The notes under the pieces: model-generated
The model's database searches: none
What the model was told of the DNA's origin: nothing
Seen by the model: only the letters and a program-made list of their open reading frames with translations
Shown: positions 1 to 64,000 of the stretch, piece after piece
How positions within the stretch are numbered: the stretch's first letter is position 1
How the letters are laid out: each line of letters begins with the position of its first letter
Program-made: the position numbers and the translations under genes
From: a bacterium
Lineage (GTDB): Bacteria > Patescibacteriota > Minisyncoccia > JAHIHE01
NCBI GenBank assembly: GCA_030693205.1
Contig: JAUYBG010000019.1
Coordinates: 14,496 to 78,495, forward strand
Length of the DNA: 64,000 nt
Direction of reading: 5' to 3'

Positions 1-201
1 CTTACGGAGGCGTTGATGCTGAGACATATCGGTGGATCAAAAGGCGCGGATGCGATTGAACAAGCCGTTAGAAAAGTTTTACAGGACGGCTGGCGCACTG
101 CTGATTTATTCAGAGAAGGCGTTGATGATCCGGCTAAACTGCTCGGTACAAAAGGCATGGGAGCGAAAGTTCAGGAATATCTAAATAAAGAGGAAGTATA
201 A
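1..201 (+). CDS. leuB: C-terminal fragment of 3-isopropylmalate dehydrogenase-like protein; 5' end lies outside the window
   Basis: Open frame runs from position 1. The C-terminal sequence (LRHIGGS...AIEQAVRKVLQDGWRTADL) matches the conserved C-terminus of LeuB/isocitrate dehydrogenase-family enzymes. Confidence 0.5.
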   Translation, partial: LTEALMLRHIGGSKGADAIEQAVRKVLQDGWRTADLFREGVDDPAKLLGTKGMGAKVQEYLNKEEV

Positions 202-217
202 AAATATAAATAGTGTT

Positions 218-250
218 GGCGCTATCAACGAAGATAACGCCTCTTTTTTT
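218..250 (+). terminator. rho-independent terminator after the leuB-like gene
   Basis: 9-bp stem GGCGCTATC/GATAACGCC with one mismatch and a 6-nt loop, followed by TCTTTTTTTAT. Confidence 0.5.
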
Positions 251-375
251 ATTTAACAGTTTGGTATATCGGTATTCCGGTATTTAGTGGCTTTATAACA
301 GTAAATATGATATAATCGTAGCGATAAAAGGTTATTTTATATGTTTTTTTCGCTTTAACATTAGTGTTTTAATTA

Positions 376-1470
376 TTGTCTATAAATAGTATGGATTCAG
401 TAACTTTAGTTATTATAATATTTGGGATAACGATTTTAGCAATAGCTTATAAGACGTTTAAAAAACCGCAAGAGGATGAAAAGTCAGGAGCTGTAATGGA
501 AAGATTATCTCAACTTGCGGAACAAAATAGAGAGTTAAGGGGCGCCATTGACAGCAAGCTTTCTGAAACACATCGGGCTAATCAGGAGCATCTTCATCAG
601 ACCACAAATATTATTCAGAATATAACCGGACAATCCGCAAAATTAATTTCCGAAGTAACGGAAAAACTTACTAAGCTCGATGAAACCAATAAACAAGTAA
701 TTAATTTTTCCGCCCAGCTTCAAAATCTTCAGGATATATTAAAAAATCCCAAGCAAAGAGGAGTTCTGGGAGAATATTTTTTGGAAGAAACTCTCAAAAA
801 TATTTTACCCCCCAATTCTTATCAAATGCAATATCCTTTTAAGGACGGAACGATTGTCGATGCAGTTGTAAAGCTGAAAGACGGAATTGTTCCCATAGAT
901 TCAAAATTCTCTTTAGAAAATTATGAAAAAATTCTTTGCTCGCGGGATCAAAACGAAAAGGACAGGTTTGAAAAAGCGTTTAAACAGGATTTAAAAAATA
1001 GAATCGATGAAACATCAAAGTATATTAAGCCCGAAGAAGGCACAATGGACTTTGCTTTTATGTTCATACCATCCGAAGCGATTTATTACGATTTATTGGT
1101 AAATAAGATTGGAGCGGTGCAACTTAATACAAGAGATTTGATAGCGTATGCTTTTATAGAAAAACGGGTCATCATTGTTTCTCCTACGACTTTTTTTGCT
1201 TATCTTCAGACGGTTTTACACGGATTACGCGCCATGCAAATAGAAGAAAGCGCAAAAGGCATAAGAACCAATGTGGAAAAATTAGGCAAGCATCTCATTG
1301 CATACGATGAATTTATGAGGAAGCTTGGAACGAGCATGTCTACTTCCGTCAATCATTATAATAATGCGTATAAAGAATTCAAAAAAGTTGATAAAGATGT
1401 TGTAAAAATTACCGAAGGAGAATCACAAATTTCTCCAATAATGATAGATAAACCAAAGCTAGAAGAATAA
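376..1470 (+). CDS. rmuC: DNA recombination protein RmuC
   Basis: N-terminal TM segment and coiled-coil, then the conserved RmuC core (KQRGVLGEYFLEETLKNILP...YQMQYPFKDG). Confidence 0.75.
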   Translation: MSINSMDSVTLVIIIFGITILAIAYKTFKKPQEDEKSGAVMERLSQLAEQNRELRGAIDSKLSETHRANQEHLHQTTNIIQNITGQSAKLISEVTEKLTKLDETNKQVINFSAQLQNLQDILKNPKQRGVLGEYFLEETLKNILPPNSYQMQYPFKDGTIVDAVVKLKDGIVPIDSKFSLENYEKILCSRDQNEKDRFEKAFKQDLKNRIDETSKYIKPEEGTMDFAFMFIPSEAIYYDLLVNKIGAVQLNTRDLIAYAFIEKRVIIVSPTTFFAYLQTVLHGLRAMQIEESAKGIRTNVEKLGKHLIAYDEFMRKLGTSMSTSVNHYNNAYKEFKKVDKDVVKITEGESQISPIMIDKPKLEE

Positions 1471-1473
1471 AGT

Positions 1474-1842
1474 ATGAGATTTGAATTGTCTTTTTTGCGC
1501 CATAAGCCTTTTCTGATAATTTCCGCGGCAACTATCTTGGTTAATCTCGTCGCTTGGATTTTTGTTTTGTTTTTTTTGGAAAAAGGAAAATTCAATATAA
1601 TTCTGCATTATAATGTTTTGTTTGGCGTGGATTTTAAGGGTAAGCCGGAGCAGGCATTTATTATTCCCTTGATAAGCTTGGTAATATTTTTTCTGAACGC
1701 GATAATCATCGAGTTTGTTTATAAAAAAGAAAAGTTTATCGCTTATCTTTTGCTTTCAACTTCATTGGTCTGCCAGATCTTTGCCGTAATAGCTATTTTT
1801 ACGATCATTTTAATAAATAGCAGCGGCGCATATCAATTTTAG
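1474..1842 (+). CDS. small integral membrane protein (hypothetical)
   Basis: 122 aa with 3-4 hydrophobic helices; starts 4 nt after the rmuC stop. Confidence 0.45.
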   Translation: MRFELSFLRHKPFLIISAATILVNLVAWIFVLFFLEKGKFNIILHYNVLFGVDFKGKPEQAFIIPLISLVIFFLNAIIIEFVYKKEKFIAYLLLSTSLVCQIFAVIAIFTIILINSSGAYQF

Positions 1843-1964
1843 CCGCCGATATTGAAAAAATGGATCATAAGCCGATTTAAATTATAAAATTTTATTAATG
1901 AAAAATTATGAAACCCGTTAGAAATAAGTAATTTATTATATTTTAACGATGTTTCCTTAATACT

Positions 1965-3548
1965 ATGTCTTCAAAAATTTCTAACGGGTTGAACGCGCTT
2001 GATTTTCCCACACCGCGCACAACTAACGCGCACGATTTTTATCTTCAAAGATTTGGCGAGATTTTGCCCGGTTTTTTAACCTGGTCGACTTTTTTCATAG
2101 CTATTTTGGCGGCGATATATTATCCCGTGCACTTAGCGGTTTTTATGATCGTTTTCGATGTTTTTTGGCTGATCAAAGCTATATTTATTTCGATCCATCT
2201 GGTGGATGGATATACCAAACTAAAAGAAAATCTTAAAATAGATTGGTTTAGCCGCGTAAAAAAAATAAAAAATTGGGAAAAAATTTATCATGTCGTAATT
2301 TTTCCTGTCTATAAAGAAGGGCTGGAAATTATTCGTCCGTCAATCCAGTCGATAGTGGATTCTAATTATCCGAAAGACAAACTGATCGTGGTTTTAACTT
2401 TTGAAGAGCGTTCGGGGCACAAGCTGGTTAAAAAAAGAATCGAAGCGATGCAAAAAGAATTTTCCGATAAATTTTTTATTTTTTTGGTCACTGTTCATCC
2501 TGATGGCATATCCGGCGAAGCAAAAGTAAAAGGCGCTAATCTGACCTGGGCCGCTAAAAAAATCAAAAAAATAATCGATGAAAAGAAATTAAAATACGAG
2601 AATGTGGTAGTATCCACTCTTGATTGCGACAGCCGCGCCCACTCTCAGTATTTAGCGGCGCTATCTTATACTTACTTGAATAATCCCAATCCCACTCGTT
2701 CAAGTTATCAGCCGCTTCCGATGTTTTTTAATAATATTTGGGACACGACTTCGATTTCCCGGGTAATTATTACCGGTTCGGCTTTTTGGAATATGATCCA
2801 AGCTACTCGGCCGGAGCGCATAGTTACGTATACCAGTCATAGTATGAGTTTTAAAGCGGTTATCGACGTAAATTATTGGCCGGTAAATATGATTTCCGAT
2901 GATTCGATCATATTTTGGAAATGCTTTATTGTTTTTGAAGGTAAGTATGACATTAAGCCGATTTTTTTGCCTATCTATATGGATGCGGTTCAAGCCAAAA
3001 CCGCGTGGCTGACGCTTGTCAATCAGTATAAACAATATCGCCGGTGGGCGTATGGCGCGGAAAATACCGCAATAATTTTAAGAGGATTTCTTAAATATGA
3101 TAAAGTTCCTTTGAAGGAAAAAATTATCAGGATGTGGTCGGAAATTTACGGTAGGCATTCCTGGGCCACTTCTTCCGTGATGGTGGCGACATTCGGCTGG
3201 TTGCCGTTTATTTTCGGAGGGGATGTTTTTAAAAGTTCGGTTCTGGCTTCTAATTTGCCCGGCACACTAAGAACATTGATGTTTATAACAATGTTCGGCC
3301 TTTTTATTTCAGCTTTTCTCTCTGTTCTTGTTGTTCCGCCTAACCCGAAATTTAAAGGCAAGAAAGGTTATTTACGATTGATGCTGGAATGGATATTATT
3401 GCCAATCGTGGCTATTCCTATGGGGACATTGCCGGCGATCGATGCTCAGACGCGTCTGATGTTTGGAAAATATATGCAATTTTGGGTGACGCCGAAAATG
3501 AGAAAAGAGAGTGCCTCGAACGAAGCAATAATATTGGAAAATAAGTAA
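1965..3548 (+). CDS. membrane glycosyltransferase family 2 (processive cellulose/chitin synthase-like)
   Basis: N- and C-terminal TM helices; acidic motifs (TLDCDS); QxxRW-like motif (QYRRWAYG) typical of processive GT2 enzymes. Confidence 0.6.
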   Translation: MSSKISNGLNALDFPTPRTTNAHDFYLQRFGEILPGFLTWSTFFIAILAAIYYPVHLAVFMIVFDVFWLIKAIFISIHLVDGYTKLKENLKIDWFSRVKKIKNWEKIYHVVIFPVYKEGLEIIRPSIQSIVDSNYPKDKLIVVLTFEERSGHKLVKKRIEAMQKEFSDKFFIFLVTVHPDGISGEAKVKGANLTWAAKKIKKIIDEKKLKYENVVVSTLDCDSRAHSQYLAALSYTYLNNPNPTRSSYQPLPMFFNNIWDTTSISRVIITGSAFWNMIQATRPERIVTYTSHSMSFKAVIDVNYWPVNMISDDSIIFWKCFIVFEGKYDIKPIFLPIYMDAVQAKTAWLTLVNQYKQYRRWAYGAENTAIILRGFLKYDKVPLKEKIIRMWSEIYGRHSWATSSVMVATFGWLPFIFGGDVFKSSVLASNLPGTLRTLMFITMFGLFISAFLSVLVVPPNPKFKGKKGYLRLMLEWILLPIVAIPMGTLPAIDAQTRLMFGKYMQFWVTPKMRKESASNEAIILENK

Positions 3549-3591
3549 AAATTATAAATTAGCAATTAATTGAATTTTATAAACGCTCCAT

Positions 3592-4650
3592 ATGTTTTTT
3601 CTTTATTTTATTCCATTTATAGTCGGTTTTTTCTTGTCTTTATTTCTAACCTTATTTTTAATTAAAATATTTCCCAAACTCGGGATTTTTTTTCCGGCTG
3701 GCAAGCGGAATTTTTATAGCAATAACATTCCTCGGATCGGAGGCATCGCCATAATAGGCGCTTTTTTATCGGCCATTTTTTTTGTTGGCAATTTGGAATT
3801 TGATAATTTAAAATGGGGGATAGTGATCTCTTCCGTTGCAATACTTTTTTTTGGGTTTATTGACGATATTAAAAAATTATCGTGGAAAAAACAATTTTTT
3901 GCGCAAATAATTGTAGCATTGGTAATGATCTATATGGGTCTCACGGTTCAATATATCGCTAATCCGTTTGGCGGAGCGGAATTCAGGCTGGATAGCCTTG
4001 TATTGGGAATAGCCGGCCATCAATATTATTTTTTTAGCTCAATATTTATTTTATTTTTAGTAGTGGGGTTTATGAATATTGTTAATTGGCTCGACGGGCT
4101 CGACGGGCTCGCGGGAGGCGTGGGAATTATCGGATTTTTGACTTTATTTTTTTTAAGCATTTCAAGCCTGGTAGATCAGCCTCCGTTGGGAATAATTTCG
4201 ATAGCCGCCACTGGCGCGATTTTGGGTTTTTTGCCGTTTAATTTTTATCCGGCAAAAATATTTATGGGCACTAGCGGGTCGATGTTTATCGGATTTTTAT
4301 TGGCGGTAGTTTCGATTTTTAGCGGAGTTAAGCTCGCGACGGTGGCGCTGGTTTTGACCATTCCAATTCTAGATGCTATTTGGGTGATCGTTCGGCGCAT
4401 AAAAAACAGATCATCGATTTTTTCTGGAGACAAAACCCATCTTCATTATCGTTTATTGGAGCTTGGTTTTTCGCAAAAGAAAATCGTATTTTTTTATTAT
4501 AGCTTAAGTATTTTTTTCGGTTTTATCGCGCTTAAATTAGGCGGTTTGGGAAAATTTATCGCTTTTTTTATTTTTATTTCACTGGTTATATTATTTGTAA
4601 ATTTAGCCGAGAATCGTTTTAGTGTGAAACAAAATAAGAAAAATAGATAA
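3592..4650 (+). CDS. glycosyltransferase family 4, MraY/WecA-type polyprenyl-phosphate sugar-1-phosphate transferase
   Basis: Polytopic membrane protein with IDDxxK and NxxNxxDGxDGLA motifs (MNIVNWLDGLDGLAGG). Confidence 0.7.
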   Translation: MFFLYFIPFIVGFFLSLFLTLFLIKIFPKLGIFFPAGKRNFYSNNIPRIGGIAIIGAFLSAIFFVGNLEFDNLKWGIVISSVAILFFGFIDDIKKLSWKKQFFAQIIVALVMIYMGLTVQYIANPFGGAEFRLDSLVLGIAGHQYYFFSSIFILFLVVGFMNIVNWLDGLDGLAGGVGIIGFLTLFFLSISSLVDQPPLGIISIAATGAILGFLPFNFYPAKIFMGTSGSMFIGFLLAVVSIFSGVKLATVALVLTIPILDAIWVIVRRIKNRSSIFSGDKTHLHYRLLELGFSQKKIVFFYYSLSIFFGFIALKLGGLGKFIAFFIFISLVILFVNLAENRFSVKQNKKNR

Positions 4651-4728
4651 AGACAAATCATTCTTGAGCATATAAAAACAGCCCTGATTCGTTTGGACTG
4701 TTTTTTATAATTAGTTTCGGTATTTATT

Positions 4729-6009
4729 TTAGAGATTTATGCCGATTTTAGCCAGCCATAATCCCAAAATTATCATAACCGCTCCAATTAAAACTTTGAT
4801 CATTTTGCGGGTATCTTTGCGCAAGCTCTGAAGCCGGTTAATATCCAAGCCCCAGGCCGCGGCAAATAGGATTATTATGAGAGGCAGGACAAAAATAAAA
4901 TTATACAGAAGCAAGTAAAGATGAGCTTGGGTTTTTAATCCTTCCTGGCTCATTAAGCTAAGGATTGCCAAATAGACTTGTCCGGTGCAAGGCAGTTCGA
5001 CGAGCGAGACTATTACTCCCGCGATAAGAACCGCCGGAATAGTGCCCTTTTCAATGTATTTTATAAACAAGCTTTTGGTTTTTTCCGGTATGACCAGGAG
5101 TTGTTTCGTTTGAGGCAGCAGGCCTTCCTTGATGCTTATGAATCCGCCGATGATCGTCAGTCCGCCGAAGATAAGCATAAAAGGATTCGAGATCTTCAGA
5201 AAAAAATCATGAGCCATTAGGGACAGTATGCCGATTCCGGCCGCGTAATAGGTGGCAAAAACCGTGCCAATATAAAATAAGCCAACAGTAATAATTCTTT
5301 TTTTGTTTGCTTTCAGGATAAGCAAGACGGACAGCAGGAAGATCAATACGGCGATGGCGCAAGGATTGACCGAATCAATAACCGCCGTACTAATGATCAA
5401 GCCGAGAGAAATATTTTTTACCGTATCGTTTTTAGGCTTGGTGTCGGCCGGGTTTTCTATGCTGCAAAAATCTTCCGAATCGATCGCGCTGCAAGACCCC
5501 AGATCCGGATTATCCGTGGAGTGATTGCCTTTGGTCCAATCTTCCAAAAATTTGTGGCAATCCAGTTTTAGTTCTTCTTTGGCCGCGATCTTTTCATTGA
5601 TCTTGGATTCTAGTTTTTTTTCAATTTCATCAGCGCCCGACAGATAGTCATTTCCGATAAATATTAATGGAACTTTTGGATTTCCGGTTAAGCCGTAAGT
5701 TTCTATGAATTTAAAAAACAATTGTCGGCACTCTTCTTTTTCTTTGACGTCATGCTCCAGAAAATCAATCTTGTCTTTATATTTTTCTTTGATCGTTTCG
5801 ATGAAAGGCTTTATGCCGGCGCACCTGGGGCAATCATAAGCATAAAAATAAAGCACTCTGATCTTTTGCGTCTGAGTTAGCGACAGCACGTTTGTATTTT
5901 CCGCTTTCAGATCGTTCGTCGGGAATAAGATCGCGGCGGAAATTAGCGTTATAAGAAATAATTTTAAAACTTTTTTAAACATAAATTTATATATTTTAGC
6001 ATTACGCAA
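4729..6009 (-). CDS. thioredoxin-fold domain fused to a CcdA/DsbD-type thiol:disulfide transporter membrane domain
   Basis: N-terminal signal/TM, then a glutaredoxin/thioredoxin-like CPRC motif (YFYAYDCPRCAG). C-terminal polytopic domain carries the two conserved CcdA cysteines (DSVNPCAIAVL ... VELPCTGQVY). Confidence 0.65.
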   Translation of the reverse strand: MRNAKIYKFMFKKVLKLFLITLISAAILFPTNDLKAENTNVLSLTQTQKIRVLYFYAYDCPRCAGIKPFIETIKEKYKDKIDFLEHDVKEKEECRQLFFKFIETYGLTGNPKVPLIFIGNDYLSGADEIEKKLESKINEKIAAKEELKLDCHKFLEDWTKGNHSTDNPDLGSCSAIDSEDFCSIENPADTKPKNDTVKNISLGLIISTAVIDSVNPCAIAVLIFLLSVLLILKANKKRIITVGLFYIGTVFATYYAAGIGILSLMAHDFFLKISNPFMLIFGGLTIIGGFISIKEGLLPQTKQLLVIPEKTKSLFIKYIEKGTIPAVLIAGVIVSLVELPCTGQVYLAILSLMSQEGLKTQAHLYLLLYNFIFVLPLIIILFAAAWGLDINRLQSLRKDTRKMIKVLIGAVMIILGLWLAKIGINL

Positions 6010-6073
6010 TGCTTATATAATAACAGAATGAGAATATTTGTAAACTGCGGCTGATGGATAGAAAAGCTTGATG

Positions 6074-6102
6074 TTGACATATATTTTTAAACAGGTTATA
6101 AT
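6074..6102 (+). promoter_or_regulatory. consensus sigma70-type promoter for the 6128..6454 gene
   Basis: TTGACA (6074-6079), 17-nt spacer, TATAAT (6097-6102); AGGAGG Shine-Dalgarno follows, then the ATG at 6128. Confidence 0.5.
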
Positions 6103-6127
6103 AGTGTTTCATTAAGGAGGTCAGTTT

Positions 6128-6454
6128 ATGGAAATAAAAACAGACCTAAATGTTAAGGGTCTCATAAAAGCTCTAAAAGAGCACGGAATAGTTGTGAGCA
6201 AAGGAAAAAATGGAATCGAAATCGATTCTAGTGGAGTTTTTTTGGAAGGAGTTCTTCCTCCCGGGGAAACCGGAAAAAGGAAACGAATTATTCGTTTCTT
6301 TGAAAGGGGGGATGAGTCTATAGACCCATCATTTTATGGTTTTATGGCTTACCTTGCAAAAAAAGGTCCAAAAATTATAATTCGACCTTTGCCTAAAAAA
6401 AACCCGGAGACCGTAAAAAGTCTCCTTCTTTTTGGTCAAGTGGCAACATTTTAA
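6128..6454 (+). CDS. hypothetical protein (108 aa)
   Basis: Strong SD (TAAGGAGGT) 7 nt upstream of the ATG and a consensus promoter upstream; no recognisable domain. Confidence 0.5.
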   Translation: MEIKTDLNVKGLIKALKEHGIVVSKGKNGIEIDSSGVFLEGVLPPGETGKRKRIIRFFERGDESIDPSFYGFMAYLAKKGPKIIIRPLPKKNPETVKSLLLFGQVATF

Positions 6455-6501
6455 TTAAAAATTTTAGACAAAATCATAAAATTAGCATAAGATATTATTA
6501 T

Positions 6502-9486
6502 ATGGATAAAATTATAATTAGAGGCGCCAGAGAGCATAATCTGAAAAATATTGACCTGGATCTGCCGCGGGACAAATTCATAGTTTTTACGGGCGTGTCC
6601 GGTTCGGGCAAGTCGACTTTGGCTATGGATACGATTTTCGCCGAAGGTCAGAGGCGGTATTTGGAAAGTTTGTCGAGCTATGCCCGCCAATTTTTAGGCC
6701 AGATGCAAAAACCGGATGTCGATCATATCGAAGGGCTTTCGCCGACGATCGCGATCGATCAAAAATCCGCTTCGCATAATCCGCGCTCCACTGTGGGGAC
6801 AGTGACGGAAATTTATGATTATATGAGGCTTTTATTCGCGCGGGTCGGCACGCCGTATTGCGTGCGCTGTGGACGCGCGATCACTAAACTAACGATCGAA
6901 GAAATGGTGGATAAGGTTTTCGAATTATCGGAAGGAACTGAAATTCAGATCTTCGCTCCGGTGGTACAAGAGCGAAAAGGCGAGTATCGCGAATTATTTC
7001 AAATGTTTATAGGGAGAGGTTTTACTAAAGCCAGAGTGGATGGAAAAATAATTGAGCTGAAAAAAACCCTGCCTGCCGGCCCGCTTCGCCATAGCTTTAG
7101 CGAGGCGAGTAGGCAGGCGCCGGTGCTTGAGCGGTATAAAATGCATACGATCGAAATTTTAATTGACGAGCTGAAAATTTCGCACGTGAATATCAGCCGG
7201 ATATTTGAGAGTATAGAAAGCGCGGTAAAAATGGCGGATGGCATTGCAGTGGTTTCGCCAGTTATGAAAGGCAAGATCCATAAAGCTACCCTTCGACACT
7301 CCGATAGTGAACGGAATGCTCAGGGCAAGAAAATGAAGGAAGATGGCGAATTGATATTTAATTCCAATCTTGCTTGCTCGCACTGTGATTTGAGTTTCCC
7401 GGATCTTGAGCCGCGGCTTTTTTCTTTTAACAGTCCTTTTGGCGCTTGTCCGGAATGCACGGGGCTCGGCGAGAAAAAAGAAATTGATATTAACCTGATC
7501 ATGCCGGATAAAGATAAGACGATTTTTGAAGGAGGCTTTTTGCCCTGGAGCTTTACGCCGAATAATTATTATGGCGCGATCATGAAAGCGGTTTCCGAGA
7601 TGTATGATATTCCGATCAATACCAGGATAAAAGATATACCGGAGGAAAAAATAAGCTTGATTTTTAATGGACCTGAAACGCCGGAAGATTTGAAAATAAA
7701 ATATTTTTTCCACGGGCGATCAAGGGTTTTTTATACTGAGTTCAAAGGCCTAATGAAACATTTGCGCGATAGGTACGCTCGCACAGAGAGCGAATCGGTG
7801 CGCGAGGAAATAGAAAAATATATGGCGATCTATCCGTGTCCGGTCTGCGGCGGCACGCGTCTGAAGCCGGAAGCCTTGAGCGTAAAGATCGGCGACAAGA
7901 ATATTTCCGAGGTTTCTTCCCAGTCGATTTATCTTACCCGCCGATTTTTTGATAAAATAACCCATTCGACAAGCTCAGGGTCAATGAAATTAAGCGCCCG
8001 GCAGGCGATAATCGCCAGGGATATTATCAAAGAGATAAAAAATCGTTTGAAATTCCTGGATGATGTGGGTTTGGGATATTTGACCCTGACGCGCGCGGCG
8101 ATGACCTTGGCAGGAGGCGAAGCGCAAAGGATCCGGCTGGCATCGCAATTGGGATCAGCCTTAGTCGGAGTGCTATATATTCTGGATGAGCCGTCGGTTG
8201 GTTTGCACGCCCGCGATCATTATAAATTGCTTGGAACGCTTAAGAGATTGCGGGATATCGGCAATACGGTCATTGTGATCGAGCATGACGAAGAAACTAT
8301 TCGCGAGGCGGATTGGATCGTGGATATCGGGCCCGGAGCCGGCGAAAACGGAGGGCGGGTCGTAGCGGAAGGCGCTTTTCAAGATGTTTTGAAATCCAAA
8401 GAGTCGCTTACCGCGCAATATTTGCGAGGCGCAAAAAGCATTTCTATTCCTGCCCAAAGGCGAAAAACCAAGAATCATTTTTTGACGATTACCGGCGCCA
8501 ATGAAAATAATCTGAAAAACGTAAAAGTCGAGATCCCCTTGGGCGTGTTTACGCTCGTGACCGGAGTTTCCGGCAGCGGGAAATCGACCTTGATAAACGA
8601 TATTCTTTATCGGGCGCTGGCGAGGAAATTTTATCGCGCGATGGAGCGGCCCGGAAAATACAAAGAATTGAAAGGCGATAACTATCTGGATAAAGTGATC
8701 GTGATCGATCAGTCGCCGATCGGACGCACGCCGAGATCAAATCCCGCGACTTATACCGGAGTTTTTACGCATATCAGAGAATTATTCGCATCGGTTAAGG
8801 AAGCAAAAGTGCGCGGATACGAGCCGGGCCGATTCAGTTTCAATGTCGTTGGCGGCCGGTGCGAGGCCTGCAAGGGCGAGGGTTATAATAAGATCGAGAT
8901 GCAATTTTTGCCGGATGTTTATATCGCCTGCGATATTTGCAAGGGCAAGCGCTATGGACGGGAAACGCTGGAAATAAAGTACAAGGGAAAAAATATTTCC
9001 GAAGTTTTGGCTTTGAGCATTGACGAGGCACTGGAATTTTTCAGAGATATTTTCCAGATCAAAGATACTTTGCAGGTGATCTCGGATGTCGGCTTAGGAT
9101 ATATCAAGCTTGGGCAATCAGCCACCACGCTTTCGGGCGGAGAAGCGCAAAGAGTAAAATTGGCGTCCGAACTGGCCAAACGCGCCACAGGCAAAACGCT
9201 TTATATTCTTGATGAACCCACTACCGGCTTGCATTTTGACGATATCAAAAAATTATTGAATGTCTTGCACCGCCTGGTTGATGGCGGGAATTCGGTTATC
9301 GTGATCGAGCATAATCTCGACGTGATCAAACAGGCGGATTGGATAATCGATATGGGGCCGGAAGGCGGCGAGCACGGCGGCCGGATCATTGCCCAGGGTC
9401 CGCCGGAAGAAATTATAAAATACAAAGAAAGCTATACAGGGCAGTTTCTTAAAAAAGCGTTGAGATCAACAAAGAACAATCTTTAA
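6502..9486 (+). CDS. uvrA: excinuclease ABC subunit A
   Basis: 994 aa with duplicated ABC ATPase modules (GVSGSGKSTL twice, LSGGEAQR twice) and Zn-finger CxxC pairs; N-terminus is canonical UvrA (MDKIIIRGAREHNLKNIDLDLP). Confidence 0.95.
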   Translation: MDKIIIRGAREHNLKNIDLDLPRDKFIVFTGVSGSGKSTLAMDTIFAEGQRRYLESLSSYARQFLGQMQKPDVDHIEGLSPTIAIDQKSASHNPRSTVGTVTEIYDYMRLLFARVGTPYCVRCGRAITKLTIEEMVDKVFELSEGTEIQIFAPVVQERKGEYRELFQMFIGRGFTKARVDGKIIELKKTLPAGPLRHSFSEASRQAPVLERYKMHTIEILIDELKISHVNISRIFESIESAVKMADGIAVVSPVMKGKIHKATLRHSDSERNAQGKKMKEDGELIFNSNLACSHCDLSFPDLEPRLFSFNSPFGACPECTGLGEKKEIDINLIMPDKDKTIFEGGFLPWSFTPNNYYGAIMKAVSEMYDIPINTRIKDIPEEKISLIFNGPETPEDLKIKYFFHGRSRVFYTEFKGLMKHLRDRYARTESESVREEIEKYMAIYPCPVCGGTRLKPEALSVKIGDKNISEVSSQSIYLTRRFFDKITHSTSSGSMKLSARQAIIARDIIKEIKNRLKFLDDVGLGYLTLTRAAMTLAGGEAQRIRLASQLGSALVGVLYILDEPSVGLHARDHYKLLGTLKRLRDIGNTVIVIEHDEETIREADWIVDIGPGAGENGGRVVAEGAFQDVLKSKESLTAQYLRGAKSISIPAQRRKTKNHFLTITGANENNLKNVKVEIPLGVFTLVTGVSGSGKSTLINDILYRALARKFYRAMERPGKYKELKGDNYLDKVIVIDQSPIGRTPRSNPATYTGVFTHIRELFASVKEAKVRGYEPGRFSFNVVGGRCEACKGEGYNKIEMQFLPDVYIACDICKGKRYGRETLEIKYKGKNISEVLALSIDEALEFFRDIFQIKDTLQVISDVGLGYIKLGQSATTLSGGEAQRVKLASELAKRATGKTLYILDEPTTGLHFDDIKKLLNVLHRLVDGGNSVIVIEHNLDVIKQADWIIDMGPEGGEHGGRIIAQGPPEEIIKYKESYTGQFLKKALRSTKNNL

Positions 9487-9496
9487 AATAAAAAAA

Positions 9497-9515
9497 TCCA
9501 TGTAAGAACATGGAA
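9497..9515. terminator. hairpin between convergent uvrA and the 9517..9789 gene (weak bidirectional terminator)
   Basis: TCCATGT-aagaa-ACATGGA stem-loop flanked by A/T-rich runs. Confidence 0.35.
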
Positions 9516-9516
9516 A

Positions 9517-9789
9517 TTAATAATTTTTGTTGTGGTGGTATTCTTTGTGGCGGTAGTATAACACGCCGTCTTTTATCTTAGCGTATAGCAATTTGTCTGA
9601 CCTTGATCTTTTGATCGCTTCCTCAATAACGGCCTTACTGTATATTTCTTTTTTATATACTTGGTACATTATGTCATAGAGTTCATCTATGCTGTACCAT
9701 TGGCCGTCAGGACACATGAAGTTGTCTAGCGAAAACATTGCCGTTTTTACTTCTTTTTCATATTGTTTACCTTTACTTTCTTTTGGCAT
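9517..9789 (-). CDS. hypothetical protein (90 aa)
   Basis: AGGAGG Shine-Dalgarno 6 nt upstream of the ATG on the minus strand; no recognisable domain. Confidence 0.45.
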   Translation of the reverse strand: MPKESKGKQYEKEVKTAMFSLDNFMCPDGQWYSIDELYDIMYQVYKKEIYSKAVIEEAIKRSRSDKLLYAKIKDGVLYYRHKEYHHNKNY

Positions 9790-9833
9790 AAACCGCCTCC
9801 TTGATTTTTTAACTCTAGCAATTTATTATAAAA

Positions 9834-11099
9834 ATGTCAATATCTAATATTCAAACGCAGCTGAAAAATTTGCCTTCCTCGCCTGGCGTATATTTTTTCC
9901 GCGACAAATCGGGAAAGCTTTTATATATCGGCAAAGCGATCAATTTGAAACGGCGGGTAAGTTCGTATTTCCAGTCCGCCGGTGGGCGGATTAAGTCGGA
10001 TTCCAGGATTCAAGAAATGGTGGGTAGAATCGCGAAGATTGATTACCGCAAGACTGATTCGGTGATCGAAGCGCTGATATTGGAAGCGAACCTGATTAGA
10101 CGCCATCAGCCGTTTTACAATGTCAAATTGAAAGATGATAAGAGTTTTGTGAACATTGCGATCTCGAAAGAAGAATTTCCGCGGGTTTTTATTATACGGC
10201 AGCGAGCGAAAAGACTTTTTAAAAATATTAAGATCAAGAAAATTTACGGCCCGTATCCTTCGGCTGACACGGCTCGCACCGCTTTGAAAATTCTTCGGCG
10301 GATCTTTTCGTTCAGAGGTTTGGAAAAAACCCGGGAAGGCGAGAGATTTTATCGGGAAATTTTGGCCATTCCGGAGGAAAAAGCGCGGTATGCCAAAGGG
10401 ATCAAAAACCTGATGCTTTTTTTATCAGGAAAGAAAAAACGCATCATCGGGGATTTAAAAAAAGAAATGAGGGAGCTGGCAAAAAACAAAAATTACGAAG
10501 AGGCGGGGCAGGCCAGAGACAAAATTTTTGCGCTGGAGCATATTCAAGATGTCGCACTGATCAAAGGATCAGGTTGGACGGAAGATCTGGAGACGCAAAA
10601 AGCGCCATTGCGGATCGAGGCTTACGATATTTCCAATATTTTTGGCGAGTATGCGGTCGGCAGTATGGTGGTTTTCACGAAAGGAAAAATAGACAAAGAC
10701 GAATATCGGCGTTTTCGGATCAGGCAAGTTAAGGGAATTTCCGATACGGATATGCTCGCGGAAGTTTTAAGCCGCCGGTTGAAACACAGTGAATGGAAAA
10801 TGCCGGATCTGATGATCATTGATGGCGGGGCAGGGCAATTGAATGCCGTAAAAAAGATCATCAAGGAGAAGGGACTGGATATTCCCTTGCTTTCGATAGC
10901 CAAAGGCCCGACCAGGAAGGGCGAGAAGCTTTTTATGACAAAAAATGTTTACCTAGACTCGACAGGGTTAGTTCGATTAGGCTCGTCGAGGCTGGCGCCT
11001 AGCCTGGATAAAAAAATCATTTTTGCCATACGCGACGAATCACATCGTTTTGCCATTTCTTATTATAGGAAATTAAAAAGAGCCGGAATGTGGTTTTAA
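9834..11099 (+). CDS. uvrC: excinuclease ABC subunit C, short form lacking the C-terminal HhH domain
   Basis: GIY-YIG motif (GVYFFRDKSGKLLYIGKAINLKRRVSSY), UVR domain (EEAGQARDKIFALEHI) and the UvrC RNase H-like endonuclease domain. At 421 aa it is about 180 aa shorter than canonical UvrC. Confidence 0.75.
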   Translation: MSISNIQTQLKNLPSSPGVYFFRDKSGKLLYIGKAINLKRRVSSYFQSAGGRIKSDSRIQEMVGRIAKIDYRKTDSVIEALILEANLIRRHQPFYNVKLKDDKSFVNIAISKEEFPRVFIIRQRAKRLFKNIKIKKIYGPYPSADTARTALKILRRIFSFRGLEKTREGERFYREILAIPEEKARYAKGIKNLMLFLSGKKKRIIGDLKKEMRELAKNKNYEEAGQARDKIFALEHIQDVALIKGSGWTEDLETQKAPLRIEAYDISNIFGEYAVGSMVVFTKGKIDKDEYRRFRIRQVKGISDTDMLAEVLSRRLKHSEWKMPDLMIIDGGAGQLNAVKKIIKEKGLDIPLLSIAKGPTRKGEKLFMTKNVYLDSTGLVRLGSSRLAPSLDKKIIFAIRDESHRFAISYYRKLKRAGMWF

Positions 11100-11182
11100 A
11101 ATTGTTCAGTAAAAGAGATGGGTGACGCGTTCTTGACTATTTAGCAAATAAGTACTATATTATTCACAAGGAGGTCAATTGC

Positions 11183-11344
11183 GTGAAGATAGGAATATTA
11201 ATAGTTTGGATAGGTGCCATAGCGCTTAGCTTAGCTGGATTATTTTGTCCAGGGAATAACGCGGAGCGTATTCCGGCAACAGCATTTATTCTTACTGTGG
11301 CTTACGTTGCAGTAAAGAGAAAAAATTATGTTTTAAAAACGTAA
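11183..11344 (+). CDS. small membrane protein (53 aa, GTG start), hypothetical
   Basis: AAGGAGGT Shine-Dalgarno 7 nt upstream of the GTG; two hydrophobic helices; a rho-independent terminator follows. Confidence 0.4.
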   Translation: MKIGILIVWIGAIALSLAGLFCPGNNAERIPATAFILTVAYVAVKRKNYVLKT

Positions 11345-11357
11345 TTAGGCTCCAAAA

Positions 11358-11396
11358 AGCGCTGGCAATAAAAATCCAGCGCCTCTTTTATTTTCA
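11358..11396 (+). terminator. rho-independent terminator
   Basis: AGCGCTGG-caataaaaat-CCAGCGC stem-loop followed by CTCTTTTATTTT. Confidence 0.55.
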
Positions 11397-11455
11397 CTTG
11401 TTTAGTGCTATACTTTTATTGTAAATATTAATTTTTTTAAACAGCGTTTAATCGT

Positions 11456-11899
11456 ATGATTATTGATACCTTGAAGGAGAATAAATTTTTTATGCAATTT
11501 GGCAAGTTTTTTATCGTCGGGATTTTGAATACAGGTCTTGATTTTGCTGTTCTAAATTTTTTAATGTGGATGACGCAAACTTATAAAGGGCCGTCTATGG
11601 TTATATTCGGCACGATATCGTTTGCCGTAGCGGTGACGAACAGCTATTTTTTGAATAAATACTGGACTTTTGGCGATAAAAGCAAAGAGCAGGTTCCTCA
11701 GCAATTTATAAAATTTTTAGCCGTGGCTGTCATAGGACTGGTGTTGAGTAATTCAATTATTTATTTTATAACAACTTTAGTTAATCCGATCTTTGGCTTA
11801 AGTCCGGTTCTTTGGGCGAACTTTGCCAAAGCAGTGGCGACTGGCGTAGTGCTGGTTTGGAACTTCGCGGGATACAAACTGTTTGTGTTTAAAAAGTAA
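11456..11899 (+). CDS. GtrA-family membrane protein (polysaccharide synthesis/flippase-associated)
   Basis: About 147 aa, four TM helices; GtrA-like signature (FxxVGxxNTxxDFxxLNFL ... NKYWTF). Confidence 0.6.
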   Translation: MIIDTLKENKFFMQFGKFFIVGILNTGLDFAVLNFLMWMTQTYKGPSMVIFGTISFAVAVTNSYFLNKYWTFGDKSKEQVPQQFIKFLAVAVIGLVLSNSIIYFITTLVNPIFGLSPVLWANFAKAVATGVVLVWNFAGYKLFVFKK

Positions 11900-11909
11900 A
11901 TTAATTAAT

Positions 11910-13562
11910 ATGTCTCTCGTTCTATATCGCAAATACCGGCCGAAAAATTTCAGCGAGATCATCGGCCAGGAAAAAACAGTGAAAATTTTGACCTCCGCGG
12001 TTGGCTCTGGCAGGGTGGCGCACGCGTATCTTTTTACCGGTCCGCGAGGTACGGGAAAAACCACCATTGCCAGAATTTTGGCCAAAGCGATAAATTGCAC
12101 CGCGAGAATTGGCGGCGAGCCTTGCAATAAATGCGAAAATTGCGTTACGCTGAATACCGGGAGAACCTTTGACGTAGTTGAAATTGATGCGGCTTCCAAT
12201 ACCGGCGTGGATAATATCAGAGATCTCAAAGAAAGCATCGGTTTTTCCCCGACCCATTTGAAGTACAAAGTTTTTATCATTGATGAAGTCCACATGCTAA
12301 GCAAGGGCGCTTTCAACGCTTTGCTAAAAATGCTGGAAGAGCCGCCGGAACACGCTATTTTTGTTTTAGCGACCACCGAAATTCATAAAATCCCGCCGAC
12401 GATCATTTCCCGCGTGCAAAGATTTGATTTCAGGAAATTCAGGCTCGACGAGATCGTTGAAAGGTTAAAGGATATAACCAAGCAGGAAAAAGTAAAAGTG
12501 GAAAAAGGCGTGCTGGAAGTGATCGCTTTATCCGCCGATGGGGGAATGCGAGACGCCGAAAGCATGCTCGGGCAGATAATCTCGCTTGAGGCGCCGGGAG
12601 AAGAAATAAAACTCGCGGAAGTAAAAATGGTTTTAGGGCTGACTGATACGGAATCGGTTTTAAAATTTATCGGATTTATATCAAAAAATCAGTTCAAAGA
12701 AGCGATAATTTTTTTGAATGAAATTACTTTTGAAGGGCAGGATTTGGAGCAATTTGCCGGATCGCTCATAGATATTTTCAGGAAGATCACGATTTTGAAG
12801 ACAAACCGGGATCTGAAAAAATATGTCTTAAGCGATTCTACCGAAGAGCAGGCGGAAAAATTATTAAAATTGGCCGAGGTTTTTAGCGAGCAAGAGTTGC
12901 TTTGGATATTTAAAAAATTGATCACGGCAAAGATCGAGATCAAGTCAGCGGTTTTGCCGCAGATACCGCTGGAAATAACTTTGATCGAATATGATATTTT
13001 TAAGAATAATCGCTTTGCGGTTGGAAAAAAAGCGGAAGCGGCGGTTGAAGCTAAAAAAGAACCGAAAATAGAAATTATAGCTAAAAAAAAATTAAACGAG
13101 AACGTTATTGAGCCGAAAGTTGAGAAACCGATTTTAGTTAAAGAGGCGGCTAAGGAAGAAAAAATTGAAAAAAAAGAACCGGAAGAGTTGGCAAACGAAG
13201 GTTTGATCGGTTTGGGGATCGAAGAAATAAAATCGAGCTGGAATCAAATATTGAAAATCGCTAAAAAATACAATCATTCTATCAGCGCGTTTTTGAAATT
13301 ATCCATACCTCAGGAATTAAAAAAAGATATGTTAATGCTTGCCACGCCTTATAAATTCCACGCGGAGAAACTCAACGATTCTTCCAATCGAAAAATAATC
13401 GAGAAAGTTTTGCTGGAAGTGTTCCCGATCTTAAAAAACATCAAGGTTATGGTTGTTCAGGATGAAAATATAAAAGTGGCCAAAGCGCCGGAAGAAAAAA
13501 ATAAAACAGGAGACTTAAAAGTGGATTCCGCGCTTGAGGTTTTTGGGGGAGAAGTGGAGTAA
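11910..13562 (+). CDS. dnaX: DNA polymerase III subunit gamma/tau
   Basis: Canonical N-terminus (YRKYRPKNFSEIIGQE), Walker A (GPRGTGKTT) and Zn module (CxxCxxC). ATG at 11910 is preferred over the in-frame TTG at 11883. The C-terminal roughly 95 aa are duplicated in ORF 45059..45904. Confidence 0.9.
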   Translation: MSLVLYRKYRPKNFSEIIGQEKTVKILTSAVGSGRVAHAYLFTGPRGTGKTTIARILAKAINCTARIGGEPCNKCENCVTLNTGRTFDVVEIDAASNTGVDNIRDLKESIGFSPTHLKYKVFIIDEVHMLSKGAFNALLKMLEEPPEHAIFVLATTEIHKIPPTIISRVQRFDFRKFRLDEIVERLKDITKQEKVKVEKGVLEVIALSADGGMRDAESMLGQIISLEAPGEEIKLAEVKMVLGLTDTESVLKFIGFISKNQFKEAIIFLNEITFEGQDLEQFAGSLIDIFRKITILKTNRDLKKYVLSDSTEEQAEKLLKLAEVFSEQELLWIFKKLITAKIEIKSAVLPQIPLEITLIEYDIFKNNRFAVGKKAEAAVEAKKEPKIEIIAKKKLNENVIEPKVEKPILVKEAAKEEKIEKKEPEELANEGLIGLGIEEIKSSWNQILKIAKKYNHSISAFLKLSIPQELKKDMLMLATPYKFHAEKLNDSSNRKIIEKVLLEVFPILKNIKVMVVQDENIKVAKAPEEKNKTGDLKVDSALEVFGGEVE

Positions 13563-13689
13563 ATAGAGACTTGCCCCGCACCAAATTCCGAAGCAAATAT
13601 TAATTTATTATAACGATAGTTTCTCGGTATCGCCTGCGGCTTACTTTTTATTTTGAGTGAATATGGCTATAGAATTGATGCGGGGCTAC

Positions 13690-13726
13690 GATGTAGCGCT
13701 ATAAAGGCGCTACATCTTGATTTTTT
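13690..13726 (+). terminator. rho-independent terminator after dnaX
   Basis: Perfect 10-bp stem GATGTAGCGC/GCGCTACATC with a 7-nt loop, then TTGATTTTTT. Confidence 0.7.
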
Positions 13727-13750
13727 CGTCAATTTACGCTAATATATATA

Positions 13751-13787
13751 AGAATTTAAGCATTAGACTTAAATTCTTTTGTTTCTT
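13751..13787 (+). terminator. second hairpin plus T-rich tract (terminator-like)
   Basis: Perfect 10-bp inverted repeat AGAATTTAAG-cattaga-CTTAAATTCT followed by TTTGTTTCTT. Confidence 0.4.
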
Positions 13788-13861
13788 GCAGGATCGTTCC
13801 GCCTCTCCGGCGGGTCGCCGATGAGGCGTCTAATGGCCCAATGAAATAAAAAGTTAATCAT

Positions 13862-13932
13862 TGCGGGATCGTCTAATGGTAGGACAGCGCCCTTTGAAGG
13901 CGCTTATCATGGTTCGAATCCATGTCCCGCAG
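13862..13932 (+). tRNA. tRNA-Gln (anticodon UUG)
   Basis: Hand-folded cloverleaf: acceptor TGCGGGA/TCCCGCA with U1-A72, anticodon stem GCGCC/GGCGC, loop CTTTGAA, T-arm CATGG-TTCGAAT-CCATG, discriminator G. Confidence 0.8.
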
Positions 13933-14133
13933 CCGCGAAAATATAATCGGATCGTCATATCAACAAGTGCTGAATACGCGCTTGTTTTGTTTTTAACAAG
14001 CCAAAATAAGTTTAAAACTGTTTACAAAAGGGTTAAAATATGCTAATGTTGTAAAGTTAAATGAACGGCAGTTAAAGCTGATTATAGACAAGAAATTTAG
14101 TATATTTAACTAAAATATATCGTTTTATAATTT

Positions 14134-15747
14134 ATGAGCAAAAATCTTCAATTAAGAGAACCGGTCGTTATCTATATCGAAAAGATCAAAAAAATAAACA
14201 GGAAATCGCTGGAAAAAGAGCCGGCGGAGCGCATCAAGGTAAGCTACGCGGCGAGCACTATTTCTTTTTTGTACGAAAAAATAAGAAATACCGTTGATTA
14301 TAAAGAAGAGTTTTTGTTGCGCAAATACGCGATCGAGCGCATCTTAAACCGTCTTATTTTTATTGAAGACAAGAAAAGCGGAATAGGTGAAGCGTTGCTT
14401 TCGGATCTTATCAGGGGCAGATATTTTTTAAACGATACTATCGGCATTGATAAAATCGCCGAAACGGATCGGATCATAGAAAAGTATCTTACTCTTTTTG
14501 GCAAGATAGGATCTGTCGCTTTAAAAAAAGAAGATTTCAATAAGACCATTGAATGGTTTATCGGTATAGCGGCTTTTGAAATTGAAAAAAATTTGGTCTC
14601 TTACGATAAAGAAGAAGCGCTTTGCGAGTTTATCTACAATACCGTGTGCAAGGATATCGTGATCAAAGACGGATTTTTGAATGAAAGGCAGGAGATCACG
14701 CAGACTTACCTGGCAATTTTGAGAGCGGCTTTGCGGGCCGACAGATCGATCCTTTCGTATTATTTGTTGAAAGCTTATTGGCCGGACTGGTTTGGCGAGA
14801 ATTGGCTTTCTGTAAGCGATGAATTGTCCAAGAATATTTTTTCGACAAAAAACATTATTGATAAAGAGATCAACCATCCGGTGGCTGAAAGATTTTTGAG
14901 ATTTTTTAAGCGCCGTGCCGTGGTTTATTTTATTGTTTCCGATCTGATAGTAAAAAATGCCGGCCAAGCCGAAGAGAAAATGCTATTCTCAAAACTTGAT
15001 TTTTTGGAAGATATACAGACGGCTTGTTCGTCCAGGTATAAAAATGCGAGGGAAGTCTTATCCAGAACATTCGGGAGAAGCGTCGCGTATATTTTTATCA
15101 CCAAGATCGCCCTGGCTTTTATAATCGAGGTGCCGTATGAAATATTTACAGTCGGGAAGATTAATTATACATCATTGGGTATCAATGTTATTTTTCATCC
15201 TTCCTTGATGTATGTGATCGGCTCTTCGATCCAAATGCCGAAAGAAAAAAATACGGCGCAAATTATCCGCGAGGCGGAATACGTGGTGTATAAGAAGAAA
15301 AAATCAGAGGCCCCGCCTTATGCCAATAAATTTTCTTTTTCCCAGTCATCTTTTTCCGGCGGTTTGTTCTTTATTTTTTACGCCGCGATGTTCGTGATCA
15401 CTTTCGGGCTGATTATCACCGTGTTGAGGAAACTGGAATTCAATTTTGTCAGCGGAGCGCTTTTCGTATTTTTTATAAGCGTGGTCAGTTTTTTCGCTTA
15501 CAAGATCAGCCGGCCGGTCAGAGAGCTTATTGTAGTCGATAAAAAAGACAGATTGATCGATTCAGTGCTTGATTTTTTCTTTATTCCCGTAATGTATTTT
15601 GGCCGGTGGCTGTCTGAGAGTTTTTCCCAGATCAACATATTCGTTTTTGCTCTGGATTTTATCATTGAAGCTCCTTTCAAAACACTCATTAAGGTTTTTG
15701 ACGATTGGGTGAAATTCATGAAAGAAAAAAGAGAAGAGATAATGTAA
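14134..15747 (+). CDS. hypothetical protein with C-terminal transmembrane region (537 aa)
   Basis: Long ORF with a soluble N-terminal portion and several C-terminal hydrophobic helices; no recognisable motif. Confidence 0.45.
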   Translation: MSKNLQLREPVVIYIEKIKKINRKSLEKEPAERIKVSYAASTISFLYEKIRNTVDYKEEFLLRKYAIERILNRLIFIEDKKSGIGEALLSDLIRGRYFLNDTIGIDKIAETDRIIEKYLTLFGKIGSVALKKEDFNKTIEWFIGIAAFEIEKNLVSYDKEEALCEFIYNTVCKDIVIKDGFLNERQEITQTYLAILRAALRADRSILSYYLLKAYWPDWFGENWLSVSDELSKNIFSTKNIIDKEINHPVAERFLRFFKRRAVVYFIVSDLIVKNAGQAEEKMLFSKLDFLEDIQTACSSRYKNAREVLSRTFGRSVAYIFITKIALAFIIEVPYEIFTVGKINYTSLGINVIFHPSLMYVIGSSIQMPKEKNTAQIIREAEYVVYKKKKSEAPPYANKFSFSQSSFSGGLFFIFYAAMFVITFGLIITVLRKLEFNFVSGALFVFFISVVSFFAYKISRPVRELIVVDKKDRLIDSVLDFFFIPVMYFGRWLSESFSQINIFVFALDFIIEAPFKTLIKVFDDWVKFMKEKREEIM

Positions 15748-15917
15748 TATAATTTTGAAATATTAACCCTGTTAAATCTGCTTTGGACGGCGCGAAGCGA
15801 TTTAACGGGGTTGATTTATAATTAATTGTTTGGTATAATCATAAAATAAGAAAAGATAATACTTGCTTATTTCAGCAGGATTAATTAAATTAACGCAAAA
15901 TAGTTAGGACATAAAAT

Positions 15918-16244
15918 ATGAGCGAAATAACTTTAACTGACGCGAATTTTAAAACCGAGGTTTTGGACTCAGAAATGGTAGTTTTAGTTGATTTTTGGGC
16001 GCCATGGTGCGGCCCATGCCAGATGGTTGGCCCGATCGTCGTTACTATCGCCAAAGAGTATGAAGGAAAAATCAAAGTAGGAAAGCTGAACGTCGATGAA
16101 AATCCTGTCATCTCAAGCGAATACGGGATAATGAGCATACCCACTCTCAAGATTTTTAAGCATGGAAAAATCGTCGAGGAAATGGTGGGCGTCCAGCCGG
16201 CAATCGCGATTACGCAAAAAATAGACAAAGTTTTGGCAGAATAA
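15918..16244 (+). CDS. trxA: thioredoxin
   Basis: 108 aa with the WCGPC active site ([16 protein letters not shown]). Confidence 0.9.
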
Positions 16245-16254
16245 GACTAAAAAA

Positions 16255-16893
16255 ATGTTATTAAATAAGATAATTAAATATTTGACAGTGGCCGACTTTG
16301 CATTATTGTCGGGATTTTCGCTGATTGCGCCGATATTCGCGATTTTTATTTTAAATAATATTAAGGGCGGAAATATGGAGGTGGTGGGTTTTGCTACCGC
16401 TATCAATGTGCTGGTGCGGGCGGTTTTACAGCTGCCAATTGCAAAATATTTGGACAAAAAACGCGGTGATTTAGACGAATATTATTTTACTATTATAAGT
16501 ACAGTGCTTTTAGCCGCGACACCGCTTCTTTATTTAAAAATTTCAACGCCTGTTGAGCTTTATGCAGTTCAAATTATTTACGCAATCGGTTTTGCGATGA
16601 ATTATCCGGCTTGGATGTCGCTTTTTACCCGTCATGCGGAACGAGAGCGCGAGGGATCGCAATGGGCAATATATTCTGCCGTAACAGGCGTAGGCGCGGC
16701 CGCGGCCGCGGCAATAGGAGGAGTAATCGGCGAAAGATATGGTTTTCCCGCTTTATTTTGGCTGGTTTTTTTCGTTACAATGTTAGGAGCAATCAGTCTT
16801 CTGAAAATTTACGAACCATTAAAGGCGCCTCACGAACATCATAAAATAAAGCAAAAAGAAGCTTTTGAAATAAAAGGGTCAGAAATAAAATAA
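16255..16893 (+). CDS. polytopic membrane protein (MFS-like half-transporter?), hypothetical
   Basis: About six TM helices with Gly/Ala-rich helices (GVGAAAAAAIGGVIGERYG); tightly packed between trxA and the next gene. Confidence 0.4.
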   Translation: MLLNKIIKYLTVADFALLSGFSLIAPIFAIFILNNIKGGNMEVVGFATAINVLVRAVLQLPIAKYLDKKRGDLDEYYFTIISTVLLAATPLLYLKISTPVELYAVQIIYAIGFAMNYPAWMSLFTRHAEREREGSQWAIYSAVTGVGAAAAAAIGGVIGERYGFPALFWLVFFVTMLGAISLLKIYEPLKAPHEHHKIKQKEAFEIKGSEIK

Positions 16894-16896
16894 AAA

Positions 16897-17409
16897 ATGA
16901 TAAAAAATAAATTAAAAATTCCTTTTTATCGCCAGAGAAATGAATTTGCGTGCGGTCCGGCAGCGCTTCAGATGATTTTTTCTTTTTTGGGAAAATTCAA
17001 GAAACAAGATAATTTAGCGAGGGCTTTGCATACGACAAAGGCAGGTACATACCATTCAAGCTTGATCGAAGAAGCGAGGAAGGAAGATTTTTTTTGCTAC
17101 GTCAATAATAAATCCACTATTCACGAAGTCAGGCATTTTATAAATCTGGGTTTGCCGGTTGTGGTTAATTACAACGAACCGTCAACGAATGACAGCCATT
17201 ATGCGGTAGTGGTCGGCTACGACAGGAACAAGCTCATTTTAAATGATCCATGGAACGGAAAAAATTTTAAAATGCCTGAAAATGAATTTATTTTAAGATG
17301 GCACGATTACTTGAACAAGCATACCTGTAAAAAATGGATAATGGTTGTTTCAAAAAAAGATTTTCATCTGGGAAAACAATATTTTCCATATTCTTGCTCA
17401 AAAAAATAA
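16897..17409 (+). CDS. peptidase C39-like cysteine peptidase domain protein
   Basis: YRQ...FACGPAALQMIF (catalytic Cys) and SHYAVVVGYD (His), a C39_2/papain-like arrangement; no signal peptide. Confidence 0.5.
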   Translation: MIKNKLKIPFYRQRNEFACGPAALQMIFSFLGKFKKQDNLARALHTTKAGTYHSSLIEEARKEDFFCYVNNKSTIHEVRHFINLGLPVVVNYNEPSTNDSHYAVVVGYDRNKLILNDPWNGKNFKMPENEFILRWHDYLNKHTCKKWIMVVSKKDFHLGKQYFPYSCSKK

Positions 17410-17435
17410 CTAAATAGAATTTAATTTCAAATATT

Positions 17436-18356
17436 ATGATCTACGATCTTATCATCCTCGGCGCGGGTTCGGCGGGGCTCGCCGCTTCGATCTATGCCTC
17501 TTATCACAAACTGAATCATTTGGTGATCGGTGATGTTGTCGGTGGCACTGCCATAGGAGCCGCGCATATTAAAAATTATCCGGGAACGGAATCGATTAGC
17601 GGAGTTGAATTAATGCAGCGCTTTCAGCACCACGCTGAAAGTTTGGGTGGAAAAATTATTCCGGCCAAGATAGCTGGTCTGGAAAAAAAGGGAGATCTTT
17701 TTGAAGTTAGCGCGGATGAACAATCATATCAAACTAAATCTTTGATCGTTGCTCTTGGCACTCGCCGGAGAAAAATGAATATTCCCGGAGAAGAAAAGCT
17801 TTTGGGAAAAGGGGTAAGCTATTGCGCCACCTGCGATTCAATGTTTTTTAAAAATAAAACTGTGGCGGTGGTCGGCGGAGGAAATTCAGCCGCCATGGCC
17901 GCTACTCTTTTGGCGGAGTACGCCAACAAAGTATTTTTGATCTATCGCGGCGCTGAATTAAAATGCCAGCCTGTCACGACGGATCATCTGAAAGTAAATC
18001 CCAAAGTTACCATAATTTACAATACGAATGTTTTGGAAATAATCGGGGATAAAAAAGTGGAAAGCATTACTTTCGATAAGGAATATCAAGGCAGTAAGAT
18101 AATAAAAACTGATGGAATTTTTGCGGAAATCGGCGCGATGCCAAGTTCGGATTTGCTGAAAAAGCTAGGAGTGATATTAAACGAAAATGGCTATGTTGTG
18201 GTTGATCAGTGGGGGAAGACCAATATTGCCGGCGTTTACGCGGCAGGGGATATAATCAGCAATACGCCCGGTTTTAACCAGGTCGTTACCGCCTCGGCCG
18301 ATGGCGCGACCGCAGTAAACGCGGTTTATAAATATTTGAAAGAAATTAAAAAATAA
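17436..18356 (+). CDS. trxB: thioredoxin-disulfide reductase
   Basis: FAD motif GAGSAGLAAS, redox-active CATCD motif (YCATCDSMFF) and NADPH site GGGNSA. Confidence 0.9.
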   Translation: MIYDLIILGAGSAGLAASIYASYHKLNHLVIGDVVGGTAIGAAHIKNYPGTESISGVELMQRFQHHAESLGGKIIPAKIAGLEKKGDLFEVSADEQSYQTKSLIVALGTRRRKMNIPGEEKLLGKGVSYCATCDSMFFKNKTVAVVGGGNSAAMAATLLAEYANKVFLIYRGAELKCQPVTTDHLKVNPKVTIIYNTNVLEIIGDKKVESITFDKEYQGSKIIKTDGIFAEIGAMPSSDLLKKLGVILNENGYVVVDQWGKTNIAGVYAAGDIISNTPGFNQVVTASADGATAVNAVYKYLKEIKK

Positions 18357-18364
18357 TAATTTAT

Positions 18365-19618
18365 ATGCAAAATAATACCAATCCCTATCAAAGCGCTTTG
18401 ACTCAGCTCACGATCGCAGCCGGAGTTTTGAAGATCAACAAAGATATTTTGGAAATTTTAAAAGTGCCGAAAAGAGTTCTCAGGGTATTTATTCCGGTCA
18501 GAATGGACGATGGCAGTATTAAAAATTTTGAAGGATTCAGGGTTCAGCACAATGACGCGCGCGGGCCTTTTAAAGGCGGCATTAGGTTTTCGCCGATAGT
18601 TTCCATGGATGAAGTAATGGCGCTGGCAATGTGGATGACCTGGAAGACAGCGGTGGTGGGAATTCCTTATGGCGGAGCCAAAGGCGGAGTTATCGTTGAT
18701 ACAAAAAAACTTTCCAAAGGCGAACTGGAAAGATTATCCCGCGGCTATGTGCGCTCAACGCACAAATTTATCGGGCCGAATATCGATGTGCCGGCGCCGG
18801 ATATGTATACTACGCCGGAAATTATGGCCTGGATGGCCAATGAATATTCAAGAATTGTCGGAGAAAATACGCCGGCATCTTTTACCGGCAAGCCGGTGGA
18901 AGTCGGCGGATCGTTGGGCCGGGCCGATTCCACATCAGTTGGCGGGGTTTATGTCTTGGAAGAAGCGCTAAAGAAAATCAAGAAAGAAAAAAAGCATATC
19001 ACGGTCGCGATCCAGGGAATGGGAAATGTCGGCGCCAATGCGGCCAAGATTTTGTTCAATGAAGATTGCAATATTGTGGCGGTTTCCGATTCCAAGGGCG
19101 GCATAGTTTCGGAATCGGAAGGCAAGGGATTGAATATCGAAGAAGTTTTGAAATATAAAGAAAAAACCGGTTCGGTGGCCGGATTTCCCAAAACCAAAGC
19201 AATAACCAACGAAGAATTATTGATTTTGAACGTGGATGTTTTGATTCCGGCGGCGCTGGAAAACCAGATCACGGTCAAAAATGCCAAAGATATAAAAGCG
19301 AAAATCGTATTGGAATTGGCAAATGGCCCGACTACTCCGGAAGCGGATAAGATCCTGGACGCCAAAGGAATACTTTTGATTCCCGATATTTTAGCCAATG
19401 CCGGCGGAGTCTTGGTGAGTTATTTTGAATGGGTGCAAAATCGAACGGGTTATTATTGGGACGAAACGGAGGTTAACGAAAAATTAAAAAAGCAAATGAT
19501 AAAATCATTTAGCGATGTTTGGGAAAGAAAAGAGAAATATAAGGTTGACACTCGCACAGCGGCAAATATTTTGGCGCTGGAAAGAGTGGTTAAGGCGATG
19601 AAGCTACGCGGGGTGTAA
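18365..19618 (+). CDS. gdhA: glutamate dehydrogenase (Glu/Leu/Phe/Val dehydrogenase family)
   Basis: GPFKGGIRFSP and catalytic-lysine region (GIPYGGAKGG); Rossmann motif GMGNVG. Confidence 0.85.
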   Translation: MQNNTNPYQSALTQLTIAAGVLKINKDILEILKVPKRVLRVFIPVRMDDGSIKNFEGFRVQHNDARGPFKGGIRFSPIVSMDEVMALAMWMTWKTAVVGIPYGGAKGGVIVDTKKLSKGELERLSRGYVRSTHKFIGPNIDVPAPDMYTTPEIMAWMANEYSRIVGENTPASFTGKPVEVGGSLGRADSTSVGGVYVLEEALKKIKKEKKHITVAIQGMGNVGANAAKILFNEDCNIVAVSDSKGGIVSESEGKGLNIEEVLKYKEKTGSVAGFPKTKAITNEELLILNVDVLIPAALENQITVKNAKDIKAKIVLELANGPTTPEADKILDAKGILLIPDILANAGGVLVSYFEWVQNRTGYYWDETEVNEKLKKQMIKSFSDVWERKEKYKVDTRTAANILALERVVKAMKLRGV

Positions 19619-19640
19619 AAATTAAAGATAGTTCAATAAA

Positions 19641-19675
19641 AAGATGTGTTTAAATATCGCATCTTTTTATTTGTC
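19641..19675 (+). terminator. terminator-like hairpin after gdhA
   Basis: AAAGATG...CATCTTT stem followed by TTTATTT. Confidence 0.35.
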
Positions 19676-19724
19676 AAGAAGCGGTTTTTTTGCTAGACTA
19701 AGGATATAAAAATCTTTATTATTT

Positions 19725-19798
19725 GTCATTGCGAGCGGAGCGAAGCAATCTCAAAATTGGGCTATAGATTGCTTCGTCGCTTTGCTCTTCGCAATGAC
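19725..19798 (+). repeat. long imperfect inverted repeat (about 74 nt) abutting the cysteine desulfurase start
   Basis: GTCATTGCGAGCGGAGCGAAGCAATC ... GATTGCTTCGTCGCTTTGCTCTTCGCAATGAC; outer 10 bp and inner 8 bp pair perfectly with a partially paired interior. It ends 8 nt before the ATG at 19806 and covers the alternative TTG/ATG starts. Confidence 0.6.
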
Positions 19799-19805
19799 TA
19801 TTTAC

Positions 19806-21020
19806 ATGTCCAAAAAACATATATATTTAGATAATGCCGCCACCACTCCGGTGGATCCGGCGGTTTTAAAAGAAATGATGCCGTATTTTTCAAAAAAATT
19901 CGGCAATCCTTTTAGCGTGCATTCTTTTGGGCAGGAAGCGAAAGTGGCGATAGACAACGCCAGAGAGCAAGTGGCGAAATTCCTTGGCGCCAGCGCGGAA
20001 GAAGTTTTTTTCACAAGCGGCGCGACCGAATCCAATAATTGGTCGGTAAATGGAGTTCTAAGCAAGATCAGATCAAGTTTTACGGAAAAAAATCCGCAAA
20101 ATGCTTTTGTTCCCCATATTATTATTTCCGCTTTTGAACATCACTGCGTCTTGAACACTTCTCTCGCGGCGCAAAAATCCGGCGTAAAATTGACCGAGAT
20201 CAAGCCGAACAAGGACGGCGTTGTCAGTGCCGGCGATGTCGCAAGATCAATTACGAATGAAACAGTTTTAGTTTCCATTATGTATGTGAACAACGAGGTC
20301 GGGACGATCCAACCGATAAAAGAGATCGGCGAAGTTATTAAAAAAGCCAAGACCGAGCGCCTGGTGTATGGAAATAAAAATCCGCTTTATTTCCACGTTG
20401 ACGCGGTACAGGCCGCCAATTATCTTGATTGCAACGTGGATCATCTGGGCGTGGATCTGCTTTCTTTGTCAGCGCATAAATTTTACGGGCCGAAAGGCAC
20501 GGGAATTCTCTATGTCCGCCGCGGTACGCGGGTCGGGCCAAGCCAGCATGGCGGCGAACAGGAAAGCAATTTGCGCGCCGGCACGCACAACGTGCCCGGG
20601 ATCGTGGGATTGGGAAAAGCGATAAGCTTGATCGAAAAACACAAGAAAGGTCTGGCAAAAATGAAAAAACTCCGCGATAAATTGATCAACGAAGTCTTGA
20701 AAATTGAAGGCAGCCAGCTCAACGGTTCACGCGAATTTCGCACCCCCAACAATGCCAATTTCAGTTTTCGCGGCATAGAAGGGGAAAGCTTGATAATTTC
20801 GCTCGATATGGCCGGCATCGCCGCTTCGACGGGCTCTGCCTGCTCTTCGGCGAGTCTCGAGCCATCCCACGTTTTAACCGCAATGGGAATTCCGCCCGAA
20901 GTCGCTCATGCCAGTTTGCGCCTGACTCTGGGAAAAGACACAACCGAACAGGAAATAAACTACGTGATAAAAACATTGCCGTCCATCATTGAGCGGCTAA
21001 GGAAAATTTCAGGAAGATAA
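19806..21020 (+). CDS. iscS: cysteine desulfurase (NifS/IscS family, PLP-dependent)
   Basis: IYLDNAATTP N-terminus, PLP-lysine motif SAHKFYGPKG, and active-site Cys region (GSACSS). Start is ambiguous (TTG 19782, ATG 19794, ATG 19806). Confidence 0.85.
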   Translation: MSKKHIYLDNAATTPVDPAVLKEMMPYFSKKFGNPFSVHSFGQEAKVAIDNAREQVAKFLGASAEEVFFTSGATESNNWSVNGVLSKIRSSFTEKNPQNAFVPHIIISAFEHHCVLNTSLAAQKSGVKLTEIKPNKDGVVSAGDVARSITNETVLVSIMYVNNEVGTIQPIKEIGEVIKKAKTERLVYGNKNPLYFHVDAVQAANYLDCNVDHLGVDLLSLSAHKFYGPKGTGILYVRRGTRVGPSQHGGEQESNLRAGTHNVPGIVGLGKAISLIEKHKKGLAKMKKLRDKLINEVLKIEGSQLNGSREFRTPNNANFSFRGIEGESLIISLDMAGIAASTGSACSSASLEPSHVLTAMGIPPEVAHASLRLTLGKDTTEQEINYVIKTLPSIIERLRKISGR

Positions 21021-21124
21021 TGCGATCATCGTATAAATATCGCTAAAATCATAGTAAAGATAACGATCGATGCTGTAATTATCCAGAATATTTTTATGAT
21101 TTTTTTCTGTTTCATAGCTGTTTT

Positions 21125-21613
21125 ATGATTTTTGATCTAACCTATAAATTAAATCCCGGCGAAAGGCTGGTCGGCATCGTGCGAAAGCATTGGTTCTTGA
21201 TCGTTCCCGGGATGCTGGAATTTGCAATCATTATATCATTATTGATTATTTTTGCAAATAAATTCAGCGCCTTGGGAGAAAATTTCGCGATTACCGCTTT
21301 TTTGATCGCCCTATTTATTGTTTATCTTATTTATGCCTGGATTTTGCTGCGTATAAATTATTTTGTTATTACCAGCGAACGGATAATCAAGATAAAGCAG
21401 CGGGGAGTATGGGACAGAGGCATGAACGAGATCTCGATCTCGGATATCAGCGATATTACGCTAAATGAAAAAGGGATCGCCGCGACATTTTTGAAATTCG
21501 GTTCGATCAAAATAACTTTGGGAAATTCGGCGGTCTTCAATATGGCGCATATCGCGGACCATTTAAGGATTTATCAGGGATTGATAAAATTAAAAGGGAT
21601 CAAAAAATCATGA
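21125..21613 (+). CDS. bacterial PH-domain (YdbS/YdbT-like) membrane protein
   Basis: Two TM helices followed by a roughly 80-aa bPH_2-like domain; overlaps the next gene by ATGA. Confidence 0.45.
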   Translation: MIFDLTYKLNPGERLVGIVRKHWFLIVPGMLEFAIIISLLIIFANKFSALGENFAITAFLIALFIVYLIYAWILLRINYFVITSERIIKIKQRGVWDRGMNEISISDISDITLNEKGIAATFLKFGSIKITLGNSAVFNMAHIADHLRIYQGLIKLKGIKKS

Positions 21614-22029
21614 GAGGATCATTTGGCCGGCAGTCTTCCGGCAAAAAAAATCTAAGGCTTGTAATTTTGAATTCGCCCATTTGGCTGATCATAGGTTTTC
21701 TGATCTTTATTTTTGTTTTTTCCGCTTTTTTGCGCATCACCTGGCAGAGAATGGAGATCCAGGGGCAAATCGACAAGCTGAAAAATGAAGCGGAAAGGCT
21801 TGAAACCGACAACAAATACCTGACCGGTTATTTGGATTATTTTGCCTCAGAAAGTTTCAAAGAGCGGGAGATGAGGCTGAAATTAAATTTGCAAAAGCCG
21901 GATGAGCGGGTGATAATTATTTCCCGGGAAGAAAATAAATCAAAAGAAGAAGCGCTCGCTCCTCTGGACGACAGGTCTCAGGCGCTATCCAATATGAAAA
22001 AATGGTGGGAATATTTTTTTGGGAAATGA
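21610..22029 (+). CDS. septum formation initiator family protein (FtsB/DivIC-like)
   Basis: N-terminal TM, coiled-coil, then the conserved C-terminal motif (ESFKEREMRLKLNLQKPDERVIII). Confidence 0.55.
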   Translation: MRGSFGRQSSGKKNLRLVILNSPIWLIIGFLIFIFVFSAFLRITWQRMEIQGQIDKLKNEAERLETDNKYLTGYLDYFASESFKEREMRLKLNLQKPDERVIIISREENKSKEEALAPLDDRSQALSNMKKWWEYFFGK

Positions 22030-22087
22030 AAAAAGCGCGCGAGGCTTGCTTGTTGCCTGAAAATGCTGTAAAATAATTTATTAATTT

Positions 22088-22161
22088 GCGGGTATAGTAT
22101 ACTGGTATTATGTGTCCTTCCCAAGGATAAGAAACGGGTTCGATTCCCGTTACCCGCTCCA
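22088..22161 (+). tRNA. tRNA-Gly (anticodon CCC) with encoded CCA
   Basis: Acceptor GCGGGTA/TACCCGC, anticodon stem TGTCC/GGATA, loop TTCCCAA, T-arm CGGGTTCGATTCCCG, discriminator T, then CCA. Confidence 0.8.
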
Positions 22162-22174
22162 AATATTAAAAAAT

Positions 22175-22199
22175 CCCGAAAAATCTTCGGGTTTTTTTT
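22175..22199. terminator. bidirectional rho-independent terminator (tRNA-Gly on +, ZIP gene on -)
   Basis: CCCGAA-aaatc-TTCGGG stem-loop with a T-run downstream on + and an A-run upstream. Confidence 0.6.
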
Positions 22200-22225
22200 A
22201 AATTTTGTTTACTAAGAATGATTTT

Positions 22226-22981
22226 TTACCCTACTAAAGTTAGCAGCGCCAGCATTCCAATTCCCAAAAGGATGGATAGAAATTGATAGATCGAGGCTGA
22301 AACTTTGGTTTCGTGCTGAAGCTCGGGCATCAGATCGGATCCGGCGATATAGATAAATCCTCCGGCGGTTATTGGAAGAAGATACAAGGCGAAGTTTTCG
22401 ATGCGGGAAGATATTAGTAGAGTGATCACGCCGCCGAAAAGAGCGAATAGCGCCGATAGGAAATTCAAGAACAAAGCTTTCCTGGCAGGCATGCCGCTAT
22501 GAAGAAGCACGCCGAATTCGCCGATTTCCTGGGGTATTTCATGTAAAACTATGGCGATGGTGGTTGAGATGCCCAAGGGAATGCTGACTATATAGCTCGC
22601 GCCGATAAGCATCCCGTCAACAAGATTGTGGACGGCGTCTCCGATCAGGTTCATTGTCGCCAGAGGATGCGTGTGATGATCGGATGTGGGAATATGGCAG
22701 TGGCGCCACCGGACGAATTTTTCCAGAGCGAAAAAAATAAAAATTCCGGACAAGATTAGCATAGAGGTCGCGAGGCTGGAACCGAGTTTTTCAAAAGATT
22801 CCGGGATCAGATGGATAAAAGCGTCTCCGAAAAGCGCTCCTACCGCAAAGCTGACCAGGAAGATAAGGAATTTTTTTAATTTTTTCTCATTGAAAGAAAG
22901 GAAAAAAACTCCAATAAGCGAAATAGAGCTCACTAGGAGCAAGCTAGCGATTGTATAGAGCCACACTGCCGCATATTGCAT
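22226..22981 (-). CDS. ZIP-family divalent metal transporter (ZupT-like)
   Basis: Polytopic; conserved HEIPQEIGEFGVL motif and HNLVDG helix typical of ZIP/ZupT. Confidence 0.75.
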   Translation of the reverse strand: MQYAAVWLYTIASLLLVSSISLIGVFFLSFNEKKLKKFLIFLVSFAVGALFGDAFIHLIPESFEKLGSSLATSMLILSGIFIFFALEKFVRWRHCHIPTSDHHTHPLATMNLIGDAVHNLVDGMLIGASYIVSIPLGISTTIAIVLHEIPQEIGEFGVLLHSGMPARKALFLNFLSALFALFGGVITLLISSRIENFALYLLPITAGGFIYIAGSDLMPELQHETKVSASIYQFLSILLGIGMLALLTLVG

Positions 22982-23008
22982 AAAATTACATTCTAAAAGT
23001 AAAGTAAA

Positions 23009-23584
23009 TTAAAATTTTGCGTTAAATCTTTTTTCAACCGCCAGCCAGTCGATCGCCTTAAAAAACGCTTCAATATAATCCGCGCGCTTTATGCCATAGT
23101 CCGCGAGATACGCGTGCTCGAATACGTCCATGACCAGAAGAGGAACAGCACCGGCGAGATGCCCGGCATCATGCTCGTTTATCCAGACGTTAAATAATTC
23201 TCCAGAAAGTTCGTCATAAAAAAGAATTGTCCAGCCAATCCCGCGCATCATGCCAACTCCGGCAAAATTCTTTTCCCATTGTTCAAGACTGCCGTATATT
23301 TTTTCCATTTTCGCCCGCAATTTTCCGCCGGGGAGCTCATTACTTTCATTGGATAGGTTCTCGAAATAAAGCTCGTGTAAGCGCATACCATTCCATTCCC
23401 ATCCAAAGCGCCTTTGAAGCTCTGAATATTCGGGAGTTCCCGCTTCTTTAGTATCTAGAAGATCAAGAAGCTTATTCGTATTTGCCACGTAGCCCTGATA
23501 AAGCGTAAAATGCGCTTTAAGCAAATTTTCGCTTAAACCTTTGACGCCAAGCAGGCTGGAGAAATCTTTTGCTTCATAAGCCAT
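23009..23584 (-). CDS. sodA: superoxide dismutase (Fe/Mn family)
   Basis: Metal-ligand His motifs; WEWNGMRLHELYF and DVFEHAYLADYG signature. Confidence 0.85.
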   Translation of the reverse strand: MAYEAKDFSSLLGVKGLSENLLKAHFTLYQGYVANTNKLLDLLDTKEAGTPEYSELQRRFGWEWNGMRLHELYFENLSNESNELPGGKLRAKMEKIYGSLEQWEKNFAGVGMMRGIGWTILFYDELSGELFNVWINEHDAGHLAGAVPLLVMDVFEHAYLADYGIKRADYIEAFFKAIDWLAVEKRFNAKF

Positions 23585-23901
23585 ATTTTTTATTTAGCTT
23601 TTAAAATATTGGTTTCTGTTTATAGAATAGCACAAAACTCAAGGTTTTCCAAGCTTTAAATTTGTACTTTTAAAACTTGACAAATTTATTAAATTGAACA
23701 ATAATAAGACACAAGCTTTAAGATAACTGATAGCAGACTTAAGGCTTTTTTACCCACTTTTTTGCTTTTGAAGCATAATAAGTGGACAAAACTGCTCTTT
23801 TACAATATTGTTGTATAGTGGGGAATAAATTGGCCACTTTTTGCGGTTAATTTATTCTCTGCTATGCTTAATAATTATGCAGAGGATAGGATGGATCAAA
23901 A

Positions 23902-26496
23902 ATGAACAAAAAGAACAGAAAAGTAAAAGAAATGCAAAGAAAGATACCGTCAATGATGGCAATCTTTATTTTGCTGGCAGCCGTGATGGCAGGCATTCCA
24001 GGCGCAATTGCGGCACCAATCCCGACAATCGAATTCACTTATGTTCCGCCAGTTGGGAGTTATGATAATTTGCAAGGGAAAGTGACAAATGTTACCCCGG
24101 CGGATTATAAAGTCGCGGTCTACATCTATGTATACGGATGGTGGACAAAACCATATTTTGCATCGCCAATAACATCTATTGGCAGTGATGGAACGTGGTC
24201 TTGCGATATAACAACCGGTGGTTCCGATCAAACTGCGACGAGAGTTAAGGCATATTTGATTCCGAATGGATATAATCCACCCGGCATGAGTGGAGGAGGA
24301 GTATTTCCTGCCGAATTAAGCGCAAATGCAGTTGCCGTTGTCGAGTATGACAGAACTGTTACACCCACGCCAACACCCACGCCAACACCCACGCCCGCGG
24401 CAAAAATAGAAATAACATATATGCCGCCATTTGGTAGCATTGGTAACTTAGGTAACTTACAAGGAAAAGTTTCCAATGTAAATCCGGCGGATTATAAAGT
24501 TGCTGTTTACATTTATGTAAGCGGATGGTGGACAAAACCCAGTTTTAGTTCGCCACTGACATCGATTCAAAATAATGGTGTTTGGGAAACCTTTATAACA
24601 ACCGGTGGTTCCGATCAGTATGCGACGAGAGTTAAGGCATATTTGATTCCGAATGGATATACTCCTCCAACAATGAGCGGGCAGCAAATATTTTCAGATG
24701 AACTGGAAGCAAAAGCAGTTGCCAAAATTGAAGCTCCTAAGAGACAGGAGAGGATAATAAACTTTTCCGGACGTGATTGGATAGTGAAATACAGCGCTAT
24801 TCCAGAGGGTCCGGGATTGAATTATTTCTCTGACGGCACTGACAGTGTTCGAGTTGACGAACAAGGCCAGTTGCACTTGAAAATAATCAAAGTAGGAAAC
24901 ACCTGGTATAGTTCCGAAGTGATATCGAAAGATTCTCTCGGATATGGCGAGTACATTTTCTATCTTGCCAGCAGGGCCGACCAGATTGACAAGAATGTCG
25001 TGTTAGGAATGTTTACTTGGGATACTTTTGCTCCATCGTTTAATCATCGTGAGATAGATATCGAAATCTCAAGGTGGGGACAGGATGCCAATGATAATTC
25101 CCAATTTGTGGTACAACCTTGGAATAGAGCTAGCAATATGCACAGGTTCAATGCGGACTTTGCCGGAAATTATTCGGTGCACTCCTTTAATTGGAGCGAT
25201 TCGAAGATCAGCTTCAAGAGTTTAAGAGGACTAAATGTTTCTTCTCAAAATTCTTCCGATCTGATCAACTCCTGGGATTATATGGGCAGCGATATTCCGC
25301 CTCCGGGTGGAGAAAATGCGCGCATAAACTTATGGCTGTTTGATCCGTCCAATGTTTTGGGCAAGCCACCGTCTGACGGCAAAGAAGTCGAGGTGATCAT
25401 CAGAAAATTTAAGTTTGTTCCCCAAGGATCCGAGATCGTCTTAACCCCGAGGATATTTGTCGCTAAAAGCGCCAGTTCGGCAACTCTTCCTGTTGGAGGA
25501 GGAAATGCCAGCTACTCTTATAAAGTAGTGAATACGGGAGATTTGACCCTGTCAAATATAACGCTTATTGACGATAAGTGCGCGCCGGTTGTTTATGCCG
25601 ATGGCGACGTAAATTCCAATTCACAGCTTGAAACTACGGAAACGTGGAATTATGCTTGCGAAAAAAGAATAAACGAAACAACGACAAATATAGTGACGGC
25701 CACAGGAAACCATAGCGGATCTTCGGTATCAGATAGCGATACAGCCACAGTGACAGTTGCAGTCCCGACACCCACGCCGTATAAAGGAGGAGGCAGCGAT
25801 TCTTCTACTGGCAGTAGCGGAGGCGGTGGAAGCGGAGTTACGTCTTGCGAAAAATTTGCAAATATAAAAAAGAGCTTCAATAACGAAGTGTTTGTTTCTG
25901 TCAAGTCAAATCCTGCTGTCTATAAGTTTAAGGATTTGGAAATAGTGAAAGAAGCAGGGTTTACACCGACCTATTCCGAAGGGTTAGTAACTGCCAAAAG
26001 CGAGGATCTCCGAGGAAGGTCAGCATGTGTCTCGGTCGACGCTCCCAGTAGCACAAAAGTTGTTTATTTCAACCTTTGGGTTGGTACAAGCAATTATAGT
26101 AGTTCAAGCAAGATCAAAGACGGTTTTATCTTGTTTGGAATGCCGAAAGATCTGTCTGATAGCGATATCGGGAACATCAAGCTGATGTTTTTCAAAAATG
26201 GTATATGGAAAGACATAAATTACGAAAAAGTTGAAGAAGGAATTTATAAAGCATATGTACCAGGATTCGGAAATTTCGTTTTGGCGGAGATATTCGAATT
26301 GAAGATCGTTCCTGTAACTCCGGAAGAGATAGAAAAAATTAAATCAATGCAGAATGCCAACGTTCCTAAAGAAACAACGAAGCCTTTGCCTGTTGAACCA
26401 GTCAATACTCCCCAGCAAACGCCAGGGTTTTTCTTGGCAGGTGCAATTCTGGCAATAGCTTTCGCCTGTATCTTTGGAAGAAAGAAAAATAATTAA
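23902..26496 (+). CDS. large secreted/surface protein: signal peptide, two tandem roughly 115-aa repeats, (TP)n linker, GH16-like domain, DUF11-like repeat, C-terminal PGF-CTERM-like anchor
   Basis: N-terminal signal peptide. Repeats cover about 24013-24352 and 24400-24742, roughly 60% identical, joined by TPTPTPTPTPTP (24361-24399). EIDIE motif (HREIDIEISRWGQ) resembles the GH16 catalytic E-x-D-x-E. C-terminus is QQTPGFFLAGAILAIAFACIFGRKKNN. Confidence 0.7.
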   Translation: MNKKNRKVKEMQRKIPSMMAIFILLAAVMAGIPGAIAAPIPTIEFTYVPPVGSYDNLQGKVTNVTPADYKVAVYIYVYGWWTKPYFASPITSIGSDGTWSCDITTGGSDQTATRVKAYLIPNGYNPPGMSGGGVFPAELSANAVAVVEYDRTVTPTPTPTPTPTPAAKIEITYMPPFGSIGNLGNLQGKVSNVNPADYKVAVYIYVSGWWTKPSFSSPLTSIQNNGVWETFITTGGSDQYATRVKAYLIPNGYTPPTMSGQQIFSDELEAKAVAKIEAPKRQERIINFSGRDWIVKYSAIPEGPGLNYFSDGTDSVRVDEQGQLHLKIIKVGNTWYSSEVISKDSLGYGEYIFYLASRADQIDKNVVLGMFTWDTFAPSFNHREIDIEISRWGQDANDNSQFVVQPWNRASNMHRFNADFAGNYSVHSFNWSDSKISFKSLRGLNVSSQNSSDLINSWDYMGSDIPPPGGENARINLWLFDPSNVLGKPPSDGKEVEVIIRKFKFVPQGSEIVLTPRIFVAKSASSATLPVGGGNASYSYKVVNTGDLTLSNITLIDDKCAPVVYADGDVNSNSQLETTETWNYACEKRINETTTNIVTATGNHSGSSVSDSDTATVTVAVPTPTPYKGGGSDSSTGSSGGGGSGVTSCEKFANIKKSFNNEVFVSVKSNPAVYKFKDLEIVKEAGFTPTYSEGLVTAKSEDLRGRSACVSVDAPSSTKVVYFNLWVGTSNYSSSSKIKDGFILFGMPKDLSDSDIGNIKLMFFKNGIWKDINYEKVEEGIYKAYVPGFGNFVLAEIFELKIVPVTPEEIEKIKSMQNANVPKETTKPLPVEPVNTPQQTPGFFLAGAILAIAFACIFGRKKNN

Positions 26497-26704
26497 AAAC
26501 TATAAAATATATTAAGGCGGTAAAGGACAAAACTCTTTTAACCGTCTTTTTTTAAAATAAATAAGATTAACACTGTTTTCCGCGGAAAAAGATTAATTTC
26601 ATTTCCGTTTTTTTATTGGGTGACGTAGATTGACATTACGGTGCGTTTCTGCTACTCTTAGCTTAAATTTGCACCTTAGACAAAAAAGGCGCGAGGAGGA
26701 AAAT

Positions 26705-27508
26705 ATGAGAAAAAGTATTGGAAATATTATGATAATTATGCTTATTATAGGCATAGTTATAATGAGTGGATGTGTTGGAAAAGATACAAGTGAACTAAAA
26801 TACGGCGTTAAGAATACCACTTTGGTAACCGTTGATTCTTTGCCTTCCGGCGCAAGCGTTTGGCTTGAAAACACTGGAAAAGTCGAAGACGCTCAACGTC
26901 TCGGGGTTACGCCCTTAAATGTGGAATTGCCTAAAGATAAGGAATACACGGTTTGGCTGCAATTATCCTTGCCAGAATATCGCTTGATGACCCGTAATAT
27001 TCCGGAAATTCAGCGACGTTTAGATACTTTCGAGCGCGACGAAAAATATAATTTAGTTTTTCCCGGCGATAGCTTTTTCGAAATATATTCAAACAAGCAC
27101 CAAACATTTACAACAACCACGTATCCACCAAGGCTAGTCGTTGTAAGGATACCGCATAAATTATCCACTCTGTGGATGTTAGGCGATAAGATCAGGGTAG
27201 CGGGTATTTTTGTACCAGCTGGCATGAATTCTGACATTCTTCTGCCTTTGGCGGGAAAGGAAAGAATATATGAATATTCAGAAGAAGGTTATAGGAATGC
27301 AATGAAAAGCTACAACACTCCGCCGGATCTGGTCGAAAGATCATTTCCCTTATTGACTCGCGCCGGAGTGACATTGGTAATTTTTCCCATTGAAGCGGTT
27401 GGCAATGAGCCACCCCAAGAGATGGTACTGCGCATTACCGCGTCATCTCCCGATAATCCCGATGGTCTCGCAGAATGGGAAGTTAGGACACGCGCAAGAA
27501 CAAGCTAA
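26705..27508 (+). CDS. putative lipoprotein, hypothetical
   Basis: GGAGGA SD 6 nt upstream of the ATG at 26705; signal peptide with lipobox-like IMSGC. The in-frame upstream extension to 26630 has no SD and is rejected. Confidence 0.5.
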   Translation: MRKSIGNIMIIMLIIGIVIMSGCVGKDTSELKYGVKNTTLVTVDSLPSGASVWLENTGKVEDAQRLGVTPLNVELPKDKEYTVWLQLSLPEYRLMTRNIPEIQRRLDTFERDEKYNLVFPGDSFFEIYSNKHQTFTTTTYPPRLVVVRIPHKLSTLWMLGDKIRVAGIFVPAGMNSDILLPLAGKERIYEYSEEGYRNAMKSYNTPPDLVERSFPLLTRAGVTLVIFPIEAVGNEPPQEMVLRITASSPDNPDGLAEWEVRTRARTS

Positions 27509-27683
27509 GTGTTAAAAAAAAGAAATTTAGCGGCTAATCGAATAAAAAAGTAGATAGCCGTTTTTTTATTGATTTTATACTCAAATACATATATAATTCG
27601 TATAATACTTCCGAAGCCTCGATAGTGCGAGGCGAAGGAGTATATACTGGATTTGGGGTAAGATTAGAGTAATAAGCCTAAAC

Positions 27684-27706
27684 AATCAAGCGGGCGGGGA
27701 AATTGG
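27684..27706 (+). repeat. 23-bp direct repeat, copy 1 (AATCAAGCGGGCGGGGAAATTGG), upstream of fic
   Basis: 22/23 identical to copy 2 at 28996-29020; followed by the tandem GGTTGACAAGAG x2 (27705-27727). Confidence 0.6.
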
Positions 27707-27815
27707 TTGACAAGAGGTTGACAAGAGAATTAATACAAGTTAGTATATGTATCTGACAAGATATATACTAAGTGTTATTATGGTATATATTTAATAATGA
27801 AAGTAAACTATCTTT

Positions 27816-28946
27816 ATGAATGTCGAAATATGTAAAAAAATAAGGCAAAAAGAGGGCTTTACGGCCTATATTCCAGCCGCTTTTCCTCCAAAAGGCATAT
27901 TTAATTTGCCTCAAAAACTTCTTATTAAGTGTGCCGAAGCGGATCGTTTAATTGGTAAGTTGGATGGTATAACGCATACGTTGCCCGATATTGAATTCTT
28001 TTTAAAAATGTATGTTGCTAAAGATGCGACTTCTTCGGCACAAATCGAAGGAACAAAAGCTACAATGATTGACGCGATAGAAATGGATGCCAAAATTGAC
28101 GTAAAACAAAGCGATGCTCAGGATATTTTGTTTTATATTACGGCTGTTAACTATGGAATAAAAAGAATCAAAGAATTTTCCTTGTCTTTGCGGTTTATCC
28201 GCGAATTGCATTCTAAACTGATGACTGGAGCGCGTTCGACTCATTTTTCCGACCCGGGTGAATTTCGTCATTCGCAAAATTGGATAGGGGGGACTACGCC
28301 GGCCAATGCTTCTTTTGTGCCGCCGTCTATAAATGAAATGAGTATCGCATTGAATGATTTTGAAAAATTCTTGCATGATAAGGAATCAACACTTCCGCTT
28401 ATACAGATTGCTTTAGTCCACGCGCAATTTGAAACTATTCATCCATTTTTGGACGGTAATGGTAGAACCGGCAGACTTTTAATTACACTTTTGATGTATC
28501 AACGCGAATTGTTGGAGCGACCAGTGCTGTTTTTATCATCTTATTTTAAAAAACACCAAAAAATTTACTACTCCAAATTAAACGGATATCACAATGGTGA
28601 AGTTGACGAATGGTTAAACTTTTTTCTCGATGGAGTTATAGAAATAGCAACTGAATCCATTGACGTATCAAAAAAAATTAGGCAATTGCGCGATGATGAT
28701 ATGACAAAAATTCAAAGTTTGGCAAGGCGAGAATCGGAAAGCGGGGTAAGGGTTTTATCCAATCTTTTCGCGAATCCCATTATTAACACAAGAATTATAA
28801 TGGGATGGACGGGATTTACTCGTGCAGGAGCTCAAAAATTGATCGATCGTTTTGTTGAACTGGATATATTGGAAACTATGGATAAAAAAGGCGTGTATGA
28901 TCGGAAATATACATATAGAAAATATTTAGATTCATTTATTATGTAA
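27816..28946 (+). CDS. Fic/Doc family protein (AMPylation/phosphocholination-type filamentation domain)
   Basis: Canonical Fic motif HPFLDGNGRTGR; about 376 aa with a C-terminal wHTH-like region. Confidence 0.85.
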   Translation: MNVEICKKIRQKEGFTAYIPAAFPPKGIFNLPQKLLIKCAEADRLIGKLDGITHTLPDIEFFLKMYVAKDATSSAQIEGTKATMIDAIEMDAKIDVKQSDAQDILFYITAVNYGIKRIKEFSLSLRFIRELHSKLMTGARSTHFSDPGEFRHSQNWIGGTTPANASFVPPSINEMSIALNDFEKFLHDKESTLPLIQIALVHAQFETIHPFLDGNGRTGRLLITLLMYQRELLERPVLFLSSYFKKHQKIYYSKLNGYHNGEVDEWLNFFLDGVIEIATESIDVSKKIRQLRDDDMTKIQSLARRESESGVRVLSNLFANPIINTRIIMGWTGFTRAGAQKLIDRFVELDILETMDKKGVYDRKYTYRKYLDSFIM

Positions 28947-28995
28947 TTTTATGAACGAATTGGAAACAAGAGCGGAATATATTGATCCGAAGCCC

Positions 28996-29020
28996 AAATC
29001 AAGCGGGCGGGGGAATTGGG
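28996..29020 (+). repeat. 23-bp direct repeat, copy 2 (AATCAAGCGGGCGGGGGAATTGG), downstream of fic
   Basis: Near-identical to 27684-27706; the two copies bracket the fic gene. Confidence 0.6.
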
Positions 29021-29073
29021 GGTAAAAAACAGGAGGATAATTATAAAAATAGCGTAGTTTTTATTAGTTTATA

Positions 29074-29095
29074 AATGTGGATAACTTAATGTGGA
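29074..29095 (+). promoter_or_regulatory. direct-repeat candidate operator (AATGTGGA-N6-AATGTGGA) upstream of the LexA-MTase gene
   Basis: Two exact 8-mers at 29074-29081 and 29088-29095; a TAGTATAAT -10-like element lies downstream, 40-50 nt before the ATG. Confidence 0.3.
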
Positions 29096-29157
29096 CTTTC
29101 TACTTTTGTTCTAGTATAATATTAGTATAAATTAGAAAATAAATTTTTAGTAATATT

Positions 29158-30579
29158 ATGCTCACGAAAAAACAAAAAAATGTTCTTGATTATATTCAGG
29201 AATATTTTCAAAAAAATGGTTTTAGCCCTTCGTATAATGAAATAAGAAAACGGTTTAAGCTTTCTTCCGTTTCCACGGTGAATCATTATATAAAAATTCT
29301 TCAAAAAAAGGGATATATTAAACAAGAGAAAAATACCGCTCGCGCCGTAGAAGTTAATTCACATGAAAGTTTAGTTAGTATTCCGTTAAAGGGATACATC
29401 GCCGCCGGCCAGCCTATTGAAGCGGTTGAAGAATATGAAACAATAGCTGTGCCTAAAAATTTACTTTCTTCGTCTGGCAAGCATTTCGCTTTAAGTGTTA
29501 AAGGGGATAGCATGATTGACGAGGGTATTTTTGATGGCGACACTGTGATTATTAGAAAACAAAATACAGTTGAGAATGGAGAAACAGCAGTTGCATTGAT
29601 AAATGGCAATGAGGTTACTCTCAAAAAAATTTATAAAGAAAAAAACAGAGTTAGATTGCAACCTGCTAACCCTAAGCTAAATCCCTTTTTTGTAAAGAAC
29701 GTACTTATTCAGGGTAAGGTGATTAGTACTATTAGAACTATTGAGGAACGGGTGAAAAAGGAAAAAAAAGAGGAACCTGTTTATTACGAAAAACCAGGGT
29801 TTAAGCTTTATCAAGCAAATTGTTTGAATATTCTCGTTGCGCTTCCTGAAAATTCAGTTGATATGGTTTTCGCTGATCCGCCTTATCTTCTTTCTAACGG
29901 TGGTTTCACTGTTCACGCCGGGCGGCGCGTTAGTGTAAATAAAGGCGAATGGGATAAAAGTAATGGACTGAAGAAAGATTTTGAATTTCACCTCGAATGG
30001 ATACAAGCTGTCAGACGTGTATTAAAGCCGCAAGGCACGCTTTGGATTAGTGGAACTTATCACTCGATTTATCAATGCGGATTTGCGCTTCAAGTCGCGG
30101 GATTCCATGTTCTTAATGATATTGCGTGGTTTAAACCGAATGCATCGCCGAATCTTAGTTGCCGTTTTTTTACTGCTAGTCACGAAACACTTATTTGGGC
30201 TAGAAAAGATAAAAAAGCAAAGCATATTTTTAATTATGATTTAATGAAAAATGGTACTTGGCCGGAAGATGCGCTAAAGAAGCCGGGACTTCAAATGCGT
30301 TCAGTTTGGTCCATGGGAACGCCTAAACCAATCGAAAAGAAGTTTGGTAAGCATCCAACGCAAAAACCCGAAGATTTATTAAAAAGAATTGTGCTAGCAA
30401 GCACAAACAAAGGCGATCTTATTCTCGATCCTTTTACTGGAAGTTCAACAACGGGGATTGCGGCATATTTGTTCGGCAGAAAATTTATTGGTATAGATCT
30501 TGATAAAAAGTTTTTAGATGTATCAATAAAACGATTCGAGGAGTTAGATAAAAATTTGAAAAATAAAAAGCCAAAATGA
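29158..30579 (+). CDS. fusion protein: complete LexA-type repressor (wHTH, Ala-Gly autocleavage site, S24 Ser/Lys peptidase) fused to a beta-class N6-adenine/N4-cytosine DNA methyltransferase
   Basis: Residues 1-195 align with LexA: DNA-binding helix region, cleavage site GYIAAGQPIEA (cf. VAAGEPLLA), catalytic Ser in VKGDSMIDEGIFDGDTV and Lys in EVTLKKIYKE. After a K/E-rich linker come MTase motif IV (FADPPYLL) and motif I (ILDPFTGSSTTGIAA) in the beta-class order IV then I. Confidence 0.75.
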   Translation: MLTKKQKNVLDYIQEYFQKNGFSPSYNEIRKRFKLSSVSTVNHYIKILQKKGYIKQEKNTARAVEVNSHESLVSIPLKGYIAAGQPIEAVEEYETIAVPKNLLSSSGKHFALSVKGDSMIDEGIFDGDTVIIRKQNTVENGETAVALINGNEVTLKKIYKEKNRVRLQPANPKLNPFFVKNVLIQGKVISTIRTIEERVKKEKKEEPVYYEKPGFKLYQANCLNILVALPENSVDMVFADPPYLLSNGGFTVHAGRRVSVNKGEWDKSNGLKKDFEFHLEWIQAVRRVLKPQGTLWISGTYHSIYQCGFALQVAGFHVLNDIAWFKPNASPNLSCRFFTASHETLIWARKDKKAKHIFNYDLMKNGTWPEDALKKPGLQMRSVWSMGTPKPIEKKFGKHPTQKPEDLLKRIVLASTNKGDLILDPFTGSSTTGIAAYLFGRKFIGIDLDKKFLDVSIKRFEELDKNLKNKKPK

Positions 30580-30965
30580 AAAATACACATTCTATAAAAA
30601 TACCAGGTTATGTATCAGGATGGACTTATAAATACTTTCATCAGTCTGCCTATGAACCTCCTTGGAATTTTCCAAATAAAAAAGTTATTACATTTTTATT
30701 CCAATTTAAAAGAAAGGAAAAAATAAAACTTTTTAGAGGAATAAATAAGTACAATAAAGATACATCGTATATTGTGAGTTGGACATATGATAAAGAAATT
30801 GCATTAAACTACATAGAGGATGGTGGTAAAATTATTGAAAAGAATTTTTATTCAAATGATATTTTATTAGATACTACTGTACTGAATAACGAACAAAAGA
30901 TATTGTTGGGTTATGATTATAAAATTGACGATAAAGAAGTTTTAATAATAGAAAATAATAATTAA
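30576..30965 (+). CDS. hypothetical protein (129 aa) translationally coupled to the LexA-MTase gene
   Basis: ATG overlaps the MTase TGA stop (ATGA); Lys/Tyr-rich, no recognisable domain. Confidence 0.45.
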   Translation: MKNTHSIKIPGYVSGWTYKYFHQSAYEPPWNFPNKKVITFLFQFKRKEKIKLFRGINKYNKDTSYIVSWTYDKEIALNYIEDGGKIIEKNFYSNDILLDTTVLNNEQKILLGYDYKIDDKEVLIIENNN

Positions 30966-30974
30966 ATTAAAAAT

Positions 30975-31745
30975 ATGGCAAACGGTAGATCTTGGAAAAA
31001 AATATTTGATGATTATAAAATTCTAGATCATGATTTTAATGAATCGCCATTTTCACTTTCAGCAATGCAAATTAAAAAAGCTTGCCAAAGATTTAAGGAA
31101 ACTAGTGAAAAAGAGATTCGTATTTTATGCAAGCAAGATAGTAGAGAAGACAGACCAGACATTTTTCAGAAACATAATCTTTTTTTGCTTCCCGTAAAAA
31201 ATGGTTACTATAATATTATTAGGGGTGAGGGATATATTGATATTCCGGATATTAAAAAAGAAGTATCGATTTATCCTTCAAAACTCGACTTTATACCTGA
31301 CACAACAAAGGTTGGTAATTCAGAAATGCAGCACCTTGATTATGCTTACGCCGCTAGTTTAATACGAACATTTACAAACGATCCGTCGCTGGTATTAACT
31401 ATAAGGGGTAGAAAATATACTCCAGATTTTGATTTTTTTGTCGGAAAACAACAGATTAAAGTATCAAGCGTGCAAACAGAAGTTGACGCTGGTTATGAGG
31501 GAAAAAATCAAGTCGTGTTGATTGAGGCAAAAAATTTTAGTGCGATAAATGTTATTATTCGCCAACTTTATTATCCGTTTAGGCAATGGCAGGAAAAAAC
31601 AAAGAAAAAAGTTATTACACTTTTCTTCGATAAAAATCACAACGAAGATGTTTATTCTATATGGCAGTTTGAGTTTGAAGATCCAAAAAATTACAATAGT
31701 ATCAGGTTAGTAAAATCTGGTAAGTTTAGAATTAAGGATAAATAA
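30975..31745 (+). CDS. putative PD-(D/E)xK nuclease (candidate Type II restriction endonuclease partner of the MTase)
   Basis: PD...ExK-type signature (TPDFDFF ... EVDAGYEGKNQVVLIEAKN); sits directly downstream of the methyltransferase. Confidence 0.45.
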   Translation: MANGRSWKKIFDDYKILDHDFNESPFSLSAMQIKKACQRFKETSEKEIRILCKQDSREDRPDIFQKHNLFLLPVKNGYYNIIRGEGYIDIPDIKKEVSIYPSKLDFIPDTTKVGNSEMQHLDYAYAASLIRTFTNDPSLVLTIRGRKYTPDFDFFVGKQQIKVSSVQTEVDAGYEGKNQVVLIEAKNFSAINVIIRQLYYPFRQWQEKTKKKVITLFFDKNHNEDVYSIWQFEFEDPKNYNSIRLVKSGKFRIKDK

Positions 31746-31846
31746 AGCTTAGAGTAGACTATTGCGGAAAAAGGTTTTAGTAAGATTAAAAAAAGAAGAT
31801 TGGAAGATCATGTTTTTTAAAATTGTTAAAATTAATTAAATAATTT

Positions 31847-33511
31847 ATGGCAACATTACAGGATTTTTCACTTTTAAACACCTACATTGAGAAGTATAAA
31901 AAAGATTATAAATTACAAAATCTAGCTACGGCCTTTCCTTTATTTGCCTTGGATGCAATTTTAAGCTTGCAAGAAGATGAAATGAAAGATTCTATAACCG
32001 ATGGTGGAAATGATGGTGGAATTGATGCAGTCTATATAGATGAACATTTATCTCCTGCAAAAATTTATTTCTTTCAGTTTAAATATAAAACAAAGTATGG
32101 AGGTATTAACTGTAATTTTCCAGCAGTCGAGATAGATAAAATTTTCAATACAATTAAAGATATTTTACATAAAGAAAAAAATTTAGAGAAATACGTTAAC
32201 CCTATATTATATCAAAAAATTAAGCACATATGGAATATATTTGAAAATGAAAATCCCAAATTCGTGATTTGCTTGTGTTCAAACTTAGAGAATAATTTAA
32301 TAAAAGCACAACAAGATCGTTTTGAACAACAAATTAATTCTTATCAAAATTTCCAAATAGAATATTATAATATAAATAATTTTGTTGCCCTAATTCTTAA
32401 TAAAGGGAAAAAGCAGATAGATGGAAAAATAAAAGCAATAGATACAAATTATTTTTCTAGGATTGATGGAACCGTAAGAGCGTTAATAGCAAATGTTGAT
32501 GCTGATGAATTATTAAGTTTGGTTAAGGACGAAACAAGTGGTAAAATAAAGGAGGATATTTTAAACGATAATGTAAGAATTTATTTACAGGCAAGGACTA
32601 GAATAAATAGAAGTATAAAAGATACCGCTTTAGATAAAGCAAATAATTATAAATTCTTTTATTTTAATAATGGTATTACTCTGACCTGCGATAGTTTTAC
32701 ATATACGCCTTCCCAGAGAGCACCTTTGATAGAACTAACAAATATTCAAATAGTTAATGGAGGACAGACAATTCATTCTTTGTATGATGCATACAAAGAG
32801 GATAAAGAAGCAATGAAAAGCATTACTCTTTTATTAAGAATTTATGAAACAAAAAATTTAGAACTATCACAACAAATAGCAGAGTACACAAATAGTCAAA
32901 ATCCAGTTAAGAGTAGAGATATAAGATCGAACGATTATATGCAGAAAAAATTAGAAAGCGAACTTTTGCAAAAAGGTTATTTTTATGAAAGAAAGAAAAA
33001 TTATTATAAAGATAAATCCAAAAATAAACGTTTGGATTCTGAAAAAATAGGACAGGTTTTAATGGCATTTTATAGTGAAATGCCAGCAGAAGCCAAAAAT
33101 AAAAAACAATTAATATTTAGCGATAAATACGAAGAAGTGTTTACTGATGATTTAACTGCAGAAAAGATTCTCTTACCTTTTCTGCTTTTTGATAAAATCG
33201 AAGGCGAGAAAAATAAAAAAAGGGTTAAAATATCCAAAATGAAAAGTGAACAAAAAATAGAAAAAGAGTCTTATGTTTTATATGGCTCTTATTATATTCT
33301 ATATTTTTTGAAAAAAATATCAGAAAAAAATGGATTATCCATTGATTACAAAAATAGAAATAAAATTTTTAACAATTATTTTATTGTTGTTAAAAAAATT
33401 AAAGAATTCATCGAGGAAGAAAAAAAAGAAAATGCGAAATATTTTCATGGCGATTTCTTTAAGGGTAATAAGCTTAAAGAAATGATCGAAAATTATATTT
33501 CTAATTATTAA
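31847..33511 (+). CDS. AIPR-like abortive-infection family protein (N-terminal restriction-endonuclease-fold motif), putative
   Basis: 554 aa; N-terminal ITDGGNDGGIDAVYID...FQFKYK matches the D...(E/Q)xK core seen in AIPR/Mrr-like N-termini; long K/E-rich helical C-terminus. Confidence 0.4.
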   Translation: MATLQDFSLLNTYIEKYKKDYKLQNLATAFPLFALDAILSLQEDEMKDSITDGGNDGGIDAVYIDEHLSPAKIYFFQFKYKTKYGGINCNFPAVEIDKIFNTIKDILHKEKNLEKYVNPILYQKIKHIWNIFENENPKFVICLCSNLENNLIKAQQDRFEQQINSYQNFQIEYYNINNFVALILNKGKKQIDGKIKAIDTNYFSRIDGTVRALIANVDADELLSLVKDETSGKIKEDILNDNVRIYLQARTRINRSIKDTALDKANNYKFFYFNNGITLTCDSFTYTPSQRAPLIELTNIQIVNGGQTIHSLYDAYKEDKEAMKSITLLLRIYETKNLELSQQIAEYTNSQNPVKSRDIRSNDYMQKKLESELLQKGYFYERKKNYYKDKSKNKRLDSEKIGQVLMAFYSEMPAEAKNKKQLIFSDKYEEVFTDDLTAEKILLPFLLFDKIEGEKNKKRVKISKMKSEQKIEKESYVLYGSYYILYFLKKISEKNGLSIDYKNRNKIFNNYFIVVKKIKEFIEEEKKENAKYFHGDFFKGNKLKEMIENYISNY

Positions 33512-33608
33512 AAGGCAAAGGCGTCAAGTACTTTATTTAATATCAAGTAGAAACAGCACACGAAATCTTGTTGTGAAAATTTAATAATAATTAATTTTTA
33601 TTATAGAC

Positions 33609-34325
33609 ATGCAATTTCTTAAAAAGCAGGCTGAAAAATTTGACAAAAAGGCGGAAAAAATATTGATACTTATTGTTCTCGTTTCTTTTTTAGTTGGTTA
33701 TTTTATTGGAAAAAATAATTCTTTAGATAGTTTGTATGGTTTCTTTATAGCTGGAATTTTCTTGGGAATAGTATCTATGCTTTTAGTTTTACAAAGAGAT
33801 AAATTTGTAAAAAAATCTAGGGATTATAGTAAAGGTTTTCAGGGAGAAAAATATTTTAAGGAATTTTTAGATCAGAACAAGAGTTTTTGTGGTTTTGAAT
33901 ACATTGATGATATAAAATTAGAGTATGGCAATGCCGATTTTTTAATTGTGAACGATAATGGAGTTTTTTGTATTGAAGTAAAAAATACTACAGGGAAAAT
34001 AACTTATGATGTTAAAAAAGATAGTTTGCTTTGTAACTTTAAACTTTTTGACAAGGATTATTTAAAGCAGGTTAAACGAAATTCTGTATTTATTCGTAAT
34101 ATTATCAAGGAAAAAATTAATGAATTTCAATATGTTCATCCGGTTTTAGTATTCTCAGGTCTTGGATCTAATTTGGAAACAGGTGAAAAAATAGGAGATG
34201 TTTATGTCTTGAGACCAGAAGAATTATTGATATTATTAAAGCAAAACATAAATCAAAAACTGAATAAAGAATTACAAGGTAAAATTATAAAATTGATGCG
34301 GGAATATAAAGAGTCGAAAAGATAA
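33609..34325 (+). CDS. NERD (nuclease-related domain) protein with N-terminal transmembrane helices
   Basis: Two TM helices, then GNADFLIVNDNGVFCIEVKN (D...D...ExK), the NERD/PD-(D/E)xK signature. Confidence 0.5.
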   Translation: MQFLKKQAEKFDKKAEKILILIVLVSFLVGYFIGKNNSLDSLYGFFIAGIFLGIVSMLLVLQRDKFVKKSRDYSKGFQGEKYFKEFLDQNKSFCGFEYIDDIKLEYGNADFLIVNDNGVFCIEVKNTTGKITYDVKKDSLLCNFKLFDKDYLKQVKRNSVFIRNIIKEKINEFQYVHPVLVFSGLGSNLETGEKIGDVYVLRPEELLILLKQNINQKLNKELQGKIIKLMREYKESKR

Positions 34326-34394
34326 TTATCACACGCATCTTTAGTTCGCGTGAATGGTGGAAAATATATAATAAAAATTAGGATCAATTTTAAT

Positions 34395-34454
34395 TTATCG
34401 TTAAAAAATTCATATGGCGCGGATATTTAGTTTTGCTTTGGGAAATATTTGGCG
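34395..34454 (+). repeat. 60-bp perfect direct repeat, copy 1
   Basis: TTATCGTTAAAAAATTCATATGGCGCGGATATTTAGTTTTGCTTTGGGAAATATTTGGCG is identical to 35562-35621. Confidence 0.8.
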
Positions 34455-34645
34455 ATGGCACTCCTTCGCTTACCTCCTACGCTCCTCTTTCGCCAAAGGC
34501 TTCAGAAGGACGCAGTAAAGCTACGGAAGGTCAAGAAAGCTTCGGAAGCGCACAGCGAAAATTTATCCCTCACCAAATAATTAATTCAAGATTTTTTTAA
34601 TTATTTAAACTGAGTTAATATTTTTATCCATCGACTGACTTATAT

Positions 34646-34655
34646 TGCTATAGCA
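34646..34655. promoter_or_regulatory. palindromic operator-like site TGCTATAGCA (copy 1), embedded in a longer ACTGA...TCAGT palindrome
   Basis: Perfect 10-bp palindrome, one of three related copies around the PaaX-like regulator gene. Confidence 0.35.
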
Positions 34656-34730
34656 TAATTTTTCAGTTGGTATCTTTCCATCGCGGCCGGGTTTTTTTAA
34701 AAAATCATTATTATTACTACTGATTTTTCT

Positions 34731-34740
34731 TGCTATAGCA
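34731..34740. promoter_or_regulatory. palindromic operator-like site TGCTATAGCA (copy 2), upstream of the PaaX-like gene
   Basis: Perfect palindrome followed by TAAAAATTCAGTTATAATAT, which contains a TATAAT -10-like element. Confidence 0.35.
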
Positions 34741-34843
34741 TAAAAATTCAGTTATAATATAAAAAAGATGTCGTAAGGAAAAGACATAGCGATACGGTGG
34801 TATAATTTTCACAAAAACAGAATTAAGCAAAGAATTAAATAAA

Positions 34844-35413
34844 ATGAAAGAAAAAGCTATAAAAGCTTCCAAGATAATTTTAAAAGGCATATTATTAGGC
34901 GGCGCGGTTGCGATAGCTGCCACTTCGCCGAATTTTGTTCAAAAAATATTGCCCAAGATACTGAAACGGGCTTCCTTTGAGTGGAAAAAATACAAGAATA
35001 AGAAAAAGTTTTTAAATTCTTTTAACTATCTTAAAAGTTCCGGCCTGATCAATATGGAATACAAAGGTAATCAGTTATATGTGTCTCTGACCGAGGAAGG
35101 AAAAAAGAAGGTTAAAAAATACTGGATTGACGATCTCAAGATAACAAAACCGGAAAAATGGGATGGCAAGTGGAGAATTATGATCTTTGACGTAAAAGAT
35201 AAGCAAAAAATAAAAAGAGAAGCGCTGAGAGGCAAGATAAAGGAGCTTGGATTGTATCAGCTTCAAAAAAGCGTTTGGGTTTGTCCGTATAATTTTGAGA
35301 AAGAAGCGGGGATTTTAAGAGATTTTTTTGGGTTTAATTTTGAAGAAATGAAATTAATTATAGCTTCGGAAATAGAAGGGGATGGAGCAATCCGTCAACA
35401 TTTCAAGCTTTAA
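34844..35413 (+). CDS. PaaX-like protein (wHTH plus Cas2-like fold C-terminal domain) with N-terminal hydrophobic segment
   Basis: KWDGKWRIMIFDVKDKQKIKREALRGKIKELGLYQLQKSVWVCPY matches the PaaX/Cas2-like beta-alpha-beta pattern (hhhYDV...R..L...G.RLQ.SVW). Confidence 0.45.
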   Translation: MKEKAIKASKIILKGILLGGAVAIAATSPNFVQKILPKILKRASFEWKKYKNKKKFLNSFNYLKSSGLINMEYKGNQLYVSLTEEGKKKVKKYWIDDLKITKPEKWDGKWRIMIFDVKDKQKIKREALRGKIKELGLYQLQKSVWVCPYNFEKEAGILRDFFGFNFEEMKLIIASEIEGDGAIRQHFKL

Positions 35414-35433
35414 TAACCATAACTGAATTTTCT

Positions 35434-35443
35434 TGCCATAGCA
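35434..35443. promoter_or_regulatory. palindromic operator-like site TGCCATAGCA (copy 3, one mismatch) inside a roughly 36-bp palindrome
   Basis: AACTGAATTTTCTTGCCATAGCATAAATTTTCAGTT is near-perfectly palindromic; located just downstream of the PaaX-like gene. Confidence 0.35.
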
Positions 35444-35561
35444 TAAATTTTCAGTTAGCGCATTGTATTTTTATATAAGTCAAGATAATTCAAGCGTTTG
35501 CTTGTTTGCCGACAGACACAAAATTCGGCGGTGATTTTTTGCCAAAAGTTTCTAATTTAAC

Positions 35562-35621
35562 TTATCGTTAAAAAATTCATATGGCGCGGATATTTAGTTT
35601 TGCTTTGGGAAATATTTGGCG
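35562..35621 (+). repeat. 60-bp perfect direct repeat, copy 2
   Basis: Identical to 34395-34454; lies 34 nt upstream of ORF 35655. Confidence 0.8.
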
Positions 35622-35654
35622 GTGGAAATTTAGCAATGATTAATTTTAAAAAAC

Positions 35655-35960
35655 ATGGAGACAAATGAAAGTGAAAAATTTTTTACAAACGAAGAATACC
35701 ATAAGAATAATTATTTGGAGATGACTAGAAAAACAGAAGAACAAATGGCCGTAATTGAAGAAAAATACAAAAAGGGAAATGTTTTTATATGGGAAGGTTT
35801 TTTCAATGAAATAAAAGATATGGAACAAGCGGAAGTAAGTGCGTATATCAAAGAAGAACTTCAATATATGGAGCCAATAGATCGTTTAACCGTTAAAAGT
35901 TGCGTTGGAGTTCTTATGGCGAACGAAGCGGAAAAAAAGAAATATGGATTTACATATTAA
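35655..35960 (+). CDS. hypothetical protein (101 aa)
   Basis: Acidic, helical; no recognisable domain. Confidence 0.4.
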   Translation: METNESEKFFTNEEYHKNNYLEMTRKTEEQMAVIEEKYKKGNVFIWEGFFNEIKDMEQAEVSAYIKEELQYMEPIDRLTVKSCVGVLMANEAEKKKYGFTY

Positions 35961-36005
35961 AATATAAACGAGCGGTCGGTGTCTGCTTATTTAAATAGAT
36001 AAATT

Positions 36006-36656
36006 ATGAAAAAAACACAATCAATCATGTGGGGAATAATTTTGCTTTCTTTTGTCGTGGGAATCGCGCTTTATCAGGCGATGCCGGAAAAAATGGCTAC
36101 GCACTGGAACGCGGCCGGCGAAGTCAATGGCTATATGCCGAAAATTTTTGGTTTATTTTTCGTGCCTTATCTTTTGCTTTTTTTGCTCGGACTTTTTCTT
36201 TTGATCCCAAAAATAGATCCTTTGAAATCCAATATTGAGAAATTCCGGAAATATTACGACGGGTTTGTTGTTTTTTTGCTGGTATTTTTGTTTTATGTTC
36301 ACGCCTTAACTCTCGCATGGAATTTGGGAATTAGATTTAATATGACTACGGCGCTTTTGCCGGCTATGGGCTTGCTGTTTTATTATCTTGGAGTTATGAT
36401 GGAGAAGGCCAAGAGGAACTGGTTTATCGGCATCAGGACGCCCTGGACGCTGTCGAGCGACAGGGTATGGGATAAAACGCATAAGCTCGGAGCGAAACTT
36501 TATAAAGCGGCGGGAGTAGTGGCATTGTTTGCGATTTTATTTGGAAAATACGCGATATTCTTATTGATCATTCCGATAATTTTTTCCAGTGTTTACTTGT
36601 TTCTGTATTCGTATTGGGAATACAGGAAAGAAGCGGGAAATCATTTCGTTAAATAA
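36006..36656 (+). CDS. SdpI/YhfL-family membrane protein (DUF1648 plus SdpI domain)
   Basis: Polytopic; conserved NWFIGIRTPWTLSSDRVWDKTHK motif typical of the SdpI immunity-protein family. Confidence 0.6.
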   Translation: MKKTQSIMWGIILLSFVVGIALYQAMPEKMATHWNAAGEVNGYMPKIFGLFFVPYLLLFLLGLFLLIPKIDPLKSNIEKFRKYYDGFVVFLLVFLFYVHALTLAWNLGIRFNMTTALLPAMGLLFYYLGVMMEKAKRNWFIGIRTPWTLSSDRVWDKTHKLGAKLYKAAGVVALFAILFGKYAIFLLIIPIIFSSVYLFLYSYWEYRKEAGNHFVK

Positions 36657-36682
36657 TTTTAATTTTTTAAATAATTAAAAAT

Positions 36683-37075
36683 ATGAAAGGATTTAGAGCG
36701 AATATCGAAAAAGCCACCTTGGAAAACAATAATTTTCGCAAGGTGCTATATACCGGAAAGCACAGCCAGTTGGTGCTGATGTCTTTGAAACCGCAGGAAG
36801 AAATCGGCATGGAAGCGCATCCGGACAACGATCAGTTCTTTCGTTTTGAAAAAGGACAAGGCAAGGTGATCATTGATGGAAACGAATATGATGTTCGCGA
36901 CGGCACGGTGATCGTGGTGCCGGCCGGAGCAAATCATAATGTGATCAATATTTCCGGCGTGGAAGATCTGAAGCTTTATACTATTTATTCGCCGGCGCAC
37001 CACAAAGATGGAATTGTCCGCGCGACCAAAGCGGAAGCCGATGGTCCGGAATTTGACGGAAAAACGACTGAATAA
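36683..37075 (+). CDS. cupin-domain protein
   Basis: Cupin_2 two-motif pattern (G.E.HPDNDQFF ... GTVIVVPAGANHNVIN). Confidence 0.6.
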   Translation: MKGFRANIEKATLENNNFRKVLYTGKHSQLVLMSLKPQEEIGMEAHPDNDQFFRFEKGQGKVIIDGNEYDVRDGTVIVVPAGANHNVINISGVEDLKLYTIYSPAHHKDGIVRATKAEADGPEFDGKTTE

Positions 37076-37245
37076 AAAAAAACGAATGGATCACGAGCGC
37101 CGGCGTCGCGCCGGCGCTTTTAATTTTCCCGAATTTGTGCTATTATAGTAAAATGTTTTAATATTAACTATTTTCAAATATTTAACCCGTTAGAAATATG
37201 CAATTTATTTTTAGCGCGATTTAATATTTTAATAAAGCAATTAAC

Positions 37246-37641
37246 ATGGGAATTTCTAATGGGTTGCCAAGCATACAAGAAGCATTTAATCGCATCAGCC
37301 AGATAAAAAAAGAGCAGAAGAATGCCAAGGGCGCCTACAGAGACGCTTTGGAAAATTCGGATAATCACCGAAAAATTTCAGAGGAAATGAAATCTTTGAG
37401 GGAGAAAAAGAAACAAGCCGAAACGATTATCAAGAAAGAACTTGGCGATATGTATCAAAAGATCGAGGATTTGGATCTTGAGCTTAAAGGCCAAAAAGAA
37501 ATGATCGGCGACATCGCAATTTCGTCTTTGATGAAAGGGGATACAGTGGAAGTGAAGGATGAATATGGCAATTTTTACGAACCGGTTTGGTCGGTGAAAT
37601 TCAAGAAAAACGAAAGCAAGCATCCGGTAAGCGAGATTTAA
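37246..37641 (+). CDS. hypothetical coiled-coil protein (131 aa)
   Basis: K/E-rich heptad region; no recognisable domain. Confidence 0.4.
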   Translation: MGISNGLPSIQEAFNRISQIKKEQKNAKGAYRDALENSDNHRKISEEMKSLREKKKQAETIIKKELGDMYQKIEDLDLELKGQKEMIGDIAISSLMKGDTVEVKDEYGNFYEPVWSVKFKKNESKHPVSEI

Positions 37642-37704
37642 ACTTTTAAACAGCGAAAACAAAAAACAACCGTAAATTTCGGTTGTTTTTTTATTGTGTA
37701 AAAA

Positions 37705-38136
37705 TTACTCTTCAAATATTTCAAAATCAATCTTTACGCCACGACTGTCTTTGAGGTCAGCCCAAACTAATGTAATTTTAATATTTGGATATTTTTTCAA
37801 GATCGCGTTGCGTGATTCTTCCATATCCTCGATTTGTTTTTCTTTTTCTTCGGCGGGAGAGTTGAAATGGTAGCTTTGGGCGTAAGCGCCGCAATCGCTA
37901 TGATGGCAAATTATAACTTTTTCCGCCTGGTGAAGTTCGGTGGAAACCGCGACATTACTAAGAAGATTATTTTTTAATTCTTCGCTACCGTCAGCCAGTA
38001 CTTTGCTTGCTCCGGCCAAAGAAATTACATCATGTCCGCCTTCAAAAAGGCCGGATTTGTCAACCCATTCATCTATCGCGTTATTTAAGCGGAAATCCAT
38101 GCAGCGGATCAATAAGTTTTTACAAGTGTGAGACAT
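37705..38136 (-). CDS. beta-carbonic anhydrase-like protein (minimal form), putative
   Basis: CxDxR (IRCMDFRL) and HxxC-G (ICHHSDCGAY) zinc-ligand motifs in beta-CA order; only 143 aa. Confidence 0.4.
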   Translation of the reverse strand: MSHTCKNLLIRCMDFRLNNAIDEWVDKSGLFEGGHDVISLAGASKVLADGSEELKNNLLSNVAVSTELHQAEKVIICHHSDCGAYAQSYHFNSPAEEKEKQIEDMEESRNAILKKYPNIKITLVWADLKDSRGVKIDFEIFEE

Positions 38137-38221
38137 TTGAGTAAATTAAAGTTAAATATAAATAAGTATAGTAAATTTTTGGAAAAATGTCAAAAAAAAT
38201 AAGAAGAATGTTTTTTCTAGT

Positions 38222-38485
38222 TTATTTTACTTTATGAAACTCGAATTTTTTCTTCTTATTATTTGGACCATTACTTTGCCCATACAACACTGTATTTATA
38301 GTGTCAGGGCTGGTTTCGTTTATTCTTTTTGTTACCCCTTTCGCATCCTCGACTTGTTTTCTATACATTTTTTTGGGAGACACATGACCCAGAAGCTTTT
38401 CATATATTAAACACCATTCGTGCTGCCATTCAATTGCTTCAACGATTGTCATTTCTTCAAAGAATATTAATAATCTATTTAGCAT
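38222..38485 (-). CDS. hypothetical protein; the reading frame stays open 72 codons upstream (to 38701) without a canonical start; possible non-canonical start, or a divergent CxDxRL/HC paralog of the neighbouring gene
   Basis: Manual translation shows the frame open from the TAA at 38702-38704 with no ATG/GTG/TTG before 38485. The extension encodes ...IVFGCADDRLKG...WPGAHCDL..., echoing the CxDxRL / H-x-x-C motifs of ORF 37705..38136. Confidence 0.35.
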   Translation of the reverse strand: MLNRLLIFFEEMTIVEAIEWQHEWCLIYEKLLGHVSPKKMYRKQVEDAKGVTKRINETSPDTINTVLYGQSNGPNNKKKKFEFHKVK

Positions 38486-38879
38486 AAATTCTGCTACTTC
38501 CGGAGGTGCATTAATTAAGTCACAGTGCGCTCCTGGCCAGTAGATTACAACAGTTGGCCTTTTTGTTGTAAAAAAAGTATCTACTATTGATATGGTGTTT
38601 ATCCCTTTCAGGCGGTCATCGGCGCATCCAAAAACAATATTTGCTTCCTTTTTCTTAATTTTAATCCTCTCCTTTAATTTTATTGTTCTTTTTAGCTCAA
38701 TTTATTCGCTTCCAACCCCTCCGTTTTTCATTAGAAGAAAATAAAAAAGCTGTTTTAAAGGAACAACGAAATTATTATACCGCTATTTTTAAAAATGTCA
38801 AGGGTGGCAGGTCGCTATTTTTTAAAGTCTTGATTTGGCAGGGAATATAAGATATGATATAAAAATAGAATGAATCAAT

Positions 38880-38950
38880 GCCCTCTTAGCTTAGTGGTAA
38901 AGCAATGGTATCGTAAACCATGGACGTCAGTTCGATTCTGACAGAGGGCT
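38880..38950 (+). tRNA. tRNA-Thr (anticodon CGU)
   Basis: Acceptor GCCCTCT/AGAGGGC, D-arm GCTTAGTGGTAAAGC, anticodon stem ATGGT/ACCAT, loop ATCGTAA, T-arm GTCAG-TTCGATT-CTGAC, discriminator T. Confidence 0.8.
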
Positions 38951-39002
38951 CGGTTTAATTATAAAGGGCAATGCTTTTACCCCTCGGGGTATAAACTCCA
39001 AG

Positions 39003-39038
39003 CAGAGGTCGCGAGTTCGACTCTCGCCTTCGCCTCTG
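39003..39038 (+). other. tRNA-like 3' minihelix (acceptor-like stem enclosing a canonical T-arm) without a detectable 5' half
   Basis: CAGAGG-t-[GCGAG-TTCGACT-CTCGC]-cttcg-CCTCTG; T-loop TTCGACT is canonical. I could find no D-arm or anticodon arm upstream, and no 5' partner for the alternative acceptor CTTCGCC. Confidence 0.4.
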
Positions 39039-39078
39039 GTAAAATTAATTTTTAATTGTTAACTGTAAAACCAAAACT

Positions 39079-39501
39079 ATGGAAAAACCAAGCGTGAGAA
39101 TCCTTTATCTTTACGCATTCGCTTTAGTTGGATTAGTGCTAGTGACCTTTGGAGCGGTGCGGCTCTTGGATCTAGGCCTTAAAATGTACGTTTTTAAAAA
39201 AGCGGATCAACCGCAAGACTATAGAAATATGCCGCCCTATCCGCCGATCACGATCAATCAAAAAACAGACGAAGTGAAATATTCGGAAACGATAACTCCG
39301 GAGCAGAAAATTGCCCTCAATAATTGGATTACTGAATTTAAATATTGGAACGAAAACCAAAAAAATATTGACTATCTCGCGAGCAGCCGCCAGAGCACCG
39401 CGTCAAATTCATTCGCGATGATCTTGATCGGTTTGCCGCTTTATCTTTATCATTGGAGGATCGTGAGAAAAGAGGCGAGAGAGAATAACGCGATTTCTTA
39501 A
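39079..39501 (+). CDS. membrane protein, hypothetical (140 aa)
   Basis: N-terminal and C-terminal TM helices; no recognisable domain. Confidence 0.4.
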   Translation: MEKPSVRILYLYAFALVGLVLVTFGAVRLLDLGLKMYVFKKADQPQDYRNMPPYPPITINQKTDEVKYSETITPEQKIALNNWITEFKYWNENQKNIDYLASSRQSTASNSFAMILIGLPLYLYHWRIVRKEARENNAIS

Positions 39502-39574
39502 AAAATAAATTTTAAAACAGCGTATTTTCTTAATTTGTTTTTTTGTGGTATAATCATAAAGAGGAAGCATCCAT

Positions 39575-40672
39575 ATGGAAGAAATTTTATCTCAGATCAA
39601 GGCATTTCAAAAAAGACTTGGCGATTTGGCGATTATTCTTAATCTTCCTAAACTAAAAGCGGAGATCGTCGGATTAGGGCTGGATACGGAGGATCAGGGT
39701 TTTTGGCAAGACCAGGCGAAAGCGAAAGAAACATTGAAAAAAATCGAATTTTCGAAAAAAGAAGTAAGCGGTTTTGAAAATTTAAAAACCGAGCTCGAGG
39801 AACTTGAGGAATTAATCGCTTTGGTCAAAGAAACGCCGGATAAAGATCTGGAAAAAGATATTAAAAAACGTTTCGCGAGCGTTCAAAAAGAATTTCAGGC
39901 TTTTGAATTTAAGACATTGTTCAAGGAAAAATATGATTCATCCTCGGCGATCATGGCGATCCATGCCGGAGCCGGAGGATCAGACGCGCAGGATTGGGCC
40001 GAAATGCTTCTTCGAATGTATTTGCGGTTTTTTGAAAAAATGGGATTTTCAGCGAAAGTTATTGACGAGAGCAGGGGAAAAGAGGCGGGGGTCAAAAGCG
40101 CGGTAATTGATGTTAGTGGGCCTTACGCTTATGGATATTTGCGTTCGGAAGCCGGAGTGCATCGCTTGGTCAGGATTTCTCCTTTTAACGCGGATGCGAT
40201 GCGGCACACATCGTTTGCCCTGGTTGAGGTTTTGCCGGAGATCGGAGAGATCGCGGAAATAAAGATCGACCCCAAAGATCTCAAAATAGATACTTTTAAA
40301 TCTTCCGGTCCGGGCGGACAGTATGTGAACAAGACCGAATCGGCAATCCGGCTTACGCATATTCCTTCTGGTCTGGTGGTGGCGTCGCAGAGTGAAAGAA
40401 GCCAGGCGCAAAACAGGGAAGTGGCGATGAAGATCTTGCGTGCCAAACTGCATCAAAAATATCTGGAAGCTCGTCAGGCGGAAAAGAAAAAAATTCGCGG
40501 AGAGTTCAAGTCCGCCGAGTGGGGAAATCAGATCCGAAGCTACGTCTTGCATCCTTATAAAATGGTCAAAGATCATCGCACGGGGCACGAAACATCCGAT
40601 ACGATAAAAGTATTAGACGGAGATATAATTGATTTTATCGAAGCGTATTTGCGTTATAGCAGTAAAAAATAA
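39575..40672 (+). CDS. prfB: peptide chain release factor 2 (no programmed frameshift)
   Basis: SPF tripeptide region (SPFNADAMRHTSFA) identifies RF2 rather than RF1; GGQ motif (SGPGGQYVNKTES). Encoded in a single uninterrupted frame from the ATG at 39575. Confidence 0.85.
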   Translation: MEEILSQIKAFQKRLGDLAIILNLPKLKAEIVGLGLDTEDQGFWQDQAKAKETLKKIEFSKKEVSGFENLKTELEELEELIALVKETPDKDLEKDIKKRFASVQKEFQAFEFKTLFKEKYDSSSAIMAIHAGAGGSDAQDWAEMLLRMYLRFFEKMGFSAKVIDESRGKEAGVKSAVIDVSGPYAYGYLRSEAGVHRLVRISPFNADAMRHTSFALVEVLPEIGEIAEIKIDPKDLKIDTFKSSGPGGQYVNKTESAIRLTHIPSGLVVASQSERSQAQNREVAMKILRAKLHQKYLEARQAEKKKIRGEFKSAEWGNQIRSYVLHPYKMVKDHRTGHETSDTIKVLDGDIIDFIEAYLRYSSKK

Positions 40673-40694
40673 GTCCGATCAGTAATAAACATAT

Positions 40695-41378
40695 ATGATT
40701 ATTTTTCAGGCGGTTACGAAAAATTACATGAATGATGTCATGTCTCTCGAAGACATCAACCTGACGATTGATCGCGGGGAGTTTGTTTCAATTGTCGGTC
40801 AATCGGGAGCGGGAAAAACTACGCTTCTCAAATTGATGATTATGGAAGAGAAGCCGACAAAGGGAGAAATATTTTTCGACAAGCTGATGCTAAGCAAGAT
40901 CAAGAGATCGTCCTTACCGACATTGAGGCGCAATATCGGGATGGTTTTCCAGGATTTTAAATTAATAAACACAAAAACTGTGTTTGAAAACGTGGCTTTT
41001 GTGCTGGAGGTTCTCGGCAAAACGGAAATAGAAATAAATAAAAGCGTTTCAACCGCTCTCGATATTGTCGGCATAAAAGAAAAAGACAGCTGTTTTCCTC
41101 ATCAATTGTCAGGCGGCGAGCAGCAAAGGGTGGCGATCGCGCGCGCGATCGTGCATCATCCGATCATTTTGATCGCGGACGAACCGACGGGAAATCTCGA
41201 CGTCTTGAACGGATGGGAGATCGTCAAGCTTCTGGTCAAGATCAATGAGCTGGGAACGACGGTTATTCTCGCCACTCATAATCGGGAGATAGTGAACTCT
41301 CTGAATAAGCGGGTAGTCACTCTGGATAAAGGAAGAATTGTGCAAGACCAGGCGACGAATGGAAAATATATAATATAG
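40695..41378 (+). CDS. ftsE: cell division ATP-binding protein FtsE
   Basis: Walker A (GQSGAGKTTL), ABC signature (LSGGEQQRVAIARA), Walker B (ILIADEPTGNLD); directly upstream of ftsX. Confidence 0.85.
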   Translation: MIIFQAVTKNYMNDVMSLEDINLTIDRGEFVSIVGQSGAGKTTLLKLMIMEEKPTKGEIFFDKLMLSKIKRSSLPTLRRNIGMVFQDFKLINTKTVFENVAFVLEVLGKTEIEINKSVSTALDIVGIKEKDSCFPHQLSGGEQQRVAIARAIVHHPIILIADEPTGNLDVLNGWEIVKLLVKINELGTTVILATHNREIVNSLNKRVVTLDKGRIVQDQATNGKYII

Positions 41379-41486
41379 TAAACAATGTTCAATTTACAAT
41401 TCTCAATTTTCAATGAATGTTCAATGACCAAATTTTCAATTTAGAAATTAGATAACTTAAAATTAGAAATTAAAAAATTAAACTCT

Positions 41487-42428
41487 ATGTTTTTTACAAA
41501 ATTAAAAAGAGTTTTTAAAACCGCTATCGTTAATTTTTGGCGCAATGGCTCGATAAATATTGCCACGACCGGCATTATGACCGTCACTCTTTTGTCGATC
41601 AGTATTTTGGTTATTCTGTCATTTTTAGGGAACAGTTTGGTTGAAAATTTCAAGACCAAGATCGATATCAGCGTTTATTTTATTTCCGAAGCTCCGGAGG
41701 CGGATATTTTAAAAGTTAAAGACGAGGTAGCCGCTTTGCCGGAAGTAAGGGAGGTTTTTTATACATCAAAAGACGAAGCCTGGAATAATTTCAAGGCGCA
41801 GTATTCGGATAATTCGGTTATCAGCCAAGGCATCGGAGAACTGGACGAAAATCCGCTTTTTGCCAGCTTAAGCGTTAAGGCAAAAAATATCGATCAATAT
41901 GGAAAAATCAATGAATTTCTTACCGATCCGCGTTTCAAAGACACGATCAAGAAAGTCAGCTTTGACGAGAATGAAATACAAATTAATAAGTTATCGTTGA
42001 TTACCAAGACTGCCCAGAAAGACGGAGCAATAATTATTTTGGTTTTTGTGATTATCTCGCTTTTCGTGGTTTTTAACGCGATCAGGCTTACGATGTATAA
42101 TTATAAGCAGGAGGTAAAAATCATGAATTTAGTGGGAGCGGGGAAGTGGTATATTCAGCTGCCTTTTATAATTGAAGGGGCTCTTTATGGCGTAATAGGA
42201 AGTTTTCTCTCCATATTGATTCTTGCGGGTATGATCTTTTTGACAAAAGAAGTGAAAAATATTGAAGGTTTTCTGTATGGCGGTTCATTGGCCGGTTTTT
42301 TCCAGGGTTCTTTGACTGAATATTTTAAACATAATTTCTTGCTTATTTTCGGGATACAGCTGGTAGTGGGTGTGGCGATCGGGGTTTTGAGCAGTTTGAT
42401 CGCCTTGCGGAAGTATATGAAAATATAA
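41487..42428 (+). CDS. ftsX: cell division permease FtsX
   Basis: N-terminal TM, large extracytoplasmic loop and three C-terminal TM helices; FtsX-like N-terminal motif (FWRNGSINIATTG). Confidence 0.8.
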   Translation: MFFTKLKRVFKTAIVNFWRNGSINIATTGIMTVTLLSISILVILSFLGNSLVENFKTKIDISVYFISEAPEADILKVKDEVAALPEVREVFYTSKDEAWNNFKAQYSDNSVISQGIGELDENPLFASLSVKAKNIDQYGKINEFLTDPRFKDTIKKVSFDENEIQINKLSLITKTAQKDGAIIILVFVIISLFVVFNAIRLTMYNYKQEVKIMNLVGAGKWYIQLPFIIEGALYGVIGSFLSILILAGMIFLTKEVKNIEGFLYGGSLAGFFQGSLTEYFKHNFLLIFGIQLVVGVAIGVLSSLIALRKYMKI

Positions 42429-42487
42429 AATTAGAAAAAAATAAAACTCGCCCAATAAGCGAGTTTTTGTATTTTTAAAAATGTATT

Positions 42488-43072
42488 TTATGCGCTTGCT
42501 TTTTTCTTTCTTAAATATGCAAAGTAAACGATAAAAATTACGAGATAATTTAACGCTAAAAACCACGGCGTGCCCCACGACAGGCCGTTAATTTTAAAAT
42601 CAGAGATCGGCCAAAGAAATGGGGTTGAATAGAATGCTGAAGAATGAGTGGGAATATCAATTAAAATATGGAGTATCCAGCCGCCCATTTCAATCGGTAA
42701 AATTTGTGAAACGGAGGTGGCGGGAATTTTTCGTTTAAAATAAAGTATTGCCGTCCAAACTATAGCGACGGCAAGAAGAATAACAAAGCTATGGCTGAAA
42801 GAATAAAGCGTTGAGACAAGCAATAAGATAGAATTGAAGTTTTGTTGAGGCGGCTCGATTTTTTCCGGACCCGGCAGATCCGAAATTGAAATTTTCCCGA
42901 ACATTAATTCAATTATAAGCCAGGCGATAGGAATAGCAAAAGCGAAAAGATCGGGAAATACTCCCCAGAATACCGCCAATTTAAGATTCAGCGGTTTTTT
43001 AAGTTTTTCTTTTAGGGTTTTAAATACTGCCCAAGTCCAAAATATATGCGAGAAAAAATTCATAAGATTCAA
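42488..43072 (-). CDS. membrane-bound metal-dependent hydrolase-like protein (YdjM/DUF457-like), putative
   Basis: Polytopic, with conserved His/Asp residues in TM helices (FPDL, HSF, IDIPTHSS). Confidence 0.35.
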   Translation of the reverse strand: MNLMNFFSHIFWTWAVFKTLKEKLKKPLNLKLAVFWGVFPDLFAFAIPIAWLIIELMFGKISISDLPGPEKIEPPQQNFNSILLLVSTLYSFSHSFVILLAVAIVWTAILYFKRKIPATSVSQILPIEMGGWILHILIDIPTHSSAFYSTPFLWPISDFKINGLSWGTPWFLALNYLVIFIVYFAYLRKKKASA

Positions 43073-43266
43073 AAAAGATTATAGAATCAATATACCATTT
43101 TAAGGAAATCTTAACAAGAAATTTATTGCGGCACAGGCCTTGATTTTTTTGCGATTTTTGGGTAGAATAACTAAGTTAAACCCTAATTAGTATTAATTTT
43201 ATTTATATTCGTCTACTGGTAGGAAAGTTTCTTGCTTTGTTCATCGGAAAATGATAGAATTATCTT

Positions 43267-43980
43267 ATGACCATGCAAACAAGAAAAAACCCTTGGAATA
43301 AGGGTTTTACAAAAGAGAACAATCTGTCAGTTTTGAAGATTTCCAAGACGATGAAGGCAAAGAAAATAGATAATTTTGCCGATTGGAGAAAAAAGAACGT
43401 AGAGAAAGGTTTATTAAAAAGCGAATATCCTGATTTTGAAAAAAACGAAGATTTGGCAGAGCTTATAGGGGTTGTTTTAGGTGACGGGCACATACAATCA
43501 TTTCCAAGGACTGAGCGACTAACCATATCGTCACATTCAAAAAACAAGGGGTTTATTAATAGATATGCTCGCCTTATCGAAAAAGTAATCAAAAAAAAAC
43601 CTTATTGCGAGAAAATCAAAAACGCAAATTGTGTACGAATAAGTATTTACGAGAAATTTATTAGCAAAAGACTAAAAATACCGGTAGGAAATCGTAAAGA
43701 TTTAGTTGCTAAAATTCCTGAATGGATAAGTGCCGATAGAAAGGTTTTAATAGGATATTTACGAGGGCTATATGAAGCGGAAGGTTCTTTTTGCGTCCAT
43801 AAGCCGACTTGTACTTATAAATTTTTGTTTAGTAATTGGAATAAAACTTTATTGGATAATGTTTATGGCGCGTTAAAAATTTTAGGTTTTCATCCCCACA
43901 GAAGCACACATCAGATCCAAGTTTCAAAAAAGGAAGAAGTTTATAAAATTAAAGAATTGATAAAATTCAGGCAGTATTAA
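43267..43980 (+). CDS. LAGLIDADG-family homing endonuclease (single-chain, two motifs), free-standing
   Basis: Two LAGLIDADG motifs (LIGVVLGDGHI and LRGLYEAEGSF) about 95 aa apart; 237 aa; not embedded in an intron- or intein-containing gene in this window. Confidence 0.75.
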   Translation: MTMQTRKNPWNKGFTKENNLSVLKISKTMKAKKIDNFADWRKKNVEKGLLKSEYPDFEKNEDLAELIGVVLGDGHIQSFPRTERLTISSHSKNKGFINRYARLIEKVIKKKPYCEKIKNANCVRISIYEKFISKRLKIPVGNRKDLVAKIPEWISADRKVLIGYLRGLYEAEGSFCVHKPTCTYKFLFSNWNKTLLDNVYGALKILGFHPHRSTHQIQVSKKEEVYKIKELIKFRQY

Positions 43981-43984
43981 ATAT

Positions 43985-44055
43985 TGGGAGATCTGCTAAA
44001 GGTAGGCAAGTGGGCTCTGAACCCATTAATCTAGGTTCGATTCCTAGTCTCCCAG
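43985..44055 (+). tRNA. tRNA-Gln (anticodon CUG)
   Basis: Acceptor TGGGAGA/TCTCCCA with U1-A72, anticodon stem GTGGG/CCCAT, loop CTCTGAA, T-arm CTAGG-TTCGATT-CCTAG, discriminator G. Confidence 0.75.
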
Positions 44056-44076
44056 CATTATTTTTAAAAATTATTT

Positions 44077-44784
44077 ATGTTTGTAAATGCTATAAAAATT
44101 GCAAGTAAGGCAATGTTTCCAATATTTCGCGTAGAGCAAGTTACATCTTCGCAAATGATAGTTAATGTGGCGGGTACCGGTTTTTTTATAAGTTCTAATG
44201 GTAATTTTATTTCTGTTGCACATGTTTTTGATAATACTACCAATAATCCGAAATATTTTTATTTTGGAAAGCTACCAACAGATTTACAAAGTCCACCTAT
44301 AGAAATTGAGGAAATTATTAGAGATGATTCAAATGATATTTATATTGGCAGAGTTAAGAAAAAAACGGATACTTTTTTTCGATTATCATCAAAATTAGTT
44401 GATATTGGAAGAACTATTTGTATTGGGGGGTATCCTTTAGCTCAAATTACTAACAATAGTCAGGGTGGATTAGAACTTATGGGGGTTAGAAGATACTTTC
44501 AGCCATCTTTTATTTTAGATTATATAAAAGCTAATTCAGATAATGGTGCAGGAAAAATTCGTCTTCATGATGGTTTTATTGTAAGAGATATTGGACTGTT
44601 TGGAATGAGCGGTGGTCCGGTATTTGATACAACTGGAACTTTAGTAGGTATTCAGGGATCTGTCATGCCTCCACGTCAAAGTACTGGAGCGAATGGACGA
44701 ACTATTTCTGTTGAAAATGCGGTAGTTATAAGAAGTAATTTAGTCTTGGATTTTATTAAACATAGAGGAATTAGGATAAATTAA
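44077..44784 (+). CDS. trypsin-like serine protease (S1 family, Trypsin_2-like)
   Basis: Catalytic triad context: His (FISVAHVF), Asp (DIYIGRV), Ser (GMSGGPVF, cf. GDSGGP). Confidence 0.65.
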   Translation: MFVNAIKIASKAMFPIFRVEQVTSSQMIVNVAGTGFFISSNGNFISVAHVFDNTTNNPKYFYFGKLPTDLQSPPIEIEEIIRDDSNDIYIGRVKKKTDTFFRLSSKLVDIGRTICIGGYPLAQITNNSQGGLELMGVRRYFQPSFILDYIKANSDNGAGKIRLHDGFIVRDIGLFGMSGGPVFDTTGTLVGIQGSVMPPRQSTGANGRTISVENAVVIRSNLVLDFIKHRGIRIN

Positions 44785-44802
44785 TTTTTCTAAAATAAAC
44801 TC

Positions 44803-45054
44803 ATGAAATTAAATGAAGAACAAAAGAATGTAGTAATAACAAAATTATCAAATTTTTTCCGCACCTCTTGCATTATTTGTAATGGTAGCGAGTGGTTATT
44901 AAATGATACCATTTATGAGTTAAGAGAATTTATGGGTGGTAGTTTCATTCTTGGCGAAAAAGTGAGCATTTTTCCTGTTTTAGCTGTTTCGTGTAAGTCG
45001 TGTGGCCATACGCACTACTTTAATGCTATTTTAATTGGAGTAGTAAAAAAATAA
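44803..45054 (+). CDS. small zinc-ribbon protein (83 aa), hypothetical
   Basis: CIICNGSEW ... CKSCGHTHY gives two CxxC pairs. Confidence 0.4.
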   Translation: MKLNEEQKNVVITKLSNFFRTSCIICNGSEWLLNDTIYELREFMGGSFILGEKVSIFPVLAVSCKSCGHTHYFNAILIGVVKK

Positions 45055-45058
45055 GAAA

Positions 45059-45904
45059 ATGGAAAAAACTAAATCTCCTATAACAATTTCGGAAGAAACA
45101 CAAATTGATCGACCAGTTAGCCGGAAATTTTTTTCAATGGATTATAGAGATTGGTTTCGCTTAAAAAAAATGATAAGTAGAATTTCTGACGGACAGAATT
45201 GGTGGAACAGTCAAAATTGGTGGAGTAATTTTGCGTGGTTTACATCTGCGACAAGCATTTCGTCTCTTTACGCTTATATATCTACTCCCGAAATAGATGT
45301 TAATAAAAAATACTTTTTCTATTTTTGTACCATTTTCTCGTTTATAACGACAATTATTTTATTTTTTGTTGGGCGTAAATTTTCACAGTCTAATTTTGCT
45401 TCTAAAAAAGAAATATTGGAAGAAATGAATGAAATAGAACAGGGCGAAAAAGTTACAAAAGATGATAAAGAAATTGTTGTTGAACCGGAAAAACTCTCCG
45501 ATGTTAAAGAAAAAGTTAAAAAACCGATTTCCCTGATTGTTATGAAAGCGGACAAAGAGGATATGCCTTCCGGAATTTCTAAAAACAAAAATTTTGGCGA
45601 TGGTGCGGTGAATATTAATATTTCCGAAATTATTTTAGGATGGAACAGTATTTTGAAAGGAGTTAAAAATTACGACCATTCGGTTAGTGCTTTTTTGAAA
45701 TTATCTACAGCGAAGGAGATTAAGAAAAATTTACTCGTAATCGCCACGCCTTATAAATTTCACGCGGAAAAATTAAGCGAGCCGGCGAATCGTCTGATAA
45801 TCGAAAAAGTGATTGCTGAAGTTTTTCCGAAAATCTTGGGAATGAAAATACAAGTTATTCAGGATGAAAATATAAAAATAACATCTAAAAGGGTTGAGGA
45901 ATAG
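45059..45904 (+). CDS. membrane protein carrying a paralogous copy of the DnaX C-terminal domain
   Basis: Two N-terminal TM helices and a K/E-rich linker. The C-terminal roughly 92 aa (GWNSILKGVKNYDHSVSAFLKLSTAKEIKKNLLVIATPYKFHAEKLSEPANRLIIEKVIAEVFPKILGMKIQVIQDENIKI) are about 60% identical to the C-terminus of DnaX at 11910..13562. Confidence 0.6.
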   Translation: MEKTKSPITISEETQIDRPVSRKFFSMDYRDWFRLKKMISRISDGQNWWNSQNWWSNFAWFTSATSISSLYAYISTPEIDVNKKYFFYFCTIFSFITTIILFFVGRKFSQSNFASKKEILEEMNEIEQGEKVTKDDKEIVVEPEKLSDVKEKVKKPISLIVMKADKEDMPSGISKNKNFGDGAVNINISEIILGWNSILKGVKNYDHSVSAFLKLSTAKEIKKNLLVIATPYKFHAEKLSEPANRLIIEKVIAEVFPKILGMKIQVIQDENIKITSKRVEE

Positions 45905-46075
45905 AAATTAGTATTGTGTTATATGGTGATTGCGTTAAGAAAAGGTGTGTTATTCTCGTCAAATAAGTTCCCCGTCTACGCCGAGGCTTCGGTGGACAGG
46001 CAACATCGTCCCACAAGGCCAGCAAAAATATATATGTCAAACAAAATTTGTAGAATTTTAAATGATAATTAATTT

Positions 46076-46921
46076 ATGAAATCACCTATTCAAGCCAAGA
46101 TAAGAGAAAAAGACCTAAAAGCATATAATCTAGCAAAAAAATTTCTGTTGCGTTTGAAAATAAGCGGAGTTACGGAATCTTTAATACAAAAATATCTTAA
46201 TGCTAGTGCGAGTAAGGCGAGATTTAAAAAAATTGAAGATATTTACGGGAATCTATTATTTTCAGCTCAAAATGCTAATATGAAAGCCGGAGTAATAGGT
46301 AGGTCAATGGAAGGGGGTATAGATAATTTAGGCAAAGTGCTTTTCAATTTTAATCCGGAGTTAGTATTAAAAAAATACCAAAATGATTGGAATTATTTAT
46401 TGGATGATATAAAAAAGAAAGTAAAGCCCAATGGTAAGATAAGACGAAGCTCAAGGAGCATTTGGCCTCAATATTGTAGAACAATATTATCTGCCGCTGA
46501 TTTTATTACTCAATTTGCTACTGCTGATGAATTTTACAAGTGGGTGGACTCTTTTGATAGCGATTATCGCAAGAGGCCGGCCTTGCCGATGATTTTGAGT
46601 TATGAAATAGAAGGTTTTGGTTTTGCTTTGGGTTGCGATTTTCTAAAGGATCTTGGTTATATAAATTTCGGCAAACCGGATGTTCATATAAGGGATATAT
46701 TTGAAGCTTTAAAATTGTGTTCTAAAAACGCAGATGATTATTTATTATTTAAAACAATTGTAAGAATTGCCCAAAATGTAGGAAAATCTCCTTATGAAGT
46801 AGACAAATTATTTTGGCTGATTGGAAGTGGATATTTTTATGACGATCCGCATATTGGAAACGAGGGCAGAACTGGCAGGCATAAAGCCCCATTTATCAGG
46901 TATGCTAAAAAATATTTGTAA
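46076..46921 (+). CDS. hypothetical protein; weak HhH-GPD-like (DNA glycosylase superfamily) signature
   Basis: EIEGFGFALGCDFLKDLGYINFGKPDVHIRDIF resembles the helix-hairpin-helix plus G/P...D(V/T)H..R motif of EndoIII/AlkA-type glycosylases; low certainty. Confidence 0.3.
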   Translation: MKSPIQAKIREKDLKAYNLAKKFLLRLKISGVTESLIQKYLNASASKARFKKIEDIYGNLLFSAQNANMKAGVIGRSMEGGIDNLGKVLFNFNPELVLKKYQNDWNYLLDDIKKKVKPNGKIRRSSRSIWPQYCRTILSAADFITQFATADEFYKWVDSFDSDYRKRPALPMILSYEIEGFGFALGCDFLKDLGYINFGKPDVHIRDIFEALKLCSKNADDYLLFKTIVRIAQNVGKSPYEVDKLFWLIGSGYFYDDPHIGNEGRTGRHKAPFIRYAKKYL

Positions 46922-47031
46922 TTAAGGGGGCGATGTTTTTGAAAGCATATTTTTTAACTAAATAGGTTCCAGCATCGCCCCATAAGACCAATATTATTTA
47001 GAAATTTTAAAATAAATAAAACAATAAATTT

Positions 47032-47661
47032 ATGCCATATTTAGCGGAATTTATAACCGTTGTAGTAGTCCATCTTTTGGCAGTGATGAGTCCCGGCCCT
47101 GATTTTGCCATGATCAGCCGGAATAGTTTGGTGTATTCAAGAAAAACCGGAACATACTCGGCAGTCGGATTGGCTTTGGGTATCTTGGTTCATGTGACGT
47201 ATTCTTTGGTTGGAATCGGTTTTATTATTTCCAAATCAATCGTTTTATTTTCGATTATAAAATTTCTCGGCGCGGGTTATTTGATATTTATCGGTTATAA
47301 ATCTTTAAAAGCAAAACCGCATAAATTAAGCGCGGATCAATTATCGGAAAAAAATAATATGGACAAATTCGCCGCGATCAAAATGGGATTTTTAACCAAT
47401 GCCTTGAATCCCAAAGCGACTTTGTTTTTCTTGAGTTTATTTACTCAGGTCATCAGCAAAGAAACGCCTTTATTGATCCAAGTATTTTACGGCCTGGAAA
47501 TGGTCACGATGACTTTTATTTGGTTTTCAATAGTGGCGTCCGTTTTATCTCATAGCTTGGTGCAAGAAAAATTTGCCTCAGTGCATCATAGGATCGAAAA
47601 ATTTTTCGGCGTGATATTGATCGCATTGGGGATCAAAGTCGCCCTATCGAATTCACGATAA
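47032..47661 (+). CDS. LysE/RhtB-family amino-acid exporter
   Basis: Six TM helices with the N-terminal LysE signature (VVVHLLAVMSPGPDFAMI). Confidence 0.7.
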   Translation: MPYLAEFITVVVVHLLAVMSPGPDFAMISRNSLVYSRKTGTYSAVGLALGILVHVTYSLVGIGFIISKSIVLFSIIKFLGAGYLIFIGYKSLKAKPHKLSADQLSEKNNMDKFAAIKMGFLTNALNPKATLFFLSLFTQVISKETPLLIQVFYGLEMVTMTFIWFSIVASVLSHSLVQEKFASVHHRIEKFFGVILIALGIKVALSNSR

Positions 47662-47668
47662 ATACTAT

Positions 47669-49441
47669 ATGGAAAATCCGTTAATCTATCTTCTCCGCAA
47701 AATGTGGCAATATTCCGGCAATAATCGCCGAACTGTAATTTTGTATATTTTGTTTTCTGCTTTTGCCACTCTCCTCGGTTCTCTTGATGCGGTGATCATC
47801 GGCATATTCTTAAATACAATACAGACTGAGGGAGTGCGCAAAGAGAGTTTGCCCCATTTGCTTTTTTTATTGGGACTTTTGCCGGTTCTTGAAATCGTAT
47901 TTTGGGCATTTCATGGAACATCCCGCGTAAAAGAGAATCGGAATGCTTTTTTTGTCAGGACTAATTATAAGAATTATCTTCTGCAGGGTACGATGGCGCT
48001 CCCGATGGAATGGCATACGGATCATCATTCCGGCGATACGATAGACAAGATAGAGAAAGGAACGGGAGCTCTTTTTAATTTTTCCGAAAGAACTTATGAG
48101 ATGATACAGACGTTCATTCTTTTGACAATAGCTTTTATTGTCATGTTCTTTTTCGATCCGTTCGCGGGCGGCGCGGCTTTGGTGTTCAGTTTGTTTACTT
48201 TTTATGTCATCGGTTTGTTCGATAAAAAGCTTATACCCGGCTATATACAGGTAAACCGGATAGAGAATACCATTTCCGCTAAAATTTTTGACGCTTTAAG
48301 CAATGTGACTTCGGTGATCATTCTCCGGGTTGAGCCTCTTATTTTGAAATCTATCGATGGTTTTATTAAAAAGCCGTATGAGCGATATAATAAAAATATC
48401 AAATTAAATGAATGGAAATGGTTTTTTGCTTCCATTTTGGGAAGGCTTACAGTTGTTCTTGTTATCGGCATATATCTTTATACTCATATAGCTGCAGGCA
48501 CGATCCTAGCCGGAACAGTTTATATTCTTTATAGTTATACAAATCAGATACGGGAAACTTTTTTTAGATTCGCTTTTCTTTACAATGATATTGTCCGCTA
48601 TCGCGCCTCGGTGACCAACACCGAAGAATTATCCAATGATTTTCGGGGTGCGGCTTTATTGGAGGAAAAACATTTGCCTAAAACTTGGTCGGGATTGGCG
48701 ATAAAAAATCTGTCTTTTTCTTATCATGCCCGGGATGGGGCGGATCTGCACTTGGATGATATAAATCTGAAGATTAAGAAAGGCGAACGTGTTGCATTGA
48801 TCGGGGAAAGCGGGGGAGGCAAGAGCACTTTTCTCAGACTTATGCGGGATCTATATCATCCTAAAACGCTTACGCTTGTCATAGACGGAAAAGAAGCTCC
48901 AGGAGGGTTCAGTGAGATCAGTGATTCGATCTCTCTTATTCCCCAGGATCCGGAAATATTTGCGACGACTATACGGGAAAATATTACGCTTGGGGTTGAA
49001 TATACCGATCAGCACATACAGGCATTTACCGACATGGCGCGTTTTACGGAGGTTTTTGAGAAACTGCCGAAAGGCCTCGAGTCTTCGATCGTGGAAAAAG
49101 GCGTGAATCTGAGCGGCGGAGAGAAACAGCGCCTGGCGCTGGCGCGCGGTCTTCTGGCCTCGGTCGATAAAGAAATAGTGCTACTGGATGAGCCGACAAG
49201 CAGTGTAGATTTTCAAAATGAACTTGCAGTTTATCAGAATATTTTTTCCGCTTTTTCGAGAAAAACGATCATTTCTTCCATTCACCGGCTTCATTTGCTT
49301 TCTTTGTTCGATACTGTTTATTTCTTTGAAGGCGGCAAGATCATAGCGCATGGATCTTTTGGCGAACTTAAGAAAAAATCTTCCGAATTCCAGAAGTTAT
49401 GGAAAAAATATATCCGAACAAGAGATGCTTCGGGGTCATAA
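47669..49441 (+). CDS. ABC transporter, fused permease/ATP-binding exporter (MsbA-like)
   Basis: Six-TM N-terminal domain; Walker A (GESGGGKST), ABC signature (LSGGEKQRLALARG), Walker B (LLDEPTSSVD). Confidence 0.8.
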   Translation: MENPLIYLLRKMWQYSGNNRRTVILYILFSAFATLLGSLDAVIIGIFLNTIQTEGVRKESLPHLLFLLGLLPVLEIVFWAFHGTSRVKENRNAFFVRTNYKNYLLQGTMALPMEWHTDHHSGDTIDKIEKGTGALFNFSERTYEMIQTFILLTIAFIVMFFFDPFAGGAALVFSLFTFYVIGLFDKKLIPGYIQVNRIENTISAKIFDALSNVTSVIILRVEPLILKSIDGFIKKPYERYNKNIKLNEWKWFFASILGRLTVVLVIGIYLYTHIAAGTILAGTVYILYSYTNQIRETFFRFAFLYNDIVRYRASVTNTEELSNDFRGAALLEEKHLPKTWSGLAIKNLSFSYHARDGADLHLDDINLKIKKGERVALIGESGGGKSTFLRLMRDLYHPKTLTLVIDGKEAPGGFSEISDSISLIPQDPEIFATTIRENITLGVEYTDQHIQAFTDMARFTEVFEKLPKGLESSIVEKGVNLSGGEKQRLALARGLLASVDKEIVLLDEPTSSVDFQNELAVYQNIFSAFSRKTIISSIHRLHLLSLFDTVYFFEGGKIIAHGSFGELKKKSSEFQKLWKKYIRTRDASGS

Positions 49442-49461
49442 TTTTTTAATATTCCGATAGT

Positions 49462-50034
49462 ATGAATAAAAAACGGGTTTTTATCATCCATGGATGGGAA
49501 GCGGTGCCGGAATCAAATTGGTTTCCTTGGCTCAAGGAAGAACTGGAAAAGCAAAATATTGACGTGGCGGTTCCAATGATGCCGAATACTTATCATCCGA
49601 TTTTTTCTGAGTGGCTGGCGCATCTCAAGAAAAACATCGGCACGCCGGATAAGAATACTTATTTAGTCGGCCATAGTCTTGGTGTTATTACTATCCTTAG
49701 ATTTCTTGAATTACTTCCTTTAGGACAAAAAATTGGAGGAGTTGTGCTTGTCGCAGGATTTCCGGAGCCGATAGGATATGATGAGATAAAAAGTTTTTTT
49801 GTTACGCCTCTTGATTATGAAAAGATCAAGAATTCCGCGGAAAAATTTATTGCCATTAATTCCGACGATGATCCTTATGTACCTTTGCGGAACGGCGAAA
49901 TTTTAAGAGATAAATTAGGCGCGGAGCTTATCATAGTGCCAAATGGCAATCACCTCAATGAAGGCGCGGGGTTTACAGAGTTGCCTGTAGTTTTAGAAAG
50001 TTTATTAAAAATTTATGCCAAAGGAAAGATTTAA
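49462..50034 (+). CDS. alpha/beta serine hydrolase (RBBP9/YdeN-like)
   Basis: VFIIHGW start, nucleophile elbow GHSLG, and NSDDDPYVP with a His in the C-terminal region. Confidence 0.6.
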   Translation: MNKKRVFIIHGWEAVPESNWFPWLKEELEKQNIDVAVPMMPNTYHPIFSEWLAHLKKNIGTPDKNTYLVGHSLGVITILRFLELLPLGQKIGGVVLVAGFPEPIGYDEIKSFFVTPLDYEKIKNSAEKFIAINSDDDPYVPLRNGEILRDKLGAELIIVPNGNHLNEGAGFTELPVVLESLLKIYAKGKI

Positions 50035-50452
50035 ATTAATACCAACTTCCCATTTGATTTTAATTAAAGACGGAAAGATCTTGCTTTCGCGGCGGTTTAA
50101 TACCGGATACGAAGACGGGAATTATAGCGTGGTGGCCGGACATTTGGACGGGAATGAAACTTTTATCGAAGCAATGGTGCGGGAAGCAAAAGAAGAAGCG
50201 GGGATTGATATAGAAGCTAAAGATTTGGAAGTGATGCACGTAATGCATCGAAAATCGCCGCCGGAAGAGCGAATTGATTTTTTTATTAAAGCGAATAAAT
50301 GGCAGGGCGAGCCGAAAATTATGGAGCCGGACAAATGTGATGATTTGAAATGGTTTCCGGTCAACGATCTTCCGGCCAATACGATTCCGTATATTAGGCA
50401 GGCAGTTGATAGGGTTAATAAGAAAATTTTTTATAGCGAATTCGGGTGGTAA
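50015..50452 (+). CDS. NUDIX hydrolase
   Basis: Nudix box GHLDGNETFIEAMVREAKEEAGI (GX5EX7REUXEEXGU). Confidence 0.75.
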   Translation: MPKERFKLIPTSHLILIKDGKILLSRRFNTGYEDGNYSVVAGHLDGNETFIEAMVREAKEEAGIDIEAKDLEVMHVMHRKSPPEERIDFFIKANKWQGEPKIMEPDKCDDLKWFPVNDLPANTIPYIRQAVDRVNKKIFYSEFGW

Positions 50453-50491
50453 AAATTATCAAAGGATTAAAATTAAAATAGTTGAATCATT

Positions 50492-53065
50492 ATGAATAGA
50501 ATTGGAAAAGATATAGAGTTGACGCAGATAGCGGACTATGCAAAATATTCGAATGAAGATCTGCTGAATGAATTTAAAACTTCTTTAAAAGGTCTTACGG
50601 ACAAAGAGGCGAAAAATCGTCTCCGTATTTTTGGTTTGAATGTGCCGGCTGAGAAAAAAAAGATTTCAGCCGTTGTATTATTATTCTCCAAGGTTCGCAA
50701 TCCTTTGATTCTTATTCTCGCGGTTATAGCGCTTTTCTCGCTTTTTTTTGGTGAAATAATAAATACAATTTTTGTTTCCCTGATGATATTGGTTAGCGTT
50801 GCGCTGGAATTTTCTTTGGAGTATCGGTCGGGCAAAGCGGTGGAAAAATTAAGCGATCTGGTTCGCACCAAAGTGGCTGTATTTCGGGATGGCGCGCAAA
50901 AAGAAATAGACCTTTTTGATATTGTGCCGGGTGATGTCGTCGATCTTTATGCCGGAGATATGGTTCCGGCGGATCTAAGAATTGTTCAGGCAAATGATCT
51001 TTTTATCAATCAGGCGTCTTTTACAGGAGAATCTTTTCCGGTTGAAAAAACAGCCGAATTCGATAAATCCAAAAAAGAGGCGATAGAAAAATTGGAAAAT
51101 ATCGCTTTTATGGGTTCAAGCGTGATTAGCGGAACCGGGCTTGGCGTGGCGGTTAAGACCGGAAAATACACTCAATTCGGGGAAATTTCCAGTTCTTTGA
51201 TCCGGATCGGGGAAGAAACCAGTTTTGACAAAGGCATCAAGCAGTTTACGATGCTGATGATCCACCTGATGCTCGTTCTCGTGGTTTTTATTTTTTTTGT
51301 GATACTTTTTTTAAAGCAAGGGGTTTTCAAAGAGGCTTTGCTTTTTTCTCTGGCGGTTGCGGTTGGAATCACCCCGGAAATGCTGCCGATGCTGGTTAGC
51401 ATAAATTTGTCGCGCGGGGCGGCTGATATGGCTAAGAAAAAAGTTATAGTCAAGCGCCTGAACTCAATACAGAATTTCGGCGCGATGGATGTGCTCTGCA
51501 CCGATAAAACCGGCACACTTACTCTCGATAAGATCGTGATGGTGAATCATTATGACGTGGAAGGGGATGAAGATAGAGAAGTTATGGAGTACGCGTATCT
51601 CAATAGTTCTTTTCAAACCGGATTAAAAAATCTTTTGGACAATGCGATTCTTAAGCACGAAAAGATCAGAATGACGGGATATCAAAAAGTGGATGAAATG
51701 CCTTTTGATTTTTCCCGGAGAATAATGTCGGTGGTGGTGGAAAAAGACGGCCAGCATATTTTGGTCGCCAAGGGCGCTCCCGAAGATATTTTTAATCACT
51801 CAAGCCATTATTATCTCAACGGCAAGATCCATAAAATTCATGACAAAATATTTTCCAAAGTGCAGGAAGAATATGATAAATTGAGCGGCCAGGGATTTCG
51901 CGTGCTGGCGGTGGCTTATAAAAATATTGAAAAACCCAAAGCGGTTTATTCCAAAAATGATGAAAATAATCTCGTGCTCCGCGGGTATCTGGCTTTTTTT
52001 GACCCTGCTAAGCCTACGGTCAAAGAATCTCTCCGTGCGCTCGAAGATCTTGGTATTGAGATCAAGGTTCTTACGGGAGATAATGAAATTATTACCAAGA
52101 AAATATGCCGAGACGTCTCACTTTCCGTAAAAGGCGTTGTTACCGGTTTTCAGATGGATAATATTCTGGATGCCGAACTTGAGCGCTTAGTGGAAAAAAC
52201 CACTATTTTCGCGCGCTTGAATCCGATTCAAAAAGAGCGAGTAATTAAGGCGCTTCACAGAAATAATCATACGGTGGGCTATTTGGGGGACGGCATTAAC
52301 GATGCGCCTTCGCTTAAAGCCGCGGATATCGGAATTTCCGTGAATAACGCGGTTGACATTGCCAGAGAATCCGCCGATATTATCTTGCTTCAAAAAAGCT
52401 TAATGGTGCTGAAAGATGGCGTTCTTGACGGCCGGAAAGTTTTCGGCAATATTATCAAGTATATTAAAATGGGCGCGAGTTCCAATTTTGGCAATATGAT
52501 TAGTTTGACCGGAGCGACTTTATTTTTGCCATTTTTGCCGATGACACCTTTGCAAATTCTTTTTAATAATTTCCTTTATGATATGGGCCAGCTTGCTTTG
52601 CCAAATGACGAAGTGGATAAGGAATATCTGGCCAAGCCCCGGCCGTGGAATATTAATTTTATAAAAAAGTTTATATTTTTTATCGGCCCCTTAAGTTCAA
52701 TTTTTGATTTTTTGACTTTTGGAATAATGCTGTATGTTTTCAATGTAGCCCAAAACGGCAATCAAGAACTTTTTCATACAGGCTGGTTTATTGAATCTCT
52801 ATTCACTCAGGTACTAGTGATCTATGTAATTAGAACCAACAAGATTCCGTTTATCCAAAGCACTCCGAATAAATTTCTTATTTTCAACACTCTTTTGATT
52901 CTTGCAATAGCGCTGGGAGTGATTTTTTCTTCCCTAGCGGGACTATTCGGCTTTGTCGCGCTACCGCCGCTTTATTTTATTATTCTTTTTATCATGCTGG
53001 TCACATATCTTTCGCTGGTTCAAATAGTTAAAACTTGGGTGGTGAGAAAATACGGGTATCAATAA
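50492..53065 (+). CDS. mgtA: magnesium-translocating P-type ATPase
   Basis: P-type motifs CTDKTGTLT (phosphorylation site) and DGINDAPSLK; TGES loop (SFTGESFP); ten TM helices; 857 aa with an MgtA-like N-terminus. Confidence 0.8.
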   Translation: MNRIGKDIELTQIADYAKYSNEDLLNEFKTSLKGLTDKEAKNRLRIFGLNVPAEKKKISAVVLLFSKVRNPLILILAVIALFSLFFGEIINTIFVSLMILVSVALEFSLEYRSGKAVEKLSDLVRTKVAVFRDGAQKEIDLFDIVPGDVVDLYAGDMVPADLRIVQANDLFINQASFTGESFPVEKTAEFDKSKKEAIEKLENIAFMGSSVISGTGLGVAVKTGKYTQFGEISSSLIRIGEETSFDKGIKQFTMLMIHLMLVLVVFIFFVILFLKQGVFKEALLFSLAVAVGITPEMLPMLVSINLSRGAADMAKKKVIVKRLNSIQNFGAMDVLCTDKTGTLTLDKIVMVNHYDVEGDEDREVMEYAYLNSSFQTGLKNLLDNAILKHEKIRMTGYQKVDEMPFDFSRRIMSVVVEKDGQHILVAKGAPEDIFNHSSHYYLNGKIHKIHDKIFSKVQEEYDKLSGQGFRVLAVAYKNIEKPKAVYSKNDENNLVLRGYLAFFDPAKPTVKESLRALEDLGIEIKVLTGDNEIITKKICRDVSLSVKGVVTGFQMDNILDAELERLVEKTTIFARLNPIQKERVIKALHRNNHTVGYLGDGINDAPSLKAADIGISVNNAVDIARESADIILLQKSLMVLKDGVLDGRKVFGNIIKYIKMGASSNFGNMISLTGATLFLPFLPMTPLQILFNNFLYDMGQLALPNDEVDKEYLAKPRPWNINFIKKFIFFIGPLSSIFDFLTFGIMLYVFNVAQNGNQELFHTGWFIESLFTQVLVIYVIRTNKIPFIQSTPNKFLIFNTLLILAIALGVIFSSLAGLFGFVALPPLYFIILFIMLVTYLSLVQIVKTWVVRKYGYQ

Positions 53066-53082
53066 AATATTAATTTAAATTT

Positions 53083-53916
53083 ATGCCGGAATTACCGGAG
53101 GTTGAAACAATTAAAAATGATTTGGAGGCAATAATTATAGGCAAAAAAATAAGTGATGCCAAAATTTTATGGCGAGGCGCTCTCAATACTCCGGCTAAAA
53201 AATTTATCGCTTTGATAAAAAATGCCAAGATATTGGATATTTCGCGCCGCGCCAAGATCTTGATTTTAACTTTGTCCAATAATCATTCGCTTTTAATCCA
53301 CCTGAAAATGACGGGGCAGCTGATTTATGATTTACACAAAAAAATACGGGATTCAAAATATAAATACGCGCGCATTATTTTCTTTTTCAAAGACGGAAGC
53401 GCGCTGGTTTTTAATGATCTTAGAAAATTCGGTTATGTCAAAATTGTTCCGCAAAACAAGGTTAAAGATTTTATAAACGACAAAAAATTCGGTCCGGAAC
53501 CGCTTGAAAAAGATTTTACTTTGGAAAAATTCAAGGAAATTTTGAAAAAATACCCAAAGCGGCGAATCAAGCAATTTCTAACTGATCCGTCGGCGATTGC
53601 CGGCATTGGCAATATTTACGCGGATGAAATTTGTTTCTACGCGAAAGTTGCGCCAACCAATCAAGTCGGCAATTTGACAAGCAAGCAAATTAAATTTATT
53701 TTCATAGGAATTAAGAAAATTTTAAACCGGGCCATTGAATTAAGAGGATCTTCGGTGGAAAATTACGTGGATGCCAGCGGGCGAAAAGGGGATTATGTCA
53801 AAGAATTAAAAGTTTATGGTCGGGAAGGTAAAAAATGCTTTCGCTGCAAAGGTATAATCAAACGAATAAAACTTGGCGGCCGAAGCTCGCATTTTTGCCC
53901 GGAATGCCAGAAATAA
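53083..53916 (+). CDS. mutM: formamidopyrimidine-DNA glycosylase
   Basis: N-terminal MPELPEVE catalytic motif, H2TH domain, C-terminal zinc finger CxxC...CxxC. Confidence 0.9.
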   Translation: MPELPEVETIKNDLEAIIIGKKISDAKILWRGALNTPAKKFIALIKNAKILDISRRAKILILTLSNNHSLLIHLKMTGQLIYDLHKKIRDSKYKYARIIFFFKDGSALVFNDLRKFGYVKIVPQNKVKDFINDKKFGPEPLEKDFTLEKFKEILKKYPKRRIKQFLTDPSAIAGIGNIYADEICFYAKVAPTNQVGNLTSKQIKFIFIGIKKILNRAIELRGSSVENYVDASGRKGDYVKELKVYGREGKKCFRCKGIIKRIKLGGRSSHFCPECQK

Positions 53917-53928
53917 ATATTTTTATCT

Positions 53929-55119
53929 ATGAAAAAAATTATTATAATTCATTATGCCGAGATTGCTCTGAAAGGCGAAAATCGCCGTAATTTCGAAAAA
54001 AAACTGGTTGAAAACATAAAGCACGCGCTGAAAGATTTGAAATATGAAAAGATCGAAAGGCTTTCCGGCAGAATCTTGATTACTCTTGATACTAGCGTCG
54101 AGATTGATAATTTTAAGCTTGCCTTAAGTCATGTTTTTGGCATTTCGCATTTTTCAATCGGCTGGGAGATAAACGCGGATTTGGATGAAATCAATAAAAT
54201 TTTGGCAGAAATGCTGAAAAAAGAAATAGCCGGCAGATTGGCGGAAAAAAAAGAAATTAAAACTTTTCGCATTACCGCTCGCCGCGCCGAAAAGAATTTT
54301 CCTTTAACCTCCAATCAAATTAATTATAAAGTAGGAGAGTATATATTTGAAAAATCAGGCTTGGGTTTAAAGGTTAATTTGAAAAATCCGGATATTAATT
54401 GTTTTATCGAGATTGTTGAGGGAAAGGCATTGTTTTATTTTGATAAGATTAAAGCTTTGGGAGGTTTGCCGGTTGGAATAAGCGGTAAAGTTTTATCGCT
54501 TATTTCGAGCGGTTTTGATTCGCCGGTAGCCGCTTGGCATTTGATGAAAAGGGGAGCGCGAGTTCATTTTATTCATTTTCACAGTTATCCGCGCACCAGC
54601 AAGGCTTCGATCAATAATGTCAAAAATTTGATAAAAGCACTGGATCAGTATCAATTCGGTTCGGTTTTATATTTAGCGCCGCTTCTGGATATTCAGCGGG
54701 AAATTTTTTCCCAATGTGAAGAAAGATTAAGAATTATTTTATATCGCCGGTTTATGTTTCGAATTGCCGAAGCGCTGGCGAAAAAAATCGGCGCTGGCGC
54801 GCTCGTGACAGGGGAGAGTCTTGGCCAAGTTGCGTCCCAAACCCTCGAAAATATCGGCGTGGTGAATAATGCTATTTCGATTCCGGTTTTTCGGCCATTT
54901 ATCGGCACTGACAAGATCGAGATAATAGATGAAGCCAAAAAAATTAACACTTATGAATTTTCCAGCCAGCCATATGAAGATTGCTGTTCGCTTTTTACTC
55001 CGCGCCATCCGGCGACCAAAGCGCGACTTGAACAGATTAGATTCGAAGAATCGAAACTGGATTCGGAAAAATTAATTAAAGAGGCGACAGGGAAAATCGA
55101 AAGTGTAGAAATAAAATAA
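53929..55119 (+). CDS. thiI: tRNA 4-thiouridine synthase ThiI (THUMP plus PP-loop ATP pyrophosphatase)
   Basis: THUMP domain N-terminus; PP-loop SGGFDSPVAAW; 396 aa with no rhodanese domain. Confidence 0.85.
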   Translation: MKKIIIIHYAEIALKGENRRNFEKKLVENIKHALKDLKYEKIERLSGRILITLDTSVEIDNFKLALSHVFGISHFSIGWEINADLDEINKILAEMLKKEIAGRLAEKKEIKTFRITARRAEKNFPLTSNQINYKVGEYIFEKSGLGLKVNLKNPDINCFIEIVEGKALFYFDKIKALGGLPVGISGKVLSLISSGFDSPVAAWHLMKRGARVHFIHFHSYPRTSKASINNVKNLIKALDQYQFGSVLYLAPLLDIQREIFSQCEERLRIILYRRFMFRIAEALAKKIGAGALVTGESLGQVASQTLENIGVVNNAISIPVFRPFIGTDKIEIIDEAKKINTYEFSSQPYEDCCSLFTPRHPATKARLEQIRFEESKLDSEKLIKEATGKIESVEIK

Positions 55120-55169
55120 AATTTTTCCGAATTAAAACCCGCTGGAGAAGTGGAGCTAAAGAGCTTTTT

Positions 55170-55203
55170 ATCACGTCGCATAATGTAGGTTATGCGACGT
55201 GAT
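55170..55203. other. perfect 14-bp-stem hairpin (ATCACGTCGCATAA-tgtagg-TTATGCGACGTGAT) between thiI and the HD gene
   Basis: 14/14 Watson-Crick pairs with a 6-nt loop and no adjacent T-run; function unknown. Confidence 0.5.
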
Positions 55204-55271
55204 AGTACTTGAAAGTGTTATTTACTACTATTAATACTACACGATGATCAATTCCCCGTCTTTGTATTAAA

Positions 55272-55305
55272 AAACGCTTATAACTCAATTTTAAGCGTTT
55301 TTTTT
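55272..55305. terminator. bidirectional rho-independent terminator between convergent thiI (+) and the HD gene (-)
   Basis: AAACGCTTA-taactcaatt-TAAGCGTTT stem-loop with T-runs on both strands. Confidence 0.6.
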
Positions 55306-55329
55306 CTTGTTATTCCTTCTGTTTCTGCA

Positions 55330-56526
55330 CTATTCCCCCAGTAAGTATCGTTTGATCTGATTCTTTGCTTTTTTAACCTTTTCTATTTGATCTTTGGGGC
55401 AATAAATCCCAATAAACCAATGATTCCACTCTGCCAGACCCAGCGCTTTGACAAACGGCGAGATCTTTTCCAGTTCTTGGCCGGTAGGATTTACAAAAAT
55501 CTCGCTTTCGCTGAATTTCGGTATTTTTAGAATATTAATTAAAATTTCATGATTTTTTATTTTTAGGTCTCGGGCGATATTTTTTTCAATTTCAAGCGTA
55601 TCTTTGATCTTCTTGATATTATCAAGGCCATCGGCCAAATCTTCTTTTCGAAAAATGATCGCTTCGCCGTATAATTTTCGATTACTAATCCGGTTTATCA
55701 GATCTTTTGCCGCTGTTTTAGATCGCCTTAAAACGCTTATAAAGTCAATATCGTCAAATTCGGTCAATTGATCCGGGTCAATTTCCCCCGCCGCCAATGC
55801 TTCGTAAAAAGCCGCTTGCAGCATGCTATTTGCTATCAGGGTTTTTCGATGCATGTATACCATCGAATACATTAAATATCGCGAGATCAAAATCGATTCG
55901 AAAGCCGGCAAGAATTTTTCATCAATGAAATATTTTCTTCCATCCACCGTCAAGTTTTTAATGATCACATCGGTTTCAATGACGCCATAAGCGACTCCCG
56001 TATAATATGAATCGCGTTTTAAATAATCCAGGCGGTCAGCATCTATTTGTCCGGCGATCAATCCGCCGAATTTTCCTTTGCCTTTGATGAGGTCGCAAAT
56101 AATACCTGGATCCATTTCCGCTTTTTTTAGGATCTTTCCGATCTCGGTGGTGTGAATTATTTTTATCGCCTGTTCTTCATGAGTCGCGCCATTAGCTGAT
56201 CCGATCGCCTTCTCGATAGAATGAGAAAAAGGATAATGACCGATATCGTGGAGCAAAGCGGCGGCCAAAAATTCATTCCGGCGGGAATCATTTTTGCCGA
56301 AAGCGAGTTTATCTTCAGCGACGATCTTCTCCGCGATCCTCTGGGCTAAATAAAAAGTTCCAATAGAATGTTCAAAACGAGTATGATTGGCGGACGGATA
56401 GATCAAGTAGCTTTGTCCCAGCTGTTTAATGTTGCGCAATCTTTGGAATTGTTTTGTTTCGATCAAGCTTTTAAATGGTTCTTCCAGGCTGATAAATCCA
56501 TACAAAGGATCTTTGAGAATTATCAT
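55330..56526 (-). CDS. HD-domain phosphohydrolase (dNTP triphosphohydrolase-like)
   Basis: HTRFEHSIGT ... LLHDIGHYPFSH gives the H..HD..D metal-binding motifs; 398 aa. Confidence 0.6.
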   Translation of the reverse strand: MIILKDPLYGFISLEEPFKSLIETKQFQRLRNIKQLGQSYLIYPSANHTRFEHSIGTFYLAQRIAEKIVAEDKLAFGKNDSRRNEFLAAALLHDIGHYPFSHSIEKAIGSANGATHEEQAIKIIHTTEIGKILKKAEMDPGIICDLIKGKGKFGGLIAGQIDADRLDYLKRDSYYTGVAYGVIETDVIIKNLTVDGRKYFIDEKFLPAFESILISRYLMYSMVYMHRKTLIANSMLQAAFYEALAAGEIDPDQLTEFDDIDFISVLRRSKTAAKDLINRISNRKLYGEAIIFRKEDLADGLDNIKKIKDTLEIEKNIARDLKIKNHEILINILKIPKFSESEIFVNPTGQELEKISPFVKALGLAEWNHWFIGIYCPKDQIEKVKKAKNQIKRYLLGE

Positions 56527-56544
56527 ATATTATTTAGTGTTAAA

Positions 56545-57843
56545 TTATTTATATAATATCATTTGTTCGACGGAAGTCGTTGTTTCATAGAGAGTAGCGA
56601 TGTTTTCACGGGTTGAATCCAAATAGATATTGCTTCCCCACATTGAATCGTTAACTATGTATCCGCGAGAATCTTTGGCGAAAACCACGACATAATGGCC
56701 TCCGCCTTTGGTGCGAGTGTTAGGCAAAGCGCGCACATAAACAATTACCGGATGGCCATTTTTTAAATTTTCATCAACTTTGTTCCAGTTTACTTTTTGC
56801 CTGACTTCGTTTGCCACCAAGTTAATGCTTCGCCAGCTATTCGGCCATTTTATCAGGTCAAAAGAAAACAGCGGCTGTTTCGCGAGATTGCCCGGCGTGA
56901 TGTCCTCGTTGTGATATTTAAAAAGCATGGCTAGCGCCGCCACGGCACATCCCCAAAATTTCATTGTCGAATTGGAATTGCCGATAGCTGTATCACCCCA
57001 GCGCGGGTCAGTTTGATAATAGTGCCAGAGCGCGGCGACCGGATTTGGCTCCGGTAATAATTGTTTGGATTGAATTCGCGCCAGTTCTTTAGCTCTGGTT
57101 ATCTGAAGTTCTTCAATATTTCCAAGGATTTCTTGCCTTTGCTCTTCAACTCTTTTAAGCAAGTTTTCATAGCGCGATTGTTCGCCTTTGGTTTTACTTA
57201 ATAGGTCTTTTTTGGAAGCGCGTGCTAAATTCAAAGATTCCTTTTCCTGCACCAGTCCGATTTTTAGCGTATCAATTTCCGCTTTTTTGGAAATCTCTTC
57301 TTTTCTGTTCCACTCCAGTTTTTCCTTTAGATTTTTCAAATCAATGACCGAAGCGCTGATTTTTCCTTGTACTGACTCCAGGGCATAATAACTTGTTAAA
57401 AAATCGGAAAGATTATTGTTTTTCAGTAAATTGCTTAGCAGGTCTTCGTTGCCGGAATTATAGATCTCTCTTAGCAGGCTTGCCAGGAATTCTTTTTGCC
57501 GGGTTATATCTTGCCCTTTTCCCCGGATCTCGGCATTGAGTTTTTCTATTTCCAGTGTTATTTGCTCCAGTTTTACTTCTGTTTGTTTGATCTTTGTTTC
57601 GGCAAATTTTATTTCTCCGTCCAGAAGCGCCATCTGATTTTCCAGATTAGCCGCCGCTGTTCGTTTTTGTTTTACGGTTTTAAGATATTCCTGCCTTTGA
57701 TCTTCCAAAATTTGCCATTGTTTTTGCCACTCGGAGATCTTTGAGTCAAGCTCATCAAGCACATCGGCATTGATAACAAAAGGAAGCAACATGAAAAATG
57801 CTATTAAAATGGAATAAATTTTTTTGAAATTTAATCTTAACAT
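56545..57843 (-). CDS. secreted coiled-coil protein with C-terminal C39-like cysteine peptidase domain (PcsB-like architecture, putative cell-wall hydrolase)
   Basis: Signal peptide from the ATG at 57843 (MLRLNFKKIYSILIAFFMLLPFVINA), about 250 aa of heptad coiled-coil, then QTDPRWG...FWGCAVAAL (Cys) and GGGHYVVVF (His). The GTG at 57912 is rejected as start. Confidence 0.55.
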   Translation of the reverse strand: MLRLNFKKIYSILIAFFMLLPFVINADVLDELDSKISEWQKQWQILEDQRQEYLKTVKQKRTAAANLENQMALLDGEIKFAETKIKQTEVKLEQITLEIEKLNAEIRGKGQDITRQKEFLASLLREIYNSGNEDLLSNLLKNNNLSDFLTSYYALESVQGKISASVIDLKNLKEKLEWNRKEEISKKAEIDTLKIGLVQEKESLNLARASKKDLLSKTKGEQSRYENLLKRVEEQRQEILGNIEELQITRAKELARIQSKQLLPEPNPVAALWHYYQTDPRWGDTAIGNSNSTMKFWGCAVAALAMLFKYHNEDITPGNLAKQPLFSFDLIKWPNSWRSINLVANEVRQKVNWNKVDENLKNGHPVIVYVRALPNTRTKGGGHYVVVFAKDSRGYIVNDSMWGSNIYLDSTRENIATLYETTTSVEQMILYK

Positions 57844-57888
57844 TTTGATAAAAAAATATATACTTACAATATTATAGGAGGTAAAACA

Positions 57889-58029
57889 ATGCCAAAAAAA
57901 CTGACAATGCACGAAGTTATAGCAGAGTATGACGAACCAGAAAAAACGAGATCAGAAATAATTGAAAAATATCTGAGCCGTGATCATTGCACAAAATGCG
58001 GCTGCGCTTTAAGGGAAGCACACGAATGA
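57889..58029 (+). CDS. small ORF (46 aa) with strong Shine-Dalgarno and C-terminal CxxC, hypothetical
   Basis: TAGGAGGT 7 nt upstream of the ATG; MPKKLTMHEVIAEYDEPEKTRSEIIEKYLSRDHCTKCGCALREAHE; absent from the ORF track because it is under 60 aa. Confidence 0.35.
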   Translation: MPKKLTMHEVIAEYDEPEKTRSEIIEKYLSRDHCTKCGCALREAHE

Positions 58030-58085
58030 TTATTATTGCAAATGAGGGTTTATTTAAAATTTAAAATAAATTCCTCTTTTTTTAT

Positions 58086-59639
58086 TTATTTTTTCTCAAC
58101 TCCCGCTTTGATTCTTTCTAAAACTTTTTCTTTTCCCAGCACCTCCGCAATCTCAAAAGGACTGGGCGAAAATTTGGCGCCGCTCAAAGCGACTCGCAGC
58201 GGCCAAAGCGTATCCCCTACTCCCAGTTTTTCCATTAGCGGCTTAAGCGTGATTTCCAGATCAGTTTTATTGAATTTTTCTTCCGGCAAGTTTTCCAATA
58301 TTTTTTTAATTTCCGTCAGATTTTCTTTGGTTTTTTCCAGAGTTGATTTTTTCCATTTCAAAAGCGCGGCGTCATATTCGGGAATATCGACGAAAAAATA
58401 TTTTGTCGTTTCCGCAATGTCTGATAATTTTTTCATCCGTTCTTGCTCTAGCGCTATTACTTTTTTGATCCATTCAAAATTAGCTTTTTTCTCGGTATCT
58501 TTAATACAGCCGGAATTAATTAAATAAGGCAGGCATAATTCAGTTAGCTTTGCTATGTCCATTTTTCGGATATAGCTTCCATTCATCCAGTCCAATTTTT
58601 TCAGGTCAAAAATCGCGCCGGATTTGCCGACTTTATCCAATGTGAAATTTTCGATCATTTCCTCCAGTGTAAAAATTTCTTTTTCAGTTCCGGGATTCCA
58701 GCCAAGAAGCAGTATAAAGTTAATGACGGCTTCAGCGAGATATCCTTTCTCGATGTATTGGCTTACAGCTACATCTCCAGTGCGCTTGGAAAGCTTTTTT
58801 TTATCCTCGCCAAGAATATTGGGCAAATGGGCAAAAAAAGGAGATTGCCACCCAAAAGCCTCGTAAAGCATCACGTGAATAGGCGCGGTGGATAGCCATT
58901 CTTCACCGCGGATAATATGGCTTATTTCCATAAAATGATCGTCGATCACGCTTGCCAGGTGATATGTGGGAAAACCATCCGATTTCTGGAGAATATAATC
59001 ATCGATCAGGGAATTATTGAATTGCACCGCGCCGCGGATAAGATCATTTAATTGTGTATTACCGGTAACCGGTGTTTTAAAACGGATCACGTATCTCGCT
59101 CCTGACTTTAGTTTTTTTTCAACTTCGCCGGCCGATAAATTTCGGCACATTCGATCGTATCGGGTAGGTTGTTTTTTGGCATTTTGCTCGGCGCGCATTT
59201 TTTCCAGGCGTTCCGGAGCGCAGAAGCAATAATAAGCCTTGCCTTTCTTGATCAATTTTTGCGCGTATTTTTTATAAATATCCAGGCGCTGGGATTGCAC
59301 GTATGGGCCGAATTTTCCTTCGTCGCGCACATATGATTCGTTTGCGTCATAAAGCGGATATTCATCAGGTTCTATTCTTGCCCACTTTAGAGAATTAAAA
59401 ATATCCAGTATCGAGCCTTTGACAAAGCGGGTTTGGTCCGTATCCTCGATCCGCAATAAAAATTTTCCGCCAAAATGTTTCGCCAGCAAATAAGCATACA
59501 ATGCGGTTCGAATGCCGCCGATGTGAAGATAGCCCGTGGGACTGGGAGCAAAACGGGTGCGGATTTCGGCAAACATTGATTTGTTGGCTAAAATTTTAGA
59601 TTGTGTGGCAGTTTGCGCGTCAATTGTGTTTAAAGGCAT
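58086..59639 (-). CDS. gltX: glutamate--tRNA ligase (bacterial type)
   Basis: HIGH motif (PSPTGYLHIGG) and KMSKS variant (KLSKRTGD); C-terminal anticodon-binding helical domain. Confidence 0.85.
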   Translation of the reverse strand: MPLNTIDAQTATQSKILANKSMFAEIRTRFAPSPTGYLHIGGIRTALYAYLLAKHFGGKFLLRIEDTDQTRFVKGSILDIFNSLKWARIEPDEYPLYDANESYVRDEGKFGPYVQSQRLDIYKKYAQKLIKKGKAYYCFCAPERLEKMRAEQNAKKQPTRYDRMCRNLSAGEVEKKLKSGARYVIRFKTPVTGNTQLNDLIRGAVQFNNSLIDDYILQKSDGFPTYHLASVIDDHFMEISHIIRGEEWLSTAPIHVMLYEAFGWQSPFFAHLPNILGEDKKKLSKRTGDVAVSQYIEKGYLAEAVINFILLLGWNPGTEKEIFTLEEMIENFTLDKVGKSGAIFDLKKLDWMNGSYIRKMDIAKLTELCLPYLINSGCIKDTEKKANFEWIKKVIALEQERMKKLSDIAETTKYFFVDIPEYDAALLKWKKSTLEKTKENLTEIKKILENLPEEKFNKTDLEITLKPLMEKLGVGDTLWPLRVALSGAKFSPSPFEIAEVLGKEKVLERIKAGVEKK

Positions 59640-59671
59640 GATATTTTAGTTATGAATTGCGAATCTTGTGT

Positions 59672-60517
59672 TTACATCTTATCCTTTTTGCTCTTATTAG
59701 TCAAAACCAGCCAGGTAAATTTTATTGTCGCGTTATAAATTCTTCCGATTCTTCTTGGCTCTTTGATTAGCCGCCAAAACCATTCCAGTCCGGCGTTTCG
59801 CATCCAGCGCGGCGCGCGCGTGATCTTTCCGTTGATCATATCAAACGCGCCGCCTACTCCGATCGCGAGCTTCACGGTCGGCAATTTTTTTAAATTTCGG
59901 GCGATCCATTTTTCTTGCAATGGCGCGCCATAAGCGATAAATAGAATATTTGGCTTAGATTGGTCAATGATCGAAACCGCTATCCTGTCCCCTTCTTCGC
60001 TTGCGTCTCCGCCAAAAAATCCGGCAATTTCTATATTAGGGAAATTCTTTTTGATCTTTTCGGCGGTTAATTTTGCGCCTTCCCCTCGCGCACCGAGGAA
60101 AAAAATGCGGATTTTTTGAGCCGGATTATCAAAATTTTTCGCGATGCGATAGATCAAGTCAATTCCCCGGATTCGCTCGCCTAATCTTTCCCTCGGGAAA
60201 ATTATCTTTGAAGCGAAGATCAAGCCAATTCCATCCGGTACGATTAAATCCGCGTTATTCACTATATTCTGGAACTCGCGATCTTTGTGGGCAAGAACGG
60301 CAATTTCCGGATTAGCCGTCACAATATAATGACTATTCGCGGAATTTAAAAAAGATCCGATGCGGTTTAAGGTCTCGGTGCCGGTGATATTATCGATTTT
60401 AATTCCCAAGATGTTGATTTTTCCGCTTCTGGCGCCGGTTTTTGCCGAGTTAGTTTTAAATGATGAGTTCTCTTGAGCAGGTATATTTATTTGTTCGTTT
60501 TTCATTATTTTTTTCAA
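59672..60517 (-). CDS. WecB/TagA/CpsF-family glycosyltransferase
   Basis: Conserved N-terminal region (ILGIKIDNIT...YIVTANPEI...VPDGIGL) of the WecG/TagA family. Confidence 0.7.
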   Translation of the reverse strand: MKKIMKNEQINIPAQENSSFKTNSAKTGARSGKINILGIKIDNITGTETLNRIGSFLNSANSHYIVTANPEIAVLAHKDREFQNIVNNADLIVPDGIGLIFASKIIFPRERLGERIRGIDLIYRIAKNFDNPAQKIRIFFLGARGEGAKLTAEKIKKNFPNIEIAGFFGGDASEEGDRIAVSIIDQSKPNILFIAYGAPLQEKWIARNLKKLPTVKLAIGVGGAFDMINGKITRAPRWMRNAGLEWFWRLIKEPRRIGRIYNATIKFTWLVLTNKSKKDKM

Positions 60518-60622
60518 TATTTTATCATATAATTATACCATTTTGTCTTAAAAATAACAAAATTTACTTTTTTGTTCAAAAGTGGTAAAATACAATCAGT
60601 TCATAACATATAAACTAAGTCC

Positions 60623-61642
60623 ATGCCTAAAATTTGTAATCCGAAACTTTGGGAAAAATTAGGAAAAAATAAAACGCGATGCCTTATTTGTTCGCATTAT
60701 TGTCTGATCCATTCGGGCAAGCGCGGGATTTGCGGCGTACGGGAAAATAAAAAAGGCAAGCTTTATTCTTTGGTTTACGGCAAAGCGATCGCGGTTAATA
60801 TCGATCCGATCGAGAAAAAACCCTTCTTCCATTTTTTGCCGGGCACAAAAAGCCTTTCAGTCGCGACCGTAGGCTGTAATTTTCGATGCGACAATTGCCA
60901 GAATTGGTCAATTTCACAATCTCCCAAACTGGATAAAAAAGAAATCGCCGGAGAGGATTGGCCGCCGTCAAAAATTGTTAAAATGGCAATGGATAACAAA
61001 TGCTCCAGTATCTCTTATACATATACCGAACCGACAGTTTTTGCGGAATACGCTCTGGAAACGATGAAGCAGGCCAAAAATTATAAATTAAAAAATACTT
61101 GGGTTTCCAACGGGTATATGAGCGCCGAATGCATTGAACTGATAGCTCCGTATCTGGATGCCGCCAATATTGATTTGAAATCATACCAAGATAAATTTTA
61201 TCGGACCAATTGCGGCGGAACGCTTGCGCCGGTGCTGGAAGCGATAAAACTTTTGAAAAAGAAGAATATTTGGCTCGAAATCACCACGCTTATCATTCCC
61301 GGACTTACCGATGATATGCGGATGCTTCAAAAAATCGCCGGATTTATCCACGGCGAACTGGGCGTTGAAACTCCCTGGCACGTATTGCAGTTTATTCCAG
61401 CGTATAAATTGCCCCATTTGACCGCGACATCCCCGGAAACCATTAAAAAAATTTGTGAGATGGGACATAAAGCCGGTTTGAAATATGTTTACTCCGGTAA
61501 TCTTCCCGGCACTTATCTTGAGGACACTTATTGCCCCAAATGCCGGCAATTGATGATCGACCGGGAGCTGTATAGCGTGATGAGGTTTGATAAAAACGGC
61601 AAATGCGCCAATTGCGGAGAAAGCCTGAATTTGATTTTATAG
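60623..61642 (+). CDS. AmmeMemoRadiSam-system radical SAM enzyme (AmrS-like)
   Basis: N-terminal Cys-rich region (CLICSHYCLIHSGKRGICGVREN) and radical SAM CxxxCxxC (GCNFRCDNCQNW); family-typical spacing; 339 aa. Confidence 0.65.
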   Translation: MPKICNPKLWEKLGKNKTRCLICSHYCLIHSGKRGICGVRENKKGKLYSLVYGKAIAVNIDPIEKKPFFHFLPGTKSLSVATVGCNFRCDNCQNWSISQSPKLDKKEIAGEDWPPSKIVKMAMDNKCSSISYTYTEPTVFAEYALETMKQAKNYKLKNTWVSNGYMSAECIELIAPYLDAANIDLKSYQDKFYRTNCGGTLAPVLEAIKLLKKKNIWLEITTLIIPGLTDDMRMLQKIAGFIHGELGVETPWHVLQFIPAYKLPHLTATSPETIKKICEMGHKAGLKYVYSGNLPGTYLEDTYCPKCRQLMIDRELYSVMRFDKNGKCANCGESLNLIL

Positions 61643-61648
61643 ATCATT

Positions 61649-62038
61649 ATGAAAATAGAACTAAATGAAAACGCCGATTGTCAGGGAAAAAAATTTGGCC
61701 ACAACTTTGAAAATGGCTATTGCTTGAAATGCGGCGTTTCGCAGCAACAATTAAGCCATCCGGTGAAAAAAATAGAAAAAACCAAATATAATCCGATCCA
61801 TAAACTGAATAAAAATTTGCATAGCGATATTCATTATGTCGCCGACGAGATCAGCTTGTATTTCGGAGAAAGAAAAAAATTCGGAATGTATCTGGGGATA
61901 ATCAAAAGGATCGGCACCGATAAAGCTTGGCAACTTTTTTCCGAAATAAAACAAAATGCGGAAGAAGCGAAAAAAGCGGGAAAAATATTAGAAAGTCCGG
62001 CGAAATTGTTTATTTGGAAAACAAAAAATAAGAAATAA
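61649..62038 (+). CDS. hypothetical protein (129 aa) with CxxC pair
   Basis: CQGKKFGHNFENGYCLKCG motif; starts 7 nt after the radical SAM gene. Confidence 0.4.
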   Translation: MKIELNENADCQGKKFGHNFENGYCLKCGVSQQQLSHPVKKIEKTKYNPIHKLNKNLHSDIHYVADEISLYFGERKKFGMYLGIIKRIGTDKAWQLFSEIKQNAEEAKKAGKILESPAKLFIWKTKNKK

Positions 62039-62070
62039 AATAATTTCAATATTCTGCTTATTTAACAAAG

Positions 62071-62098
62071 CTCGCCAATTATTTTTTGGCGAGTTTTT
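62071..62098. terminator. bidirectional rho-independent terminator between convergent genes
   Basis: CTCGCCAA-ttatttt-TTGGCGAG stem-loop followed by TTTTT, with an A/T run upstream. Confidence 0.6.
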
Positions 62099-62121
62099 AG
62101 TATGTGCTTTTAGCCTTAATT

Positions 62122-63219
62122 TTATCGCTCTCTTTTTCCGGAAATGAATTCTTCCAGAGCTGTTTGAGCTTCAAAATAAGGCATTTGAACTGGCGGATGC
62201 TTAAAGCCATATCCGCTCATGGAAAGTATTGCTCCGCCTGTGCCGCGATCCAGCGCGATTTTTGCCGCTCGAATGGCGTCAATGACAATGCCGGCTGAAT
62301 TGGGAGAATCCTCAACGCTTAATTTTACGTCTATGGAGAAAGGAATATTCCCGAACATTTTTCCATTGACGTTGACATACATGATCTTATTATCTTTTAA
62401 ATGCGGGATATAATCGCTTGGGCCGATTCGCAAGGGAATTTCGTATGGGATCATGGATGAAATAGCCGAAGTCTTGCTGATTCTTTTGCTTATCAAGCGG
62501 CTTTCTCCGGTGTGCATATTTAAAAAATCCGTATTTCCGCCGATGTTAAGCTGATAGGTGTTGTCGATGCCCATTCCCCTGTCGACCAAGAGTTTAATGA
62601 TAGTTTTGTGCAATACTGTCGCGCCCAACTGCGATTGGATATCGTCTCCGATACAGGGAATATTTTTTTCTTTAAATCTTTTTTCCCATCTTTCGTCGCT
62701 GACAATAAATTCCGGAATGCAATTTATAAACGCTACGCCCGCTTTCAGACACTCCTCGGCATAGAAATGAGTGGCTTCTTTGCTTCCTACCGGCAAATAG
62801 TTCAATAAAATTTCCGCGCCGGTTTCTTTCAGGATTTTGGCGACATCAGCCGGTTTTTCTTTTGAAATCGAAAGAAATCCGGCAAGATTTCCGTCAACGC
62901 TATCTTTGATTGTTCCCATATGCACTTTTACGTTTTGAGCCGGAATATCGCGAAAAAATATTTTCGTGCAGTTTGGTTCGGAAAAAACCGCATCGCTCAG
63001 ATCTTTGCCCACTTTGTGTTCGTCAATATCAAACGCCGCGACAAATTTTATATCTTTTACGGAATATTTGCCGAAAAAACTGTGTAAAAGGCCGGTAACT
63101 TTTTTGTCGCGCGGCGTATCGTGATAGTAATAGACCCCTTGAATTAAAGATGAGGCGCAGTTTCCTATCCCCACGATCGCCACTTTTATCCGGTTTTGTT
63201 TATTGTCAGTTTCACTCAT
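62122..63219 (-). CDS. myo-inositol-1-phosphate synthase (inositol-3-phosphate synthase)
   Basis: NAD-binding N-terminus (VAIVGIGNCASSLIQGV) and conserved MIPS core; 365 aa, archaeal/short-type. Confidence 0.7.
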   Translation of the reverse strand: MSETDNKQNRIKVAIVGIGNCASSLIQGVYYYHDTPRDKKVTGLLHSFFGKYSVKDIKFVAAFDIDEHKVGKDLSDAVFSEPNCTKIFFRDIPAQNVKVHMGTIKDSVDGNLAGFLSISKEKPADVAKILKETGAEILLNYLPVGSKEATHFYAEECLKAGVAFINCIPEFIVSDERWEKRFKEKNIPCIGDDIQSQLGATVLHKTIIKLLVDRGMGIDNTYQLNIGGNTDFLNMHTGESRLISKRISKTSAISSMIPYEIPLRIGPSDYIPHLKDNKIMYVNVNGKMFGNIPFSIDVKLSVEDSPNSAGIVIDAIRAAKIALDRGTGGAILSMSGYGFKHPPVQMPYFEAQTALEEFISGKRER

Positions 63220-63291
63220 AAGTTTATTTTTCCGCCTTTTTTATTTTAAAGGTTGATTAATTTTATATATAAGCATTGATAGCCGGTATAT

Positions 63292-63966
63292 TTAGGAAAT
63301 ATTGATGTAATCCCGCCAGATCTCATATAGTTTTTTGGTAGCGACGACATCGCCCAGGCAGTAACGGGCGATGCGCTGATACTCTCCTTTTTTGTAAAGC
63401 GCGTTAACTTCCGCTCCGTTCACTCCTTCCGCTTTGGGGCTTTTGATGCCAAAAGATTTTGCGTAAAAATCAAGAGAAAAAGATCTTTTGGTCGCGCCGT
63501 AAAAAGTCAGCTGATCCATAAGGTCAACGTGCGCGTAAGAGCTGAAGCGAGGCGGCATTAAGTTTTTGGTCGGAACGATCTTGTTTATCGCCGAGCGGAT
63601 AAGCAAAAACGGCGCGTCAAAACCGCGTCCGTTAAAAGTAATGAACTGATCATACATTTCCGCCGCTTTCCAAAATAAATTGATGATCTCCGCCTCAGTG
63701 CCGGAATGGTATTCGACCCCCTCTTCAGTAAACGCCTTTTCTTTTTTTTCACCCGCTTGATAATAGACCGCGCCCTTGTCGGTATCGGGGTTCAATACGG
63801 CAATTGCCACAATTTGCGCGGTAAGCGGCCAAAGCCCAAGCTTGGATTTTATATCTTCTTTTTCCTCGTTTGTTTCGGAATATTTAAGCAAATATTCCCG
63901 GGAATCTTTATCCAGTTTTTCAAAATCCATGCCTACGGTTTCAATATCAAAAACAAGCTTATTCAT
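63292..63966 (-). CDS. RNase H-like 3'-5' exonuclease (DnaQ/YprB-like)
   Basis: Exo I motif FDIETVG near the N-terminus, plus downstream acidic and Y-x3-D motifs (YCLGDVVATKKLYE). Confidence 0.5.
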   Translation of the reverse strand: MNKLVFDIETVGMDFEKLDKDSREYLLKYSETNEEKEDIKSKLGLWPLTAQIVAIAVLNPDTDKGAVYYQAGEKKEKAFTEEGVEYHSGTEAEIINLFWKAAEMYDQFITFNGRGFDAPFLLIRSAINKIVPTKNLMPPRFSSYAHVDLMDQLTFYGATKRSFSLDFYAKSFGIKSPKAEGVNGAEVNALYKKGEYQRIARYCLGDVVATKKLYEIWRDYINIS

Positions 63967-64000
63967 ATAGTTTAAGCTAAAAGCGAATTAACTTCGTATC

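Follow-up and report, generated by a model that had tools for sequence, protein, structure and literature searches.

Why should a small membrane protein end in a domain of the host clamp loader? This question is raised by a stretch of 64,000 nucleotides (hereafter, the window) from contig JAUYBG010000019.1 of assembly GCA_030693205.1, which GTDB assigns to the Patescibacteriota (Minisyncoccia; JAHIHE01). The initial annotation of this DNA, made from the letters alone, noticed that the open reading frame 45059..45904 (hereafter, gene B) has a C-terminus similar to that of the dnaX product encoded in the same window, and suggested that it could decoy or tether one of the partners in the replisome, or be a replication modulator of phage or plasmid origin. 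Here we report an analysis of this domain, of the protein family and the gene pair to which it belongs, and of the roles that can be proposed for it. The features discussed below are collected in Table 1.

Table 1. Positions of the analyzed features in the window
Feature	Position	Strand	Description
dnaX (clamp-loader subunit gamma/tau)	ORF 11883..13562	+	likely true start 11910
original DnaX_C within dnaX	13197..13481	+	aa 439-533, numbered from ORF start 11883
tRNA-Gln(CTG)	43985..44056	+	upstream edge of the low-GC islet; ARAGORN, Rfam
trypsin-like serine peptidase	44077..44784	+	Pfam Trypsin_2, E 6.6e-11; 18 nt upstream of gene A
gene A	44803..45054	+	83-aa four-cysteine (zinc-ribbon-like) protein; stop 4 nt before gene B
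gene B	45059..45904	+	281-aa membrane protein: family N-terminal module and DnaX_C domain; intact reading frame
gene B, N-terminal head (predicted cytosolic)	45059..45229	+	aa 1-57; motifs ITISEETQIDxP, RDWxRxKK, W..N/W
gene B, membrane hairpin	45230..45373	+	TM1 aa 58-76, short loop aa 77-84, TM2 aa 85-105
gene B, juxtamembrane helix	45374..45439	+	aa 106-127, SKKEILEEMNEIE
gene B, charged linker	45440..45610	+	aa 128-184; poorly conserved; model pLDDT 56-61
gene B, captured DnaX_C domain	45611..45883	+	aa 185-275; type-II KH / DnaA-domain-I-like fold

A DnaX C-terminal domain outside dnaX

Residues 181-275 of gene B align without gaps to residues 439-533 of the DnaX protein from the same window, with 54 of 95 positions identical (57%; 78% positives; BLASTP E 2e-33), close to the 60% first estimated, and both peptides quoted in the initial annotation are found in the sequence. 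The two proteins match the Pfam family DnaX_C (PF20964) at E 2.8e-5 (gene B) and E 1.9e-5 (DnaX), with scores of 24.5 and 25.1 bits that both fall just under the gathering cutoff of 26.2, and in an exhaustive HMMER search of 1.84 billion representatives gene B matched more than 100 DnaX C-termini; a chance or low-complexity match is thereby rejected. Against full-length DnaX models of NCBIfam, the match of gene B is confined to their C-terminal part. The genuine dnaX product, which when read from the start at 11910 is an exact match to NCBI MDP3057704.1, hits the NCBIfam DnaX equivalogs at E 1e-150 and contains the Pfam domains DNA_pol3_delta2, lid, gamma3 and DnaX_C. In gene B the Pfam search found none of the AAA, DNA_pol3_delta2, lid and gamma3 domains, all four of which are present in the host DnaX. 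Since it lacks the AAA+ ATPase, the lid and the domain III collar, gene B is not a clamp-loader subunit. The grafted piece had been described as a partial clamp-loader domain; it comes from outside the clamp-loader ATPase and is a separate C-terminal partner-binding domain of the KH type (tau domain V class), homologous to DnaA domain I.

As DNA, the copies at 45599-45883 and 13197-13481 are 64% identical, falling to 44% at third codon positions, with a saturated pS of 0.68, a dN of 0.35 and a longest exact shared run of 20 nt, which indicates that they are old and diverged rather than a read-level chimera. The domain in gene B is 55-57% identical to DnaX of its own genome and of the nearest relatives, which are 58-75% identical to one another, but only 38-40% identical to other DnaX proteins. 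The captured domain is an ancient copy that stems from the DnaX clade of the host itself, with the bona fide dnaX gene representing its source lineage. The locus itself is reproduced in an independent Logan assembly of run SRR13727537, which matches 14.5 kb around gene B with 0 mismatches. Furthermore, a locus from another sample (L002) encodes a diverged ortholog of gene B (60-62% identical) with the modules in the same order. In this ortholog the reading frame is shifted at an A7 run, leaving two adjacent halves, P0003 and P0004; the frameshift may reflect genuine inactivation. In the exhaustive search only gene B itself was matched over the full length, and the window and L002 supply the only two examples of the DnaX_C variant of the family among the 1.84 billion representatives. 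Comparison of these two loci gave a dN/dS ratio of 0.15 for the DnaX_C domain, 0.51 for the charged linker and 0.15-0.23 for the modules flanking the linker, while the lowest value, 0.14, was obtained for the upstream gene A, whose products are 81% identical. The captured domain is under purifying selection, at a strength like that acting on gene A.

Structure prediction agrees with the sequence assignment. In an AF2 model that spans residues 165-281 of gene B, the core of the domain has a pLDDT above 90 and the topology a1-a2-b1-b2-a3-a4-b3. The best Foldseek match is DnaA domain I (4tps; E 8e-5, target TM 0.8, rmsd 2.1 A), followed by DciA (7ykm, 8a3v) and other DnaA N-terminal domains, and profile searches matched DnaA domain I (4tps_B, E 1.9e-5) and the C-terminal chain of Taq tau (4iqj_M, E 0.13). 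The type-II KH-like alpha/beta fold is thus confirmed for the shared domain of gene B. This fold is common to the DciA N-terminal domain, DnaA domain I and DnaX domain V, and binding to DnaB has been described for the latter two (PMC8216460, PMC9912922). With the C-terminal domain of tau (PF20964; PDB 2AYA for domain V of E. coli, PDB 4IQJ for Thermus) the copy shares homology, fold and the W, S, L, Y-x-F-H and N positions. It differs in being detached from the AAA+ body and domains III/IV, fused to a membrane hairpin protein and encoded in an accessory islet, and in one residue of the signature W, N-H-S, L, Y-x-F-H, N. Gene B keeps all of this signature except for one Asn, which is present in every one of 106 DnaX copies (100%) but replaced by Asp in both fusion proteins (N206D; codon 45674-45676); in the L002 ortholog the signature His is also changed to Arg. 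The Asp at this otherwise invariant position could mean that partner specificity was altered or lost. DnaA domain I and the N-terminal domain of DciA (DUF721), the best structural matches, are small protein-protein interaction modules of the replisome, as the gene B domain would be, and the partner-binding surface residues T26, W27, N47 and F49 of DnaA domain I align with a conserved patch of DnaX_C (PMC4285326, PMC8216460), occupied in gene B by A211, F212, Y232 and F234. All four surface residues are kept in gene B, and Y232 and F234 rank among the most conserved DnaX_C positions. Compared with DnaA and DciA, gene B is clearly closer to DnaX, and has neither an AAA+ or DNA-binding domain nor the disordered helicase-binding tail of the DciA type.

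In E. coli and Thermus, the C-terminal domain of tau binds the Pol III alpha subunit, and a contact between tau and the replicative helicase, possibly through DnaX_C, is described in Bacillus. By homology (E 0.13 to the 4iqj tau chain) and by the published interactions (PMC9912922, PMC13220808), the copy in gene B is a putative ligand of Pol III alpha and/or the replicative helicase.

A two-gene cassette with an exchangeable module

The N-terminal half of gene B, taken at first for an unrelated anchor, proved to be the conserved core of a protein family with an exchangeable C-terminal module. Of roughly 400 HMMER matches in all, the best 150 include approximately 45 clusters of this family, aligned over residues 1-135 of gene B (E 1e-16 to 1e-6). 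Their common plan consists of a head, predicted to be cytosolic, followed by a membrane hairpin of two segments and a C-terminal module that varies. Searches of word-indexed proteins missed almost all of the family (2 and 10 matches), so that the exhaustive search was required; a scan of genome contigs returned only 3 loci. In the head, W32 and R34 are invariant and P19, K36, W55 and W60 nearly invariant in the family alignments, and its charge (10 K/R versus 7 D/E) would fit a cytoplasmic location. The original description of two TM helices and an acidic linker holds for the linker and for TM2, which is strongly hydrophobic on the Kyte-Doolittle scale (2.3). It holds less well for TM1, which is only marginally hydrophobic in gene B (0.75, versus a family average of 1.48 over the same columns). 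Both flanks of the hairpin are positively charged, suggesting an N-in/C-in topology; with TM1 so weak in gene B, the cytoplasmic location of the DnaX_C domain is a predicted one.

The juxtamembrane helix, with nearly invariant residues K116, E122, M123 and E127, is the last element common to all family members, including short forms of 126-140 aa that end there. Beyond it, the C-terminal variants are none at all (these short forms), a DnaJ-like_C11_C domain (PF11875, E 3.5e-6), a domain of approximately 170 aa in proteins of 297-300 aa, for which no Pfam or PDB match was found, and DnaX_C. Complete cassettes without any C-terminal domain occur, among them the plasmid version and that of a phage locus (L048). 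The core of gene B needs no further domain to work, for the short forms are complete in themselves, and plasmids carry them as their only cargo.

Gene A lies immediately upstream of gene B; it had gone unmentioned in the initial annotation. Its homologs of 83-98 aa are conserved and are the constant partner of gene B, with C23, C26, C64 and C67 and the FELREF and FPV motifs invariant in 29-32 homologs. They form 30 clusters among 5.8 billion; no Pfam domain is assigned to any of these, nor does any bear an informative name. The AF2 model of gene A (pLDDT 87) has no significant match in PDB or BFVD and resembles only generic zinc ribbons, all at non-significant scores; weak Lar-like, YacG-like and S27e-like matches were dismissed as matches of CxxC knuckles, and there is a weak match to phrog_4293, a family of unassigned function. 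A four-cysteine gene A stands immediately upstream on the same strand in 21/21 fetched loci with a profile-matching gene B, and the same arrangement is found in two loci known without their DNA sequence and on the E. coli plasmid. More broadly, in 41 of the 47 fetched loci the start of a hydrophobic protein with 126 or more residues lies between -41 and +7 nt relative to the stop of gene A. The functional unit is a two-gene cassette of gene A and gene B. No matches to the A and B proteins from the window, the CPR loci, the phages and the plasmids were obtained in PADLOC-DB v2.0, nor to the cassette proteins in NCBIfam, and no known toxin or antitoxin family was matched in Pfam, NCBIfam or PADLOC.

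Genomic contexts of the cassette

In the window, the cassette sits in a low-GC islet at approximately 43-47 kb (GC 0.315-0.33, versus approximately 0.38-0.42 in the flanks) directly after a tRNA-Gln gene, and the accessory character ascribed to this neighborhood is borne out (0.32 versus about 0.40). With the tRNA gene in mind as a possible integration site, a copy of its 3' end was sought downstream and not found, and a repeat scan detected no flanking direct repeats, so that an integration scar is not demonstrated. The spacer 45905-46075, which is G+C-rich, gave no Rfam match and a fold z-score of +0.97 when considered as a structured RNA, and in a scan of the islet promoter and terminator sites were no more frequent than in shuffled sequences. 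Among the neighbors, the trypsin-like peptidase resembles only the protease domains of RT-Protease_XI and LmuA in PADLOC. The initial annotation named the LAGLIDADG gene and the protease as part of an accessory-looking neighborhood; neither is a conserved partner, and both are missing at L002. The peptidase is absent upstream of gene A there and in all other loci, and it was rejected as a cassette member together with the LAGLIDADG gene and a downstream 281-aa orphan because they are missing from every other locus.

Relatives of the cassette occur in unrelated phyla, with both the gene B scaffold family and gene A spread from E. coli to CPR-like bacteria. Some are located directly downstream of restriction-modification operons of the HinfI and DpnII types, and one adjoins GmrSD/HNH, an EcoRI-type methylase and SNase. 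At separate loci, the neighbors are an AAA_15/21 ATPase, a NERD protein, or GIY-YIG/HNH and T4SS genes. Other relatives lie between IS-type transposases or after tmRNA or tRNA genes. Of the 28 phage contigs found, 25 have the pair placed ahead of the terminase genes and behind a late regulator, and the partner of the phage gene A is a PF20712 2TM protein (E 1e-11); the INPHARED phage genomes yielded no relatives of the phage-type gene A. Finally, the cassette is the only cargo of 2.68-kb ColE1-like plasmids of E. coli and Salmonella; its E. coli proteins are WP_001286144.1 and WP_000014067.1, on which no published literature was found. On plasmid pTA144-3 (NZ_CP028604.1) the cassette occupies positions 826-1499. 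The early suggestion of a phage- or plasmid-type origin agrees with these locations on phage genomes, on small plasmids and beside restriction-modification genes, and a mobile-element origin of the cassette is well supported. The association with defense genes is anecdotal, comprising about a dozen distinct contexts.

Proposed roles of the captured domain

Our best explanation, to which we assign a probability of about 0.4, is that the mobile pair of genes would serve in conflicts, with gene B as its membrane component and a bait taken from the host replisome built into it. A copy of DnaX_C attached to a membrane module, as first described, is what the locus encodes, and the most plausible role of that copy would be to decoy or tether one of the partners in the replisome. 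The core of gene B (head, hairpin and juxtamembrane helix) carries an exchangeable C-terminal module, predicted to be cytoplasmic, which in the lineage of the window is a captured and selectively maintained KH-type domain that in host tau would be a docking surface for replisome partners, Pol III alpha and/or a DnaB-family helicase. Gene B would then most likely display a look-alike of the replisome on the inner face of the membrane and bind a protein that engages tau. The most plausible target may be a replication protein that belongs to an invader, phage or plasmid, and has to recruit the host polymerase through tau. A precedent of phage dependence on tau is the SPP1 helicase gp40, which binds host DnaX and thereby recruits the replisome (PMC6316719, PMC13220808). 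Binding of the target could either sequester the replication machinery of the invader or switch on the membrane module, leading to abortive infection or exclusion.

Architectural parallels are conflict effectors with two TM segments (SLATT-type proteins, PF20712 'TRADD-N-associated 2TM' proteins, and the TM effectors of CBASS, Pycsar and retrons), which have a two-segment membrane module as in gene B and share with the cassette mobile carriage beside defense genes and a small soluble partner (PMC7159879). However, the membrane module of gene B has no detectable homology to PF20712 (hhalign probability 0.3%) and is not matched by Pfam or PADLOC models, and the cassette has no linked nucleotide-signaling enzyme. 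Plants have immune proteins of the NLR-ID type, RRS1-WRKY among them, into which the copy of a host domain that pathogens must engage is fused as bait, an integrated decoy. The bait logic would be alike by analogy only: the gene B copy is lineage-matched and under selection, but the cassette lacks an NLR/STAND module and belongs to a different kingdom, and sensing by it would be hypothetical. A hitherto undescribed, widely mobile two-gene immunity cassette with exchangeable bait domains, in which the KH domain of host tau serves here as a decoy that traps or senses replication proteins of invaders dependent on hijacking host Pol III through tau, is a more specific proposal, which we regard as improbable in this full form.

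The cassette could alternatively be a toxin-antitoxin or addiction module, with the variable C-terminal domain as toxic effector and gene A as antitoxin; the tethered DnaX_C and tau would be rivals for one partner, Pol III alpha or the helicase, so that host replication is arrested, and a lineage-matched tau domain would make an effective dominant-negative. Antitoxin-toxin pairs typically show this gene order and such translational coupling, and type II systems and plasmid addiction modules resemble the cassette in their two small overlapping genes, the more conserved upstream gene (dN/dS of gene A is lowest, 0.14), the occurrence as sole cargo of a plasmid, here a tiny ColE1-like one as would suit plasmid maintenance, and the frequent carriage on phages. 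Against this stand the complete cassettes devoid of a C-terminal domain, for which the effector activity would have to sit in the shared membrane core, and the other modules (the DnaJ_C11_C-like and 170-aa domains), which have no obvious toxic activity. Moreover, no known toxin-antitoxin family was matched, and the putative toxin would be gene B, a membrane protein whose cytoplasmic domain can be exchanged. We hold a toxin-antitoxin role to be unlikely.

Less probable still is a phage or plasmid membrane function, such as superinfection or entry exclusion or a holin-like control of lysis timing, with DnaX_C as an accidental or oligomerizing appendage. The phage pair at the junction of the lysis cassette and the terminase occupies a typical site of morons and exclusion genes, the core family works without the module, and KH and DnaA-domain-I-like domains can self-associate. 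A neutral appendage would not be expected to show a dN/dS of 0.15 next to a linker at 0.51, nor to keep its surface residues and a match to the host lineage. The same lineage match, the purifying selection and the predicted cytoplasm-facing domain would also suit a housekeeping tether between replisome and membrane or a regulator of host replication, with a logic like that of membrane-associated replication factors. This is very improbable in view of the extreme rarity of the fusion (two cases among 1.84 billion representatives), its low-GC islet after a tRNA gene, the possible frameshift of its ortholog, and the occurrence of the scaffold family and its partner on phages, plasmids, at restriction-modification operons and in unrelated phyla. 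An artefact, whether through dnaX reads misassembled into a chimera or through decay to a pseudogene, is an a priori possibility in a metagenome-assembled genome and could appeal to the L002 frameshift, but it is rejected for the window given the 64% DNA identity with a 20-nt longest run, the identical independent assembly, the diverged L002 ortholog with the same module order, the dN/dS values of 0.15-0.23 and the intact frame in the window.

If the proposed conflict cassette with a replisome bait is real, it would represent an uncharacterized two-gene cassette outside of Pfam, NCBIfam and PADLOC that moves across very distant bacteria, and of which the 2.68-kb plasmids offer an experimentally tractable version in E. 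coli. It would be a rare natural instance in which a conflict protein has acquired the copy of an interaction domain from the host replisome, marking the KH domain at the C-terminus of tau as a surface that invaders must engage and giving a handle on its partners in little-studied bacteria; the DnaX_C/DnaA-domain-I module would then be a portable protein-binding unit beyond replication proteins. Should the immunity-decoy proposal hold, the cassette would be a bacterial counterpart, directed at the replisome, of the 'integrated decoy' receptors known from plants. If the bait interpretation is wrong, the locus still shows cleanly that a mobile element has captured a domain of an essential gene.

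Origin and fold of the second DnaX C-terminal domain

The 281-aa membrane protein (gene B) ends in a second copy of the C-terminal domain of DnaX (tau). The likeness to the DnaX protein of the same genome, reported in the initial annotation, was borne out by ungapped BLASTP of gene B residues 181-275 against DnaX residues 439-533 (54/95 identical, E 2e-33), and both proteins match Pfam PF20964 (DnaX_C) with similar, in each case sub-threshold, scores. In Pfam comparisons, the AAA+ module, lid and domain III are found in genuine DnaX only and are absent from gene B. Read from its probable true start, DnaX is an exact match to NCBI MDP3057704.1. At the DNA level the two copies are 64% identical (third codon positions 44% identical, pS 0.68, dN 0.35), their longest common exact run is 20 nt, and the 14.5 kb around gene B show 0 mismatches in an independent assembly of run SRR13727537. 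Thus, the similarity is real and old, the copies have diverged, and the misassembled chimera of dnaX reads that had been considered is ruled out.

An AlphaFold2 model of residues 165-281, based on an alignment of 40 DnaX C-termini, has a core pLDDT >90 and the order a1-a2-b1-b2-a3-a4-b3. Its top Foldseek match in the PDB is DnaA domain I (4tps, E 8e-5, target-normalised TM 0.8, rmsd 2.1 A), followed by the DciA N-terminal domain (7ykm, 8a3v) and DnaA N-terminal domains (2jmp, 2wp0, 2e0g), and the sequence profile of the same alignment matched DnaA domain I of B. subtilis (E 1.9e-5) and, weakly, the Thermus tau chain of 4iqj (E 0.13). In B. subtilis, DnaX is recruited by the helicase and itself recruits PolC (PMC13220808). 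These matches, together with this recruitment chain, identify the captured piece as the partner-docking module of tau, outside the clamp-loader ATPase, which corrects the first description of a partial clamp-loader domain on the membrane anchor. The C-terminus belongs to the DnaX_C/tau-domain-V class with one atypical residue, and the whole protein is not a DnaX.

Residues S208, Y232 and F234, which are 92-100% conserved across 106 DnaX C-domains, are retained in gene B. The sole signature exception is Asn206 of the N-H-S motif, invariant in 106/106 DnaX copies and replaced by Asp in both fusion proteins; in the other fusion, at locus L002, the following His is also altered to Arg. Since residue 206 aligns two residues before S23 and beside rim residue P22 of the partner-binding surface of DnaA domain I, it probably marks the edge of the putative partner interface.

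The captured domain is 57% identical to DnaX of its own genome, 57% and 55% identical to DnaX of two near relatives (P0005 and P0006, respectively), and only 38-40% identical to other DnaX proteins, so that a DnaX of the host's own clade was the donor. The depth is similar to divergence within the clade, whose three DnaX proteins are 58-75% identical among themselves. Comparison of the window with L002 gives dN/dS values of 0.23, 0.51 and 0.15 for the N-terminal module, the linker and DnaX_C, respectively; from the last value, purifying selection acts on the captured domain, and a version lineage-matched to the host is selectively maintained.

A two-gene cassette with a variable C-terminus

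An exhaustive HMMER search with gene B against 1.84 billion representatives gave 412 matches in two classes, namely DnaX proteins or fragments aligned to residues 140-280 and, among the best 150 of the 412 matches, about 45 proteins of 120-220 aa aligned to residues 1-135. The latter have in common a head bearing the motifs ISEETQIDxP and RDWxRxKK, a pair of hydrophobic segments and a juxtamembrane helix of the form SKxxvLxEMxEIE. The N-terminal half is indeed unrelated to DnaX, as initially stated, but it is no ad hoc anchor, since it forms the core of a protein family. The family C-terminus is lacking in forms of 126-140 aa, and is elsewhere a domain of ~75 aa matching PF11875 (DnaJ-like_C11_C, E 3.5e-6), a module of ~170 aa in forms of 297-300 aa, or DnaX_C, the last in the window and L002 only among the family members found. 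The ~170-aa module has no match in Pfam, NCBIfam or PDB sequences and is another candidate bait domain; it is borne by restriction-modification-linked gene B variants at L004 and L011. Because the short forms are complete, the membrane core is sufficient alone; the C-terminal module is exchangeable.

The L002 ortholog, from run SRR22388171, consists of two adjacent halves (P0003 and P0004, 60-62% identical to gene B), which are overlapping ORFs; the frameshift that splits them lies in an A7 run and represents a homopolymer assembly error, a genuine inactivation or a programmed split. A six-residue tandem duplication (NWWNSQ / NWWSNF, residues 47-58) just before the first hydrophobic segment of gene B is found neither in the L002 ortholog nor in the other family members.

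The constant partner, gene A, precedes gene B in every family member examined, and its window and L002 versions are 81% identical (dN/dS 0.14). The start of a hydrophobic protein, 126 aa or longer, falls -41 to +7 nt from the gene A stop in 41 of the 47 loci retrieved. The predicted structure of gene A is confident (pLDDT 87), with no significant fold match in the PDB or among predicted viral structures.

Genomic setting of the cassette

The accessory-looking neighbourhood first remarked on is a low-GC islet (0.32 versus about 0.40) beginning directly after tRNA-Gln(CTG). A search downstream of the islet revealed no second copy of the tRNA 3' end; the presence of a tRNA-Gln gene beside both DnaX_C copies may therefore be a coincidence. 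The protease domain of the upstream peptidase resembles those of RT-Protease_XI (E 7e-10) and LmuA (E 1e-5) in PADLOC, with no partner genes of these systems present, and the downstream orphan has faint helix-hairpin-helix or Ogg-like glycosylase matches (E 0.007-0.1); both genes are conserved at no other cassette locus. A free-standing LAGLIDADG-type ORF directly upstream of the tRNA lies within neither intron nor intein. Elsewhere in the window, the stretch at 31-36 kb is very AT-rich (GC 0.25-0.32) and contains a direct repeat of 75 nt (95% identity) together with a partly inverted family of 35-nt repeats; this may be a further islet or a group of repeated regulatory regions. An 864-aa ORF contains an internal duplication (387-nt period, 75-79% identity).

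The cassette is mobile, and its neighbours are defence-type and mobile-element genes. The phage or plasmid derivation proposed at the outset agrees with its relatives on phage contigs, ColE1-like plasmids and in restriction-modification operons. Gene A relatives occur in 28 IMG/VR phage contigs, with a hydrophobic membrane protein next in 25 of them; contigs examined in detail have a late transcriptional regulator, then the pair, then small and large terminase genes. This phage partner is a PF20712 'TRADD-N-associated 2TM' protein (E 1e-11, 169-188 aa) with no detectable homology to window-type gene B. Phage contig L048 carries a window-type short gene B, the pair lying between endolysin/spanin genes and terminase. 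On 2.68-kb ColE1-like mobilizable plasmids, in 12 records from E. coli and 2 from Salmonella, the pair is the sole cargo; of 5,426 complete E. coli genomes, 14 have it, in each case on a plasmid and never on the chromosome. No mention of its two proteins was found in the literature, and no gene A or gene B protein matched PADLOC or NCBIfam.

Features of the window and of the loci compared
Locus	Feature	Position	Remarks
Window	dnaX ORF	11883-13562 (+)	probable true start 11910
Window	DnaX_C copy in dnaX	13197-13481	
Window	tRNA-Gln(TTG)	13862-13934	follows dnaX
Window	864-aa ORF	23902-26496	internal duplication 24053-24723
Window	75-nt direct repeat	34384-34458, 35551-35625	
Window	35-nt repeats	34634-34668, 34719-34753, 35422-35456	
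Window	LAGLIDADG-type ORF	43267-43980	237 aa
Window	tRNA-Gln(CTG)	43985-44056	edge of islet
Window	trypsin-like peptidase gene	44077-44784	between tRNA-Gln(CTG) and gene A
Window	gene A	44803-45054 (+)	four invariant cysteines; FELREF and FPV motifs conserved
Window	gene B	45059-45904 (+)	281 aa
Window	tandem duplication in gene B	45197-45232	
Window	DnaX_C copy in gene B	45599-45883	
Window	Asp206 codon of gene B	45674-45676	
Window	orphan ORF	46076-46921	281 aa, downstream of cassette
L002	A7 frameshift	about 2695-2720	
L003	cassette		adjoins GmrSD/HNH, EcoRI-type methylase, SNase
L004, L019-22	cassette	gene B of L004, 1338-2231	final two genes of DpnII-type operon, Saccharibacteria
L006	cassette		flanked by IS-type transposases, Hyphomicrobiaceae genome
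L008-10	cassette		behind tmRNA-tRNA-tRNA, Paceibacterota
L011-14	cassette	gene B of L011, 6251-7153	final two genes of HinfI-type restriction-modification operon; resolvase nearby
L015	cassette		behind AAA_15/21 ATPase
L017	cassette		close to NERD protein
Contig with T4SS genes	cassette		adjoins GIY-YIG and HNH genes
L023-L041	phage pairs with PF20712 partner	e.g. L026, 5890-6714	
L051, E. coli plasmid pTA144-3 (NZ_CP028604.1)	gene A and short gene B	826-1499	WP_001286144.1 and WP_000014067.1

Proposed role of the captured domain

The reading we tentatively favour, with a probability of about 0.4, is a conflict cassette with an integrated replisome bait. Judging from positive-inside flanks, the two hydrophobic segments would form a hairpin that puts both termini in the cytoplasm, TM1 being weak in gene B. 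The DnaX_C copy would still bind what the tau C-terminus binds, and could act as bait or decoy for replication proteins obliged to engage tau, leading to sequestration at the membrane or to activation of the membrane module. By analogy only, this logic resembles that of the integrated-decoy immune receptors of plants. Phage SPP1 provides a precedent, as its helicase recruits the host replisome via DnaX (PMC6316719).

The cassette is alike in layout to both 2TM-effector conflict modules and toxin-antitoxin pairs, and the chief alternative would be a toxin-antitoxin pair whose tethered domain poisons host replication; complete cassettes exist without any C-terminal module, however, and we regard this as unlikely. 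Comparison with PADLOC, PF20712 and toxin-antitoxin families placed the cassette detectably in no described family. Rather less probable is a membrane function indifferent to the DnaX_C domain, which is at odds with the selection acting on that domain. A housekeeping tether is improbable in view of the rarity and mobility of the cassette, and an artefact, excluded for the window, hardly needs consideration.

The architecture and distribution of the cassette are solid and apparently undescribed, and its bait role is putative; the plasmid pair of E. coli and Salmonella is readily available as an experimental model of the entire family.
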